From contig JAHDYR010000062.1 in the NCBI GenBank assembly GCA_019828565.1, positions 1,436,421 to 1,500,420 of the forward strand: 64,000 nucleotides of DNA, in the 5' to 3' direction. How positions within the stretch are numbered: the first letter of the stretch is position 1; each line of letters begins with the position of its first letter. The notes under the pieces were generated by a model, which was not told where the DNA came from, searched no databases, and saw only the letters and a list, made by a program, of their open reading frames with translations. Below are positions 1 to 64,000 of this stretch, piece by piece. The DNA comes from Carpediemonas membranifera BICM. Lineage: Eukaryota; Protista; Fornicata. Both the position numbers and the translations under genes were made by a program.

Positions 1-1228
1 TCCTTCCCGACGTTGTCCGAATCACCGGCTTAGCCAACCTCTCCGTCTTGTCGGCCTTGGTCCGCGCCCGTCTGCATCGCCTGTACATCTCGACGAAAGA
101 AGGGCTGGGTGCATCTTCTTGCTCGGGTCTGGCGGCTTTGATCCGTCTGATGTGACGGGAAAACGACGCGTTCTGACGCAGAGCAACCGTGTGGGCATCT
201 GAAGGGGCTGGAGTGAACACACTCCGCCTGCGCTGAGTGGTCGGGTGAGGCGTCGCCTTGACCTTATCCTGCACCGGAGTCTGGGGTTTCCAGACTTCCG
301 GAGTGGTGTTCTTCTGAGCCGCTCTCCGCCGCTCAGCAGACTGCGCCCTCTCTGCTGAGTCCGGCTCCATGTCTCGCTGCAGCATGGTGGTGACGGCTTT
401 CTCGAGGTCCTCAATGACTGTCGACATCGGAGACTTCGGCGCCGCGGATTTCTCTCGAACAGCACCGAGGACCTCGTTGATGACGTTATCCATCGATGAA
501 ATGATGGTTGGTAGCCCCTCTCCAGGGGAGTTTGGGGAGGCTTCCTCGTCGCTCAGCCGCAACATCCCGCTGTCCGGCGTTGGCACCCGCGAGAACTCGC
601 CGCTATGGATGCTGGGCGAGTAGTGGCTGGCCGGCCGGGGCGTTGTGCGGCTCGGTGATATTGCGACGCTGCGGTTCATCGCAGACACGGCCAAGAGCGA
701 GTTTGCCGAAGAAGGCGTCAACCCAGGAGATTGCTGCACCGGAGACACCTGTGAGACATGCTGCGGAGTGTTGGGTGAGTTTTCCAACGACTCGTCCGTG
801 TCTTCGTCTCCCCGATCGGGGTATAGCAGAGTCATCAGCGGGGAATCAGGGCCTAGCGCGCTCAAGAGGAGGTCGAACTTAACAGCTTCCTGCAGTACCT
901 CGTTCGGACTGGGCTTGTGCGGCGTCTTGCTTCTGGGTGAGGGGCTTAACTCGTCGTTTTGCCGCAAGTTGCTTGGATGGAGATGGCCAACCTCATGCGT
1001 TATCCACTTCTTGTACCGTCTGCTGAGTCTCGATAGATAGAAGTCGGGACTATCGACATTCTGCTCAGTAATAGCCGAGAGGCCTGCTTTGAGGTGCTGC
1101 ATTCGTGGTTCAAGCCGTCGCGCAAGCTTAATGTGTTCATTCATCACAAATCGTGGAGAATCTATCGAATGCCGTCTCATCTGTGCTCTATTTGGCCATG
1201 GAACCATCGTAGATCCCTCCATCGCCAT
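1..1228 (-). CDS. Hypothetical S/P-rich, probably disordered protein (3' end runs off the window)
   Basis: Manual translation from ATG at 1228 (MAMEGSTMVPW...) is open to base 1. It is not in the ORF track because no stop falls inside the window. Confidence 0.7.
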   Translation of the reverse strand, partial: MAMEGSTMVPWPNRAQMRRHSIDSPRFVMNEHIKLARRLEPRMQHLKAGLSAITEQNVDSPDFYLSRLSRRYKKWITHEVGHLHPSNLRQNDELSPSPRSKTPHKPSPNEVLQEAVKFDLLLSALGPDSPLMTLLYPDRGDEDTDESLENSPNTPQHVSQVSPVQQSPGLTPSSANSLLAVSAMNRSVAISPSRTTPRPASHYSPSIHSGEFSRVPTPDSGMLRLSDEEASPNSPGEGLPTIISSMDNVINEVLGAVREKSAAPKSPMSTVIEDLEKAVTTMLQRDMEPDSAERAQSAERRRAAQKNTTPEVWKPQTPVQDKVKATPHPTTQRRRSVFTPAPSDAHTVALRQNASFSRHIRRIKAARPEQEDAPSPSFVEMYRRCRRARTKADKTERLAKPVIRTTSGR

Positions 1229-1529
1229 TTTGTCCGAGAATTTTGTTGAATTTTGGCAAATGGTGGCTGGCGCAGACGGGTTGACTGCCGCGCCAGCATT
1301 GGGCTATGGAGCATGAGCATGCCATGCTCTGACTGCGATTTTCGCCGCCTGTCGCTGCGGTGCGTCATGCCAGGTTGGGTTATGGGTTGGGTGATTCCAT
1401 CCTTAAGGACAGCCGCCCACTTGATCTATGGACGGCTATGGGGGATGCACTCTGACCGCACTGGCTCAGGCGATGCAGTCGGGTCGAGTTTGATACAACC
1501 GACAAACCACAACAACACGACGATAACCA

Positions 1530-2387
1530 ATGACACAACCCGAGTTCACAAATGAGGACGGCAATAAGATCGAGTTACACCGTATGGACCCTGAAAATGG
1601 CGAGGTCCGCGGGACAGCGCTCATCATTCACGGCCTTGGGGAGTATGCCGAGCGATACTCCCACATCGCCAAGTATTTCGCTGAAAAGTGCGGTCTTGCT
1701 TGCTGGTACTGCTCTCTCGAGGGTTATGGACTCTCTGACGGCAAAGCTGGCCTCGTGCGCAGCTTCGAAGAAGTCTACTACCGCGACCTGCTCGCTATCT
1801 TCCGCATGGTCGAGGCAGCGTTCCCTGACGTACCCCGCTTCGTCATTGGCCATAGTATGGGCGGCCTTATCAGCCTCGACTTCGCCCAACACCACCCCGA
1901 GGCCATCGCCAACGGCGGCGTTTATTGCTCGGGTCCCTGCCTCGCCCTGCACCCCAGCCAGCTCATGCCGGGACTCAACCTTATCCTCGCTGTCTGCAAC
2001 AAGCTGGCGCCCACGCTGACCGTGAACAAGGTGAAGGGACCCCTCTGCTCCGAGCCGGCCAACCTCCATCCGGACACCGACCCCGTCCAGCTGCGATACA
2101 ACGTCCCCGCCCGCACAGCGTACAACTTGTCCCGCAAGTGCACTAGCTTCAGACAGCAGTGGATCGGTGGGCAGGTCGAGTTCCCCTTCTTCGTCACTGT
2201 CGGTGATGGTGATATCATGGTCGACCCGACTGCAGTCGAGCAGTTTTACACAGTCTCCAAGAGCAGCAACAAGAAGTTTGAACTGGTCCCGGGCCGCATG
2301 CATGAGCTGTGGCAGGAGGCCAATTGGGAGGAGACTGTAGCCAAGGGGGCCGAGTGGGTCAGCGCCATACTCGACGGAGCTCAGTAG
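1530..2387 (+). CDS. Alpha/beta hydrolase, monoacylglycerol lipase/lysophospholipase family (Hydrolase_4)
   Basis: IIHGLGEY oxyanion motif, GYGLSDG, nucleophile GHSMGG, D in GDGDIMVD, H in RMHEL. Confidence 0.9.
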   Translation: MTQPEFTNEDGNKIELHRMDPENGEVRGTALIIHGLGEYAERYSHIAKYFAEKCGLACWYCSLEGYGLSDGKAGLVRSFEEVYYRDLLAIFRMVEAAFPDVPRFVIGHSMGGLISLDFAQHHPEAIANGGVYCSGPCLALHPSQLMPGLNLILAVCNKLAPTLTVNKVKGPLCSEPANLHPDTDPVQLRYNVPARTAYNLSRKCTSFRQQWIGGQVEFPFFVTVGDGDIMVDPTAVEQFYTVSKSSNKKFELVPGRMHELWQEANWEETVAKGAEWVSAILDGAQ

Positions 2388-2677
2388 ATTCGTTTAAAGG
2401 ATAGCATGGTGCGGGTGGGTGTCTGCTCGGCCTGACTGGGGGAGTGGCGGACATGGATCGGGACGATTGCACAGGCTTTCAACAACACCAGCCGCAACGT
2501 CTACACCATCCAGGCGGCACTGCTGTCCTTGTCTCACTGCGTGCTGATCCTGAAACTGGGGCTTACGACGAGGCGGCGGCGCAAGGAGGACCGGTTTGCC
2601 GGCAGGGCTGGTGCCATTGTCCTGCAGTCGAGCGAGGATGACGCCATCCGCGTGTAATAGTGATAAATTAGTATTTA

Positions 2678-5600
2678 TTAAGCCTGCGAGGCGCCCTCCT
2701 CAGTTGAACCCATGCCGTCAGCCTCAATGCCTTCAAGGATGACGCCAAGCATCATCACGCCGTCCTCCAGCGACCCAGCCAGCACGGCCTTGCTAAGCGA
2801 GCCCCATCCCGCCAGCACGTCCAGAAGGGCCGCAATCACACCAGACCATCGAGGGCAATCAAGGGCAGCGAGCGTGACACTCGCCATGCCTGCCACGGCC
2901 AATGCCGCCTGGTCGCCCCGCTTAGACTCGAGCAACCCCCGCAGCGTCTCGAGCAGCACGACTACTGCAGTCAGCTGGGGCACGACGCCGCCAGTCACAG
3001 GCGAGGGCCGGGGGACGGGCGGAGATGCCTGAAGAGCGGGCGATGCCAGCTGGAAAGATAGATGGCAGGGGAAGCACACCTGCCCCATGTGTGAAAATCG
3101 GCTGACCGCGCTAGCAGAGGCCTGGATCGGAGTGCACGAATCGTCCGCATCCCAGTTACCGACCTCATCCTCCAGGTCGACTGGCCTGCCCGTTGAGTCA
3201 TTCAGAGTCGAATAACCCACCGAAACCATGGTCAGCTCAAACGGGGCGACCCCGCCGAGTCGAAGCAGGGCTGTGCCATGGACAACGGGCGAACAACCAG
3301 CACTGAGGCACGCCGCGACATCGCGTGCGAGGGCAACTGACTGGTGCGACATGGACTCGGGCGTGACTGTGACAGGACCCAGGTCGACCCTAGATACCCC
3401 AACCCCGCGGTCCTCGGCGATATCTATGAGTCGCTCAGCAATGATCTGGGCGATCTCGGCCTGGGAGCTGGTATGAACATGGAACTCATGGAGATGGACC
3501 AGGCCTGGGAAGTGCGCTGGAGTGAAGACTTGGCCGGCCGACCGTAAGAAGGCGGGGAGGTCATTCTTCTGGGCCTTGGTCAGCTTTTTGTGGAATATCT
3601 CAAAAATATGCATGAGGTTGTATGATACGATCGGATCTAACTCAATTGCGGTGAAATTGCCTCTTTCATACCGAATCATGGCGTCTGGCATCCTATCGAC
3701 CATTGACTTCATAAACGACGGGACCACAGGGAACTGAACGCCAGTCGGGTCCAGGGTCACAATGGCGTCGCCGTACTCCTCCTTGGAGTCGACTATGCTC
3801 CCGTGACAACCGGCGATGAACTCGTCAAGATCCGACTCGTTTCCAGTCATGGAATAGATGTCGACCGCCGAGATGGTCTTGGCCTTGCGGAACACAACTG
3901 ACATCAGCTCGGCGGCCGGGGGAAAGGACTGCATGCGGGGCTGAGCGAGGGCGCGATACTGGTGGTCCATCGGGAGGTACTGTGTGAATGACGCGTTCAG
4001 CGGACGGATCAGTCCGAGAGAGACGCGGTTCGAGTAGTGTAGTGCGATGTCAGAGAGGATACGACGGGCGTCAAGTGCCGTCTCGGGGCGGGAGGCCACG
4101 AAATCTGTCACAAAACGCCCAAGTTCGTAGTACTTGACATAATGCGCATAGTGCGCTGGCCTCAGTTTCCCTCGGTCCTCCGGCACCAGCGATCGCCCAG
4201 GCAGGCTCATGCTAGTGCCATCGAACATCCCCTGCAGCCTGGCCCTTGTGTCTGCCTGAGACTTGGGCACTAGCCCGCAGACCCAGGACCGGACAGCACT
4301 CTGGTCGATCGGTTGACAGCGGCGGGTGTTGCGGATGACGGGACTGATAATCTGCACGAATTTGGTGAGTCCATCTGGGGTTGGTGTGGGAGCTCCCTGG
4401 ACGAACCACTGGCGGGCGGAGTCGAGCAGCCGGCACTGCCACGTGCCGTCGCGCGGCTCCCACGCCGACACTGCTGCCTCGACTCGCCCAATCCAGCCAA
4501 AGAAGAACTTGCGCAACGCCACTACCCGACCGAACGAGGCAACCCCCTCTGCTAGGGCTGTCAACAGACCAACCGGCCCCGTGCCCAGCACCGCCAGCGG
4601 GCCTGCTGTGTTGGATCCCTGCAGCACGGCAGCCAGGGCGAGCATCTGCACAGCTCTTGTGTCTGCCACGGCGGGGTGGGTCTGGCCGGTGCCTATGGAC
4701 CGCGGGGACCGGGCGGTGGCGGATGGGTCGGCCCTGGTCAGCTCTAGGACAGCATGGGCGATGATGCCGGTCACACCGTCGATAGCTCCCTTCAAATCTG
4801 CGAGTATCGGCGCTTGGGACGGGGCAGGCAGTTTAAGACAGATGGAGTCTGGTACCCCGCCCAGCGTCATGTCCGCCTGGCCGTAAACTGCGGCAAATAT
4901 GCACGCTTCGAGCTCTGAAAACAAAACGGTGGATCCAACACTGTGTGGCACTGCTCCAACGACAAGGTCCTTGGCTTCATGGGGGCAACGACTCAGCAGC
5001 GTGTAGTGCTTCGTGATGAGCAGTGGAATGAACTCGGAGAAAGTCGCTGCTCCACACAGGGAGGGTGGGAGGGAATCGGGGCGGGTCCAGACGAGCGCGG
5101 TCGACCAGATCGGGCAGTTGAAGTCGAGTAGGGAGTCGGAGATCGGCCGGAATATCTTGCCTGTGTCCCCAAGATCTGATTCTGAGAATGTTCTTGATCC
5201 GACATGCAGGTTCAGGAACGAGGCGGGCGGGGCGTCATCGACCACAGCAGTCGCCAGGTTAGCTACGTCACGGACGAGGTTCTCCACGAATATGGGCCGC
5301 GTCTGCTCGTGACTGTTCCCGTGGATCATAAATATATGACCCAGGTCGAGTTGCGGCATGGTAGTGCGACCATCGGCGACGAGAGAAAGCACCGTCGGCC
5401 CGAACAGGTACTGCGCAGCACCTATGCCTGCCCCAGTCTCACCGAATAGCCCGACGCGAAGCTCTGTGAGGACTTCTGCGTTCATCGAGGCGAGTTCGGC
5501 AGGATTAAGGGCAGCGATGACACCACCGAATCCGAAGATGGAAGCGTCGTCGCATGTGTGGGTGGCAATGCCTGTAGGATTGAGACGGCACCGTTTGATT

Positions 5601-5812
5601 CCCTTAGATACCCGAATGTTGATCAATGATGATGCTTTCCGCTCTGATTCGGAGAATTTGCTCGCTTGGTAGTCTCTGAGCGCTGCTTGATAGATAGGAT
5701 AGTATGGATTGGCAAGGAGGTCCTTTCCAGCGATGTTCTCAGTAATTTTCTCTTTAAAGTAGTCGATGAAAGACTCATTCATCAGTTCGTTGGAAACAGC
5801 AAGTTGGCGCAT
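2678..5812 (-). CDS. Large hypothetical protein (about 1045 aa)
   Basis: Long ORF. The track start at 6034 overlaps the RRM gene, so the first in-frame ATG below that gene (MRQLAVS at 5812) is used. No family recognised. Confidence 0.7.
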   Translation of the reverse strand: MRQLAVSNELMNESFIDYFKEKITENIAGKDLLANPYYPIYQAALRDYQASKFSESERKASSLINIRVSKGIKRCRLNPTGIATHTCDDASIFGFGGVIAALNPAELASMNAEVLTELRVGLFGETGAGIGAAQYLFGPTVLSLVADGRTTMPQLDLGHIFMIHGNSHEQTRPIFVENLVRDVANLATAVVDDAPPASFLNLHVGSRTFSESDLGDTGKIFRPISDSLLDFNCPIWSTALVWTRPDSLPPSLCGAATFSEFIPLLITKHYTLLSRCPHEAKDLVVGAVPHSVGSTVLFSELEACIFAAVYGQADMTLGGVPDSICLKLPAPSQAPILADLKGAIDGVTGIIAHAVLELTRADPSATARSPRSIGTGQTHPAVADTRAVQMLALAAVLQGSNTAGPLAVLGTGPVGLLTALAEGVASFGRVVALRKFFFGWIGRVEAAVSAWEPRDGTWQCRLLDSARQWFVQGAPTPTPDGLTKFVQIISPVIRNTRRCQPIDQSAVRSWVCGLVPKSQADTRARLQGMFDGTSMSLPGRSLVPEDRGKLRPAHYAHYVKYYELGRFVTDFVASRPETALDARRILSDIALHYSNRVSLGLIRPLNASFTQYLPMDHQYRALAQPRMQSFPPAAELMSVVFRKAKTISAVDIYSMTGNESDLDEFIAGCHGSIVDSKEEYGDAIVTLDPTGVQFPVVPSFMKSMVDRMPDAMIRYERGNFTAIELDPIVSYNLMHIFEIFHKKLTKAQKNDLPAFLRSAGQVFTPAHFPGLVHLHEFHVHTSSQAEIAQIIAERLIDIAEDRGVGVSRVDLGPVTVTPESMSHQSVALARDVAACLSAGCSPVVHGTALLRLGGVAPFELTMVSVGYSTLNDSTGRPVDLEDEVGNWDADDSCTPIQASASAVSRFSHMGQVCFPCHLSFQLASPALQASPPVPRPSPVTGGVVPQLTAVVVLLETLRGLLESKRGDQAALAVAGMASVTLAALDCPRWSGVIAALLDVLAGWGSLSKAVLAGSLEDGVMMLGVILEGIEADGMGSTEEGASQA

Positions 5813-5916
5813 AAACTGCTCGAAACAGGGCTTGGCTGACAGACTCTTGTAGCAAATGATAACTCCCAACAGTGCTTCGTCTACAGCGGCGCCATCCTTA
5901 CTTCCAAGAAGCCTGC

Positions 5917-6333
5917 TCACTCTGACTCTGCCGGCTGGGGCTGCCGCTGGGGCTTCGCTGGAAGAATTCGAACACCGGCCATGGCCTCGATGTCTCGCTT
6001 GTGCTCCTCTCGCTCCTCTTCGCCCATCTCCCACACAGCATGCTTGGTGGTGCCGTGGGCGAAGGATACCCGGATCGTCTGGCCGTAGAGCTCGTTATAG
6101 TTCATATTATCAAGGGCTTCACGGCAATCCATAGGGTCTACGTACTCCACGAAGGCGTAGCCTCTGATGACTGAGTAAATAGGGAGAATTATGAACAAAC
6201 GGCCAGTGGACTCGTCCACGGGGAGTTCAATCAGCGATATCGGGCCAAATGGAATAAACGCTTCACGCAATGCTTCTTCAGTGACTTCCTTCGCTATTCC
6301 GCCAACGTAGAGCCTGTTCTTCACCGCAGACAT
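5917..6333 (-). CDS. Single-RRM protein resembling the cyclophilin E (PPIE/CYP33) RRM, with no cyclophilin domain; one 30-nt intron
   Basis: RNP2 LYVGGI, AFIPFGPI, RNP1 RGYAFVEY, ALDNMNYNELYGQTIRVSFA. Removing intron 6171-6200 gives DESTGLIRGYAF. Confidence 0.8.
   Translation of the reverse strand: MSAVKNRLYVGGIAKEVTEEALREAFIPFGPISLIELPVDESTGRLFIILPIYSVIRGYAFVEYVDPMDCREALDNMNYNELYGQTIRVSFAHGTTKHAVWEMGEEEREEHKRDIEAMAGVRILPAKPQRQPQPAESE
6171..6200 (-). other. 30-nt in-frame, stop-free GT-AG intron
   Basis: GTTTGTTCATAATTCTCCCTATTTACTCAG; removal restores normal RRM loop length before RNP1. Confidence 0.75.
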
Positions 6334-6472
6334 GGTTCTTACGCAGTCACTCGACTCGGCGGGATTGGACACGTCGACCCCGGCGTTGAGACCAAAATGG
6401 CGATTGCAGCTACCATATACGCTACTTCATTCTTAAGCGCTGCCGCCTCTCCTTCCCACCCGTGTTCATATC

Positions 6473-6583
6473 CGAGGCCAACCACCGCCGCGCTGCTGAG
6501 GCCCCCACGATGATGACTGATGTCGGCGTCCCGATCGAGCGGGAGGTGAGCCTGAAGCACGAGATCAACAAGATCGTCGAGTA
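6473..6583 (+). repeat. About 110-bp near-identical copy of the 3' end of the calponin-family gene (43172-43282)
   Basis: cgaggccaaccaccgccgcgctgctgaggcc...aagatcgtcgagta matches 43172-43282 with about 2 substitutions, in direct orientation. Confidence 0.9.
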
Positions 6584-6658
6584 CAAGGTGACTATCATCT
6601 TCCCGTCCATCAAGGCAGATGCTTTTATCGTGGCAACCATAGCAGCTCCTTGAAGTAT

Positions 6659-7300
6659 TTACTCCTCCTTGGGCTCAAGGACAGTAACGAGATCGGGCTG
6701 GATGGCGTTCTTGTCGAAGCGAGAGGTGGGAAGGCAGATCTTGACCTGGATGCCGAGGACACCCTGGCGCATGTGGAGAGCGGTTGTGCAGGTGTCGACG
6801 TAGTCAATGCCGGGCTGGCCAGTGCGGAGGATGTAGCCATCGCGGTACTTCTGGGACTTAGCACGGGCAGCGCGCAACTTGCCGGAGACGACAATCTCCA
6901 CACCCTTGGCGCCAGCCTCCATGGCGGAGCGCATGACGGAGTAGGCAGCACGGCGGACGGGGAGGCCCATCTCGAGTTTGAAGCGGAGAGACTCAGCCTG
7001 AGCGGAGGCAGAGAGGCCACGCTCCATAACGCGGTCGCAGAAAAGCTCAACAGCGCCATCCTTGAAGCCGTAGCGCTTCTGGATGAGGGAGGTGAGCTCA
7101 CGGAGGCGGCGGTTGTTGGTGCCGAGAACCTCGCGGGTCTTGGTGGCACGGATCACGATATCGGTCTTCATGGGAGAGCGCTTGACCTCGCAGCCAGAGT
7201 AGCCCTCAGCGGCAAGCTCACGGCGAAGGAACTCGTTGAGCTCGGCGTAGAAAAGGCCGTCAGCGACAGCCTTGTGCTTCTTGCTGATCATCTGCACCAT
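6659..7300 (-). CDS. RPS3: 40S ribosomal protein S3 (uS3)
   Basis: ISKKHKAVADGLFYAELNEFLRRELAAEGYSG, GLSASAQAESLRFKL, SGKLRAARAKS, RQGVLGIQVKI. Confidence 0.97.
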   Translation of the reverse strand: MVQMISKKHKAVADGLFYAELNEFLRRELAAEGYSGCEVKRSPMKTDIVIRATKTREVLGTNNRRLRELTSLIQKRYGFKDGAVELFCDRVMERGLSASAQAESLRFKLEMGLPVRRAAYSVMRSAMEAGAKGVEIVVSGKLRAARAKSQKYRDGYILRTGQPGIDYVDTCTTALHMRQGVLGIQVKICLPTSRFDKNAIQPDLVTVLEPKEE

Positions 7301-7820
7301 GATGACTGTGTAAGGAAAGGATATGCCCACTAGTGCATGTAATAAGCTCAAAAAGATGTTCAATAGAGCTCAACAGGACCTGTGAGACGTTGCACGAACG
7401 AGACTCGAATCGCTACCAATGGAGGTTAGAAAAAAGTCGGTAAAAATGGTTAAATCTTTTTCTGTGCCCATGCCGGAGCTCCATGGGCTGCCCTACCGGG
7501 CATAGACGTTACATTGGGATAAAAGTTGGGCCCGATCGTCATTTTCGAAATCACGGATTCATCGTCGAGGAAATCGGCAAACCTACTTCAAAAATGGGAC
7601 GGCTAGAACTCAAGGCAAGGGAAAATACCAGGAAAATTAACGGAAGCACACTGTTTAATGAACAATTATCTCCAATCTGAGATGAGGTTTGGCTGTGACA
7701 GCCTGCATATTCCCGAGATCTCGTTCAGCCAACTCACACATGTCGGTTGATAAAAACGCATGTGAATCCGTATCCAGGCCCTCTCACACGCGCTTGAACT
7801 GAGAGTAGCCTCCATATGAC

Positions 7821-9272
7821 ATGATTGACTGTGGTTGCCTCGAGCTCGACTTCGACTTCCGGACTATCAAAGCCGAGCGCGCAATGGTAAAGGTCACGGA
7901 GCTCGATTGGACAATAACCTCGGACTCTTCAATGACGCTATGCAGCTCAATGGAGAACCGTGCGAAGGATCGGAAGGCTCACATCTTGAATCTCGGCAAG
8001 AAACTGCATTTCGACGACGCAGCGAACGAACAAGACAACGACAAGACTGAAATTGTTGGGCAGATCTACATTGACCATACTGTTCCATCGCCGCGCCTCG
8101 ATTACCGCATTTTGCTGGAGTGTGTAGACACTGGCGACGAGGGCATGTTCGAGCTCTTCTTCCGGCCCAACTTCTTCGCCCAGTACCGCCAGAAGACTGG
8201 CCATGACCTAATGCTCTTCTCTGGCCTAGTTGTGCGCGTCCGGGGCAGCGAGAGCATCGGCATCACACCCGCCTTCATGGCGCAGTTCCATCGCTTCACT
8301 GTTGACGACATCGTCGTCGAGGCCCCCTTCAGCAAGTCAAGCCCCATCCCCGAGAGTGCCAATGGGCTGACTGGCCAGATCTTCAAGGGCCCCTTCTACC
8401 AGCTTCGGACGGACCCTGGGGCTGCGGGCATGCCGTTCCAGCCCGTCGTCGAGCTCAACACCCTCGAATACATGCAGGTCATCCGCATGTACGTCAAGGA
8501 CAGCCCCGGTGTCGTCGTGCTCCTCGGCCCCTTCCTCCCGACTGACGAGGCGCTGCTGCTCGCCCTGCCATGCTCGCCCATCGAGTGGTACACCGCCTTT
8601 TTCCACTTCATCCACGGCATGGCCGAGGAGTTCCCGGCCACCCAGTTCGTGGTCGTCCCGGGGAGCACGGACGTGCTGGACGGGGCGACATGCTGGCCTA
8701 ATGCCGGGCTGAGTCACGTCGCTGCTGATGTTGCCAAGACCAGCCTGCCGCTCGACTCGCCCGACTTCTTCAAGTCCCGCACGAAGTTGAAGATCTGGCC
8801 CTTTATTCGGGACTACAACGGCGCGCTGGCCCATTCGAACGTGCATATGGTCGGGACCCCCGCCCATATCGACATTGACGGGCTGAGGGTGGCTGTCACA
8901 CCCAACAGTCCTGCCGACGACCTCGACAACATCGTGGAGAAGCCCCAGGGTCCTAACCTCGTCCCGCTCGAGGTGGACCGCTTCAAGGAGGACTGCGAGG
9001 CGATGGTCACCCAGCGCCACCTAATGCCCGCCTTCCCGCCGTCCATCGTGGCCAACTACAATAGCGCCGCGGACCAGGCCTGTTGGCTGGCATCCAAGCC
9101 GCATCTGATGATCGTCGGCGGGGTTGAGGGTGCGGACACCACAGTCAAGGGAGTCACAGTCGTCAGCCCGGGTCAGCTGACCAACGGCAGAGAGCTGCTC
9201 AACAACATGGCTACCTTTGAGGTCAGGGGCGGTGAGATCGAGGTGTCGCTGTTCGGGCAGAAGAGAGAGTGA
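7821..9272 (+). CDS. POLA2: DNA polymerase alpha subunit B (Pol12-like), divergent; possible short upstream exon 7740-7769
   Basis: B-subunit motifs KGPFY, VVVLLGPFL, VVVPGSTD, NVHMVGTPAHIDIDG, QRHLMPAFPP, PHLMIV, VVSPGQL. A putative intron at 7770-7808 (GTATCC...TAG) would join ATG 7740 in frame. Confidence 0.75.
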   Translation: MIDCGCLELDFDFRTIKAERAMVKVTELDWTITSDSSMTLCSSMENRAKDRKAHILNLGKKLHFDDAANEQDNDKTEIVGQIYIDHTVPSPRLDYRILLECVDTGDEGMFELFFRPNFFAQYRQKTGHDLMLFSGLVVRVRGSESIGITPAFMAQFHRFTVDDIVVEAPFSKSSPIPESANGLTGQIFKGPFYQLRTDPGAAGMPFQPVVELNTLEYMQVIRMYVKDSPGVVVLLGPFLPTDEALLLALPCSPIEWYTAFFHFIHGMAEEFPATQFVVVPGSTDVLDGATCWPNAGLSHVAADVAKTSLPLDSPDFFKSRTKLKIWPFIRDYNGALAHSNVHMVGTPAHIDIDGLRVAVTPNSPADDLDNIVEKPQGPNLVPLEVDRFKEDCEAMVTQRHLMPAFPPSIVANYNSAADQACWLASKPHLMIVGGVEGADTTVKGVTVVSPGQLTNGRELLNNMATFEVRGGEIEVSLFGQKRE

Positions 9273-10002
9273 TTTACTGCTGTTATGGCACATAATTGGG
9301 ACATATATAAATGGCGTCAGAAGAGGCGAGCGTGTCGTTCAACAGTTCCAGTGGTCTCATGAGGGAGGAAGCCCACCGGGAGGTGCCCGACAGAGTCAAA
9401 TCTCACCTGGATCCGAGTTTGGGCAAGGTGGATGTGGCCAAAACCCCTAGATACTGTTACATATGACGATGTGTAGGACCCTACCGAGCCGCGTTGAGGA
9501 TGTCATGTCAGGATGTCATCTGATCTGTAGAATATTTGAGTCAAATCATGAATTTGATTTTTCTGACTGCATTCCACTTTCCGGTTTGAGGTACCTTTGA
9601 GACCGGAATCACAGCTGGACACAAACAGCGAACAATGGGCAACTCTGGTATGACGAACGGAATTGACGCACCGCACACTGGGATCGTTAAAATTGACAAG
9701 GATTTCACCGCTTTTGAGGCCGGAAGAAACAAGACACCACTGGACACCGTTATGACGGCTGGAATTGAGTAAATAAGTGCTAGTCAATGCCATTCGGTCT
9801 GGTACGGACGCCACGGCACATTATACACTGAGATTATCCCGCACTAACCTTTCGGTGCTGTTCACTCGGTTTCCATGCCATTGCTGACATGGTGTGAGAC
9901 TGTCAGTGCCAAGACCGATGGCCAAAGCGCGGTTCTCCGACCATCTCGATGCCTGTCGCCCAACTAGGCTACCCCTCCCAGGCCCGGTTGCTCCTGATGA
10001 CC

Positions 10003-11613
10003 GGCTGGCCCCAGAACAGAGGCTCCAGCCGTCGGCCCAGGCGATGGAATGAACCAAAGATAAAATGTTTAGACGCATGACTTACTCGAAGAAGCCGGTG
10101 AGGTAGATGCGGGCCATGTCCTCGCGCTCGACCTTGACGGGGGAAAGGGCGAGGAGGCCGTCCATGCCGGGGCAGGCGATGGTGGCGTCGACGAGCTTCT
10201 CGATGCCGTCCTTGGTGAAGCCCATGGTGGCCATGGTGTCCTTGATGCCGACGGACTCGTGCCACTTGCGGAGAGCCTTGGCGACGTCCTGGGCCTCCTC
10301 GGGCTTGCCAGCGAACTCGCCGATCATGGGCTTGAGCACGTAGCAGAGGGTCTTGGCGGCGACCTCATCGGCCCAGATGTGGGCGACGACGCCGGGCTGG
10401 AGGAGGGCGAGGCCGAGACCGTGGGTGAGGTTGGCGACGTAGGCGGAGAGGGTGTGCTCCATGGCGTGGGTGATGTGGAGCAGGGACTCGTCGAAGCTCA
10501 TGCCGGCGATGCAGGCGGCGTAGTGCAGCCAGTAGCGGGCGCGGAGGTTGGAGGGCTCCTTGAGGGCGACGGGGAGGTAGTGGGCGACGAGGTTGCAGAC
10601 AGTGCGGCCGAGGTTGGTGGAGAAGGGGTGGCGATGCTGGTGGTGGAGGCCTCGGTGACGTGGTTCATGGCGTCAACGGCGGTGCAGGCGGTCTGGAAGG
10701 GAGAGGTGGAGCAGAGAAGGGCGGGGTCGTTGATGGAGATGTCGGGGTAGATGACGGGGGTGGCGAGTGCGGGCTTGAGGGGGATCTCCTCGTCGAGGAT
10801 CGAGGCAACAGCGAACTTGTTGGCCTCAGTGCCGGTGCCGGCGGTGATGTTGATGGCGATCAGGGGGGCGCGGCGCTCGGGGGCGAACTGGAACTTGTAG
10901 AGCTCGCGGGCGGTCTTGTCCTTGTGCTCGAGGAGGACGGCGACAGACTTGGCCGAGTCGATGGGGGAGCCACCGCCGATGGCGACGACACAGAACTTCT
11001 CGTTGTACTTGGGGAGGAAGAGGTCGCGGCACTCATCGATGGAGGTGCAGGTGGGGTTGGTGACGATCTTGTTGTACATGAGGTGCTCGATCTTCTTCTC
11101 GGCGAGGATCTTCTCGATGTGCTCCCAGGCGCCGCAGCGCTTGTAGGCGGAGTTAGAGCAGATGAAGCCGACGGTCTCGACGCCCATGGTCTCAAGAGCA
11201 TCAGCGAACTTGGCGATGGCGCCAACGCCGAAGTAGGTGCTCTGCTTGCGGGTGCCGTAGGTAAGAACGACAGTCTTGTTGATGTCGACGGATTCACAGT
11301 AGTTGAGCTCAGCAGCGTCCATTTCCTTGTTTGTTTCAAGCGAGTGCTTTCTGCCCCAGTCGATTCGATCCGATGAGTCGTCCGCCCCGAATCGCAATCG
11401 CGACTGATCGCGATGCGTCAGGGGCGCTGGCCGTGGGGGACGTCGGTCAGTTGCCGTTTCAGGCCCACGAACGGCCTCGGGCTCGGGGCGGCACTCAGCC
11501 GAATCCGATTCCAGATTCGACGATTTTTCGAAAATTGAACCGGGGCTGTCCAAGGCGGCCGCATGATGCTGGAGGCGGTGCCGACCGGAGATGCGTGGGG
11601 GCAGTCGCTGGGT
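10003..11613 (-). repeat. About 1.6-kb inverted segmental duplication of 43389-44999
   Basis: Identity covers about 290 nt upstream, the whole CDS and about 80 nt downstream. Differences seen are a synonymous GCC/GCT, the 1-nt indel and a few 3' substitutions. Confidence 0.95.
10082..11322 (-). pseudogene. Iron-containing alcohol dehydrogenase, copy 1, frameshifted at about 10625-10628
   Basis: Near-identical to 43680-44921, but has GGGG where the intact copy has 5 (ACCCCCTTC), splitting it into ORFs 10498-11634 and 10082-10501. Could be a homopolymer sequencing error. Confidence 0.8.
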
Positions 11614-11757
11614 CAGGCTGACGGCCGACCTCAATCTCTAGGACATAAGTGGGTTCTAGCCAGCCTTTATCGTTGTAATACCGATGAACCCAATGATTTC
11701 ATGCCATACAGCTTGCTATCCACCCGCACCAAACACACGGACCCCTACGACTGGGAC

Positions 11758-12298
11758 CTAGTCGCCCCGGTCGGGGTCCCGCACGATAATACACGGACGT
11801 CTCACACTAAGCAGCATGGGGTGAACGCTAGTGGCATGTGGCTGGGTATTCTGCCGCGGTGCAGGGTCGGGTTGGTCCTTCTCGACCTTGATCACGACAG
11901 CATGCGGTGGTCGGTGTTTTGAGCCTACCTTCGGCCGCCCTGGGTGGACGTGTTCTATCATACCACGGATCTTGTCGCCATCCTGTGTGATGAAGGGGGG
12001 AGCCACTCACCTCATCTCGCAGGTCGGCGGGCTCGCTGACATTGAGAAGCCTGCACGCCTTGGTGCGGAATTTCTGCAAATGAGAGGCAATATGGTGTCT
12101 CTGGATAACAGGATCATTAAGCTCACTCAGTATGGCCTTTGGCGTCGCTGAACGGAGGCCTATGGTCAAAACTGCCTGTTCGAAGCGCTGATGCTGCTCT
12201 TTGGACCATAGCATTCGAGCAGCTGTCTCTTTGGCGCGCTTCTTTCGCTTTTGCGTTGGATATACGTCACTTGTGCTTGTGTGGCTGTTATCCGCCAT
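11758..12298 (-). CDS. GARP/G2-like (SHAQKYF-class MYB-related) transcription factor, one intron, no receiver domain
   Basis: RMLWSKEQHQRFEQAVLTIGLRSATPKAIL...HIASHLQKFR with an upstream basic KRKKRAK. Intron 11983-12010 joins it to ORF 11758-12006. Confidence 0.88.
11983..12010 (-). other. 28-nt GT-AG intron
   Basis: GTGAGTGGCTCCCCCCTTCATCACACAG; removal gives LRDE|DGDK in frame. Confidence 0.75.
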
Positions 12299-12533
12299 CG
12301 TATTTGTTTGTGGAAAATATCAAATTCGCACTTTTGACAGGCGACCACAAGCCTCAGCAGGCTAATAACAGTCTCATCCGACCCTGTACATGTGCACAAG
12401 GAGCCAGCGATCAGGCCAGGTCTGTGAATGACACCCGCCACTGATCTTGAAGCAGTGACTGCGAGGCAGGGCATGACGACAATCGGAAGAAAGCAGCAGT
12501 TTATGCTAAATATCCGAAACCCCAGCTCCTAGG

Positions 12534-13226
12534 TCATCCATGTGTCCCTGCACCACCAGCCATGTCCTCGTCGTACTGCTTCTGCTGGGCACTCACCATG
12601 TTGAAAAGCCCACTAGTCGCCACCTGCCCTATAGCAGCCTCGGTCTCGGCCGATATTTCCCCGATGAGCTGCGGCGTCCGATGTACCTGCGGACCCCTGG
12701 GGATCCGGGTGCTGTTAAGTCGGCCCCGGGAGCCCTCGCTGTGCTTCAAGGTCGCGCGCTTCTCCTGGGTCAGTTCCTTCCCGAACGAGACGACGGCCAG
12801 CTCGCCCCCGATCTTGGTCGTGTGGCGGATGATCCGGGCCCTGGCGATCGCCTGCAGGGGAATGGCGGCCTTCATGTCCTCCTGCGCCTCGTCGTCTTGC
12901 ACCATGAACATGCGGTCGTCCATGTCGTCGTCGAGGATGCCCACAGAGGCAGAGTCGGAGTGCGTGATGTCTTCTTCATCATCGGAATCTCGAAGCTGGC
13001 GGCCTGTTTCCATCAGAAAAGAGTGTTCAAATGTGTCCGTACCATCTTCATCGTCTGTACGATTTCTTTCCGGGCTCAACACCGGACTGAGGATCGAAGG
13101 GACGTATCGCTCAGGAATACGCGAAGTTACCATGCGCATACTCCCTGGAAGTTCCGGAAGTCTTACTTGCCCGCTTTGTAAACCGTCCCAGGTGTCTCTC
13201 ACGGCAGCCGGCGCACCAGCTCCCAT
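12534..13226 (-). CDS. Hypothetical protein, acidic central region
   Basis: 230-aa ORF with ATG start and coding-like codon bias. Confidence 0.6.
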   Translation of the reverse strand: MGAGAPAAVRDTWDGLQSGQVRLPELPGSMRMVTSRIPERYVPSILSPVLSPERNRTDDEDGTDTFEHSFLMETGRQLRDSDDEEDITHSDSASVGILDDDMDDRMFMVQDDEAQEDMKAAIPLQAIARARIIRHTTKIGGELAVVSFGKELTQEKRATLKHSEGSRGRLNSTRIPRGPQVHRTPQLIGEISAETEAAIGQVATSGLFNMVSAQQKQYDEDMAGGAGTHG

Positions 13227-13538
13227 TCTGTGCAGTTTAGCACCAAATCGGGTCGATGAGACAGTGTGCGTGTTCAGGTGGCGGAGGCGATGCTCCTTGT
13301 GTAACGACGGTATACAGCGGACTTTGCTTCAAATCGTTCGATCAGGCGATCGCTGGGGGATGTGCGGGGAGAGCACCTCGCCCTCCATGGTCTGGTGGGA
13401 GGAGCACCAAGCGGCAGTAGGCCGTGGCAGTGGTGGAATGGGGCACGGACGTTGGCTATTGGGCGCACTTGTCTGGCGGTCCTTACATTTCTTTCAGATG
13501 TCGTCGCGGCACTTGCATGCATCAACATTCAAACAATC

Positions 13539-14102
13539 ATGGAAAAACAGCACCAGGATCAACTGCAAGCGAGGCAGAAGGGGGAATCGATGGCTACAAG
13601 ACAAAGGCGCTCACATAGGCATTCGAGTCCGCCAGCACATCAGGCATCACCGAGCATTTCCGATCGTGATCAGCCGGATGAAGCTGACGACAAAATACCC
13701 CATCTCATCGTCCACTTCAAACCTGAAAACACGGCCGCCGCCGGCGAAGCGAGCCCAACGCACTGTCGTCGTCGTCGTCGGCGTCGTGTGGACGATGACG
13801 ACCACCAACGCAAGCACTCCCACCGGGGACACAAGACGGACCCACCGGCCTGTACCGAGACCGAGAACCATCCCGCGCCGTTCTCGGCCCAGATCTTCGT
13901 CTACTCGACGTCGTACCGCATGAAGTTCCCCAGCCCGAGCAACCGCATCCTGCTGGGCGACCCGTCCGGCATGGTGATCCACAGGCGGTGCTACACTCCC
14001 CAGGGCGAGCTGTGCCGGCCCCGCGGGACGGTCCGCACGCCCTCCCGCCTTCAGCAGCGGCACTCGGTCAGCACCCTCCCAGCCACCAACACGCAGCTGT
14101 AG
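13539..14102 (+). CDS. Hypothetical basic, low-complexity protein
   Basis: ORF from MEKQHQDQ with Arg/His runs; no family recognised. Confidence 0.5.
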   Translation: MEKQHQDQLQARQKGESMATRQRRSHRHSSPPAHQASPSISDRDQPDEADDKIPHLIVHFKPENTAAAGEASPTHCRRRRRRRVDDDDHQRKHSHRGHKTDPPACTETENHPAPFSAQIFVYSTSYRMKFPSPSNRILLGDPSGMVIHRRCYTPQGELCRPRGTVRTPSRLQQRHSVSTLPATNTQL

Positions 14103-14166
14103 CAGCCAGCCATCCTAAACTTACTAAACTTACCAGCTTCCCTTCTATCGCCCACACACCGCTCCT

Positions 14167-15790
14167 TTACTCCCAGTCGGCCCAGTGGATGCCCTGGTAC
14201 TCCGCGGGCAGGGGCATCGGGTGCCCGCCGTCGTCTGACTCGTCGCCGTCGTGGGCATCGGGGTCGACCTCGTTCTCCCAGTTGTTCTTGAGGGCAGCCT
14301 CCAGCAGCCGTCTCTTCTGTTCCCGCTCGTGCTTCATCGTCTGCTCCTGGTTCTTGGTCGTCTTGTCGAGCCCGAACACAGCCGCCAGCCCGCCCTCGGC
14401 CGTCTCCCGGAACTTGGAGTCCATGGCGAGGCCGGTCAGCTTCATCACGAGGATGGCCTCATCAAATGATACGAGGTGCCGCCCGTCACTCGCCAGGGCG
14501 TATTCCGCACAGTCGACAGCCCTGGTCGCGCTAAGTGCATTGCGTTCTATGCATGGTATCTGAACGTACCCCTGGACGGGGTCGCATGTCAGGCCGAGGT
14601 GTTGTTCGATGGCGATCTCCGCGGCATACTCGATCTGCTGTATTGTGCCACCCATCAGGTCGGCTGCGGCTGCGGCGGCCATGGCGGCGGCCACCCCGAC
14701 CTCACCCTGGCAACCGACCTCGGCACCGCTGATGGACGCGTTGGCCTTCACGATGTTGCCGACAAGCCCAGCCACAGCGAGGGCCTTGACGATCTCGTCG
14801 TCCTTCGCGTCGAGGACCTCCTTGAGGTACCTAAGGACCGCGGGCACGAGGCCGCAGGACCCGCACGTGGGGGCAGTGACGATGGGGCAGGACATGCCTG
14901 CGTTCTCCTCGGAGACGGCGAGGGCGTAGGCTGCGAGCAGGGGCGTTCTTTGGAAGGCAGGGTGAGTACGACGGGCCTTGCGGAACGTGGCGTTGGCCTT
15001 TCGCGCGAGTCGGAGGGGTCCGGGCAGCACGCCCGTGGACTTAAATCCGGACTCGATGGACTTGGACATGGCGGTCCAGATGTCCTGCAGGAAGGACAGC
15101 TCGGGGTCGTGTTCGGCTCTGGCGACAATCTGCCACGGTTCGAGGCCTTCGTCTTCGCACATCTCGATGAGCTCCTTCATGTTCTTGCACTCGTACACGC
15201 CCTTCTCGCTGCTCCTCGGCTTGTTCATATCCTTTGCCCACACGATGGAGCCGCCCCCCACAGAGTAGACGACGTCCTCGCCCACATCCATCAGGATGCC
15301 CGTCAGTGTCCGCTTCTGGACCTGGAACTTGACTGTGTTAGCTGTGTATGGCGGGGGTATCCGTACCGGCGTTGGGGTGGGGCTTGGTGATCTCCTTGTC
15401 GGTTGTGTTCCAGCAGATCTTCACGGGGCAGGGGGCAAACACCTCGATGATCGCCTGGTCCGTGAAATGACCCTTGCCTGTGGCGGCCAGGGAGCCGTAT
15501 AGCGTGGCCGTGACCGAGTAATCCTGCCCCGCTTGCGTCATGAAGCGGCGTTTGATGTCCTCGGCGGCGGCGCGAGGGCCCAGCGTGTGGCTAGACGATG
15601 GGCCGTAGCCCACCTTGTACAGCTCCTTCAGAGACTGAAGCGCCTTGGGCGGCGGGTAACGAATTTCGAGGGCTTCTTCGACGCTGGGCTTGATTTCGGC
15701 CAGGTTCGGCGCGTGCATCATCGAGCGAGGAATTGGAGCTCTAAATGTCGTTACGCGGGAGCCAATGTCCTCAATATCCTTGTTTTGCAT
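14167..15790 (-). CDS. sdaA: Iron-sulfur-dependent L-serine dehydratase, single-chain bacterial type, one intron
   Basis: LKELYKVGYGPSSSHTLGP, LYGSLAATGKGH, TAPTCGSCG, GAEVGCQGEVG, LGLTCDPVQGYVQIPCIERN, KFRETAEGGLA. Intron 15333-15366 fuses the two ORFs. Confidence 0.93.
15333..15366 (-). other. 34-nt GT-AG intron with branch point abutting the 3' splice site
   Basis: GTACGGATACCCCCGCCATACACAGCTAACACAG; removal gives HPNAVKFQV. Confidence 0.85.
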
Positions 15791-16007
15791 TCGTTAAGTT
15801 CTCGATGCACCTGACTCGTTCAGGTTCTCGCCTGGTCAACGCCGGCAGTCGCCAGGCGGTCACAATCTCACAGATCATGTAAGCATCGTGTATGCCGCGG
15901 GATAGCCGGGTATCAGCCGCGCCGGGCTTGATCTCGCCTAGTCTGGGCCGACGACGAAAGACAGCAGACCAGCGTTTACGGTTCGACACTATTACTACAT
16001 CTACAAC

Positions 16008-18640
16008 TCATATCGACTCAAAGGATGACTCGCTCATCACGAGCTCGTCGTCAGTCAGCAGCTCGCTCTCGTCCTCGCTACCTTCGAGCACGGGTGACAT
16101 GTTCGACACCCCCGTCGCCTGCCGCAGCAGTTTCGGGACATCTACCGCGCCCTCCGCCTCCGCCTCGTGTCCGACCTCCCTGCCGCACAGCTGGACCAGC
16201 CTTTCCCTCGGGGGCAGCTTGCCGTGGGGGTATATCGTCATCCGCGGCTCCCGGGCCCTGTCGATGGCGCTGTGGAGGAACTCAGGGGACTTGAACGCTG
16301 ACCGGTTCGTATGGAAGAAGCTCATGGGCTGGGCGAGCTCGGGAATGATCTGGAGAGCGGCGTTGAAGAGGGGCTCGGCGAGGTAGCAGAAGAACGTCTC
16401 CTGGCACCCTTCAGGGTCAGGCGCGTTCCTGTCGCTGAAAGCTGACCGCTCGAAGCCCATGTGCGCCTGTAGGTCGCCCATGGCGAGCCGCTCCTCGTAT
16501 GCACGCTCAGTCCACATCCGGTAGAGGGAGACAGGCATGAGGTTCGTGCTCAGCTGTGCGACCCGCAGCATCGTTCTCAGCACGATCATGCGGTCAGACT
16601 TCGTCAGGGGGTCGACCAGACCGCCCTCGTCGAGCCTGCTGGTGAGTGCGGAGACGATGGCCATGTGGTGCATAGAGGATGTGTCGAGCACCAAGGCAAC
16701 GATTGTCTCCCGCAGCTCCTTCCGTTGAGCGGCCGGAATGTTGCAGAAGGCGTCGAATTCCGGTCTCGTCAGCAGGTCGAAGAAGCGAGCGAGGGCGTGG
16801 GCCTCGTTCGGGGTCTGGTTGTTGTACCTGACCGCCAGGAACGCCTCGCACTCGGTGAGGAAACTGTTGTTGACGCCCGTATGTGCCATGTCACCGATAG
16901 CAGCGGCGAACAGCACGGCGATGATGTCGAGATCAGAGAGACCTGAAGAGATCTGGGCATTCGCTGCCAGCCAGAAGACCGAATGGACTGTGAGGGCGGC
17001 GTGAGCGGCGTTGTGGAAGGGGTTGCGGTTGTACGATCCTAGCATGGCCGTGAGCAGGTTCTGGAGAGTCGCCATGGGCAGGTTGAACGTCTCGGTCAGG
17101 TTGAAGTAATCAACTGATGCACACAGGATGACCTGCAGAACGCGGCCGTTGAGTGACTCCTCGAACTGAAGGGCGTCCACCGGCCACTTTAGGATCCCTG
17201 CGAGCAGCTCGTTGACGGCAGTCTCGAAGTCGTCAGGCGACTCTACATCCGCATGGGCTCTGTCGCCGTCCCCAGCCTCAGAGTGGTAGGCCGATGAGCC
17301 CGGCGACACCCCGTCACTCGCCATAGACACTGAGATGCTCTGGGCCATCAGGGCTGTAAGCTGCGACAAATCTCTGTCGACCGTGCCCGAGTTGATCCGG
17401 TGTGTGTGGGTCGACTGGTCAACCGACGAGGACGACGTTGTGCGGCCCGACTCGTGGCCGGTCCACTGGTTGATGAAGAGCACAGCCTCCTCGTCCTTCT
17501 CGGTCGCCTTCTGCTGGTCCTTCGCAATCCTCGTCTGACAGAGCCTCAGTATCTTCAAGTGATGCTTGTCGCTGGTGTTCGCGATCAGCTCATCCAGCAG
17601 CTGGAGTACGATGTTGGCCTGCATCGCGTGTGACATGCTGGGCCGGGGCAGGTCGGGCAGGGGGTCGAGTCGGTGGAAGAGCTCGTCCTTGAACTCGTCA
17701 AGCCAGATGGCGTGGGCGTCATCGAGGACGTCAATAGAAGTACCGATACGGGATCTGATCTCGAAGATCCTGTACTGGAAGTAGACCAGAGCTGCTGCTG
17801 TGGTTGACGTGACGATGCCGTAGACAAGGTCCGCTGGGACGTCTGTGCTGCACGGCAGACGAAGGAGGAAGCCCAAGACCTGGCCGGCGATGACTGTGCA
17901 GGCTAGGACTACCGAGCCTCTGAAGAAGACGAGGCAGACGATGGTGAGGGCGACCGTCGGGAACGGGGCGACCTCCGGGTCCAGGACGGCCGCCGCGAGA
18001 AGGCCGTTGGCTCCTACAACGAGTGAGTGGAACATGGCGACGGCCACAGGCCTGAATGAGGGCAGCACTGCGATGGAGGAGAGCACTGTAGTGCTGGTTA
18101 GAGAGAAGAGCGAGACAATGGTGGCGTTCAGCCGGGACTCGTTGCACGAGACGACCACCACCATGGTAACGAACACGATGGCCAGGGACAGCGCCGTCTT
18201 GATGCACAGCAGGGGCTCTGGCGGGATCAGCAGTGGCCGTATGGCGCGGGGCTTGAGCGAGTCGATCCTGGCAGTCAAATCGTCCTCATCACTGTCCATG
18301 CGTGTGCTCAGCATGTCGGAGACGGACTTCCGAAGCCGTTGCATGCTTGCCTGCACCGGGGATTCGTTCCAGGGTGCTCCGCCTTTCGGAGATTTGAGTA
18401 TGAAATTCAACGGCGGAACCGTGCCCGATTGGGGCGGTATTCTCACACTGTCAATCTCATGAACCTCATCTTCAACTTCATAGGCGCTAGCGGCACCTAC
18501 GGTATTCCCATCGGTCGCAATTGTGTCGGATTCGGAGTAGACGTCATCTGTGTCAAAAGAAAAGGGTGCAGCGATGCACAATAGAACATACCACTAGTTT
18601 GGAGGTACGTATTGTCGTCCTCGCTGTGCCTGGAGTCCAT
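16008..18640 (-). CDS. Multi-pass membrane protein with a class I cyclic-nucleotide phosphodiesterase-like domain (degenerate); intron 18548-18591
   Basis: About 5-6 hydrophobic segments, then YNRNPFHNAAHA, AAIGDMAHTGVNNSFL, LAVRYNNQ, QETF, LAEPLF. The 44-nt intron GTATGT...GACACAG joins MDSRHSEDD in frame. Confidence 0.85.
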
Positions 18641-18988
18641 CTCCGCCCCAAGTGCTCGACTTCCCTTTGACTGCGGGCTTCGGCACCCGACCTCCAATGG
18701 CGTAGAGCGCAGGAAAACTGTGGAAGATGGTTAAGCGTGCATACCCCAGGCTGGGTCTTGGCGCCATGAACCCTGCTCCAGTGCCCGGCTGGACGTCACG
18801 ATGGACTGAGAGGAAAGGAGTGACACAACCACATGCAGACGACTACATCATTTTAATACTGCGTCTGTCTTCGATGGCTGGGTTCGGAAGCTGCACATCG
18901 CATGCCATCAGCTGTTACATGAGCGATAAATGGCCTGGCATGTCATGATGCCTTATACCATGACCGGAATTCTGTCCAACAGAAGGGA

Positions 18989-21817
18989 ATGCCACCGTCG
19001 AGAAGCGATATTATCGCTGAATTAGAGGATACTGAGCGTGAAATACGAAAACTCGAGGGCCAGCTCCGACACACGACAAAAGACCTTGATCTGCTCCACA
19101 GCACATTGCATCAAACCCCACAACTAGTTTATTGTGAGCTCACACCGTCATTGGCCATTCTTGATTCCAACGAGGCGTTTGATCACGACTATTCTTCGCC
19201 CCGCCACCTGACGTCCCTATTGGACAATGCTTGGACCTCGCTGGACTCAGAGGGCGAGACTGGGACGCTGGAGGATGAATTAGACGTGGACGGGGAGCCA
19301 CACTCTATTGAATGGACCATCACTCGGGTCCTGGAGTCGGGCAGGCTCTCGCGGGCCATTCTGACTGGGGTGGACGCAATGAGGACCACGACGATGGCGG
19401 CCGCCGACTGTCTGAACGACATCCAGCTGTTTAAGATGCTGGACACGTTCTCTGCCGGCGCCTTCTGGTGTGCCGAGATCGATGGCAGGTTCCCCAATGG
19501 CGCTCGAGTGGTCTATTGCAGCAAGAGGATCGAAGACTTTTATGAGATTCCAGCAGAGCGGATATGCGATGACACCGCAGCTACCTGGCTGGAACCTGTG
19601 GTGCCCGAACACAAGGAGCCCACCAGACGGGCGTTCTTTGACTTCATATCGGGCCATGGGGAGTATGACGTCACTTATCGGATGAAAGGACCAAGGAGTG
19701 GCACAGTGCGATGGGTGCATGCAGTTGGTGTGCGGTTGGATGCCGATGGGCACCGGGCTGCCTTTGGCACTGTGGAAGATGTCACAGCTCGAGTCAAGGC
19801 CAGTCAACTCAACGCGCATCTTCAATTTATATTGGATACTATACGGGACAGCTTACCTGACATCATCATTATGTCAGATGTACGAGGATTTGACTCGACC
19901 GGCCTGACTCGACCGATCTTTGTGACAAAGTCGTTTGAAACGATCACTGGCGTTCCGATGAACAGGGTTGAGCTCAACAAAGACGATGACTTGAATCACG
20001 TCGTCGACTGCTTCCACCCAGATGAAGCGGCCTGGGCGTTGAGGCGGCTGAAGGCCTTCCTGGCTGGGAAAGGCCCCTTTTGTCTGCAGCATCGCTTTGT
20101 GAACATCCGAACGGGTGAAGTGTCACATATGCTCACGAGAGCGTCTGTTGTGCGTGACGATGCAGGTCGACCCGTCTCGACAGTCATCGTCAGTTTCAAC
20201 CGGACGACGGAAGTCCAGGTCCAGGAGGTGATGCGGCGGACGAAGTTCCTGTTTGAGCGCATGTCTGACACGATCGACGACGTCTTCTTCATCGCTGACC
20301 CCCCAAATCGGGTCATTCAGAGCCATGAGTGTGCTGCGGAGACGCCGTCCTTCGAATTCGTATCCACCGCTGCGCTCACGTTATTCGGCATAGCTGCGGA
20401 AGAGCTATGCTATGATCCTAGACTCTGGCTGGCCGCAGTCGTCCGAGAGGACAGGGCCAGGGTCATTGAGGCCATCACTTCTTTCTGTAATGATGCTTTA
20501 CTGGACCCCACGAGAGCAAAGGCCGAGCTGACATGTTTCATAGAGGTCGATGGCGTGGAAAAGTGCATCCTCCATAAGGTACGGGCAACCGTGAACAGGC
20601 GGGGCCAGCCTCTGAAGTTTATTGGAAGCTGGACCGATATCTCACAGCTAACACGGAACGAGGCGACGCTTTCTTTAATGAAGCGTCAGTTTGACATGAT
20701 TAGCGACAACATAGAGACCGTGTACTACATGATCTCCACCCAGGTCGGCTGCACGACATTCAAGGTCCTTTATGCCAACAAGTTTTACGAGACGTTGACT
20801 GGCAGGTCACGCGAGGCGCTGTACCAGCGAGGGTCGGAGGAGTGGGACGAGTTGGTCCACCCCGACGACCTTGTTGGCGTCCAGGAGTCGTTCTATCGGG
20901 CCATGCAGAGCGCACCCTGGTCATTTACGTACAGAATCGTTGCTTACGGAAAGGTGCGACATATCATCAACCGGAGAATGTCCCTCACAAGAAGTGGGAA
21001 CGAGGTCAAGGCTGTCGGCTTCATCGTCGATATCACTGACCTCGTCGAGTCCCAGCAGCGCAAGAACGAGGCCCAAGCCCAGATGAACCGCGCCCAGCGG
21101 CTCGAGAGCCTTGGTGTCCTTGCGGGCGGTGTGGCCCACGAGTTCGGGAACATGACCGCCGTTGTAATGGGTAACGCCGACATGGCGCTCGACCTGATCG
21201 GGCCCGATGATGTTACGGCGCCGCTGTTTCAGTCGATAATCGACACGTGTCTCAAGTCAAGCGCGTTCACCAGCAAGCTGCTGGCGTACTCCGGAAAGGG
21301 GCTGCTGCAGGTTGTTGACATCAACCTGACGACGCTCGTGCTTGGAATGATGGACTTCATCCAGGCCAGCCTCCCGGCCGGAGTCAAGGTCAACTGGAAG
21401 CTGTCGCGGGAAAGAACGCTCCCCTGTGTAAAGGGTGACCCGTCTCAGCTCCGGCAGGTTGTTTCGATCATCGTGGCCAACGGGGTCGAGGCCATTGGAA
21501 CCAAGCCGGGTCACCTCACCATATCCACGGGCCACTGCCAGTGCAAGGGGCGCCCTTGTGTCTACCTTTCAGTGGCAGACACGGGCGTGGGCATGGACGA
21601 GGGTGTCCGCAGCCATCTCTTCGACCCGTTCGTCCGGAAGGAGGGCGGCAAGGGGCTGAGTTTGGCCGCAGCCCACGGCATCGTCTCCAGCCACGGCGGG
21701 ACGGTCAGCGTGCGGTCATCCCTTGGCGAGGGTGCCGTATTTACCGTGAGACTTCCCTGCACGTCCGAGACCCACACCACCGACCTTGAAAACGGGGCGG
21801 GCATGATGGTTGCATGA
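18989..21817 (+). CDS. Multi-PAS histidine kinase (HisKA + HATPase_c), no receiver domain
   Basis: N-terminal coiled coil, several PAS/PAC repeats (WDELVHPDD, VRWVH...GTVEDVT), H-box LESLGVLAGGVAHEFGN, DTGVGMD, LFDPF, HGGTV. Confidence 0.92.
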   Translation: MPPSRSDIIAELEDTEREIRKLEGQLRHTTKDLDLLHSTLHQTPQLVYCELTPSLAILDSNEAFDHDYSSPRHLTSLLDNAWTSLDSEGETGTLEDELDVDGEPHSIEWTITRVLESGRLSRAILTGVDAMRTTTMAAADCLNDIQLFKMLDTFSAGAFWCAEIDGRFPNGARVVYCSKRIEDFYEIPAERICDDTAATWLEPVVPEHKEPTRRAFFDFISGHGEYDVTYRMKGPRSGTVRWVHAVGVRLDADGHRAAFGTVEDVTARVKASQLNAHLQFILDTIRDSLPDIIIMSDVRGFDSTGLTRPIFVTKSFETITGVPMNRVELNKDDDLNHVVDCFHPDEAAWALRRLKAFLAGKGPFCLQHRFVNIRTGEVSHMLTRASVVRDDAGRPVSTVIVSFNRTTEVQVQEVMRRTKFLFERMSDTIDDVFFIADPPNRVIQSHECAAETPSFEFVSTAALTLFGIAAEELCYDPRLWLAAVVREDRARVIEAITSFCNDALLDPTRAKAELTCFIEVDGVEKCILHKVRATVNRRGQPLKFIGSWTDISQLTRNEATLSLMKRQFDMISDNIETVYYMISTQVGCTTFKVLYANKFYETLTGRSREALYQRGSEEWDELVHPDDLVGVQESFYRAMQSAPWSFTYRIVAYGKVRHIINRRMSLTRSGNEVKAVGFIVDITDLVESQQRKNEAQAQMNRAQRLESLGVLAGGVAHEFGNMTAVVMGNADMALDLIGPDDVTAPLFQSIIDTCLKSSAFTSKLLAYSGKGLLQVVDINLTTLVLGMMDFIQASLPAGVKVNWKLSRERTLPCVKGDPSQLRQVVSIIVANGVEAIGTKPGHLTISTGHCQCKGRPCVYLSVADTGVGMDEGVRSHLFDPFVRKEGGKGLSLAAAHGIVSSHGGTVSVRSSLGEGAVFTVRLPCTSETHTTDLENGAGMMVA

Positions 21818-21853
21818 CGCTGATTTATAAATGAAGTCGTCATCCGGGGCGAG

Positions 21854-22942
21854 TCAGGATGGGTCGTCTTCGAGGCCAGTTATCTTGTCAACGAATCGTC
21901 TGAATTTCACCCGCATCCTGGCATGCCTTTCTCTGCGGCGCTGCCAGAAGGATTTACGGGGCTCCACCTGCGGCCTGGCCGCCAGACGATCGACCTCGGT
22001 CTGCAGGGCCACCAACTGTGTGGTGAGCTCGTCGACCTCGCGGGTATACCTCGTCTCGAGGGCCATGCGAGCACTGATCTCCAGCTGCAGCGAGTCTTCG
22101 AGTGCGTTGGTCCTCGATGTTGCCCCGTGGACCATCTGGAGTAGGTTGACCATATTGTCACGGAGGGACGGTTGGTCAGATCTGATCCGATCAGCCACGG
22201 TGTCGGTGCCGGACGAGTCCACATAGGGGTCATACGCCTTCAGGATACCGGACTCATAGCTTTCGTCGAAGAAAATGTCGTTCGCATCAACAGTGTCTGA
22301 ACCACCCGCCGTCAGCGTCTCAGTCTCGTCGCTGTTGCTGTACTTGCGAAGGATCGATTCGCGGATGTTGTCGAGCTCATCAGCGGCCATCGTCGGGGTC
22401 CAGATATGGCCCGACTCAAATGGGCTGGCCCTCACCATGACCCGGTCGCCCCTGCGCTCGATGACGCCCTCCCGCTGCTGTGCCGCGATGAACTGCGCGA
22501 AGTTGTTGTACGTCTCGATGAACTGAGGCGCTACCTCTTCCATGAAGCGCTGTACCCGAGCGAGCGATGCTGTTCCTGTTGCCGAGTCGCAGCAGAGGGT
22601 GATGGCGTCGAGTAGAAGGGTGTCGAGGCCGATGTCCTGCTTGTAGCTGATGAGTGTTGACTCGTCTGCAGGCAGCAGTCGTACAAACTCGCTATGCCTA
22701 CCAGAAAGCTGTTCAGGATCTCGCTGGATCCAACATGAAAACAAGCCCACCGATGCTCCAATTCTAATCAGGTCCGGGATATTGTCGACAGCGTGGTTGC
22801 ATGCCTCTTCCCAGTCCTCCCAATGTTCCTTCACGTAGCGTGAGACGTTCTTCAAGCTGTCCACTTCCAGGTCTCGCTCTTCGAAGTATTCAGAAATCAC
22901 CTCATGCAGTTTCAAAAGCTCCTCTCTGGAAACTCTATGCAT
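21854..22942 (-). CDS. Hypothetical protein with C-terminal coiled coil and basic tail
   Basis: ORF from MHRVSREELL; heptad region LEDSLQLE...LQTEVDRL. Confidence 0.65.
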   Translation of the reverse strand: MHRVSREELLKLHEVISEYFEERDLEVDSLKNVSRYVKEHWEDWEEACNHAVDNIPDLIRIGASVGLFSCWIQRDPEQLSGRHSEFVRLLPADESTLISYKQDIGLDTLLLDAITLCCDSATGTASLARVQRFMEEVAPQFIETYNNFAQFIAAQQREGVIERRGDRVMVRASPFESGHIWTPTMAADELDNIRESILRKYSNSDETETLTAGGSDTVDANDIFFDESYESGILKAYDPYVDSSGTDTVADRIRSDQPSLRDNMVNLLQMVHGATSRTNALEDSLQLEISARMALETRYTREVDELTTQLVALQTEVDRLAARPQVEPRKSFWQRRRERHARMRVKFRRFVDKITGLEDDPS

Positions 22943-23301
22943 CTCGGTTTGGGGCGAGCAAGCAGTTTCCACTTCGGATCGTCGAATCGGTGCAGTTTAG
23001 CCGAGATCGCCGCTCAGCTTCACATTAGGGCCCATGGCCAATGGGGCCATGGATAAATGGTATGTATACGCTGTGCAGTCCGTGATTTCCAGATTTGCTT
23101 TTTTTGGCTCCGTCAGGGCCGACTTATCGTATCTCAACCACTTGTTCCAACGTGTCCGGCTCCTGTCATTACCGAGCATCAGCTGTCTCGGAGGAAGGAA
23201 GTACAACAGCTCGCAAGCCCCTTCGACCAGGGCCGAACCACCATAAACTGCAAATGATGGAGTCATTTGGCCCAACCGAACAGCAGAGGGACACATAAGC
23301 G

Positions 23302-26178
23302 TCAGAGTTTACAACAAGTCTCGCAGATACCAGGGAGCGACACAGTCAGCACGGTGCCCTGCTCGGCCCTAGACTTGACGTCGATCGACCCGCCGTGGGC
23401 GTCAACGATGCCCTTGACGGCGGCCATGCCCAGCCCGCGGCCAGTGAACTTCGTCGAGAACATGGGCTCGAACAGACGGTCCATGACGGCAGCGTCCATG
23501 CCGCAGCCCGTGTCCGCAACCCGGACGAACGCGGCTGTGCCTGACTCGGTCGTCTCGGTACCAGTGGAGACAGTGACGACGCCCTCGTCAGTGCCGATGG
23601 ACTCGACGCCGTTCATAAACAGGTTCTCGACAGCATGACCGAGCTGCACCTCGTCAGCCTGCACCAGCAGCAGCGACAGTTGATCAGCTAGCTGCCACGC
23701 GACCGAGACGTTAGCGGGCAAGTCGGCCAGCAGGAAAGGCCTGAGCTGCTCGACCATGGCCGTCAAGTTGACCAAGCCCATGTTGATCTCCGTCTGGCCC
23801 GTGTACATTCTGAGCTGGGCGATGATGGAGTCGACAGTCGCCGTGGATTCGACGATCTCCTTCATAAGCAGGGCAAGCTCACCGTTGGTGGGGCTGTCAG
23901 GCGTGATGGTCTCGATGATCGACCTTGCATTGCCCGTGATCACTCTTAAAGCGACAGTAAAGTCGCTCGCGATCATACCAGAGAGGACGCAGAGGCTCTC
24001 CATTCGCTGGGCCTTGTGTGCCTGCTTCTGGATCAGCGCCTTGTCCTCCAGTGACTCCACCGTGCCCGTCGCGTCATAAGTCATGCCCAGCACGTATTGA
24101 ACCCCGCTCTCTTCATGAGTTGCCCGGTTGACCTTGGCAATGACATGCTTGAGCGTGCCGTCCGCTCTTATGATGCGGTGACCGATCTGCGCCGACTGCT
24201 TGACATTGCTGTCCATGAACGCGTCGAACTCGCGCTGGACCTTGTCGACGTCGTCAGGGTGGGTGATGTGCATCTGCCAGAAGCTGGCGTTCTCCATCAC
24301 CGCAGCCACAGGGTAGCCTGTCAGCGTCTCGAAGTACTCGCTGGCGAATACCATCTTCAAACCGTCTTCCCGGATCTCGGCAAGATAAACATACGACTCC
24401 ACCTGAGTCATGATTGCCTTCAACTTGGCCTCGTACTCCGCAAGCCGCTCCTGCCGCTCAACGATTGCGGTCACGTCCGACACCGTGCCTGCGATGCGGG
24501 TGAGTTGGCCTCTACTGTTGATCACAGGCCTCGACCGGAACAAGGCGTGTTTCACTTCCCCGCTGGGCAGCACCAGCTTCCGGACGGCGTCAGTGATGGC
24601 GCATGCAGGATCGTCTATACTTGCTGAATACAGGACGTCTACGGCATTATGAAGGTCTTCCCGCCCCTCTGGGGCGATAACCCCAACCCACAGCGACTCG
24701 TCGGCCATGATCTCAGCTGCCGTGTGGCCAAACAGCTCCCTGCACCCCTGTGTGATGTGCACGAAGTGGTCCCAATTCCCCTCATCCCCAGCCCCGCGGC
24801 CCCGGATCCACCAGGTGCTCTGGGCCATCGCGTCGAGCAGCTGGAACAGCCCGTCGGTCTGTCTGAGCACGGTCATGGTCTGACAAGTCTGGGTCATGTC
24901 GCGTGAGATTCCTATGGAAGATACGGGTGTTCTGGTCGCATCACGGAGTAGTGCGGAATGGCTTTTTGTCACGGTAATGGCGCCGGTGACACTGTGGATG
25001 TAACTAACTGTGTAAGGCCGGGGAGAACCAAGGGACGTACTGGTGACGTTGAAGTCGGTCGGCCTCCCCCCGTGGAACTGCCTTAGCCGCCTCGCCACCC
25101 ACTCGCGCTGCTCAGGCACAATGGCGTCCAAGTGCTTGCTGCTGTCGGTCATGAGCTCGCTGCTGGAAATCCCGGTCCACCGCTCCCAAGCGGGGCTGAT
25201 GTACTGGACGGAGAAGTCGGCCGTCGCGGTTACAGAGAGCACCCACATCATCTCGTCGACCATGTCGTTGGACATGGAGTCGGCCACCGCCCTCACGTCG
25301 CTCGCCTCTTGCTCTTCCCGGGCTTCGTCGGTGATGTCACGAATAGTCCCGAACGCACCGAGACTACCGGCATATGAATATCTGGTTCCCATCGCCTTCA
25401 CGTGACGTAGCTCGCCTGTGTCACGGGCTACGATCCGATATGTAGATTCAAACGTGGCCTCGTGTCCTGAGATAAATGCCACGTACGTTTCCTTGACCGC
25501 ATCGATGTCACGTGGGTCGATACTTGACAACCAGAGGTCAGCTGTAAGTTCGGGAACGGAAACACCCCAAATCTTAGCCAACGCATCTGATACAAAGTCA
25601 AGTCGGAATCTGGCGGGAGTGTCAGTGTCGAACGTCAGAGCCCAGAAGCCCTCGACGTAGGTTTTGTTCATGAGCCCACGCAGGTCAACACCGTAATCAC
25701 CGTCGACGAAGTCATGCTCCCAGCTAGCGAGGATGCTCTCAGCCTCAACTTTGCCGTGCAACATCACCTTTGACAGCCGGCCGTTGTGTTGGAAAGAGCA
25801 ACTGGCCGTCCATAAGATGGGGATTAACGTGCCATCAGGGAGGGTTGCCGCGTCATTGAACCGTGTGGACGGGCATGCATTGGTAAGGCCGGCCAGAGCG
25901 GCCGCGAGTGCCTCTCTCCGGTGCCCGGGCGGGAAGGGATGCCCGGCGAAGAGCTTGTCGGCCATGTAGTTGCTATGAACGGGCGATAAATCATGTGAGA
26001 GCATGCAAAAGACGAATGGAGTGCCCATCAGTGCCGCAAGCAGTGTTTGGGCGTACTCCCGCTTGGCTCTGAGCTCATCGCGGAGCCGCTGGTTGATCCT
26101 CAGCTGTGCCTTGATCTCCAAGAGCATGTCTTCCTCGGACATGCCTTCAAACCGCGAGAAATCCATGTTCTCGGCCAT
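23302..26178 (-). CDS. Multi-PAS histidine-kinase-like protein lacking the phospho-acceptor His (paralogue of 18989-21817)
   Basis: Same architecture as 18989-21817. H-box reads MESLCVLSGMIASDF (His to Ser). ATPase motifs ENLFMNG, DTGCGMD, FEPMFSTKFTGRGLGM, HGG are intact. Confidence 0.9.
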   Translation of the reverse strand: MAENMDFSRFEGMSEEDMLLEIKAQLRINQRLRDELRAKREYAQTLLAALMGTPFVFCMLSHDLSPVHSNYMADKLFAGHPFPPGHRREALAAALAGLTNACPSTRFNDAATLPDGTLIPILWTASCSFQHNGRLSKVMLHGKVEAESILASWEHDFVDGDYGVDLRGLMNKTYVEGFWALTFDTDTPARFRLDFVSDALAKIWGVSVPELTADLWLSSIDPRDIDAVKETYVAFISGHEATFESTYRIVARDTGELRHVKAMGTRYSYAGSLGAFGTIRDITDEAREEQEASDVRAVADSMSNDMVDEMMWVLSVTATADFSVQYISPAWERWTGISSSELMTDSSKHLDAIVPEQREWVARRLRQFHGGRPTDFNVTSTSLGSPRPYTVSYIHSVTGAITVTKSHSALLRDATRTPVSSIGISRDMTQTCQTMTVLRQTDGLFQLLDAMAQSTWWIRGRGAGDEGNWDHFVHITQGCRELFGHTAAEIMADESLWVGVIAPEGREDLHNAVDVLYSASIDDPACAITDAVRKLVLPSGEVKHALFRSRPVINSRGQLTRIAGTVSDVTAIVERQERLAEYEAKLKAIMTQVESYVYLAEIREDGLKMVFASEYFETLTGYPVAAVMENASFWQMHITHPDDVDKVQREFDAFMDSNVKQSAQIGHRIIRADGTLKHVIAKVNRATHEESGVQYVLGMTYDATGTVESLEDKALIQKQAHKAQRMESLCVLSGMIASDFTVALRVITGNARSIIETITPDSPTNGELALLMKEIVESTATVDSIIAQLRMYTGQTEINMGLVNLTAMVEQLRPFLLADLPANVSVAWQLADQLSLLLVQADEVQLGHAVENLFMNGVESIGTDEGVVTVSTGTETTESGTAAFVRVADTGCGMDAAVMDRLFEPMFSTKFTGRGLGMAAVKGIVDAHGGSIDVKSRAEQGTVLTVSLPGICETCCKL

Positions 26179-26262
26179 GCGCCTTCAGCTTTTCAATCTA
26201 CATGTCAAACCTAACTTGCGCCACACATTCTCATCATCTGATTGCTTGCCAACTTACCTTTA

Positions 26263-27855
26263 TCACGCCTCGATCCTTGCCCGCTTCGAGTCAGGCCCCG
26301 CGAACTCTGCGCAGCCCCCGCAAGTGTAGTCACCGTCGACGCAGCTGCGGTGGGCCTTCTTCCCACAACCCGAGCACCGCACGCAGCCCCAACCGTCGAC
26401 AGCCTTGCCGCACAGCTCGCACGACCCGCCCCGAGCAGTCCGCTGGTTTCGGGCGACAGCCCTGCTGGGGTGGGTGGCGATGGTGACGGATGACGGGGCT
26501 GACGTGCTTCCAGTGCGTGCTGAAGTCGGCGTGCGGTCACTCGAGGACACAGTCTCGCGACTCTTCTCTGTCTGCACGGCCACGTCGACCCTGCTCTCCT
26601 GGTCGGGCACGGGTAGCTCCAAGGCGGCCAAGGCTTCCGACGCTTGCAGCTTGGCCACGAGCACAGTCACACGGCCCTCGGCTGCGACACGGCGGGTCGA
26701 CTCCTCTTCTAAGCGGGCCCGAGTCGCGCGCAGGGCCTGCTTGAGGTCATCGAGGGCCCCCTGGTCCACCGGACGGACCTCAAGCCCGGGTCGCTGGGGC
26801 GGGTCAGCTGCAGTCACTGCGGCCTTGGCAGCAGCGGCGGCATTGCTGAGGTGCTCGACAGTCGTCGTGACCAGTGCCCCGAGCCGCTCGAGCCCAGTCA
26901 GCTCGGGCATCGCGGGGACACGCAGGGCAGCAATGGCGGGGCTTTGCCGAGCAATGGGCACCGGAACCCTCGCCTCAAGCACGGCGAGGGCCTCCTTGAG
27001 CGCGGCGACGTCGTCCCTCAGCCCTGCGGCCTCGGCGACGGCCCTGTCCCGCTCAGCAGACGTCGTTTCGAGGGCGGCGCCCAGGCCGGCCATGTCCTTC
27101 ATAAGCCGGTCCTGGCGCTGGGTGAAGCGGCGCACGGTCTCGTCAGTGGAGGCAACGGCAGTTTCGACGGCTGCGTGTGCGGATTTGAACGAGGACACCT
27201 GGGCCTCGAGATGGGTCTGGAAGTCGGCCAGCGCGTCCTGGTGCTGGTCTCGCTGCTTGAGACTGTCCGCGATGCGCTCTGCCTCTGCCTGCAGGACGTT
27301 CTTCTCGGCCACGATCGACTGCAGCTGTCGCACCAGGAAGCCCATCTGCGTCTCCAGCAGTGCTGTCCGACTCTCGTGTGTGGCGTTGAGCTCCTCGAGC
27401 TGCTGGTGGGCCATATCGAGATCCCGCTGGCGGGCGCGGGTCTCGGCCGAGTAGTGCTCCGCGGTCCGCTCGAGCTCGGACACCTTCTGGAGCAGGACGG
27501 TGCGCTCCTCCACGTGGGTCTGCTCCTTGCCTATGCAGTTCGTGCGCTCGGTCTCGAGGGCCTTGGTCTTGTCCGCCAGCTGGGTGCGGAGAGTTGAAAC
27601 CGCCATGTGGAGACGAACAAGAGCAGGCGCGATTTCAGGTGGGTCTGTTTGAAGCGCTATAGTAGTTTGAATGTGATCAGCTTCTATTTCTGGTTCAGGC
27701 TGTGGTTCTTCAGGCTCTGCAGGTTGCTTTTCATGTTCTTCCTCTAAAGTGGAGTTGTTCTCAACAATCTCTGCGGTTTCCTGCTTTTCTACGTCATTCT
27801 CGTGTACTGGAGCACCATCCTGCGCCTTGTCTTCCTTATCGGCCATGGCGTCCAT
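26263..27855 (-). CDS. Long coiled-coil protein with C-terminal C4HC3 (PHD-like) zinc finger
   Basis: Extensive heptads; CELC...CSGCGKKAHRSC...CGGC; terminal SKRARI, a possible NLS. Confidence 0.75.
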   Translation of the reverse strand: MDAMADKEDKAQDGAPVHENDVEKQETAEIVENNSTLEEEHEKQPAEPEEPQPEPEIEADHIQTTIALQTDPPEIAPALVRLHMAVSTLRTQLADKTKALETERTNCIGKEQTHVEERTVLLQKVSELERTAEHYSAETRARQRDLDMAHQQLEELNATHESRTALLETQMGFLVRQLQSIVAEKNVLQAEAERIADSLKQRDQHQDALADFQTHLEAQVSSFKSAHAAVETAVASTDETVRRFTQRQDRLMKDMAGLGAALETTSAERDRAVAEAAGLRDDVAALKEALAVLEARVPVPIARQSPAIAALRVPAMPELTGLERLGALVTTTVEHLSNAAAAAKAAVTAADPPQRPGLEVRPVDQGALDDLKQALRATRARLEEESTRRVAAEGRVTVLVAKLQASEALAALELPVPDQESRVDVAVQTEKSRETVSSSDRTPTSARTGSTSAPSSVTIATHPSRAVARNQRTARGGSCELCGKAVDGWGCVRCSGCGKKAHRSCVDGDYTCGGCAEFAGPDSKRARIEA

Positions 27856-27957
27856 CCGGCGTGTGGACTATTCTGCACGACCCCGGCGAACAGCCAACGC
27901 CACCTTAGTCAACGCCTCCCTCGCCACAAACCAGCGTCATCCGCCCGCTGTGGGAAT

Positions 27958-29208
27958 TTACACGGCCATCTCGTTGAGGCGGGCCTCCATTGCATTGAGC
28001 ACCCCATCGACAGTCTCAGCGGAGTAGAACTTAGGGCTGAACCCGAGAACGACCCTGAGGTCGCCCTGGGCCTCCAGGAAGTGGACTCCAGTGAGCGGGT
28101 TCATCTCACCCCGACCCATGACGTGACTCTCGACCGACGTCGCCATAATCTCGCCCTGCTGGTTGGGGAAGTGGCCGATGTTGCTGACGACAGCGCTGAC
28201 AGCGTACAGCCCGGCTATCTTGGCGGGGTCTGTCTTGGTATAAATCATGGTCCGCCACGGCTCTCCCGCCTCGATGGTCTTGGCCGTCCTTGAAGCTAGG
28301 TCTGCCGCGAGCTCCCATAGGTCGGAGTCGGGGCCGATATCTACCGCAAGGTTGAAAGTGCCGGCGATCGAGTTGATGCAGTCGGCCGGGACGGGGGATT
28401 TGGTCGACCCGCGGAGGTCCGCGGCCATCGAGAGGTTGACCGTGCGGGTCGACACCTCTCCCGCCTTCTTGTTGGCAACGTCTGCGATGGCCGCGGCGTA
28501 TGCGACTGTCAGAGGCCCATTGACCGTGAGGTCGTGGGCCTTGCACTGCGCCTTGAAGCGCCGGAACAATTCGGGGTCGACCTTGAGGACCTTATCCTGC
28601 ACAAACACAGGCTTGGACTCGTCGATGTCCTGGGGCTTGGCGAGGGTCACATAGCCCTCGACGGGGGGTAGGTCGGGCAGTTTAAGGTCGGGCACGAGCT
28701 CGAATATGTCGAACATAGGCATCTCATCGACCTCAATGGTGGCATTGGGGTCTTCTGCGAGTGTGTTGAGGTGCCTGAGGATGTCCTGAGTCCAGATGAG
28801 GGCAGACTTGCCGTCGAACACGCGGTGGTCTCCTAGCACCACCAGGTTCGATGGCGATGGCGCGTTAGGCTCGGGCTGGAGCAGAAGGACGCGGCAGAAT
28901 GTGTCGGACACGTCAAAGTGCTCGATCTCGTGGTGAAGTAGGTCGTCAATCTCTCGCCGAATGGCGTCTTCGTTGTCCTTGCAGATTCGAACTTCGAGCG
29001 GAATCTCGGAAAGTGGTGAACGAACGAGGTTCTCGCCGCTTTGAGCTGCGTTCAGATACGGATGTCTTCGGCGTGTGGCAGCAATTGCCTTCTTCAGGAC
29101 ATCGACGTCCAGTGTTTTGTTCAGACGAGCCCAAAGAGTGAGTGGAGCTCCGCCCATGGCGTTCCAGTACATCTCGCTGGGGTTAAGCTTGCGGTAGACG
29201 ATTGACAT
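27958..29208 (-). CDS. CoA-dependent acyltransferase of the condensation-domain/PapA5/alcohol acetyltransferase superfamily
   Basis: AIAATRRRHPYL, DHRVFDGKS (HxxxDG), CKAHDLTVNG, MAADLR, VVSNIG. Confidence 0.8.
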   Translation of the reverse strand: MSIVYRKLNPSEMYWNAMGGAPLTLWARLNKTLDVDVLKKAIAATRRRHPYLNAAQSGENLVRSPLSEIPLEVRICKDNEDAIRREIDDLLHHEIEHFDVSDTFCRVLLLQPEPNAPSPSNLVVLGDHRVFDGKSALIWTQDILRHLNTLAEDPNATIEVDEMPMFDIFELVPDLKLPDLPPVEGYVTLAKPQDIDESKPVFVQDKVLKVDPELFRRFKAQCKAHDLTVNGPLTVAYAAAIADVANKKAGEVSTRTVNLSMAADLRGSTKSPVPADCINSIAGTFNLAVDIGPDSDLWELAADLASRTAKTIEAGEPWRTMIYTKTDPAKIAGLYAVSAVVSNIGHFPNQQGEIMATSVESHVMGRGEMNPLTGVHFLEAQGDLRVVLGFSPKFYSAETVDGVLNAMEARLNEMAV

Positions 29209-29613
29209 TGTGGATGGTGTTCTGTCATGACGAGATCAATCTGATCATCGCCATTCGACCGCTCTGCTCACTCAAGGCGATGATCCAATGACCCCGCCCC
29301 GCTGTACTGATGCCAGGCAGGGCCGTTGCTCGCCCGAACTGGTGGGATGACAGGGCAGGTGGCCAGTCATTGCGTGGACATAGAGATGAGACGAAGACTT
29401 GTAGCGGACGGGTGGGAATAGCAATATGCAGACCATTGCGTGTGTCGCTCAGTCGGCCCGACTCATAAACGTATATAATAGCATGTAACACGGTAAATGT
29501 TCATTAACTTCCTTATCACGCCAGTTGACGACTCGGATAAACGACATTCCGTTGCTGGGGCGACAAGGGGCAACGTCGTAAAATTTAGAAAGGATGAACA
29601 TGGGCGGAAGATT

Positions 29614-31233
29614 CTATGATTCCTCGCGTTTGACGAGGGACACGCCCGGGCGGGCCATCGGCGGCAGCACAGGCATCGTCCTAGGGGGCGTCAGCAGTGC
29701 TGACAACTTGGCCGCGCCCATGGGCGGCAGGCGGACAGGCGGGAGGACGGGCTTGCTGCCCAAAGTGGTCAGAGAGGGGTGTCTCGCGTGGGTCGACTCG
29801 CCCTCATCATCGGACGCATCACCCTGCACCTCGATCGTGGAGGCAGTTGCCGATGGGGTGACTACCCGGCTAACAACGGTCGAGGTGAGGATGGGTGCCG
29901 CATCGCCGCTGGGCTTGCGGTACTGGGTGGTAATCGCATAGCCTGTCGCCATAGCCACGACGCTGCACACCAAGATGGTCGTGAAGAAGAGCACGACGAC
30001 CAGGACGCACAGGGCGAGCAGGCCAAACCAGCCGCCCGTCATGGCCAGCACGAGGAGCACAGTGCTGTCCGACGACGCGCCGTCGCCCGCGCCAGTGCCG
30101 TCGTGGAAGACGAAAACCTTGCCCGACGACGACGCAGAGACCCTGATGCTCGAAGCGCCCACCGCGAGAGCGTCAAGGTCTGTTACATACGCGAGGTTGA
30201 TCCCAAACCTTGATTCAGTCTTGAACGACCTCTCGTCCGCAGGGGTCGTCAGGGTGTCAGTTAGGGCCCATGTGTCGTCTGAGAGTGTGAAGATGAACAC
30301 GGATCCATCTATGCGTCCGTCGACAATCGTAGTCTGGGCACCGACGGCGAGGATAGCGTCACTCAGCCAGGCGAGCCGGGTGCCGAAGAGGGTGGCATCT
30401 GCGTGGTCTATTGCCAGGGTCGACTTCGTCCAGCCTCCCCCATCGGGCGCCAGGACGACGGCATAGGGGTTATTGATGACGCCCGTGTACCAGACCCCGA
30501 AGGCCACAGACCGGCCGTCGGGTGAGAATTGCGGGGGCCCATTGGTGTAGTGGCTTGGCATCATGTCGTGGACAGTCTCGCCGAAGGAGAACAGGCCCGT
30601 GGCTGGGTCCTTGTCCATAAACTGCACATAAGCTGCCAAGTCGGGGTCGGCGTCCCACATCAGCAATACAGCCTGTGTGTCGGATAGCGCCAGTCCAGCC
30701 GGAGGCGCATGGCCTCCTGGGTGCTTGATGACCTGGGTGTGGCCCCAGCCCGTGTTGGCGTCGCGACTGAAGACGACGATCGAAGAGTCGTTGAAAGAGA
30801 CCATGGCGGTGTTGCCACGGATGTCCCAGTCCATGAAGTTCATGTTGCGGCCCTGTAGGGCGTCTGGGAGCAATGCCTCGGTCGTCTCATACGCCCCGTC
30901 GACCTTCTCGATGAAGTAGACGATGTTCGCGGTTTCGTTACGATCCAGGACAATGAGTCTGCCGTCCGACATAGCCATCTTCCGCCCGAAGTAGCTGTTT
31001 GATCGAGTGGGGTTCGGGATCAGGATCTCGGTGGACATGTCGAGAGGATCTTCGAATATGTGGATGTAATCGGTCCCATCAGGTCCCGAATCCGCACCAG
31101 CCGCGAGAATACTCCCATCTGTAGCTAAATATCTGCCGAAGCTGCTTCCCTTGGCCGTGAAACTTGATTCAAAGGCATCAAAGGAAAGAGCAGAGCAAAA
31201 GAACGCTAGAACGAAGAAAGAAAGAAGTCTCAT
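29614..31233 (-). CDS. Type I surface protein: signal peptide, FG-GAP-like beta-propeller, TM helix, Pro-rich tail
   Basis: MRLLSFFVLAFFCSALS; repeats FGRYLA..LAAGA, FGRKMA, FGTRLA..LAVGA, FGINLA..LAVGA; long hydrophobic segment near the C-terminus. Confidence 0.8.
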   Translation of the reverse strand: MRLLSFFVLAFFCSALSFDAFESSFTAKGSSFGRYLATDGSILAAGADSGPDGTDYIHIFEDPLDMSTEILIPNPTRSNSYFGRKMAMSDGRLIVLDRNETANIVYFIEKVDGAYETTEALLPDALQGRNMNFMDWDIRGNTAMVSFNDSSIVVFSRDANTGWGHTQVIKHPGGHAPPAGLALSDTQAVLLMWDADPDLAAYVQFMDKDPATGLFSFGETVHDMMPSHYTNGPPQFSPDGRSVAFGVWYTGVINNPYAVVLAPDGGGWTKSTLAIDHADATLFGTRLAWLSDAILAVGAQTTIVDGRIDGSVFIFTLSDDTWALTDTLTTPADERSFKTESRFGINLAYVTDLDALAVGASSIRVSASSSGKVFVFHDGTGAGDGASSDSTVLLVLAMTGGWFGLLALCVLVVVLFFTTILVCSVVAMATGYAITTQYRKPSGDAAPILTSTVVSRVVTPSATASTIEVQGDASDDEGESTHARHPSLTTLGSKPVLPPVRLPPMGAAKLSALLTPPRTMPVLPPMARPGVSLVKREES

Positions 31234-31301
31234 CGTTGTCTGTATGATTGATGAGCAGTTGCTTGGCTCAACGGACCCAGAATGCCGATACGTCGATCTC
31301 G

Positions 31302-31351
31302 GACACAGAATCGATTTATGAATTTACTCGATCGACACAGAATCGATTTAT
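31302..31351 (+). repeat. Exact 18-bp direct repeat GACACAGAATCGATTTAT, two copies
   Basis: Copies at 31302-31319 and 31334-31351, each containing the palindrome AATCGATT, about 70-120 nt upstream of the surface-protein ATG. Confidence 0.85.
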
Positions 31352-32301
31352 CGTTCACGTAAAGGCAGGACGTTCATGAGCTGGGGAACCCGTCACGATA
31401 GGGTGAGATGATCGCGATCGTGGTGACGGTGGCGTTGAAATAATTGAACAAATTGAGTCAAGGAAATCCCAGCACCGCCAAGCGTCGTCAAAGCAGACCA
31501 GTAGTGAGGCCATATCGATCCAACGTGCTGTCTACGCATATTTTCATGGCTGCGGCGGCAATCAGCAGGCTGGCTGAGAATGCATCCATCTCAATGCTCG
31601 ATCCAATCCCAGATGCAGGTCGGATCTAATCGAATATGGCGCGGAGAAAGCCGAACACCATCTCGGCATGGCATATAACGCTGCAACGGTGATCTCTATG
31701 CTTTACTTAGCGCTATATCTTGAATCTATCTTCTGCGCCTGCGTCTTCTCTGGGTGCGAGACTTGGAAGTGATTTCAACCTCCTCAATCTCCTCGTGATT
31801 ATCCTCGATATCGGTTGTAGTTGGAACGAAAGCTGAGTTGATTTGCCCCATTGGCTGTGTGTGTGGCTGCGCGAAAAAAGGGTTGAGTGAAAAAATGTTC
31901 TGAAACACCATGCACTCATTCTCACTGACAACGTAATCTGAAGGCCTGCTCCAATACCAGGGGACGCCATTCTAAACAGCCTTGCTTTGCCTCTGTGTTC
32001 CATTTTCTCCTGCCAACCAGCTGACAGCCTCAGGCCCATGGGCGCCATTCTAGCTCATGATGCCTCTAGTTCGTATCAGAGTACGCCCCCCAGCCTATGG
32101 CCATACATCACTGCGGGTCGGCCCAGTATGTCGTGACATTCGTTGGTGACGGGAAAGAAGCTGCCGATAAGAACACGCGAGTGGCTCGGAGATCTGTCCA
32201 TATGTTTGCTCGCAAGGAGAGACTTGCCTCATCCACACGCGATGAAATCTGCAATTGTCTCGATGGTTCTCGAAATTCCGCTCGTCTTCACTTGACGGGA
32301 A

Positions 32302-34068
32302 GTGATGCAGGAAGCGCGCGAAGGGCAAGAAAATACCGCCTACATGGATATGCTTGGTGAAGAAACGGATATTGCTTCTTTTGCTCCGTCCAATATTGTT
32401 GGCGGACAGGCCTTCAACGAATCCTTGTCAATGCCCGCCTCTCTTGTCGAAATGTCCAATCCAACGGATTCATTTGGCCAGTATGGCAGCTCATTCGGCC
32501 AAATCCCAGCTTTACGGTCAGGGCAATCTTTGTCTTCAACAGTGGCCGAGTTGGTCGACGATCTCGCCTTCACCGCCGGCAACAGCACCGTCAGTAGCGG
32601 ACTGGACGGTGAACACGAGAATCTAGACTCGCTGCTTTCCTATAATTCGATGTCATCCTCGTCTTGGGATGCAAGCGGTTGCCAAGGAGGACCGCTGCAT
32701 CCAGACCAACTTGGCGTTGTACATTCCAGTAGAGTCCAGCATGAGAGCCATACCACTGCCAGTGTCAATATATGGCCCAACCCAATGACAATTCATTGCG
32801 ACCAAGCGGTCCAGCCCAAGACAATGGCCGAGATCTACCGCATGGTCCACGCCAAGTTTGCCCCCTGCGGTCTGTTCCGAATCAACACCCCCGCACTGCC
32901 GCTCATTGAGGGTGACCCCGGTTGGACGAGCGACCACGTGCCGACCCTCGCCGAGCTCTTTACCGGGTCCGACTGGCCCCTGGTCGACCATGTCAACCGG
33001 GTCTGCATGATGCTAACACCGTCTGATCGCATCAACAGATTAACCCAGAAGGTCGTGACGCACATGTTCAGGCGGACATTCTGCGATTTCATGCAGATTA
33101 GGGCTCCACCCCATGTGGTCACCGCTATCAACCAAGCCGTCTTTGACGTCGCCACTGATGTTTACGAGACTTACCACCATGGTTTTACGACCAGTGCAGT
33201 GACTGTCTTTGAAGTCGCTGTCAGGACACACTTGCTCTGGTCAGAACGGCTCGGGCCGCTCGACGCAGCCCTTGCAGACCGCGTCCTATCCATTCAACTG
33301 GTGCACCGCATCGTCAAGTATGGCCCAGACTGGCCCACGCAGTGCCGCATCAGCATCGCCGCCAGTGAGGTCGGCACTCACCTGCACCGAGTCCAGGAGT
33401 ATGTCAGCGGCCTGCCCGCAACCGGTTACGTCAGCCGGCACAAGTGTCGAGTGGTGGCGACTGCTTTCATGTGGTCGTTCTTGTTGGACGATGAACTCTA
33501 TTCCAACAAGTTGCTTCGCTCATGCATGCCCCTCGATGCCAAGCAGATTGCCTCCAACAAGAGGAGCACGAGAATATCCGAACACATGGACGTTCGCCTG
33601 CAGCTACCCCCTGTGCTGGCGGCCGAGCTCATCACCACCCTAGTGTTAGAGTTCACCAAGGTCTGCCAACGAGCGACTCGGAATCCAAGTCAGTTCGGCT
33701 GCGCGCGGTCAATGACAGCGGCTGCGATGCTCAACAAGACGCTGATCTGTATCTACCTCAACCACTTTAGACGCATCCAAGGGAGGGAGGAGCTTGACCC
33801 TGGGTCGCCTCACTGGTACACGACGGACGTCAAGAACCGCGGGAACAAGCTCCTCGGCCTCATTCGGGGGTATGAGTGGGGTAGCCTCAGTTTGGACCTC
33901 GTATGTCGCATGGGTGACTTGCCAGGTGAAAGAACTGTCATCAGTGGAGCGGTGATGCGGGCGGGGGTCAGCGCGTTCAGACTCCCGCCCGAGGCTTCTG
34001 GTATGATCCAGCGGGCACTGCTGGACGCCAGACTGCTGGACCCGTCGGACGCTGATCTGGGACAATAG
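32302..34068 (+). CDS. Hypothetical protein (588 aa), Ser-rich N-terminus
   Basis: Long ORF; no family recognised. Confidence 0.7.
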   Translation: MMQEAREGQENTAYMDMLGEETDIASFAPSNIVGGQAFNESLSMPASLVEMSNPTDSFGQYGSSFGQIPALRSGQSLSSTVAELVDDLAFTAGNSTVSSGLDGEHENLDSLLSYNSMSSSSWDASGCQGGPLHPDQLGVVHSSRVQHESHTTASVNIWPNPMTIHCDQAVQPKTMAEIYRMVHAKFAPCGLFRINTPALPLIEGDPGWTSDHVPTLAELFTGSDWPLVDHVNRVCMMLTPSDRINRLTQKVVTHMFRRTFCDFMQIRAPPHVVTAINQAVFDVATDVYETYHHGFTTSAVTVFEVAVRTHLLWSERLGPLDAALADRVLSIQLVHRIVKYGPDWPTQCRISIAASEVGTHLHRVQEYVSGLPATGYVSRHKCRVVATAFMWSFLLDDELYSNKLLRSCMPLDAKQIASNKRSTRISEHMDVRLQLPPVLAAELITTLVLEFTKVCQRATRNPSQFGCARSMTAAAMLNKTLICIYLNHFRRIQGREELDPGSPHWYTTDVKNRGNKLLGLIRGYEWGSLSLDLVCRMGDLPGERTVISGAVMRAGVSAFRLPPEASGMIQRALLDARLLDPSDADLGQ

Positions 34069-34115
34069 ACCCAACCCACCAACATAACTCGGTAAATGAA
34101 CATAAAGACTCGCGT

Positions 34116-36413
34116 TTAGTCATCACCGCTCTTTTCTGCCAGCACAACGTCCAGAATAATCTCCAAACATTCCATCTTGAACGGCTTGTGCAGAATACCA
34201 TCGAACCCGTCGTTCTGGCAACGCTCTTCCACTTCGGGCGACGCTGATGCAGTGACAGCAATCACTGTGTGTCGCGCCATGCCATCGGACTCCAGGGCGC
34301 GAATGGCTTTGATTGCGTCGTGGCCGCCGATTCCCTTTGGCATGAATAAATCCATCAGAATCAAATCATATCGTCGTAGCTGAATCTTTTCGATTGCCTC
34401 GCCGCCATCAGCGGCAAAGTGAACGCGGCACTGCCTATTCCTGTGACTCAACGAGAGTCGCAGAAGCCTGCCGATGACAATACGGTTGACGTCCACGTCG
34501 TCCACGACCAGCACGCTAACCGCAGTCTCGTCGAGGCCATCGGCCTCATGCGTCATCTGTTGCTCTACCCCGCCAAGAGATGACCGAGCAAGGTCGAAGT
34601 CTATCCCGTGTCGCTGGAACGCGATGGTGGTGGAGACGGTCTCTGCGAAGGAGGATGGCCGCTTGTCCGACCGGCAAAGGGGCAGGATCGCCACGAAAAG
34701 TGCCCCGCCCGTTGGCTGGTTACCAACAACGAGCAGGCCACCGTACATGTCTACGCACACCGACCTGCACATCGACAGCCCCAGCCCTGATCCGCCGTAA
34801 ACCCGCGGCGTGCTGACGTCCTCCTGGGAGAAGGCGCTGAATATGCTGTAGATGCGGTCCTCCTCGATACCCGGGCCGGTGTCAGAGACGGAGAAGGCGA
34901 CGAGGTCAGCGCCCTCCGAGACGGCAGGGTAGTGCGCGGGGATCTCGGCCCAGCTAAACATCGCAGGCACCTCATGCTCCGTAGTGAGCGTCTCCTTCGT
35001 GTCAATGATCGCGACAGACCCCTCTGGGTCGACCCAGCTTGGCGGCCCGAGTCCAAGTAACTCCACGGCCACGGTCACGAAGCCTCCATGGGGTGTGAAC
35101 TTCATGGCGTTGCCAGTGAGGTTGGACAAGAGCTGGGTCAGTCGGAGTGGGTCACACAGATGGACCAGGCCGGGCCTCTCGACAGAGGAGGTCCAAGGCT
35201 GGTTATCCACGGAGAGGTGGATGCTCTTCTGGACGGCATTCGGGTCAAACAGCCGCGTGGCCGAGTGGAGGAACTCGGGCAGAGACAGGGGCGTCTCCTC
35301 CAGGGGGATTGGCTCAGAAGACTCCTCCAGCGCCTCGAGTCGAGAGAAGTCCAGGAGCTGGTCGATGTAGCTCAGGAGCAGCTCGCACGAGGTCTGCATG
35401 ATCGAGAGGTTCGAGGCCATCTCAGAGGCGTCCATCGGCAGACCCCCCGCCTGCACGCTCTCCTCCTCCTCCTGCATGAGAATCGCGGTGCCGTTGATAC
35501 CGAGCAGCGGTGTCCGCATATCATGGCTGCACCGACTCAGGAACAGTCGCCGGTGGTTGAGCGACTCAGCCAGCACCTCGTTTGCCTCTGCCAGGTGTCG
35601 GGTGTGGGCGACGACCTCGCCCTCTAGGCCCGCCTTGGCCTGGGTCAGCCGCTCGTTCTTCTCCTGTAGCTCACTGGCCAGGAAACTACTCTCATACGTG
35701 GCATATGCGGCCTCGGACAGCTGTGATGCGATGACGGAGATGAAGTCGACCTTCTTGTTGAACTCGTCAAGCGGCATGAAGGTAATACTATCCCACTGTT
35801 TCTTGAGCCACACTTGGTCCATACCCTCACTTTCAGCGAGAGCTAGGTCTTCCTGGGGCATGCCACGCTCGAGCTCGACCTCGGTGCGCACCTGCCCAGT
35901 CAACCACAGCGCCATCAGTCGGTCGGTACCCCCCTCCCGGTCCTGTAGGTATATTGCTGCTGATCCGTCTCGAAGGTTCGACAGCCCGCCGCACGTGAAC
36001 GACTTCGCAGGCACAAGCCCATTATCGTCCATGAAACTGGCGTCAGACGCCTCGCACCGCTCCTGGAAGGTGGGGATACTCCTCACCGCGCTGCACATGT
36101 CAGACCCGCCTGCAATCGGGGTCAGCGGCTGGCCCTGTGGGGTTGTGAGGAGCATAGCTAGGTTCAAGGCATGTGATGTGTCGTTGATTAGGTCGGCAAA
36201 TGAATCCAAGTCCACAAGCTCCTCGAAATCAATCTCGGAGACGGGTTTCAATGCTCTATTACTGACATCTTTGAACGGCCTGACGATTTCACTGGAATCC
36301 TCGCGCTCTTTGTAGGGCACATACCGGTATTTGGTGTCAGAAGCGGTGGGTTCCTTTCTTTCTGGCGACTCTATCTCGGGCTTCAGACTTTCTAAGCGAT
36401 CATCGCTCGACAT
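34116..36413 (-). CDS. Hybrid sensor histidine kinase: PocR-like sensor, HisKA, HATPase_c, receiver
   Basis: PocR-like ELVDLDSFADL...SDMC...ERCEASD...FTC...WLTGQV; FLSRCSHDMRTPL; LLSNLTGNAMKFT; DTGPGI; YGGSGLGLS; REC VLVVDD, LILMDLFMP, AVTA, KPF. Confidence 0.93.
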   Translation of the reverse strand: MSSDDRLESLKPEIESPERKEPTASDTKYRYVPYKEREDSSEIVRPFKDVSNRALKPVSEIDFEELVDLDSFADLINDTSHALNLAMLLTTPQGQPLTPIAGGSDMCSAVRSIPTFQERCEASDASFMDDNGLVPAKSFTCGGLSNLRDGSAAIYLQDREGGTDRLMALWLTGQVRTEVELERGMPQEDLALAESEGMDQVWLKKQWDSITFMPLDEFNKKVDFISVIASQLSEAAYATYESSFLASELQEKNERLTQAKAGLEGEVVAHTRHLAEANEVLAESLNHRRLFLSRCSHDMRTPLLGINGTAILMQEEEESVQAGGLPMDASEMASNLSIMQTSCELLLSYIDQLLDFSRLEALEESSEPIPLEETPLSLPEFLHSATRLFDPNAVQKSIHLSVDNQPWTSSVERPGLVHLCDPLRLTQLLSNLTGNAMKFTPHGGFVTVAVELLGLGPPSWVDPEGSVAIIDTKETLTTEHEVPAMFSWAEIPAHYPAVSEGADLVAFSVSDTGPGIEEDRIYSIFSAFSQEDVSTPRVYGGSGLGLSMCRSVCVDMYGGLLVVGNQPTGGALFVAILPLCRSDKRPSSFAETVSTTIAFQRHGIDFDLARSSLGGVEQQMTHEADGLDETAVSVLVVDDVDVNRIVIGRLLRLSLSHRNRQCRVHFAADGGEAIEKIQLRRYDLILMDLFMPKGIGGHDAIKAIRALESDGMARHTVIAVTASASPEVEERCQNDGFDGILHKPFKMECLEIILDVVLAEKSGDD

Positions 36414-36595
36414 CCTCTTTTCTCTCGCCCTTGTTGGATTTCACATGTCATGCTTTGATTGAAACTTAAAGTGCACTCCCAGGAATTGGCAGCTCAGTCA
36501 GCACAACAGCTGTAGTATCCCCGGCTGACGATCTAATCAGTCAGCACGCCGGCTGGATCAGCGATAAATTTTGGCCCCCTCACAAAACTGTTCTG

Positions 36596-39500
36596 ATGGA
36601 TAAGGCGTTACAGAAGCTTGATCTCGCTGTTGCCGAGTTCAGGCGTCTTCTTAATCCTTCAGAAGCACCTCCTGCACCAAAGAAGGGCAAGGTGAAGCCC
36701 ATTTCCTTCGCTACCGTATACTCGAACTGGATCCAGGCCATCCAGGGCTACTACGCCAAGACTGCATCCCCTCCTGCGATGGATGAGTTCCTTACCACCG
36801 CCATGTTCTCCATGCTGCTGCCCGAGACGCTTGTCTCGATGCCGTACCTCTTACCGCTCCTCGAAACGCACGAACTCTTCACCACGGAGGCCCTCACCAT
36901 CATCGCTGCCGGCAGCCCCCACACTGAAACGCTGCTGGAGAGTCTGGGTGCCGTGGGGACTCTTCCATCGCCCATGGACACGGGCTATCTGTCCACCATC
37001 CACCGGGAGGCCCTCAAGACTCTGCTCGGCTCCACCCAGCACTGCGAATGGGCTGCGGAGAGATTGCTGCAGTACAGGATCAAGCCCTCGTCGTTCCTGG
37101 ACGAGCTCGTAGACTCAGCCTTCGGATGCGACCCCATTGCCGCCGACTCTGCCCTCTGGGTGTGGCTCCACCGCGTCGGGTGCACCTCAGTCGACGCACT
37201 CACCACCGCAGTCGGGCCTGACAAGCCGCTGTCCCGACTTCTGGCCCTGCTCGAGTACACGGACGCCAAGGGCGACCACCCCTTCCACGTCGGCCTGCAC
37301 GACGTCGTCATGGCCTGGCTCGCCGCACCGGCCAGCGCATCCCGCCAGACGATCGTGGACTCCATCACGGACACCCGGCTGCCGGCCGAGCTTATGTATG
37401 ACTGTCTCTACGCCCTCGGCCACAGCGATGCCTACGAGCAGCGCAAGGCACTCCGCACCATCCATGCCGCCATCGACGCCGGCGCCCCGTTGGACCTGGC
37501 CCAGGCGGTGCGGGTGATCACGCCAGACCTGACAGCCACCTCCCTCGCTGATCTCGTCGGCCTGATCATGCGGGGCGGGGGCCGTTACGAGGACCTACTG
37601 CCCCTCTGGTCTGCACTCGCCGGCCACTACTTCGAGGCAGCTGACCCGACCATCGCGCCCGTGTTTTGCGGGGCCATGTCCCGGGCTGTGGAAGCTGACA
37701 CTCTCCTGACGCTGACCCAGCCCGCCATGAAGCTGCTGCTGCACTTGGCATCGCAGACTTCTGCCACGACAGACATTGCTGTCGGGTGCATTCTGGGTCT
37801 CACCGAGGGTCCGCACGCCGCCTCGAACGGCCCCCAGCTTCTCCGTCTTCTGCAGCCGTACCTCCTCCGCCCCATCCTCGAACGGTGCAGCAACGGAGCC
37901 GCCTCCCTGCTCGACGGCCGCCTCCTTGCAGGCATGGCTGCCAAGGACACCACCCTCCTCGACCAGGCGGTGTCCTACTGGTTTGAGACCCCCGACCCTG
38001 CCCTGCGGCTCCAGGGCGCTCGCACCGTCCCGGGGCTGTTGAAGCTCATGGCTGAGGTCGACGCCACAGACCTGGATGACGTGCTCGGCCGTGCTTTCGT
38101 GTACACACTCCGGGGGACCGTTGACCCGGCTGTGTCTGTCCGCGCAGCCGCCGCAGCTGGTATCGTCTCCCTGGGCAGCAGCATCACGGCCGCCCTCCGG
38201 TGGACGACGAACTCTGCAGTCACTAAGGCCGAGCCGCCCGTCAGGCAGGCCGTGCTGAAGAGCTGCCTCGTTGCTGCTGGGGCCAACCGCCTCCCGCCCA
38301 TCACTGCCCCCACGCTACACGCTCTCGCCGCCGCCATCGAGGCCGCATCGGCCGGGGAGCACGCGATTGTCCGCGACAACAGTCTGGCCCTGCTTATCTC
38401 CCTGCCGATCGCCCAGGCGACTGTCCTCGGCCTCGAGGCGGTGGGCGACGGCCTGATCGACATGGTTGGCACTCTGGTCGAGTCGTTCGACCGGTTCAGG
38501 GGCTCAGTCCTGACCCTCATCCTCACCGACCTCACCACGCTCCTCTCCAAGCACCCTGTCGTCGCAGGGGACCTCGCCGTCCTTGTCCCAAAACTGCTGG
38601 TCGTGGCCGACGATCTGGGCGATTACTGCACGCCGACCGACTCAACTGAGGCATGTGCGGCCATGCGCATGCTTCGGGCATTCACCTCGCTGGCCCCCGA
38701 CACCGTCCGGGACCGCGTCGATGCTATCATGGCCGTTGGCGAGGGTATTATTGAACCCTCCCGCGCCCTTGACGACGCTGTTGTCGTCGAGGCACTCAAG
38801 TTGATCCAGTCAATCTTCATGGGGCAGTTCACTGACATCCTCTCCAAGCCCGGCGATGTGCTGGTGGCAGACGGCGAGGAGTTCGCCCCGGAAACTCCGG
38901 TCAGCGATGACGAGGCCCCCTCTGCATTTGTCCCGGCAACCCCGGAGCACAGGACTGAGGGCCGCGCCACACCCGGTCAGGCGGCTGGCCTACGCTGGCT
39001 TGCTTCCATTGGCAAGGCGTATCTCACACGGACGCTCTCGTACGGCGAGGCCACGACGCCTCTCCCGGACACCCTCGTCGTCGCCGCCTTTCGTGACGCC
39101 ATCCACGCCATCTGGGCGGAGATCATCGGTACCGCCAACAGAGAGATCGGCGGTCACGTCGCCAGCCAGATCCGTGGCACCCGCGACGCCCGCTCCATGA
39201 CGGAAGTCTCACTTGCCCTCTCCCGCGGCCGTTTGCACTCCTCCGATGCCGACGCCGCCGCGGTCACGGCCACCCTGTGCAGCTTGGGCCCCGCGGCCAT
39301 CGGACTTATGACCGACCTCGCCCTACAAGGCGCCGCTGCCCGCCCTGTCGAGCAGGCGCTGCTGAAGGTACTGGGCCTGACCGCCACCGAGAGCGACCAG
39401 ACCGGCCACGCGCTGTCGGTGGTTGCCGGGCTCGTAGTGTCAATGCGCGGCTGGTCACTCGCCGATGAGTATCTCGACGACGTTGCCCTGAGGCTCTCCG

Positions 39501-40570
39501 TCGTCGCCAACAAGATGGCCGCGCCCAAGGCGGATCTCTCGGCGCTGGGCACCGTCGCCGCGGCCCTCGTCCCCATTGTAGCAACGATCATCCGTGTCAT
39601 GGAGCCCGAGGACGTCAGACGGACAGCGCTAGTTGACAGTCTCAACGTGTTCATCAGCAAGGCCGCGTCCATCACAAAGAGGGACGTCCAACGTGTCCTC
39701 GTCTCGACCTGCGCCAACGAGCAGCTTTGTCTCGACATGGTCCACCTCCTCATCGGCCGCGCCATCAACGCCGGCCTCGCTGGCGACACATCTGCTATCC
39801 CGGCCCTTGCAAGCGCCCTGGTACCGTTCACGGCTGAATCGCAGGCGGCTATCGACGTTTTCGACACACTTCATGCCGCGGAAACAGCCGAGCAGCCCAT
39901 AGGCGGGCCCGTCACTCTGCCCGAGTCCGCGGTCAGTCCGTACGGCTTCGCTCTTGCCTTTGCTGACCTCATATGCGCCGAGCCGGTCCGGAACTTTATC
40001 GAGACCCCGGACGAGGCTGCTATTGTCGGCAAGAACCAGATATTCGAGCTCATCAAGGCCGTGGCAGCCTTAGGCGCGATCGAGCCCGACGGTACTTGGT
40101 ATACTCCCACTAAAGCCACCGCGCCCAGCTCGGGCAAGGCGAAGAAGGCGAAGGGGAAGAAGGCCAAGCCTGCCAAGGGCCCCGTCCGCATCGCCCAGGT
40201 CGCGTGGGCTCATCTGGCCGGGGCGACCGTCTACCCCGACCCCGTGCCCTTCGAGATGACCGCGCTCGGTGTAGCCATGCTGTCGGCGATGCTGGTCAGT
40301 GGCGTGGACGTACTGGTGGACTCTGCGGCTGCTCAGGTGCCCGCCATCGTGTCCCAGGTCATCGAGGACGCGCAAGCCATTTCAGAGGATGTACTCGGCA
40401 TGCTAGGCCTGCTACTCGACTCGATAGCAGTCGGCCGCGTGTGCTATGCCGACTATCTGAGAGCCAAGCACGCCATGTCCGGTGTTGTTGAGACGACCGA
40501 GGGTTTTGGGTCGGATAACGTTGATGGGGTGAAGATGGCCATCCGCAGGGCTTTGTCCCGCCCCTTGTGA
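36596..40570 (+). CDS. Large alpha-helical (HEAT/ARM-like) protein
   Basis: 1324-aa ORF, Leu/Ala-rich helices, HEAT-like DPALRLQGA and DPAVSVRAAAAAGI. Confidence 0.7.
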   Translation: MDKALQKLDLAVAEFRRLLNPSEAPPAPKKGKVKPISFATVYSNWIQAIQGYYAKTASPPAMDEFLTTAMFSMLLPETLVSMPYLLPLLETHELFTTEALTIIAAGSPHTETLLESLGAVGTLPSPMDTGYLSTIHREALKTLLGSTQHCEWAAERLLQYRIKPSSFLDELVDSAFGCDPIAADSALWVWLHRVGCTSVDALTTAVGPDKPLSRLLALLEYTDAKGDHPFHVGLHDVVMAWLAAPASASRQTIVDSITDTRLPAELMYDCLYALGHSDAYEQRKALRTIHAAIDAGAPLDLAQAVRVITPDLTATSLADLVGLIMRGGGRYEDLLPLWSALAGHYFEAADPTIAPVFCGAMSRAVEADTLLTLTQPAMKLLLHLASQTSATTDIAVGCILGLTEGPHAASNGPQLLRLLQPYLLRPILERCSNGAASLLDGRLLAGMAAKDTTLLDQAVSYWFETPDPALRLQGARTVPGLLKLMAEVDATDLDDVLGRAFVYTLRGTVDPAVSVRAAAAAGIVSLGSSITAALRWTTNSAVTKAEPPVRQAVLKSCLVAAGANRLPPITAPTLHALAAAIEAASAGEHAIVRDNSLALLISLPIAQATVLGLEAVGDGLIDMVGTLVESFDRFRGSVLTLILTDLTTLLSKHPVVAGDLAVLVPKLLVVADDLGDYCTPTDSTEACAAMRMLRAFTSLAPDTVRDRVDAIMAVGEGIIEPSRALDDAVVVEALKLIQSIFMGQFTDILSKPGDVLVADGEEFAPETPVSDDEAPSAFVPATPEHRTEGRATPGQAAGLRWLASIGKAYLTRTLSYGEATTPLPDTLVVAAFRDAIHAIWAEIIGTANREIGGHVASQIRGTRDARSMTEVSLALSRGRLHSSDADAAAVTATLCSLGPAAIGLMTDLALQGAAARPVEQALLKVLGLTATESDQTGHALSVVAGLVVSMRGWSLADEYLDDVALRLSVVANKMAAPKADLSALGTVAAALVPIVATIIRVMEPEDVRRTALVDSLNVFISKAASITKRDVQRVLVSTCANEQLCLDMVHLLIGRAINAGLAGDTSAIPALASALVPFTAESQAAIDVFDTLHAAETAEQPIGGPVTLPESAVSPYGFALAFADLICAEPVRNFIETPDEAAIVGKNQIFELIKAVAALGAIEPDGTWYTPTKATAPSSGKAKKAKGKKAKPAKGPVRIAQVAWAHLAGATVYPDPVPFEMTALGVAMLSAMLVSGVDVLVDSAAAQVPAIVSQVIEDAQAISEDVLGMLGLLLDSIAVGRVCYADYLRAKHAMSGVVETTEGFGSDNVDGVKMAIRRALSRPL

Positions 40571-40650
40571 TAAATGCTACCATATAGGGCTTGGATGCCT
40601 TGGCCGCGGTGCACGTGGCAAACCTGCGCGTCCAGTTTCGGAGATGATCG

Positions 40651-41877
40651 ATGGGGATACAAAAGATCGTTCCAAAGCCCGCCAGAACAGTTATTTCTAC
40701 AATATGGACGCTTGTATTCAAGCGCCCTAACCCTCTGGTGATCTTATTCTACCTGGGACTCTGGCTTGGCTCCGCTGTGCTGTCCTATTATGTATTTATG
40801 CATCCCTGGTCCGCCCCAGTGCAGTCAAATGGCCAATACATGCGTGTAGAACAGCCCCCATTCATCCGTCCCCTTTTCGATGACGAGCCCGAGCTTTTTA
40901 TGAAGAACCTGAATGTCTTGCGGTTTAGCCCCCTGTACAGGCTAGTCATGCCCGTTGGGTACCTCTTAGCAGGCGGCCTCTTTCTCCTTCTCGTATTCAG
41001 TGACCCTGGCTTCGTCGACCGTCTGAAGCCGTCCGAGAAGCATCTCCTGGACGTGCCCTACGACAACCAGTTCTACCAGCCCCAGCCCTGCGTCACCTGC
41101 CAGCACACTAAGCCCGCCCGGTCCAAGCACTGCCGCTACTGCAACACCTGCGTCCTTCGGTTCGACCACCACTGCATTTGGCTCAACAACGACGTCGGCC
41201 TCTTCAACCACGGCTGGTTCCTCCTCTTCCTGCTCTTCCATTCCGTCGGGATGGGCGCCATCGTCGTATACCAGTGCCGTATCTTCGCATCGATGCTCCG
41301 CGCCTTCGGTCTGCCCCTCACGTTCCGGGCCATCAAGATGCTCGGCAAGTACCTCCTCACGTACATCCCATTCTTCGCCATGGCCGCCCTGTTCAACGCC
41401 ACCATGGCTGTGGCCCTCGGGCTGTTCTTCCTGATGCACCTGTGGATGATGTCCAAGAACGTCACCACGAACGAGATGGCCAAGCGCCAGACAGTGCAGA
41501 TGGACCTCCATGCCCGCCGCCAGACGTATCTCCTCTGGAGCCAGAGCACCGCTGTCGGCCAGCTCGCCAGGCTCGAGCACGAGACGCCCCAGCCGCTGTG
41601 GAAGCTGCTGCCTGATATGTACGACAAGCCCAAGACCGCCCGGGAGCGGGAGGCAGCCCCGCGGTACTACAAGGTGGACAAGAAAGAGGCCAAGCGGACC
41701 TTTCTGTACAACCACTACAGGGCGGGGCGGGTCAGCAACATCGTCAGCACCCTGCGCCACACCAAGCTCAGGTTCGACGCCCAGCGTACAGTGAGGCGGC
41801 TGATGTTCATCCAGAACGAGGCGTACGACAGGGCCAAGGAGGTCGCGTGCGAGCAGCTGGACAAGAAGGAGGAGTAG
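40651..41877 (+). CDS. DHHC palmitoyltransferase (Swf1-like)
   Basis: SDPG, CVTC..KPARSKHCRYCNTCVLRFDHHCIWLNNDVG, NVTTNE, four TM segments. Confidence 0.95.
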   Translation: MGIQKIVPKPARTVISTIWTLVFKRPNPLVILFYLGLWLGSAVLSYYVFMHPWSAPVQSNGQYMRVEQPPFIRPLFDDEPELFMKNLNVLRFSPLYRLVMPVGYLLAGGLFLLLVFSDPGFVDRLKPSEKHLLDVPYDNQFYQPQPCVTCQHTKPARSKHCRYCNTCVLRFDHHCIWLNNDVGLFNHGWFLLFLLFHSVGMGAIVVYQCRIFASMLRAFGLPLTFRAIKMLGKYLLTYIPFFAMAALFNATMAVALGLFFLMHLWMMSKNVTTNEMAKRQTVQMDLHARRQTYLLWSQSTAVGQLARLEHETPQPLWKLLPDMYDKPKTAREREAAPRYYKVDKKEAKRTFLYNHYRAGRVSNIVSTLRHTKLRFDAQRTVRRLMFIQNEAYDRAKEVACEQLDKKEE

Positions 41878-41966
41878 TGTAGTAAAGGCTCACCATGGGT
41901 TGACGTGGGGCGACTCCGACCGGCGGCGACAATGCAAAGTGGTTTGCGAGTTGACACTCAGTGGCA

Positions 41967-42560
41967 ATGGACGCCAAACCACCGAACCTCCAGCCGCAAG
42001 ACCTTTCTCGGAGAGAGCAAATGGTTTTATACAAGCGATTCCTGCTCCTTGTTACCGTTTTGGAGTTCGTCATCCTTGTTTCTACCTACATCTCGTCGTT
42101 CGGCCTTCTATGCCTCGCTCCCATCATCATGTTCACCCTTTTGTTCGAGCAAAAGAGCCACAAGCTCCTCCTACTCTCTCTGTGCTTCCTCCAGTTCAGC
42201 TCCGCGCTCGTCTTTGACGCTGATAGCAGCCTGCTCACACTTCCCTGGTTCCTCCTGCGGTCCCCGCCTCCCCTGGTCCATGCCATGCCCAAGGAGATCG
42301 ATAGGCTGCTCATAGTCGTCGTACACCATGCCCTCTTCGTCGGCTGCGTCTACCTCACAACCTGCTGTGACTGCCCGGCGTTCTCGGTCGACACGATCAT
42401 CAGCTCGTATCTGCAGCCCGTCACTGCTGCTGCGGAGTCAGACCAGCAGGCCTCCATGGTGGTGGGCCGCTACTCGAGCAGACTGAGGGAGCTCACGGAT
42501 ACGTTGAGACAGCGGGGCATTGACCTCACAACTCGCCAGGAGGACACGGAAGACGACTGA
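41967..42560 (+). CDS. Small multi-pass membrane protein of unknown function
   Basis: ATG at 41967 (MDAKPP); three to four hydrophobic segments. Confidence 0.6.
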   Translation: MDAKPPNLQPQDLSRREQMVLYKRFLLLVTVLEFVILVSTYISSFGLLCLAPIIMFTLLFEQKSHKLLLLSLCFLQFSSALVFDADSSLLTLPWFLLRSPPPLVHAMPKEIDRLLIVVVHHALFVGCVYLTTCCDCPAFSVDTIISSYLQPVTAAAESDQQASMVVGRYSSRLRELTDTLRQRGIDLTTRQEDTEDD

Positions 42561-42674
42561 TGGTGTGTTACGCTGCTGCAAATCGGATAGCCCTTGAACA
42601 TTTTCGCTAAAATTTTTCCTGCCCGCAGAATTTGAGGTTGTCATAACCACTTTTCACCCCAAACCACACCACAA

Positions 42675-43283
42675 ATGTCTGATCAGCCATACCGCGCCCC
42701 CAAGCTTGGCATGGACAAGGATTCGAACGATCGAATGGCGTCGAAGTTCAACAAGCAGACCGCTGACGAGGCACTCGCCTGGATCTCTCAGATCACCGGC
42801 GACAAGCTCGAAGAGGACTTCCACGAGGTTCTCAAGGATGGTATTGCTCTTGCAAAGGTTTGTTACTAACTAATTCTCGTTTCGGACTTTCTCACATAGG
42901 TCATGAATGCCGTCCAGCCCGGGAGCGTCAAGGTCACGAACGGCAAAAGCCCCTTTGTGTGCATGGAGCGCGCGACTCAGTTCATAGCCGCTGCCCGCAA
43001 GTATGGCGTCCCGGAAGCTGACCTCTTCTCGACTGTCGACCTTTGGGAGGCTCAAAACCTCACCCAGGTGCTCCAGACGATCGAGTCACTCGGCCGCGTC
43101 GCCCAGAAGAAGGGCGCCTCCGTTCCCAAGTTCGGCGTCAAGCTCGCGACCCAGTCCAAGCTCAACATCAGCGAGGCCAACCGCCGCCGCGCTGCTGAGG
43201 CCCCCACGATGATGACTGATGTCGGCGTCCCGATCGAGCGGGAGGTGAGCCTGAAGCACGAGATCAACAAGATCGTCAAGTAA
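42675..43283 (+). CDS. Calponin-homology protein (transgelin/myophilin-like); intron 42858-42899
   Basis: EALAWI, VLKDGIALAK|VMNAVQPG, YGVPEADLFSTVDLWEAQNLTQVL. The 42-nt GT...CACATAG intron contains stops. Confidence 0.92.
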
Positions 43284-43679
43284 ATGTTGGCCGTGTCATC
43301 CAAGTTTAACTGTTGGACTGAGGAGAGCGGCGACTGTCTCATGATGATATTCAGACTCGGGCAGGCACGGTCGTGGTGCGACTCTCGACCCCAGCGACTG
43401 CCCCCACGCATCTCCGGTCGGCACCGCCTCCAGCATCATGCGGCCGCCTTGGACAGCCCCGGTTCAATTTTCGAAAAATCGTCGAATCTGGAATCGGATT
43501 CGGCTGAGTGCCGCCCCGAGCCCGAGGCCGTTCGTGGGCCTGAAACGGCAACTGACCGACGTCCCCCACGGCCAGCGCCCCTGACGCATCGCGATCAGTC
43601 GCGATTGCGATTCGGGGCGGACGACTCATCGGATCGAATCGACTGGGGCAGAAAGCACTCGCTTGAAACAAACAAGGAA

Positions 43680-44921
43680 ATGGACGCTGCTGAGCTCAAC
43701 TACTGTGAATCCGTCGACATCAACAAGACTGTCGTTCTTACCTACGGCACCCGCAAGCAGAGCACCTACTTCGGCGTTGGCGCCATCGCCAAGTTCGCTG
43801 ATGCTCTTGAGACCATGGGCGTCGAGACCGTCGGCTTCATCTGCTCTAACTCCGCCTACAAGCGCTGCGGCGCCTGGGAGCACATCGAGAAGATCCTCGC
43901 CGAGAAGAAGATCGAGCACCTCATGTACAACAAGATCGTCACCAACCCCACCTGCACCTCCATCGATGAGTGCCGCGACCTCTTCCTCCCCAAGTACAAC
44001 GAGAAGTTCTGTGTCGTCGCCATCGGCGGTGGCTCCCCCATCGACTCGGCCAAGTCTGTCGCCGTCCTCCTCGAGCACAAGGACAAGACCGCTCGCGAGC
44101 TCTACAAGTTCCAGTTCGCCCCCGAGCGCCGCGCCCCCCTGATCGCCATCAACATCACCGCCGGCACCGGCACTGAGGCCAACAAGTTCGCTGTTGCCTC
44201 GATCCTCGACGAGGAGATCCCCCTCAAGCCCGCACTCGCCACCCCCGTCATCTACCCCGACATCTCCATCAACGACCCCGCCCTTCTCTGCTCCACCTCT
44301 CCCTTCCAGACCGCCTGCACCGCCGTTGACGCCATGAACCACGTCACCGAGGCCTCCACCACCAGCATCGCCACCCCCTTCTCCACCAACCTCGGCCGCA
44401 CTGTCTGCAACCTCGTCGCCCACTACCTCCCCGTCGCCCTCAAGGAGCCCTCCAACCTCCGCGCCCGCTACTGGCTGCACTACGCCGCCTGCATCGCCGG
44501 CATGAGCTTCGACGAGTCCCTGCTCCACATCACCCACGCCATGGAGCACACCCTCTCCGCCTACGTCGCCAACCTCACCCACGGTCTCGGCCTCGCCCTC
44601 CTCCAGCCCGGCGTCGTCGCCCACATCTGGGCCGATGAGGTCGCCGCCAAGACCCTCTGCTACGTGCTCAAGCCCATGATCGGCGAGTTCGCTGGCAAGC
44701 CCGAGGAGGCCCAGGACGTCGCCAAGGCTCTCCGCAAGTGGCACGAGTCCGTCGGCATCAAGGACACCATGGCCACCATGGGCTTCACCAAGGACGGCAT
44801 CGAGAAGCTCGTCGACGCCACCATCGCCTGCCCCGGCATGGACGGCCTCCTCGCCCTTTCCCCCGTCAAGGTCGAGCGCGAGGACATGGCCCGCATCTAC
44901 CTCACCGGCTTCTTCGAGTAA
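43680..44921 (+). CDS. Iron-containing alcohol dehydrogenase, prokaryote type, intact copy
   Basis: NPT, AIGGGSPIDSAK, TAGTGTE, DAMNHVTE, LHITHAMEH, HGLGL (Asp/His metal ligands). Strong C-ending codon bias suggests high expression. Confidence 0.95.
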   Translation: MDAAELNYCESVDINKTVVLTYGTRKQSTYFGVGAIAKFADALETMGVETVGFICSNSAYKRCGAWEHIEKILAEKKIEHLMYNKIVTNPTCTSIDECRDLFLPKYNEKFCVVAIGGGSPIDSAKSVAVLLEHKDKTARELYKFQFAPERRAPLIAINITAGTGTEANKFAVASILDEEIPLKPALATPVIYPDISINDPALLCSTSPFQTACTAVDAMNHVTEASTTSIATPFSTNLGRTVCNLVAHYLPVALKEPSNLRARYWLHYAACIAGMSFDESLLHITHAMEHTLSAYVANLTHGLGLALLQPGVVAHIWADEVAAKTLCYVLKPMIGEFAGKPEEAQDVAKALRKWHESVGIKDTMATMGFTKDGIEKLVDATIACPGMDGLLALSPVKVEREDMARIYLTGFFE

Positions 44922-45030
44922 GTCATGCGTCTAAACATTTTATCTTTGGTTCATTCCATCGCCTGGGTTGACGGCTGGAGCCTCTGTTCTGCGGCCAGTC
45001 TGACCTATTTATGTCTAATGTTACAGTATT

Positions 45031-47232
45031 TCAGGTGCGGGGCCAAGCCAGTTGTGGCCCAAACTCGGGCGACACGAACTGCCTGTTCCCCCGCCCGCCC
45101 TCCTTGACAACGGGTCCATGCGATGTGGCCGCGAGGTTCGAGGACATCACCTCCTTGACCGACCTGACTGGCGCCCGGGCTGAGGCAGGGGAGGCCCACG
45201 AGTGCGACCGGTCGAGAACAGGTTCATCGTCGTAAATCTTCAACCGGGACGGAATACGGGAGGCGAGACCCGGGTCCGCGAAGTCGTTGGCCTGCTGGGC
45301 CGGGGTCAGTGCAGGCGGGGGTGGGGGCGTGAAGGCCTGTCCAGGGCTGTGCGGCGTCCGGCCATGGGTCGCAAGCATGTCAGCATACGTCATGGATAGG
45401 CTGCTCAGTGTCCGGGGCGTGTCGGCGGCGTCGAACTCGGGGGTCCGGGCCAGTCCGACTGGTGTGATCGACATGGCCCGCATGCTGCCCTCGAGAGAGG
45501 CGCTGGAGCCCCACTGCTGCGGGGTCGGCCTGAAGTCCGCGGTGATGGGCTCCGGCTTGGGCAATCTCCCGGGGCTGGGCGGGCCCGGCGGGTTCTGCCA
45601 CTTGGCCAAAATCGGTGGACCCTGCTTGACCTCCGAAAACGTGTCGATCTGCGATGGCTCGCGGTCTAGTCCCTCGCCCAGGCTGCGGGTTGCTCTGAAG
45701 TCCTTGGCAGCCACAGATCCCAGCTCACTCTGAACCACAGCGACGCCCGTCCGATGCGATATTTCGATCTCACGATCCTCGGGCGATGGTGAGCGGGCCC
45801 TCTCCACCCGCCGCTGCCGTGCGTAGGCTGCGGTGGTGTCCTCGACCGTGGCGGGGGTGGCCGAGCGGCCTCTCTGGGCGATCGCAGCTGCGGGGGGCTG
45901 TGGCGAAACCGAGTATGGGCTGGCCGTAGGGGAGGGGGCATGGGTCACGCCGGGGTGGGTCCCGTCCCTCTGCTCTGGGCATTCGAAGTCGGACTCGAAC
46001 CCTGGCGAGTCGGGTTTGGGTGTGGGGAGCTCGAGATCGACGTTGCCCGGGGTCGGGGGGAGGTTGAGGCCCTCGCCCCATGAGTTGACGATCTCCAGCG
46101 CCTGCGGGCTTCCTAGGTGGGCCCGGGCGAGCACGGCGTAGACCTCCGCCCTGCTGACGTCAGTGGCGCTGATCCTGGGCCGCTTCAGGGGTGTTCCCTG
46201 GGCTGGGGGCGGCAGTGACCCCGACGACCCGCCCCGGATGTGTGGCCCCGGTACCAGGCCCGAGCTCTGGTGCGGCGAGTATGCGTGGGGCGACTGGTCA
46301 TGGCGGGCCGGCAGGGTCGTCGGGCTCGGGGTCAGGTCGGCGTCGAACCCTATCGGGGGGACCGGCACCTGAACCGGCGGCGACTCCTGCTCGACCCCGG
46401 CCGGTGGAGGTGAGCTGGCCCAGTCGGTGTCGACGGGCCGCACCCTGATCCTACCTGCCGTCTGGGCGATCTTGGGGCGGGACTTGGGCTTCTGGCGGGG
46501 CGACTCATCGTCTTTTCTTCGGCGCGGCGTCTTCTTCGGGCTAGCGGGCTTCTTCACGGGTGTTCTCCGCACCCCTTCGGTCTTCTTCGCCTTGGTCACC
46601 TTCCTTTTCTTCGCCTCCTCCTTCTCTGCGATCTTTCTCCCAAGCGCCTTCTTCGCAGTCCTGTAGTCCTCCTCCAGTGCAAGTGTCGTCGGGTGGCTGG
46701 GACCGTGCGCCACCCCCGACACCTCCACAGCTGCCCTGTAAGCTGCTTGGGCGTCTTTGTTCTGCCCCACCATCTCTAGCTCCACGGCCAAGTTCCTGTA
46801 TGCTACCGCCAGCAGCTGGGAGGGGGGCAGGGCATGTGCGGTGAGGAGTTCGATGGCCCGCTTCGCCTGGCCCGCGGCCTTCGTGTGGCGATCCAGCTGA
46901 GATAGCACGCCACAGAGATTCAGGAGGGTGTTGGCTGTATTCTCGACGATGTCGACGTCCTGGCAGAGCGTGAGAGCGCGCTCATGGTAGCGGAGCGATG
47001 TTAACGGCTCACCGCGCTTTCTATATAGTATCCCGAGGTTATTATAGGTTAGAGCGCGGCATTGTATCCTGTCCTCCTCGTGATCCCACGGTACATCCGA
47101 TTCTGTGAGCTCTATTGAGTGGTTGAGAGATCGTTCCGCCAATCCAAAGTTCTCGTCTGAAATATGGCCCATCGCATCGGATATAAGAGCCCTGGTCTCA
47201 TCAGATGGATCGTCGACGTGGCTCATACTCAT
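45031..47232 (-). CDS. TPR-repeat protein with long Pro/Ser-rich disordered C-terminus
   Basis: ALTYNNLGILY, ANTLLNLCGVLSQL, AVAYRNLAVELE, HGPSHPTT. Confidence 0.8.
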   Translation of the reverse strand: MSMSHVDDPSDETRALISDAMGHISDENFGLAERSLNHSIELTESDVPWDHEEDRIQCRALTYNNLGILYRKRGEPLTSLRYHERALTLCQDVDIVENTANTLLNLCGVLSQLDRHTKAAGQAKRAIELLTAHALPPSQLLAVAYRNLAVELEMVGQNKDAQAAYRAAVEVSGVAHGPSHPTTLALEEDYRTAKKALGRKIAEKEEAKKRKVTKAKKTEGVRRTPVKKPASPKKTPRRRKDDESPRQKPKSRPKIAQTAGRIRVRPVDTDWASSPPPAGVEQESPPVQVPVPPIGFDADLTPSPTTLPARHDQSPHAYSPHQSSGLVPGPHIRGGSSGSLPPPAQGTPLKRPRISATDVSRAEVYAVLARAHLGSPQALEIVNSWGEGLNLPPTPGNVDLELPTPKPDSPGFESDFECPEQRDGTHPGVTHAPSPTASPYSVSPQPPAAAIAQRGRSATPATVEDTTAAYARQRRVERARSPSPEDREIEISHRTGVAVVQSELGSVAAKDFRATRSLGEGLDREPSQIDTFSEVKQGPPILAKWQNPPGPPSPGRLPKPEPITADFRPTPQQWGSSASLEGSMRAMSITPVGLARTPEFDAADTPRTLSSLSMTYADMLATHGRTPHSPGQAFTPPPPPALTPAQQANDFADPGLASRIPSRLKIYDDEPVLDRSHSWASPASARAPVRSVKEVMSSNLAATSHGPVVKEGGRGNRQFVSPEFGPQLAWPRT

Positions 47233-47543
47233 CCAGCGCCTGAGATCCAACGGGCGTTCTTTTGCTTAAGCTGCACCATGGTCAGAGGAGACGGCGGGAG
47301 ACCCAGCCCAGCTGAGCGGGGCAGGAACTGATAGTGCTTACAGGACACTCTTCACGCAGCAATAGTTGCCCAATAGCAATACCATAGTTTCGTCCCCCAG
47401 CCCCCATCATCTCATTAGACGTGCATCGTATCGACTGCCGCATTTGCAAAACAGATCATCCGGCAGTATGCGTTAGATGCGTGTTGACCGGCGTTGACTT
47501 GGTCAGCATATATATACGGGACCTGTAAGACATTCAAACACAA

Positions 47544-48098
47544 ATGGGTGGATCAGAGCATGCCAGAAGCAAATCCAGCGCATCAGTAAGGCATGCTACC
47601 GATGAAGATTCGCCCTCGTCATCAAGTCGCCAGCTTAATATTGAACCAACGAACCGTGAGCCAATATTCGGCTCTCCAACGCACATTAGGACGCTTCGCA
47701 CCATCGGGCGGCTACGTAGCGTTGGCTACAAGGACAAAGACTTCGAGCGCCTCTTCTCCCTGACGAAAGAGGATCTGGCCGTGATCAAGACGAAGACTGC
47801 AGACCACCGCCGGGTCAGACGAGCGAGCACGTCCGTCCGCTCGACCCCTGTATCACCGCAAGCATTCATAGAATCCTTCCGCCTGCCGACGTTTGCCGAC
47901 GACGACAGCTCCTCCGACGGCCTCACGGGTCGGACCATCTCCACCGCATCGGAACGGGACACCACCCGCTGCAACGTGGTCGGGACGGCCGCCGCCCCTG
48001 CACGGAAGAAGAGGGCTCCCATGGTCGTCAGGGTGGTCAGGAACGTCGCAAAGACTCTGGGACACGCCCTCGCACCCGTGTTCGGACCCATCCCGTAG
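47544..48098 (+). CDS. Hypothetical Ser/Arg-rich protein
   Basis: 184-aa ORF with ATG preceded by an A-rich context. Confidence 0.55.
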   Translation: MGGSEHARSKSSASVRHATDEDSPSSSSRQLNIEPTNREPIFGSPTHIRTLRTIGRLRSVGYKDKDFERLFSLTKEDLAVIKTKTADHRRVRRASTSVRSTPVSPQAFIESFRLPTFADDDSSSDGLTGRTISTASERDTTRCNVVGTAAAPARKKRAPMVVRVVRNVAKTLGHALAPVFGPIP

Positions 48099-48235
48099 CA
48101 CCCCGCACAGCTGACGCATCAGACGTATAATGCCATTATCTTATTGTACAATAGTGCTGAACCATGCATAAATGCAATTACACGTGAAGGGATAAATGTG
48201 ATACGTTAAGATAAGGGATGTTGTGTTCCTGATAT

Positions 48236-48964
48236 TTACGGTTGAGTTGGGCACACTAGGCTCTGGCAGCCCGTGAACGGCATGGGAGCCTGCTGGTAGG
48301 GGGCTGGCGTGAACATCGGCTGGGGCAGGCTGGGGATCGGTTCATACTGGCGGCCGGAAGCACGCGTCTGCAGTTTCTTGCTGTGGAGCACGAAAGCAGC
48401 AGGGATGCATATGAACATGCCTAACTTGATGGCGATAGCTGTGGCGACCGCTGAGATGATGCAGACCGAGAGAAGGACCACGAAGAGGATGATCACCACG
48501 GGAGACACCTGCGGCGTGTCTGGACCAGGCTCGGGCGTCCTGCCGATGGAGTAGCGGGTGTCCGTGCAACCCATGATGGCCGAGCCGTAGGCCAGGCAGA
48601 TGAAGTCCCGCTCGCCGTTAAACTGCGAGAAGTCAGCGCGCATGTGCCCGTCAGGCAGTTCGTACTGGAACTGGTAGACGGACGCGGTGACCTCGGTCAG
48701 GGCAGGATCGCCGGCCAGTACATCCTCGATGCTGGCATCGGGCTTGGAGGAAATGAACATGCTGAAGGAGGAACTCTCAGGGTGCATATGGTAGCACTCC
48801 TCATCAATCCAGAAGGAGATCTTGGGGTCCGTCAGCTTGTCGGGAAGCTCTACTTTCACGACAATGCCTTGGCTGTCGCAGTGGGGCGCAACTTGGAGCG
48901 CCGCAAAGACAACAGTGATGGTAGAAAGAAGCAGAAGTAATGTGGTCTGTGGGCATGGCCTCAT
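48236..48964 (-). CDS. Type I membrane protein (signal peptide, one TM, Pro-rich tail)
   Basis: MRPCPQTTLLLLLSTITVVFA; TM VVIILFVVLLSVCIISAVATAIAI. Confidence 0.7.
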   Translation of the reverse strand: MRPCPQTTLLLLLSTITVVFAALQVAPHCDSQGIVVKVELPDKLTDPKISFWIDEECYHMHPESSSFSMFISSKPDASIEDVLAGDPALTEVTASVYQFQYELPDGHMRADFSQFNGERDFICLAYGSAIMGCTDTRYSIGRTPEPGPDTPQVSPVVIILFVVLLSVCIISAVATAIAIKLGMFICIPAAFVLHSKKLQTRASGRQYEPIPSLPQPMFTPAPYQQAPMPFTGCQSLVCPTQP

Positions 48965-49147
48965 GTGATGCTGATGACACTGCTTGTGGTGGATCGAAAT
49001 CTCCTCATATCTGACCCAAATCTGAACACAATAATGAGCGAAAATGTCCAGCGAGAGCTCTCTGTGCACCCTATGTCTACACGACGGCCTGTGGTCGCCA
49101 AGTCGCTGTTGAGCAGTTTAAGGACGAACGCCTTTGAGCGGAAGACA

Positions 49148-49876
49148 ATGGCCGAGACTCCATTCTTGAAGCAGGTTATTGGGTACACAAATGTATTCTT
49201 GATACCAAATGAGGCAGGTACACGTTATATTCTGGTTGATGTTGGGCTTGCAAACGATCACAAGAAAGTAATCCGGTTTCTTGATCATTCTGGTGTTTCA
49301 TTCGAACAGATCGAGGTTCTATTCTTCACTCACAGGCACTATGATCACGTTCAAGGTGCCTCGAAGCTCCTCTCGAAGATCGAGGCCACCGGTGCCCACC
49401 CCCTTGTGCTGGCCCACACGGACGAGGTCCCCTTCATCCGCGACGGCGTGGTGGACATCCCCCCAAGCCTGTCCAAGCTGACCGTGGCCCAGTCGGCGCT
49501 GGGGAATTCTTTGAAGCACACGTGGCTCGGGCAGAAGCTCCTCGGCATCTCCCAGGTTCCCCAGATCCAGGCCTGGTCCGGCGATGCTGACCAGCTGCGG
49601 GCGATGGGGTATCCCGTCAAGATCATGCACACGCCGGGCCACACGAGCGGCGGGCTGTCTCTCATGGTTGAGGACCACGTCATCACGGGCGACGTCTGCT
49701 TCAACTTCCCGTTCGCACCGCTCAGGCCGTTGTTCGGGGATGATGAGAACCTGCTGAGGGCCAGCTGGGTGGCGTTCTCCGCTAAGGGCGCCACCACTCT
49801 TCACCCCAGTCACGGGGCGGCCTTTGCCATGGAGCGACTGCGGGCGAAACACCCCAACCTGCCCTGGGCTGGGTGA
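49148..49876 (+). CDS. Metallo-beta-lactamase-fold hydrolase (start uncertain)
   Basis: LVDVG, THRHYDHVQG (HxHxDH), HTPGHT, TGD, PSHG. Confidence 0.88.
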   Translation: MAETPFLKQVIGYTNVFLIPNEAGTRYILVDVGLANDHKKVIRFLDHSGVSFEQIEVLFFTHRHYDHVQGASKLLSKIEATGAHPLVLAHTDEVPFIRDGVVDIPPSLSKLTVAQSALGNSLKHTWLGQKLLGISQVPQIQAWSGDADQLRAMGYPVKIMHTPGHTSGGLSLMVEDHVITGDVCFNFPFAPLRPLFGDDENLLRASWVAFSAKGATTLHPSHGAAFAMERLRAKHPNLPWAG

Positions 49877-49928
49877 CGGGTATACGTGACACATAAATAC
49901 CGTGTGACATTAATATAAACCTAATCAT

Positions 49929-50999
49929 CTAGCCCTCTGGAAGCAGCAGCACGGCTGCCATGATGAGGAATCCGACGGTGATCAGACTCAGCTGGACCGC
50001 CTTGGCGTGCAGTGGGGACGTCGTTCCCTTGTGGATGCTGTCACTCAGCATCTCCACCACCCCCACATATGTAAATGTCCCCGCGCTGGCAGCCGTTCCG
50101 ATGACGACGACGACGTCCTTCACCGCCCCGTGGGCGAGACCCGCCGTGCCGAGCCGCAGCAGGGCGCCGGTTATTAACCCGACCGGCGTGACCAGGGTGA
50201 ACAGCCCGAGCAGGATGCAGGCCGTGAAGACGTTGGTGCCGTGGCTGAGGATGGCGGCCATCAAGGCCATGACCTCGAAGCCCTTGTGGGACACGATGGC
50301 GATCAGGAAGGCGATGGCGTCGCCCCGGTCGTCCGTGATGTCCAGCACGCCCAGGCCGAAGCCCTCGATGCAGGAGTGGAAGGAGAGCGCCGCCAGGAGG
50401 AACAGCGACGTCACGCCGAGCTCGAAGCGGTGCTTGCGGCGGTGCTTGTGCATGTGCTTGCGGTGCGTGGGCATGGGCGGGTCGGACTGCAGCAGCGCCC
50501 CGTCGCGGGGCTCGGGCATTGCATAGCCGTCGCTCTCACCCTCCGCGGTGACTGCACCTGACTCGGGGTCCGTCGCCAATGACGCCGTGGACTCGGGGTG
50601 GGACCCGGCGTATATGGCCATGCCGTCCGGGCCGTGGACGTGGTCGCCCACCTCGTTGTGGGCACTCGAGATGTGATCAATCGCCACCATGCACAGGCAT
50701 GTCACGGCTGCAATGGCCTCGGTGACGGGCAGGTTGCGGATCCATGAAGAGCCGACGACCTTGACGTAATCCGCCCGGCTCTCAGGCAGTAGATGGAGGA
50801 ACGCACCCCCAATGAAGATTCCTGAACAAAACAGGTTCATCCAGAGGAAGATCGTGTCCAGCTGGATCCTACGGCCGTTCCTTGGGCCTAGCGCGCTGAG
50901 GGCAACGGGCACGGACCCGCCGATGATCGACAGGCCTCATATTACTGTGCAGCAGAAGAGAGCCCACGCTATTGAGATAAAGACCTCATGAGCGTTCAT
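49929..50999 (-). CDS. ZIP-family zinc/iron permease with an in-frame TGA at codon 21 (50937-50939)
   Basis: FCSGIFIGGAFLHLLPES, His-rich loop, SFHSCIEGFGLG, HKGFE, TPVG, SAGTFTYV. ATG 50999 is in frame and completes TM1 across the TGA. Confidence 0.85.
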
Positions 51000-52181
51000 T
51001 TTCAAATGCTCTTCTCGATAGAATCTTTCAAGGGCACCACGAGATCTTCTGCGATCTTCAAATCGGATCACCGTGCACCCTTAGCATACGCCCAATAGCG
51101 GTGCGACCAGGCCCTGTGCCGCCCGACCCTACACTGTTGGAACCGCGCCGTGTCAAGCGGTGCAGCGAACCAATGTTACAGGACGTTCGCGGCATACCTG
51201 TATCACTAACCCCGCCGCCTTTGCTTTACTGGACAATGCTACCACTCGTGCCGCAATCCCCTGGTGACTCCCCGTCATGGGCACCTCTGCCGTCCTGAGG
51301 CCATAACACACTGTTGGCACATAACCTACTTGACACATAACCTAGCGCCGTCATCTACTAAGCGAACGGCGATGCCCAGCTTGTCGCCGACAAGCCCGCC
51401 CCCGGACCCCGCCTCATGCCGACCATGGACCTCAGTTGCCCGACCTACTGCGAGAGCTGGGCCATCGACTCCGCCTCCACAGCCTTACGGACCTATACCT
51501 CCTCGTCGTGGCTGAGGGCTTCTGCAAGGTCGGCCCGTTCGTTGCGGTAAGTCAAGGCCTTGTAAATCCTCCTTGCCTGCTACGAGCGGCCCTTCAGGCT
51601 AGCGCGAGGTGCGAGGTGCGAGATGTGTCCCACAGGCACGAAAAGGACGGGGTCGGGCTGGTACAGCCCACTCGCCTTGCTAGACCATTATTTTACAATT
51701 TTCACCATGGTTGACCGTCGACAGTGCCAACGTCAGGTCCACACAGAAGGTCGAGGCCTACCTCTATGCGTCCGCCCCACTGGAGATCCTTCAAGTCAAG
51801 CTGTCAACCCGAGCCAGCTGTTAAAGTGTGATAAATTCAAAGCCAACCACCATATGACAAGCAGTCGCCAACACTCTCGACTAGAGTTGATAGGAGTCAG
51901 GTCAGACCAGGATAGTGTCAGCCCAGCCGGACACCATTTTACCATTATTCGCCCCATCATTCGCCAACCTTGGGGGATGGGCGGGCATCGCCAGTGCAAT
52001 GTCAGAGTCGGTTCCCGGGTCGACCAGGATGATAGCTTCATAGGGCAGACCCGAATGGTCCTGTAGATGTCGAGCAGGTATGCTACGAACATAAGCCGAC
52101 CACCCTGGGAGTAACAACATGGCCATCTCTTCAGCACTCATTTACAACGTCCAACGCGGGTCCCATCCATCAATACCGATC

Positions 52182-53396
52182 TCACTCCCCCAGCCTGGCC
52201 ACACGGTCCTCCACGCTCGAGATGCGCTTCTCCAGCGCTGACATGACGCCGGTGACGTACTGCAGCTGCTGTGACAACGTCTGCATCGCTTGAACCATGT
52301 CAGTAGGAACTGAGTCGGGCTGCTGGGCCTCGATCATCACCGGTGCCGAGGGCTCGGGCGTGTGCTCCTCGAACTGCACAGGGGCGGTCTGGCCCGAGAT
52401 CGGGCGCTCCTTCATCATCCAGAGACAGATCTGGCCGAGGGTGTCGCACGACGCGAGCTTGCGGCCGTCCTTCGTGAAACGGACCGCAGTCACCGACCCG
52501 ACGTGGCCTGTGAGTGTGTGCTCAGTCCTACCCTCTACGGAGTTATAAATGTGCACGGCGGGCACAGGGTCGGCCACGCCCACAGATCCGACAGCGATGT
52601 ACTCAGATGACGCGTGCCACGACAGAGAACGCACCGCACCGGGCGTCTCGAACATCCAGATCAGCCCCTTACCGTGGGCTTCGTGGAGCCCGCAGCGTCG
52701 CAGCTCCCAGCAGAGCACGTTAGATCCCACGGCGGCGGCGATGAACTGGCCGTCCGGCGAGGGCGCGACGAGGGGCGCGTCGTCCTTGATGAGGCCCTTT
52801 CCAATAGTCTGGATCTGCTTGCCGCTCTCCGTGTTCCAGACACGGATGACGGCGTCGTCACCAATGGAGTAAATCATGTCGCAGTCAGGCGAGAACACAG
52901 CGCACCGGACGAAGTTGGTGTGGCCCGTGTAGCTGCGGACGAACGTGGCGGTGGGGATGGGCTTGGACTCCGTGGGAACGCCGATCTTGTGCAGCTTGAT
53001 CACGCGGTCGTTGCCGCACGACAGGATGTGGCGCCCGTCGTTCGAGAAACAGACGTGGTTGATTGCTGCGGTGTGCGCCTTCATAGCTACTGACCCGCCG
53101 CGCGCTGTCGGGGTCCACAGACGCATAGTGCAGTCCGCGCCGACAGAGACAGCAAGGCTGCGGCCATTCTCGTAAATCTTGTAGTCTACGCATGTGATGT
53201 TCTTCGTGTGTCCGAGGAAACGCAAGAGCGTGTTTCTGTCCTTCTGGCAGCGCCACACAGTCATCGTCGTCTCGGAACTCGTCACAAGCGTCTCACCATC
53301 AGATCCCCAAGCTGCAGCCGATATTGGTGCACTTTTCCCGGTTGCCTTGAGGCCAGTTGTGAACGTGGGCTCAATGGTGAGCGTGCTTGTCGACAT
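52182..53396 (-). CDS. POC1: POC1 centriolar WD40 protein
   Basis: WD40 repeats (RLWTPTARGGSVAMKAHTAAI, GHTNFVRCAVFSPD, TLTGH) plus the C-terminal Poc1 coiled coil QQLQYVTGVMSALEKRISSVEDRV. Confidence 0.85.
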   Translation of the reverse strand: MSTSTLTIEPTFTTGLKATGKSAPISAAAWGSDGETLVTSSETTMTVWRCQKDRNTLLRFLGHTKNITCVDYKIYENGRSLAVSVGADCTMRLWTPTARGGSVAMKAHTAAINHVCFSNDGRHILSCGNDRVIKLHKIGVPTESKPIPTATFVRSYTGHTNFVRCAVFSPDCDMIYSIGDDAVIRVWNTESGKQIQTIGKGLIKDDAPLVAPSPDGQFIAAAVGSNVLCWELRRCGLHEAHGKGLIWMFETPGAVRSLSWHASSEYIAVGSVGVADPVPAVHIYNSVEGRTEHTLTGHVGSVTAVRFTKDGRKLASCDTLGQICLWMMKERPISGQTAPVQFEEHTPEPSAPVMIEAQQPDSVPTDMVQAMQTLSQQLQYVTGVMSALEKRISSVEDRVARLGE

Positions 53397-53522
53397 CGAA
53401 ATTTTGGCCAAAACTGACAATTCCCGACGATAACTCAGGCGCGAGAGTCGGAATGTGTCGGCTATAGCAGGGTTTACTAACAGTGACAGGTAACAGAACA
53501 GACCAACACATAGAGAAACGCA

Positions 53523-54250
53523 CTATTTCACCACCGGCATCTCGAGCACAAGCCGGCCGCCCCTGTAGTCAGCGCTAACGGCCTCCGCGTCCACCGGGAA
53601 CGCGAGGGGCAGCTCTAGATGGTACTGCCCGGGGACTACGAGCTCCACCCACTGCGGCTCGACGTCCAGGTCGATGTCCTCGATGCGGGGCTGGGCCGGG
53701 AGGGCCACGGTGAGCCTGATGGCGTCCGGTGTCCCCGACTTAACCTTAAACTGAACACTAAAATGGTCAGACCAGTTGAGGGCCTCCTTGTATGCCACGG
53801 AGTACTCGGGGATCTCCGGCTCCGTCTTGGAGGCCGGCCTGGACGCGGTCACCTGAATCATTGGCTTGCCCGGGGAGGGGGCCTGCACAGGCTTGGTAGG
53901 CTGATGCTTAGCTACCTTCTTCGGCTGCTGCTTAGGCTGCGCGGGCTTGCGCTGGACGGGCCTAGCGGCGGCCTTTGAGGGCTTCTGCTGTGTCGCAGAC
54001 TGTGTGAACTCGGCGACCTCCTGCTGCCAGATCTTGGGGTCATTCCTGTTCTGCTCTTCGAGCTTCCTGATCTCCTCGCTATACTTCTGTGTGAGAGGGG
54101 GCTGAGAAAACGGACCAAGAAGTTTTCCGGGTCACTGATCTGCTTGGCGTAGTCGGCAAAAAGCTCTACGAACTTCGGGTCCTTGAAGCACTCCTTTATC
54201 CTATTCGCTTCCTTCTGACTGATCTTGAAGTCCTCCTTTTCGCCGCTCAT
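53523..54250 (-). CDS. Kintoun/DNAAF2(PF13)-like protein: N-terminal helix and CS domain; intron 54087-54115
   Basis: ISQKEANRIKECFKDPKFVELFADYAKQISDPENFL|KYSEEI matches the Kintoun N-terminus. PDAIRLTVALP...IDLDV...YHLELPLAFPVD...LVLEMPV is PIH1_CS-like. 29-nt GT...CACACAG intron. Confidence 0.75.
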
Positions 54251-54253
54251 TTC

Positions 54254-56527
54254 TGTCGCGCAGTTTAGTATCATCGATCATGTGCTATTGAAGGGTCAAA
54301 CAATGTGTTTACACTGCGCAACACTGCCCTGTCTCCCTCCTACTCACGTCTTAAGTCGGTAGGGAGATCGTCTTCTCCAGGGCTTCCACAAAGCGTCTTC
54401 TTCGTGGACGTCAGCTGCAAACATCACAATCGCTCACACGTCGTCTCATTGTCTTCTATTCCACATTAAATTCACTTCTACACTTGTATATGCTGGTAAT
54501 GGTGTTCATCGTCGGATCTTATATGTCATCTTCATCTATGATCAGCTGCAACAAGATGGAGATATATACGATCAAAGCCTCCATCAAGCAAGCTTTCAGA
54601 CAGAACTACACCGAAGAACGGAGAGTGGGGGATTACGCCGCAGCAAAATATCTCTACTCATGCCTGCTGGCCCGGCTCGCGGTTGAATGCTATGCGCAGC
54701 GCCGGCAACTCCCCCTACATGACGCCGACTTCCACAACGGACTGCTCACTCATCTACGCGGCGGTCATCCGGGTCAGGCCTACGCGGCCATCGTGCAGTC
54801 GCTCGACACTCTGCCGATGTGGCGGGAGCCTACCACGCAGGATCTGGTCGCGTAGCTCGAAGGTCGTGCGGAGTCGCATGGAGTGAGTCCCAGTCTCCGG
54901 AAGTGGTTCATCCGATACGCCAACTCTGTGAAGCTGTGGCTCGCCCGCACGGTGACGACGTACCGTGACAGGCTACAGGGCACCCTCGCCCGACTCGAAG
55001 AAGCTCTCGCAGGTGTTGGCTCTCCGGCCTTCTTCGAGCAGGAGTTGGCCGGCGTTCACGCCATCCTCAACATGGTCAACCCTGAGTTCCTTGCGTGTCT
55101 CCTCTCGCTGTTCTGGGCGACTCACATGGGTGAGAACGACGGGCTCCCAGTCTCCCAGGCTGCCCCACGCATTCTCTCTTGCGTCTGGGCAATTGCTGAC
55201 GGAGTGGAGACGTTGAGTGGCCTCATCAGCCACTTCAACGGGGAGTACTCGATGTCGCTCCGCCAGCCTCGCCTCGTGCCGATCGTGCCCATGGCCCCCG
55301 TCCGACCGGGCTTCATGGCCTACAGTGAAACGATGGGCCTACTGAACGGGAACTTCTGTCATCGTGTGGGAATTAATCACGCACTCCCACACGCCACCAA
55401 ACCGTTGACAGAAGAGCAGAAAAGACGCTACCGGGACAACCCCAGGTCAATGGGCCGTCTGCTCAGCCTGAGCACCGATGGGGTCTGTGTGGCGGTGACT
55501 ATTAAGAGAGGATTCGGCCGCTATCGGCCACAACGTGATGCGAGCATGCCTGTTCGAAAGCGAGCGAAAGGGCGGGAGAAAGAGCGCCCCCGACTCGGGA
55601 CCAATAATGCCGAGGCTCCGCCCGCGCCGGATCCTGATGCCCACCTCATGGGGTTCGACCCGGGCGCGAGGTCCATCGGAGGGTATTACATCAGGCACCC
55701 CGATGGCACCACCAGCTCCGGCGTCCTTCCAAAGTGCGGATACACTAAGACGCCAAGTTTCGGCTTTGATATGACGGCCGCGTCGTTCAAGAGCACAAGA
55801 CTAGTGAGTATCAACAACTCTATTAGGTTTGTGCTGGACAACGCGAACGACATTTTCGAGGCTGGAACGCGTAAGTCTTTCCGCCGAGTGCGCTTTGCGA
55901 ACCACATCCTTCGCCAGAAGCACTTCGCCCGCTGCGGCCAACAGTTGGCTCGGGAGTTCGGTTGGCTTCGCCACCATCCCATCGCCACCCCCATTCGCCT
56001 GAAAGCCTTCTACGGGAGCTCGGGATTCACCACGCCTACTGGTATGTTCATTCCTTGCGCGCCATATCGAAAGTTCGCGAGAGAGATAGTACCCCTTCTC
56101 AAGAGTCGATCTTAACATGGTTAACGAGGACCGCACCACCGTCGTCTGCCCTCACTGCCACGCCCCCTACAAGCGAGTTCGTCCGCGTGATGACCAGCAC
56201 GTTCACCCACATCGTGTGATGCTCTGCGAAAATCCACAGTGCCGTGGTGCTCAGTGGCGCGCAACAGTTCCTGATGCTCTGAATGTTGATCATCGGGACA
56301 AGAGTGCTGCAGAGAACATCCTGTGGCGTTCTCTTGCCACGGAAGATGAGCTCAGTGGCTCTCCGTTCAGTCGCATATCCCACGTCTTCAAACTTCATTC
56401 CAGTATCATCAATTGGCTAACCGCCAACATTCGTCTACGGACGGATGATGTTGTGCAGTTTGGCACTTTGATCGTTCCTTTCAGGCCCAGTCTGGAGGTT
56501 CGAAAAATGTGTTTATACTGCGCAACA
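54254..56527 (+). mobile_element. Putative non-autonomous Fanzor-carrying element bounded by homologous palindromic units
   Basis: Fanzor ORF between unit L (54254-54323) and unit R (56449-56527). The outer ends TGTCGCGCAGT / ACTGCGCAACA are imperfect inverted repeats. No transposase and no clear TSD. Confidence 0.55.
54556..56380 (+). pseudogene. Fanzor1 (eukaryotic TnpB homologue) RNA-guided RuvC endonuclease, interrupted by TAG at 54853-54855 and a frameshift at about 56090-56113
   Basis: N-terminal YTIKASIK; SLSTDGVCV; RuvC-I GFDPG (55657); helix RRVRFANHILRQK; AFYGSSGF...CAPYRKF; RuvC-II VNEDRTT (56126) with CPHC; CENPQC; RuvC-III RDKSAAENI (56297). The last frame stays open to 56716. 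Confidence 0.88.
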
Positions 56528-56550
56528 GTCACGTGGGTATTTTCAGCCTA
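56380..56550 (+). ncRNA. Candidate omegaRNA scaffold/guide region of the Fanzor locus (boundaries approximate)
   Basis: Lies directly downstream of RuvC-III. Long stem 56446-56531 (TGTTGTGCAGT pairs with ACTGCGCAACA, G-U pairs) with an inner stem CCTTTCAGG/TCTGGAGG. Confidence 0.45.
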
Positions 56551-56735
56551 CCCTTGTTGTCCCCGACATCATTTATGTACTCTACCCGTGTTGCTGTCTG
56601 GGTACTTTGGGGAGCCGGGTGGTGCTCGAGCTAGGGCCGTCCCGTTTACTACACAGTCTATACACACAAGCACGATACAGCCAAGGACACACCCGTGTCC
56701 ATGCATCGTACGATAGCCAATGAGGCTCTTGGCCC

Positions 56736-57027
56736 TCATGTCTGCTGAGAAATGAGGAGGACGTTCTCGCCCTTGAGCAAGATGGTGCCAATGACACGTC
56801 GAGTCTCCTTCTTACGGTTAACCTCCACAGCATCAGCAAGCGTGAGGTTCATGAACTCGTCGAAGCCGACAATGCGGCCCTTGATGAAGAAATCACGCAT
56901 GTCTCTCAGCCAGACGGTGACGGTCTCTTTGCCCTTCAAATAGGAGTACACCTGGTTATATGTAAACAGTTAGGAGGAATGAACACACAATAGGTTCAAG
57001 AACGCCCTTCGCGCTTTTCCTGTTCAT
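56736..57027 (-). CDS. SNRPE: Small nuclear ribonucleoprotein SmE, one intron
   Basis: Exon 1 MNRKSAKGVLEPI (57027-56989); exon 2 ...YSYLKGKETVTVWL...GRIVGFDEFMNLTL...GTILLKGENV. Confidence 0.93.
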
Positions 57028-57186
57028 CGTCTGACCGGGCGTCGAGTCGCGGCAAAGGAAGAAGGTTCAGCGAGTCTGACTGACCCAAGCCGCCCCGCCA
57101 TCTCCCAGCATTGTCATAACATTTACTTATGTTCAACAGGACGGGGCCGGCTGGAGCAGTAAAACTACCAAACGACCAATAGATGC

Positions 57187-60153
57187 TCACGCCTCGTCAG
57201 GCTTGGGGAACTTTCTCTCGAGCCAGGGGATTCGCATCTCCACGAGGTCCTCGGGCCCGATGCCCTTGAGGTCTCGCGTGCCGACAGACTCGAAGAGAAG
57301 CCCGCCGACCTCTGTGAAGTCAGCCTCCTTGATGAGCTCGGCGGTGGCCTTGCTGAGCAGGATCTGGCCGCCTGCCGCCGCCTTGCAGACCCTCGCGGCC
57401 ATGTTGACGTCCATGCCGAGGAAGTCGACCTTGCGGCTGACAGTGTCATACAGGAGCTGGGGCGTGCCGGTGTGGAAGCCCATGCGGATCCTCAGACCGC
57501 GGAACAGGGGCACGCGGTGCTGGGTCGACCTGGGGCAGCTGAGGCAGTGGTCAGGGAAGTGGCCCGTGTCCTTGGGGGCGCACGCGATGTCGCAGCTGAG
57601 GCAGTACGAGGCGCCGGCGGTGTACTCCGAGGCGTAGGCGGGGTGGGCGAGGTCCGGCCAGTCCGCCGCCAGCAGGGCCATCTGGGCCACGGAGCAGAAC
57701 TTGGCGCAGTCCGCAGGTGAGCTGAACGCCACCATGAACGCGTCGCCCTCGCGCTTGATCTCCATGTTAGGCCAGATGATCCTATGCGCGGTGAGGACAT
57801 CCCTCATGACCTGGGTGTGAACCTGCAGCGCCTTGGCCATGGCGTTGGGGTCTGCCGCCCACATGGCGTCGCTCGACTGGACGTTGGAGAAGAGTATCGT
57901 CGTCGTGTCCGACGATAGGTCAGCAGTGTCGCTAGCCCCGAACATCACCACGTTGAAGCTCAGGTTGCAGAACTGTGTAGTGACGGGAGCAGCCGTCTCG
58001 ATGGGGCTGGCCTCCTCGAACGCCTCGCCCTCCGTGTCGACCGAGTCGTAATGACTGAAGACGACTGAGCCCGAGTCCTCCACTGACCCGGGCATGCGGG
58101 CCTCGAAGTCGTCCGAGTCGGAGTCCGAGATGATGCCGGCCGACATGATCTCGATGTTGTCGTCGTCACAGATGCGACAGCCCGCAGGCAGCCGCCGCTC
58201 GGCGAAGGGCATGCGGGAGACCCGGTCGGCCTCCTCTGCTTGTGCAGACGTCCCGCGGTCCAGGCCGACGAAGCCCTCGTCGGTCCAGTCCGTGATGCGG
58301 CGGGCAGCGATGCCCACGCGGGGGGATACCGGAATTCCGGAAACAGTGTAGCCCCGCCGGAAGGGGTTAGCGGCGGGGTTGGATCGAGACCTGCCCCGAC
58401 CCAGGAGACGGGACGAGGAGGACGACACGACGGTCTTTCCACTGGGCAGGAACCTCTCAGTCGAGGATTGCCGTTCAGACCAGGCCCGCTGCATGGAGTT
58501 GGGCGACCCCCCCGTCTGAAGGGAGAGCAGTTCAAACGAAGGCGTCGTGCACCTGTCGTCGCCCTCCCCGAACTCGTTGTGGTGACCGCTCATCGTCGAC
58601 CCGACAGTGAACGTGCTGAACTCACCGCCGGACAGGTGGATGAGGATCGGTGCCCCGATTGCCGCACGGGCCTTGCGTTGGAGCGTGACGATGTCCTCGG
58701 ACAACACCACATAGGCTGCGAAACACCAGAAGATGACGGCGCCGTACCTTGTGTGGAACTCGCGGCTGATCGGGTCAGTGAGCGACAGCACGCGGCTCAG
58801 CAGCTGGTTCTTGGTCCCGGACATCAGAATGAGTCGCTCCCCGAGTCGCACCGAGTTGGCGGTCCTTAGCCCGCGTGCAGAGACCTGGTGCACGAAGACA
58901 AGTGAGAGGATCTCATAACCGCGGTGGTCGAAGCCGCACACCTTCCCGAGCGGGTGGAGCGCGCTCATCTCGGTCATCAGCGTCGTGATCTCCTCCGAGG
59001 GCGCGTCACACCCCGACCATCGGGCGTACACCTCTCCCGCAGGCTTGTGGTCGATCTCTTCGATCATAAACCCGTCCTCGGAAATCTTCGTGACCATGCC
59101 GCCGGTGGCACTGGGAGAGAACCCGTAGCTGGAGACTGTCTTGACGTCGCACTCCGTCCAGAACGCCACCACGGCCATGGCGTTGGAGCTGACAAGCTCT
59201 TGCGTGACAATCCACATCGGGTCGCGATCAATGAGCTCCTCCCCACTTGCATTGCCCCCCACGATGCTCACATCGGTCCCGAAGAACGTCTGGATCGAGC
59301 TAATGATGTCCTCCTCGTGGCCTTGGGTGTTCAACACGGCCACGGCCTTGGGGACCTGGCGCCGGGACGAAGACACCTCCATGCCCGCGGACTGGCACGA
59401 GATGGACGCCGCCTCGAAGCCTATGACCGGAGCAGGCATGTCCTCCTTGCAGACTGCCCCGATCCCGACTACGCCTGAGTCGACCAGTGCAAAGATGGCG
59501 ACATGCATACCAGTGACGAGGGAGTCCTCTGTGATGGCCGCGGGGTGCTCGCAGATGCCGATGAAGGGGATTTTTGTCCCGAACTCCTGCTGTATTGTCT
59601 GCTGAAGTGCGGTGGGGTCGTGCTTGGGGTGCGAGGTTATCATGAGGAAGCTCGGCTTGCGGTTATACAGCTTGCACTTCAGATGGAAGGCCGCGTCGTG
59701 CACCGCTGCGGCCGTGTCTCGGAAGGGTGATACCGCGGTGGCAGTGATTGTCTTCTCGCGAGGCCGATATTGCTCATCGCTTTCACTGTACTTGCTGACG
59801 AAAAAAGTAGTGCTCCGCTCGAACCTCAGTCTCTGCAGCAGCATGTGGAAGTCCAGGGAGTGCTTCGTCAGCATCCCCAGAGGCGTGGTGATCCGTACTG
59901 GCTGGCCGTACTTGCAGCCAACGGACGAATAGAGCGAATCGACGCTGAGATTGGCCATTGGGATCTTCAGACAGCGCGTCCGGGACCTCTTAGTACCTTC
60001 AATCGCCTCGTCAGGCCGTGCTTTCTTGTCATGTTCACTTGGCTTGAAGTTATCGTGGAGAATCGCTCTGAATTGCACTCTTTGCGACTGTGTTTCTCTG
60101 CCACGTCGTTTTGTTTTCGATCGGGGCCTCGAGGGCATGGTACCACCATCCAT
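57187..60153 (-). CDS. FIST-domain sensor fused to a class III adenylyl-cyclase-like domain
   Basis: FIST: IPFIG, SIVGGNASG, GGMVTK, IEEIDHKPAGEVY, HPLG, FWC, GGEF. Cyclase: ILFSNVQSS, EIKREGDAFMVAF, GLRIRMGFHTG, DFLGMDVNMAARV, GGQILLS, LKGI. Confidence 0.88.
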   Translation of the reverse strand: MDGGTMPSRPRSKTKRRGRETQSQRVQFRAILHDNFKPSEHDKKARPDEAIEGTKRSRTRCLKIPMANLSVDSLYSSVGCKYGQPVRITTPLGMLTKHSLDFHMLLQRLRFERSTTFFVSKYSESDEQYRPREKTITATAVSPFRDTAAAVHDAAFHLKCKLYNRKPSFLMITSHPKHDPTALQQTIQQEFGTKIPFIGICEHPAAITEDSLVTGMHVAIFALVDSGVVGIGAVCKEDMPAPVIGFEAASISCQSAGMEVSSSRRQVPKAVAVLNTQGHEEDIISSIQTFFGTDVSIVGGNASGEELIDRDPMWIVTQELVSSNAMAVVAFWTECDVKTVSSYGFSPSATGGMVTKISEDGFMIEEIDHKPAGEVYARWSGCDAPSEEITTLMTEMSALHPLGKVCGFDHRGYEILSLVFVHQVSARGLRTANSVRLGERLILMSGTKNQLLSRVLSLTDPISREFHTRYGAVIFWCFAAYVVLSEDIVTLQRKARAAIGAPILIHLSGGEFSTFTVGSTMSGHHNEFGEGDDRCTTPSFELLSLQTGGSPNSMQRAWSERQSSTERFLPSGKTVVSSSSSRLLGRGRSRSNPAANPFRRGYTVSGIPVSPRVGIAARRITDWTDEGFVGLDRGTSAQAEEADRVSRMPFAERRLPAGCRICDDDNIEIMSAGIISDSDSDDFEARMPGSVEDSGSVVFSHYDSVDTEGEAFEEASPIETAAPVTTQFCNLSFNVVMFGASDTADLSSDTTTILFSNVQSSDAMWAADPNAMAKALQVHTQVMRDVLTAHRIIWPNMEIKREGDAFMVAFSSPADCAKFCSVAQMALLAADWPDLAHPAYASEYTAGASYCLSCDIACAPKDTGHFPDHCLSCPRSTQHRVPLFRGLRIRMGFHTGTPQLLYDTVSRKVDFLGMDVNMAARVCKAAAGGQILLSKATAELIKEADFTEVGGLLFESVGTRDLKGIGPEDLVEMRIPWLERKFPKPDEA

Positions 60154-60298
60154 TGTGTTGGATTATTCTTAAGTTCGTATTGGGCCGAGAAATTTGGAGA
60201 TCCACGCAGATTGAGAGAATCAGATCGTATCCAGGCTTGATATACTCAATACACTGACTAAAGCTGACTTTACAAACAAATTCGTCAAAACTTCGGGG

Positions 60299-61699
60299 TC
60301 ACCCGCCTGTCTCCAGCAGGTCGACGAGGTCCTCTATTGCCATGGTCAGTCGACTCAGGTCCACAGTCGTATCGCCCAGACGGACCTCGCCCTCCCTCGG
60401 GCCGACCATGTCGACGTCGACATCTTCCCCGATGATGTCTGGCAGTAGGTTCAGGTCAGCCTCAGTGACAGCGGCGGCGGACTCATTCTCGACTGGCTCG
60501 GCGTGTATCGCCGGGAAGTGCGTCTCCTCCCCGAAGCCGACGGCGACGGACTCGTGGACGTCGTCGAACCACGGCGGGAGGTCCATGTCGACCCGGTTGG
60601 CTCGGATCAGCTGCAGGGCCGCCATCTTGGCGTCATGCCCACTCCGCAGTGTCCGTCGAGCCGCCCGGTGGGCGTCTGCAGTCGCCCGAGTCGTCTCGAC
60701 GACAACTCTCGCGATGAGTCCGTCGATGACGTCCGGGTCCTGGCAGGCCTTGAGCGTCGCGAGATATTCCTTGGGAAGCTTGTTCCTATCGATGCTGGCC
60801 TGGGTCTGCGCCATGTCAGCCTTCGAAACGGGGGCCGCGGCTGACCCACACACGGGGCATACGAACGTCTGCACTGTCCCGTCGACCACGGTGCGGCCCA
60901 CGTCCGTAGTCTCGAGCTTGATGCTGAAGGGGAAGCGGCCGTTGATCTTGACCTTGTCGATGCCGGTGAACTCCGTCGCCAGGCTCCGTCTCAGCGGGCC
61001 CAGCGCGTCCAGCGTGCGAGCCCGGAACTTGACCCGACCCGACTTCTCCACAATGATGCTGATGCTGGGGTCGACCGGCAGGTGCCGTAGGCTGCCCGAG
61101 TTCGGGTCATAAATGATGGTCAGCCCCCGCTCCGTGCCCGTGAACCCCGGCCCGGTCCGAATCCACCAGCCCCCCTTCGGCCGCCGTCTCCCCACTGCAC
61201 CGCCGCCCTCTAGCTTGTACTCAAGCTCGTACTTGAGGTCGTCGCGCTCGGCGATGCAGTCTGCGGAGCGGTGTGGGTCGAAGGGCTCGTTGACGTTGCA
61301 CCGTGGGTTCGGGCACGTATACAAGATGTCCGCAGCCTTCGCCTCCTTGCCGAAGTCCTTGTTCACGCCCTGTGAGATCATCTCAAGGCGGTATGTGATG
61401 GCGTTGATGAGGAATTTGAAGTCGATGGTGTAACATGGACCTGTCGCTGCCTTCTCGGCGGCATTGGCGGGGGTTGCGTGCTCGATGATCAATCCATCGG
61501 CTTGCAATTTGCCAGTAATATGCTGTATTTGCTTCTCAGAGAGCCCGAGGGTGTTGCAAAGCTCGGTCGTCGTGACAGTTTGTGATCCAGCCATGATGCG
61601 GTTAAGAATGTAGTTCATTACAACATAATACCGTGGTTTGTACATCATATTGAGCGTTAAATACGCCAATGCCGACAGACTATTGGTTTTGGGCGGCAT
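60299..61699 (-). CDS. Transcription factor TFIIE alpha subunit-like, with a large insertion in the Zn ribbon
   Basis: Winged helix ELCNTLGLSEKQIQHITGKLQADGLI, YTIDFKFLINAITYRL, YTCPNPRC ... FVCPVCGS, later LPPWF. Confidence 0.75.
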   Translation of the reverse strand: MPPKTNSLSALAYLTLNMMYKPRYYVVMNYILNRIMAGSQTVTTTELCNTLGLSEKQIQHITGKLQADGLIIEHATPANAAEKAATGPCYTIDFKFLINAITYRLEMISQGVNKDFGKEAKAADILYTCPNPRCNVNEPFDPHRSADCIAERDDLKYELEYKLEGGGAVGRRRPKGGWWIRTGPGFTGTERGLTIIYDPNSGSLRHLPVDPSISIIVEKSGRVKFRARTLDALGPLRRSLATEFTGIDKVKINGRFPFSIKLETTDVGRTVVDGTVQTFVCPVCGSAAAPVSKADMAQTQASIDRNKLPKEYLATLKACQDPDVIDGLIARVVVETTRATADAHRAARRTLRSGHDAKMAALQLIRANRVDMDLPPWFDDVHESVAVGFGEETHFPAIHAEPVENESAAAVTEADLNLLPDIIGEDVDVDMVGPREGEVRLGDTTVDLSRLTMAIEDLVDLLETGG

Positions 61700-61892
61700 C
61701 GCGGCTCGATAGTTGCATAACCTGCCGTGTGTGTCACTCGACCGCCCAGGCATGAGGACAAGAGAACGGCGTGCCCAGAAGCTGCTACTGTGCCCGTACA
61801 TCATAATATGTGATAATTCATTCGAATGGAGTAAGTGGAGATTTATGATCAGGTCGGCAGTACTGGCTTCAATCCGTGAATAAACACTGGAG

Positions 61893-64000
61893 CTACCCAG
61901 TGATCTGGCGGTCGAGCAACACAAACGACCTGCTCTTGATATCCAGCTGTCGCAGCAAGTGCTTCAGTACAATGGCGTACAGCCCGACGATGACGATGGA
62001 GTTGGACACGCACAGCCCGACGGTTGCAACCTCCGCACCGCTGAGAACGTACATCATACGCTGGTGGCGGTCCATGAAGGTGTCGAACAGCACCTCCGCG
62101 ATGGGCTGGGCGACCTTGAGCATCTCTACTGCGGTGCCGACGGGGAATTGGTCATTCGACGAGAAGGACGCGGCAAGTGCAGTATACCCGGCGATGGTGG
62201 GAACTAGGTCGTCGGGCAGCGTGCCCTGCAGGGCGTATTCGATGACGATGGAGGGGGGCTTCAGCTCACCGATGATGGCCTCAAACTCCTCTGTGCGCGC
62301 CACGAAGTTGCCCGCCATCCTCGCATTGTTCCCTGGCCCCGTGCTGAGCGCGAGGGCCTCGCTGGTGAGCCCCATGACCAGAGTGTCTGCGGGACTGGTG
62401 CCCGAGAGGTACTCGGACATGAAGTAGTCCAGCATAATGAGGAGGAAGGCGACGGCGAGGATGACGATGACGCAGCCGGCAATGACCAACAACGCCGCGA
62501 CCGTGCCGTAGAAGTACTTCCGGAGCGAGTAGTTCAGTGCCTTTCGCCGCACCTGCACAGTCGACTCCCGGCGGTGGCGATGGAACGAGCTGAGCCCGAT
62601 GAGCATCGAGGGCAGCATGAAGAAGAGAGAGAACATCAGCGTCGCGAATACAATGCACAGCGACGTCACTGCCGTCCCCATGTAAGCCAGTCGCGTCCAC
62701 TCCACCGTGCACAGGACGGACCCGACACGACCATCCCGGACAGCACTGGCCGCATCCACGAGATCGCCCAGGTCTGTAGGGATCTGTACACCGGTCAACA
62801 CTAGGGCCAGAGCCATCTCGGCCTGGTTGGAGACGGGTAGCTCGAGGTCGGCGGTCCTGGTCCCGTATCGCGTCTGGTCGATCGGCCTGTCGTCAGAGGA
62901 GTCCCACTCGAAGCCGACAAGGCGACTGGGCAGGGCACGCTCGTCGATGGAGGCGCTCGAGGCAGCGAGGCAGCTCGCAATATTCATCGTGCGGTTCACA
63001 ATCTCGAGATACGTTTCGAAATCATCTGTATCCAGCTGCGAATCCGACTCGGCGACGGCCAAGTACGTCTCTCTCGAGTCGTCGAGGACTGCAAACGCCG
63101 CCCCCAGGCTTTCCAGGGCAAACTCATCCACGTTGACAGCGAATCGCTGCACCGCGGTCAGGGTCTGGTGCACGGCGATGTTGAGACTGTTGAACGCCGC
63201 CATCGAGTCCCTCGCGGTGGCGACGTCATCGTACGAGTTCAGAACGGCGTACGACAGGGGCGCGATAGTGGTGACGACCGCGCCGATGCAGGCGACGACC
63301 ACGAGCAGGGCTGCGCCGACGATGACCTGGTGGGCCATCTGTCTGCGGCGCCGCTCTCTGATCAGGGCGGTGGGAGCGACTGCGATGAGGGTGCATACGA
63401 TGTTGCAGGCGCTGAGTCCAACGAGAATCAGCGCCGTGCTCAGCGTCTCGGGTGGCTCGATGCTATCCGACACCACGCCGTTTAGATTGTCCAGGGCAGA
63501 CCAGTAGCTGTCCAGGGAATCGGTCAGCTTCCTGTCGAACACGATGGCCGTAGCCAGGGTGACCTGCTCGGCGGCCGTCCTGGCGGTGGTGTCGTAAGCA
63601 GTGTCGGTGTACCACGTCGTCTCGTTATGCCCGTACATTCCACTGTCGAAGCCATGGTACGTCTCGGACGAGAAGTTCCAGGCGACATCGAAGAGCACGA
63701 CAAGGTCAGCAGAATACCCGTGGCCGAACGCCGCGACATTCAGCGCGACTCTTTCGTAGTAGAAGGAGAGGTCCCAGGCCTGTAGGGCGGCGGCCATCTC
63801 GGGGCTGGTGCCGATTGACGGAGACGTCTCGAAGGCAGAGAGCAGCTCCGAGAAGGAAACGTCGCCCAGGAATGTCGTCTGGTACGAGTTGAACGAGGCT
63901 ACGTCCCCGCCGACGACGAACCTTGCCAGATGGAGGGATGCGAGTGTGTGGGTGCCGAGGAAGGCGATGGGGTCGAACGACAGGTGCCCCGAGAGCGCCT
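61893..64000 (-). CDS. Multi-pass membrane protein with repeated TM pair / helical ectodomain modules (5' end outside window)
   Basis: Frame stays open to 64000. Hydrophobic helices pair up around basic loops (RERRRR, RHRRE...RRK) and alternate with helical segments. Confidence 0.7.
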   Translation of the reverse strand, partial: ALSGHLSFDPIAFLGTHTLASLHLARFVVGGDVASFNSYQTTFLGDVSFSELLSAFETSPSIGTSPEMAAALQAWDLSFYYERVALNVAAFGHGYSADLVVLFDVAWNFSSETYHGFDSGMYGHNETTWYTDTAYDTTARTAAEQVTLATAIVFDRKLTDSLDSYWSALDNLNGVVSDSIEPPETLSTALILVGLSACNIVCTLIAVAPTALIRERRRRQMAHQVIVGAALLVVVACIGAVVTTIAPLSYAVLNSYDDVATARDSMAAFNSLNIAVHQTLTAVQRFAVNVDEFALESLGAAFAVLDDSRETYLAVAESDSQLDTDDFETYLEIVNRTMNIASCLAASSASIDERALPSRLVGFEWDSSDDRPIDQTRYGTRTADLELPVSNQAEMALALVLTGVQIPTDLGDLVDAASAVRDGRVGSVLCTVEWTRLAYMGTAVTSLCIVFATLMFSLFFMLPSMLIGLSSFHRHRRESTVQVRRKALNYSLRKYFYGTVAALLVIAGCVIVILAVAFLLIMLDYFMSEYLSGTSPADTLVMGLTSEALALSTGPGNNARMAGNFVARTEEFEAIIGELKPPSIVIEYALQGTLPDDLVPTIAGYTALAASFSSNDQFPVGTAVEMLKVAQPIAEVLFDTFMDRHQRMMYVLSGAEVATVGLCVSNSIVIVGLYAIVLKHLLRQLDIKSRSFVLLDRQITG

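Follow-up and report, generated by a model that had tools for sequence, protein, structure and literature searches.

The closest described systems are the Fanzor nucleases, which are marked by a DPG motif and an alternative glutamate, with a TDG motif setting Fanzor1 apart; a three-stem RNA scaffold has been described for Fanzor1 (PMC10711439). All documented Fanzor1 carriers are DNA transposons, for which a usual TAM rule has been set out (PMC13565253). On carriage of Fanzors by retroelements, a literature search found only a review denying such carriers, and it found no paper naming both Fanzor and Carpediemonas.

The locus described here lies in a 64,000-nt stretch (the window) of Carpediemonas membranifera BICM (contig JAHDYR010000062.1). 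The host is a free-living protist. The locus holds a mobile element that carries a Fanzor-type gene and has the same left end as a larger element of LTR type; such a carrier is not documented for Fanzor nucleases.

A divergent Fanzor1 protein

The first-pass annotation had read the gene (54556-56380) as a Fanzor1-type nuclease with all catalytic residues intact. The identity is supported by fold comparison and by profile-profile alignment, and the catalytic D/E/D by sequence-profile alignment. The window pieces were searched apart and a natural sibling, L005, open over 592 codons, was folded; no joined protein was used.

Single pieces gave no significant match in Pfam or phmmer, the PF07282 match (E 0.048) falling short of the cut-off, and the close homologues are annotated as hypothetical proteins of C. 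membranifera. A profile of 12 Carpediemonas paralogues, searched against 1.84 billion representatives, returned outside matches that are weak (E 7e-7 to 1e-3) and that all carry a Cas12f1-like TNB domain; no relative outside the Carpediemonas-like matches scored better than E 7e-7 in that set. When aligned by hhalign to TNB-domain proteins (99.7%, E 3e-26), TDG, DPG, the alternative Glu, both Cys pairs and RD fell in register.

The motifs lie where they had been annotated: STDG at 55471-55482, DPG at 55657-55665, NEDRT at 56123-56137, CxxC at 56147, CxxxxC at 56225 and RDKSAAENI at 56294-56320. The WED TDG (55474-55482) is conserved in three subfamilies and the RuvC-I DPG is invariant among paralogues. 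The alternative Glu (56126-56128) stands in an E-x6-CxxC pattern and aligns with DEFRTS of the TNB-domain proteins, and also with GtFz1, there at a non-significant score. It is followed by the zinc finger (56147-56242) and the RuvC-III Asp (56297-56299).

The AlphaFold2 model of L005 is modest (pLDDT 55.8, pTM 0.41), with low confidence in its N-terminal half. Its top four Foldseek matches were SpuFz1 (E 1.2e-6 to 3.4e-6), aligned end to end over about 640 columns, followed by PpFz1, ApmFz2, Cas12f and GtFz1. GtFz1 and PpFz1 aligned over their full length (627-784 columns) and Fanzor2 over only 256, at low TM scores (0.25-0.29). VIA agreed on a Cas12/TnpB RuvC fold, with Z 10.9 to the Fanzor2 RuvC and Z 9.4 over 407 residues to GtFz1. 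By the features examined (TDG, DPG, alternative Glu, zinc finger and RD), the window gene is a divergent Fanzor1 and a predicted nuclease.

Three subfamilies that are 40-50% identical all keep D/E/D, a sign that catalysis was once under selection. No purifying selection is seen among present copies of the window subfamily (pN/pS 0.73 overall, 1.17 in the RuvC region), as would be expected for neutral decay.

Decay of the window copy

As first annotated, the frames 54484-54855 and 54883-56115 are one frame interrupted by a single TAG (54853-54855), and the third piece lies in a different frame. Piece 1 (54556-54855, +) runs for 99 codons from the ATG to this premature stop, where all near-full siblings have CAG. 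Piece 2 (54856-56104, +) holds the REC region, the WED TDG, the RuvC-I DPG and the bridge helix, and piece 3 (56105-56376, +) the alternative RuvC-II Glu, the zinc finger and the RuvC-III Asp.

The frameshift between pieces 2 and 3 had been attributed to one extra C near 56091, which the sibling alignment refutes: siblings have 14 more nucleotides after 56104, in the strand leading into RuvC-II, and the missing 14 nt are present in public contigs too. A third coding lesion had been overlooked, a 4-nt deletion after 56376 that alters the C-terminal tail. The proposed two-edit repair is therefore wrong and would create an artificial junction and a wrong tail, since the frameshift is a 14-nt deletion rather than an extra C; the protein length judged from siblings is about 635 aa, not the ~600 aa of the proposed joined protein. 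The window copy also has a 5-nt non-coding deletion at 54411.

Whether the copy was inactivated or mis-sequenced had been left undecided. The lesions are private to this copy and none lies in a homopolymer, which makes real decay more likely than assembly error. The read check drew on public unitigs, which match the right junction without mismatch in two runs; no contig has the TAG allele. It is very improbable that the breaks are assembly errors in a copy that is intact in the cell. Such errors could occur in a long-read assembly of a high-copy repeat, where several siblings do show 1-nt homopolymer indels, and the absence of the TAG allele from public unitigs would fit them. A substitution together with 14-, 4- and 5-nt deletions outside homopolymers does not, and neither do the error-free right junction nor the similar decay of most siblings. 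With one stop and two frameshifting deletions, the window copy is probably dead, to judge from its sequence.

Sibling copies, which the first-pass annotation had proposed as a source of an active nuclease, were found in the genome. As to intact paralogues, every copy of this subfamily in the assembly has a lesion somewhere between its start and stop, and one more distant paralogue (C18) has an open frame of 643 codons with no stops.

Structure and copies of the element

The gene is the only one in a 2247-bp non-autonomous element (54281-56527, +) that starts with TGTG, ends with AACA and has no transposase; its right junction is found in public contigs. The left end is a 43-nt TG...CA unit (54281-54323, +), the first 31 nt of which also stand, without a difference, in the direct repeats that bracket a 4.55-kb element. 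Positions 9-43 of this unit recur at 86% identity as a 35-nt direct repeat at the right end (56493-56527, +), which ends in ACA. No terminal inverted repeat extends beyond TGT/ACA (3 nt). A purine-rich tract on the minus strand (54324-54345) abuts the left unit and resembles a PPT, a role it might play.

A 5-bp target duplication (TSD) would be expected around the element; its left copy lies at 54276-54280 (+), and the right copy (56528-) is degenerate and one base short. A 5-bp TSD flanks 18 of the 26 copies compared, against 0.03 expected, or 19 with L015, in which a short stretch is duplicated inside the left end.

Searching the genome (24.2 Mb, 69 contigs) gave 78 DNA matches and 253 end-motif matches to the element, and counts of left ends and inner tracts put the number of copies in C. 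membranifera at about 100. Most are internally deleted with both ends spared. A second subfamily starts with the same 15 nt and has one target site in common with the first (L015). At L015 and L012, elements of two subfamilies lie in tandem with a 5-nt spacer; L015 has the same TSD, one site having been used twice. The pairs L005/L006, L009/L010 and L018/L019 have shared or swapped flanks, the marks of ectopic recombination and inversion between copies. Near-identical element pieces also occur at low depth in a public run labelled as another organism (X5), and may come from contamination or a co-cultured source.

The element is flanked by ordinary host genes, a PIH1-domain gene on its left and an LSm gene on its right, with a WD40 gene beyond; no viral context was found, and nothing at the locus is a toxin or an effector. 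A further frame (57187-60153, -, 988 aa) reads as a protein with a FIST-type-looking N-terminal region and an adenylate/guanylate cyclase-like C-terminal domain.

An LTR-like partner element

Across the genome, identical 31-nt heads recur in direct orientation at spacings of 4551-4557 bp, in at least 14 pairs. The 4.55-kb element that they bound is, from its sequence structure, a young LTR-like element. Copies lie on contigs C1, C3, C11, C13, C14, C15, C22, C26, C27, C54 and C65, among them C3:174183-178766 and C54:62267-66854. Because the 31-nt left end is common to these direct repeats and the Fanzor-type element, mobilisation by an LTR-type integrase is suggested. In three places a Fanzor-type left end stands back to back with a 4.55-kb element, 5-7 nt apart.

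The genome is rich in Ty3/gypsy reverse transcriptase and integrase genes; its 24 Mb hold 716 integrase and 1519 reverse transcriptase candidates, a very heavy load. None of the best 150 of 577-1519 candidate matches to rve, RVT_1 and H2C2 lies inside the 4.55-kb element, which is probably Ty3/gypsy from its size and structure. The PPT-like tract was not found in it as an exact 11-mer. Heads that lack both the inner tract and a partner end resemble solo units.

At L013 (195-2786, -), an open frame of 864 codons runs from the 5' half of a Fanzor copy straight into a Ty3/gypsy reverse transcriptase-RNase H. The family fused there is very young, with about 16 near-identical copies. This fusion was rejected as evidence for the 4.55-kb partner: its reverse transcriptase does not land there and belongs to a different Ty3 family.

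Insertion beside a fixed host motif

Left flanks that are otherwise unrelated have GCANKWTW in common at -21 to -14 from the left end (54260-54267, +, in host DNA of the window). Genome-wide, the motif stands at exactly -21 in 72 of 161 left-end heads, against 0.06 expected. The right flank is without conservation and the motif is on the left, so insertion is oriented. Two 4.55-kb elements (C54 and C65) have the motif at -21, the other 12 of 14 have none upstream of the outer head, and the solo-like heads often carry it.

At the window locus, the reverse strand of the motif lies 9 nt before the ATG of a neighbouring gene, and a long ORF starts within 35 nt at 10 of 24 insertion sites (background 19%, p 0.008). 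Across the window, the loose motif shows no excess ahead of long ORFs (9/44, against the background of 19%). A promoter role for GCANKWTW is plausible, with weak support from these sequence counts. A form of the motif also occurs within the repeats of the element itself. The segment 56449-56463, which supplies the 5' arm of the predicted terminal stem, matches both the target motif and the inverted right end, so that the last 79 nt make up a small unit of inverted repeats.

A TAM adjoining either end was sought and none was found, no bases beside the TSD being conserved. Since the TSD is random and the adjoining bases are unconserved, the usual rule of Fanzor carriers cannot apply here (PMC13565253).

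A predicted structured RNA at the 3' end

The last ~115 nt of the element (56413-56527, +) are predicted to fold into two short hairpins and a long stem (z -6.0; no shuffle was as good). The second hairpin has a C-UACG-G loop, and the stem closes on the final base of the element. Subfamily B, largely different in sequence, keeps the hairpin order and a similar first hairpin (z -3.7), and its second hairpin has a C-UCCG-G loop, also of UNCG type. Subfamily C has the terminal stem at a score that is not significant. Rfam gave no match to the region. The predicted three-stem fold matches the Fanzor1 scaffold and would make this an omegaRNA-like region.

In a probable RNA run (X3, with a poly-T end and intron skipping in the LSm gene), contigs fall mainly on both element ends and on deletion joints. 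This suggests that short deleted copies are transcribed, though the contigs give no strand, transcript ends or level.

Route of movement

LTR-retrotransposon hallmarks are found in part: TG...CA ends and the 5-bp TSD are present, and identical terminal repeats are absent. In every one of the 26 copies the left and right repeats differ at 3-4 fixed positions, and the right repeat has no counterpart of the first 8 nt. Scored at a T/C marker, 8 pairs of repeats disagree and 3 agree on C/C. L002 has one private substitution, C>G at 7 nt from the end, in both of its repeats; some copying between element ends could account for it, as could gene conversion. Because the identical-LTR test failed, the carrier is not filed as an LTR retrotransposon. 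We infer from its ends that it works like an integrase-inserted LTR derivative.

True retrotransposition is unlikely, if not greatly so. The LTR partner would package the element RNA along with its own and reverse transcribe it, and a non-canonical strand transfer would restore just the outermost ~11 nt of the repeat. The L002 substitution, the three C/C pairs, the minus-strand PPT-like tract abutting the left unit, the very many internal deletions and the element pieces in X3 all fit. The fixed differences between repeats and the missing outer 8 nt on the right do not; no primer-binding site was recognised, the PPT-like tract was not found in the partner as an exact 11-mer, and L002 has its other explanation in gene conversion.

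A non-autonomous cut-and-paste DNA transposon, moved by a Ginger/IS481-type DDE transposase, is distinctly unlikely. The direct repeat would then be a duplicated transposase-binding end, and the 4.55-kb element either that transposon or the product of end capture. TGT...ACA termini and a 5-bp TSD fit such enzymes, the ends of the element are not homogenised, and one internal-deletion lineage with discordant ends is found at no fewer than three sites (L009, L010 and L012). Documented Fanzor1 carriers, all DNA transposons, also favour it (PMC13565253). Against it, the termini match in inverted orientation over only 3 nt, the repeats of the 4.55-kb partner are direct rather than inverted, solo-like units exist, and no such transposase was found in a search that was not exhaustive.

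That Fanzor itself makes the insertion site, the motif being a TAM with a cut 12-17 nt downstream at a 5-nt stagger into which the element is pasted, is very improbable. Fixed distance, fixed orientation and staggered cut do resemble Cas12-family geometry, but no guide could pair there, since the sites have unrelated sequences beyond the motif; the Fanzor-less 4.55-kb partner has the same geometry twice, and Fanzors cut further from the TAM (PMC10530073).

A model for the element

With moderate confidence, we take the locus to be a decayed non-autonomous mobile element that carries nothing but a divergent Fanzor1 and a 3'-terminal omegaRNA-like scaffold, mobilised in trans by an LTR-type integrase and capable of homing in its ancestors. 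Its ends would be attachment sites borrowed from the 4.55-kb LTR-type, probably Ty3/gypsy, element, whose DDE integrase would insert it in trans. GCANKWTW would be a promoter-like site bound by protein, to which the integration complex would be tethered, and the tethered integrase would insert in one orientation with the 5-bp stagger, an integrase-type signature, seen at the insertion sites. Donor DNA might be made by odd reverse transcription or at the DNA level.

In intact ancestors, Fanzor, scaffold and a right-flank guide may have cut the empty allele, with homologous repair copying the element across. Such homing would be favoured in a host reported to be without NHEJ; in metamonads NHEJ is absent, and recombination repair has been argued to be essential (PMC8516963).

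A fuller version is put forward tentatively, as possible and a little short of probable: a Fanzor1/omegaRNA module captured between Ty3/gypsy attachment ends, inserted by integrase at a promoter-like motif, homing under RNA guidance with a relaxed or distant TAM, and the first OMEGA nuclease on retroelement machinery.

The nuclease alone is one more Fanzor1, but from an unsampled lineage and about 15% identical to those with solved structures. Of greater interest are the element that carries it, the motif at which that element inserts, the RNA structure predicted at its 3' end and the LTR-like partner. They raise two questions: of what use a Fanzor is to a carrier that may never leave its site, and how its targets are chosen when no TAM adjoins the insertion. 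The precision and single orientation of targeting beside an 8-nt motif are relevant to site-directed integration, and GCANKWTW may mark the Carpediemonas core promoter.

Comparison with known systems

Ginger and IS481EU DDE transposons are known for TGT...ACA termini and a short TSD, both shared here; the Carpediemonas element differs in having no TIR beyond 3 nt and in that no transposase was found.

TRIM/LARD derivatives of Ty3/gypsy and the promoter-targeting Tf1 and Ty3 are generally known to combine TG...CA ends, a 5-bp TSD, short direct repeats, solo-like units, a PPT-like tract and a fixed offset from a host motif, all of which have counterparts here. Compared with TRIM/LARD, the repeats of the Fanzor element are unequal with fixed differences, its cargo is a nuclease, no primer site was found and no pol was found in its partner among the matches scored.

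Fanzor2 and the IS607 pro-Fanzor TnpB (ApmFz2, 9B0L) share DPG and the alternative Glu, and the RuvC half gives the best Z. Only that C-terminal half aligns, whereas TDG and a long helical REC region are present here; the Carpediemonas element has neither a serine recombinase nor a second ORF, and it makes 5-bp TSDs.

Fanzor1 (SpuFz1, 8GKH/9CEU; GtFz1, 9CER; PpFz1, 9CF1) is separated from the Carpediemonas system by about 15% identity to SpuFz1, a longer zinc-finger spacing, an insertion with no TAM beside it and a carrier without TIRs. The two have in common the domain order, TDG in WED, DPG, a Glu seven residues before CxxC, the zinc finger, RD, a size of about 635 aa, structural alignment over the full length and, as predicted here, a three-stem 3' RNA that overlaps the element end.
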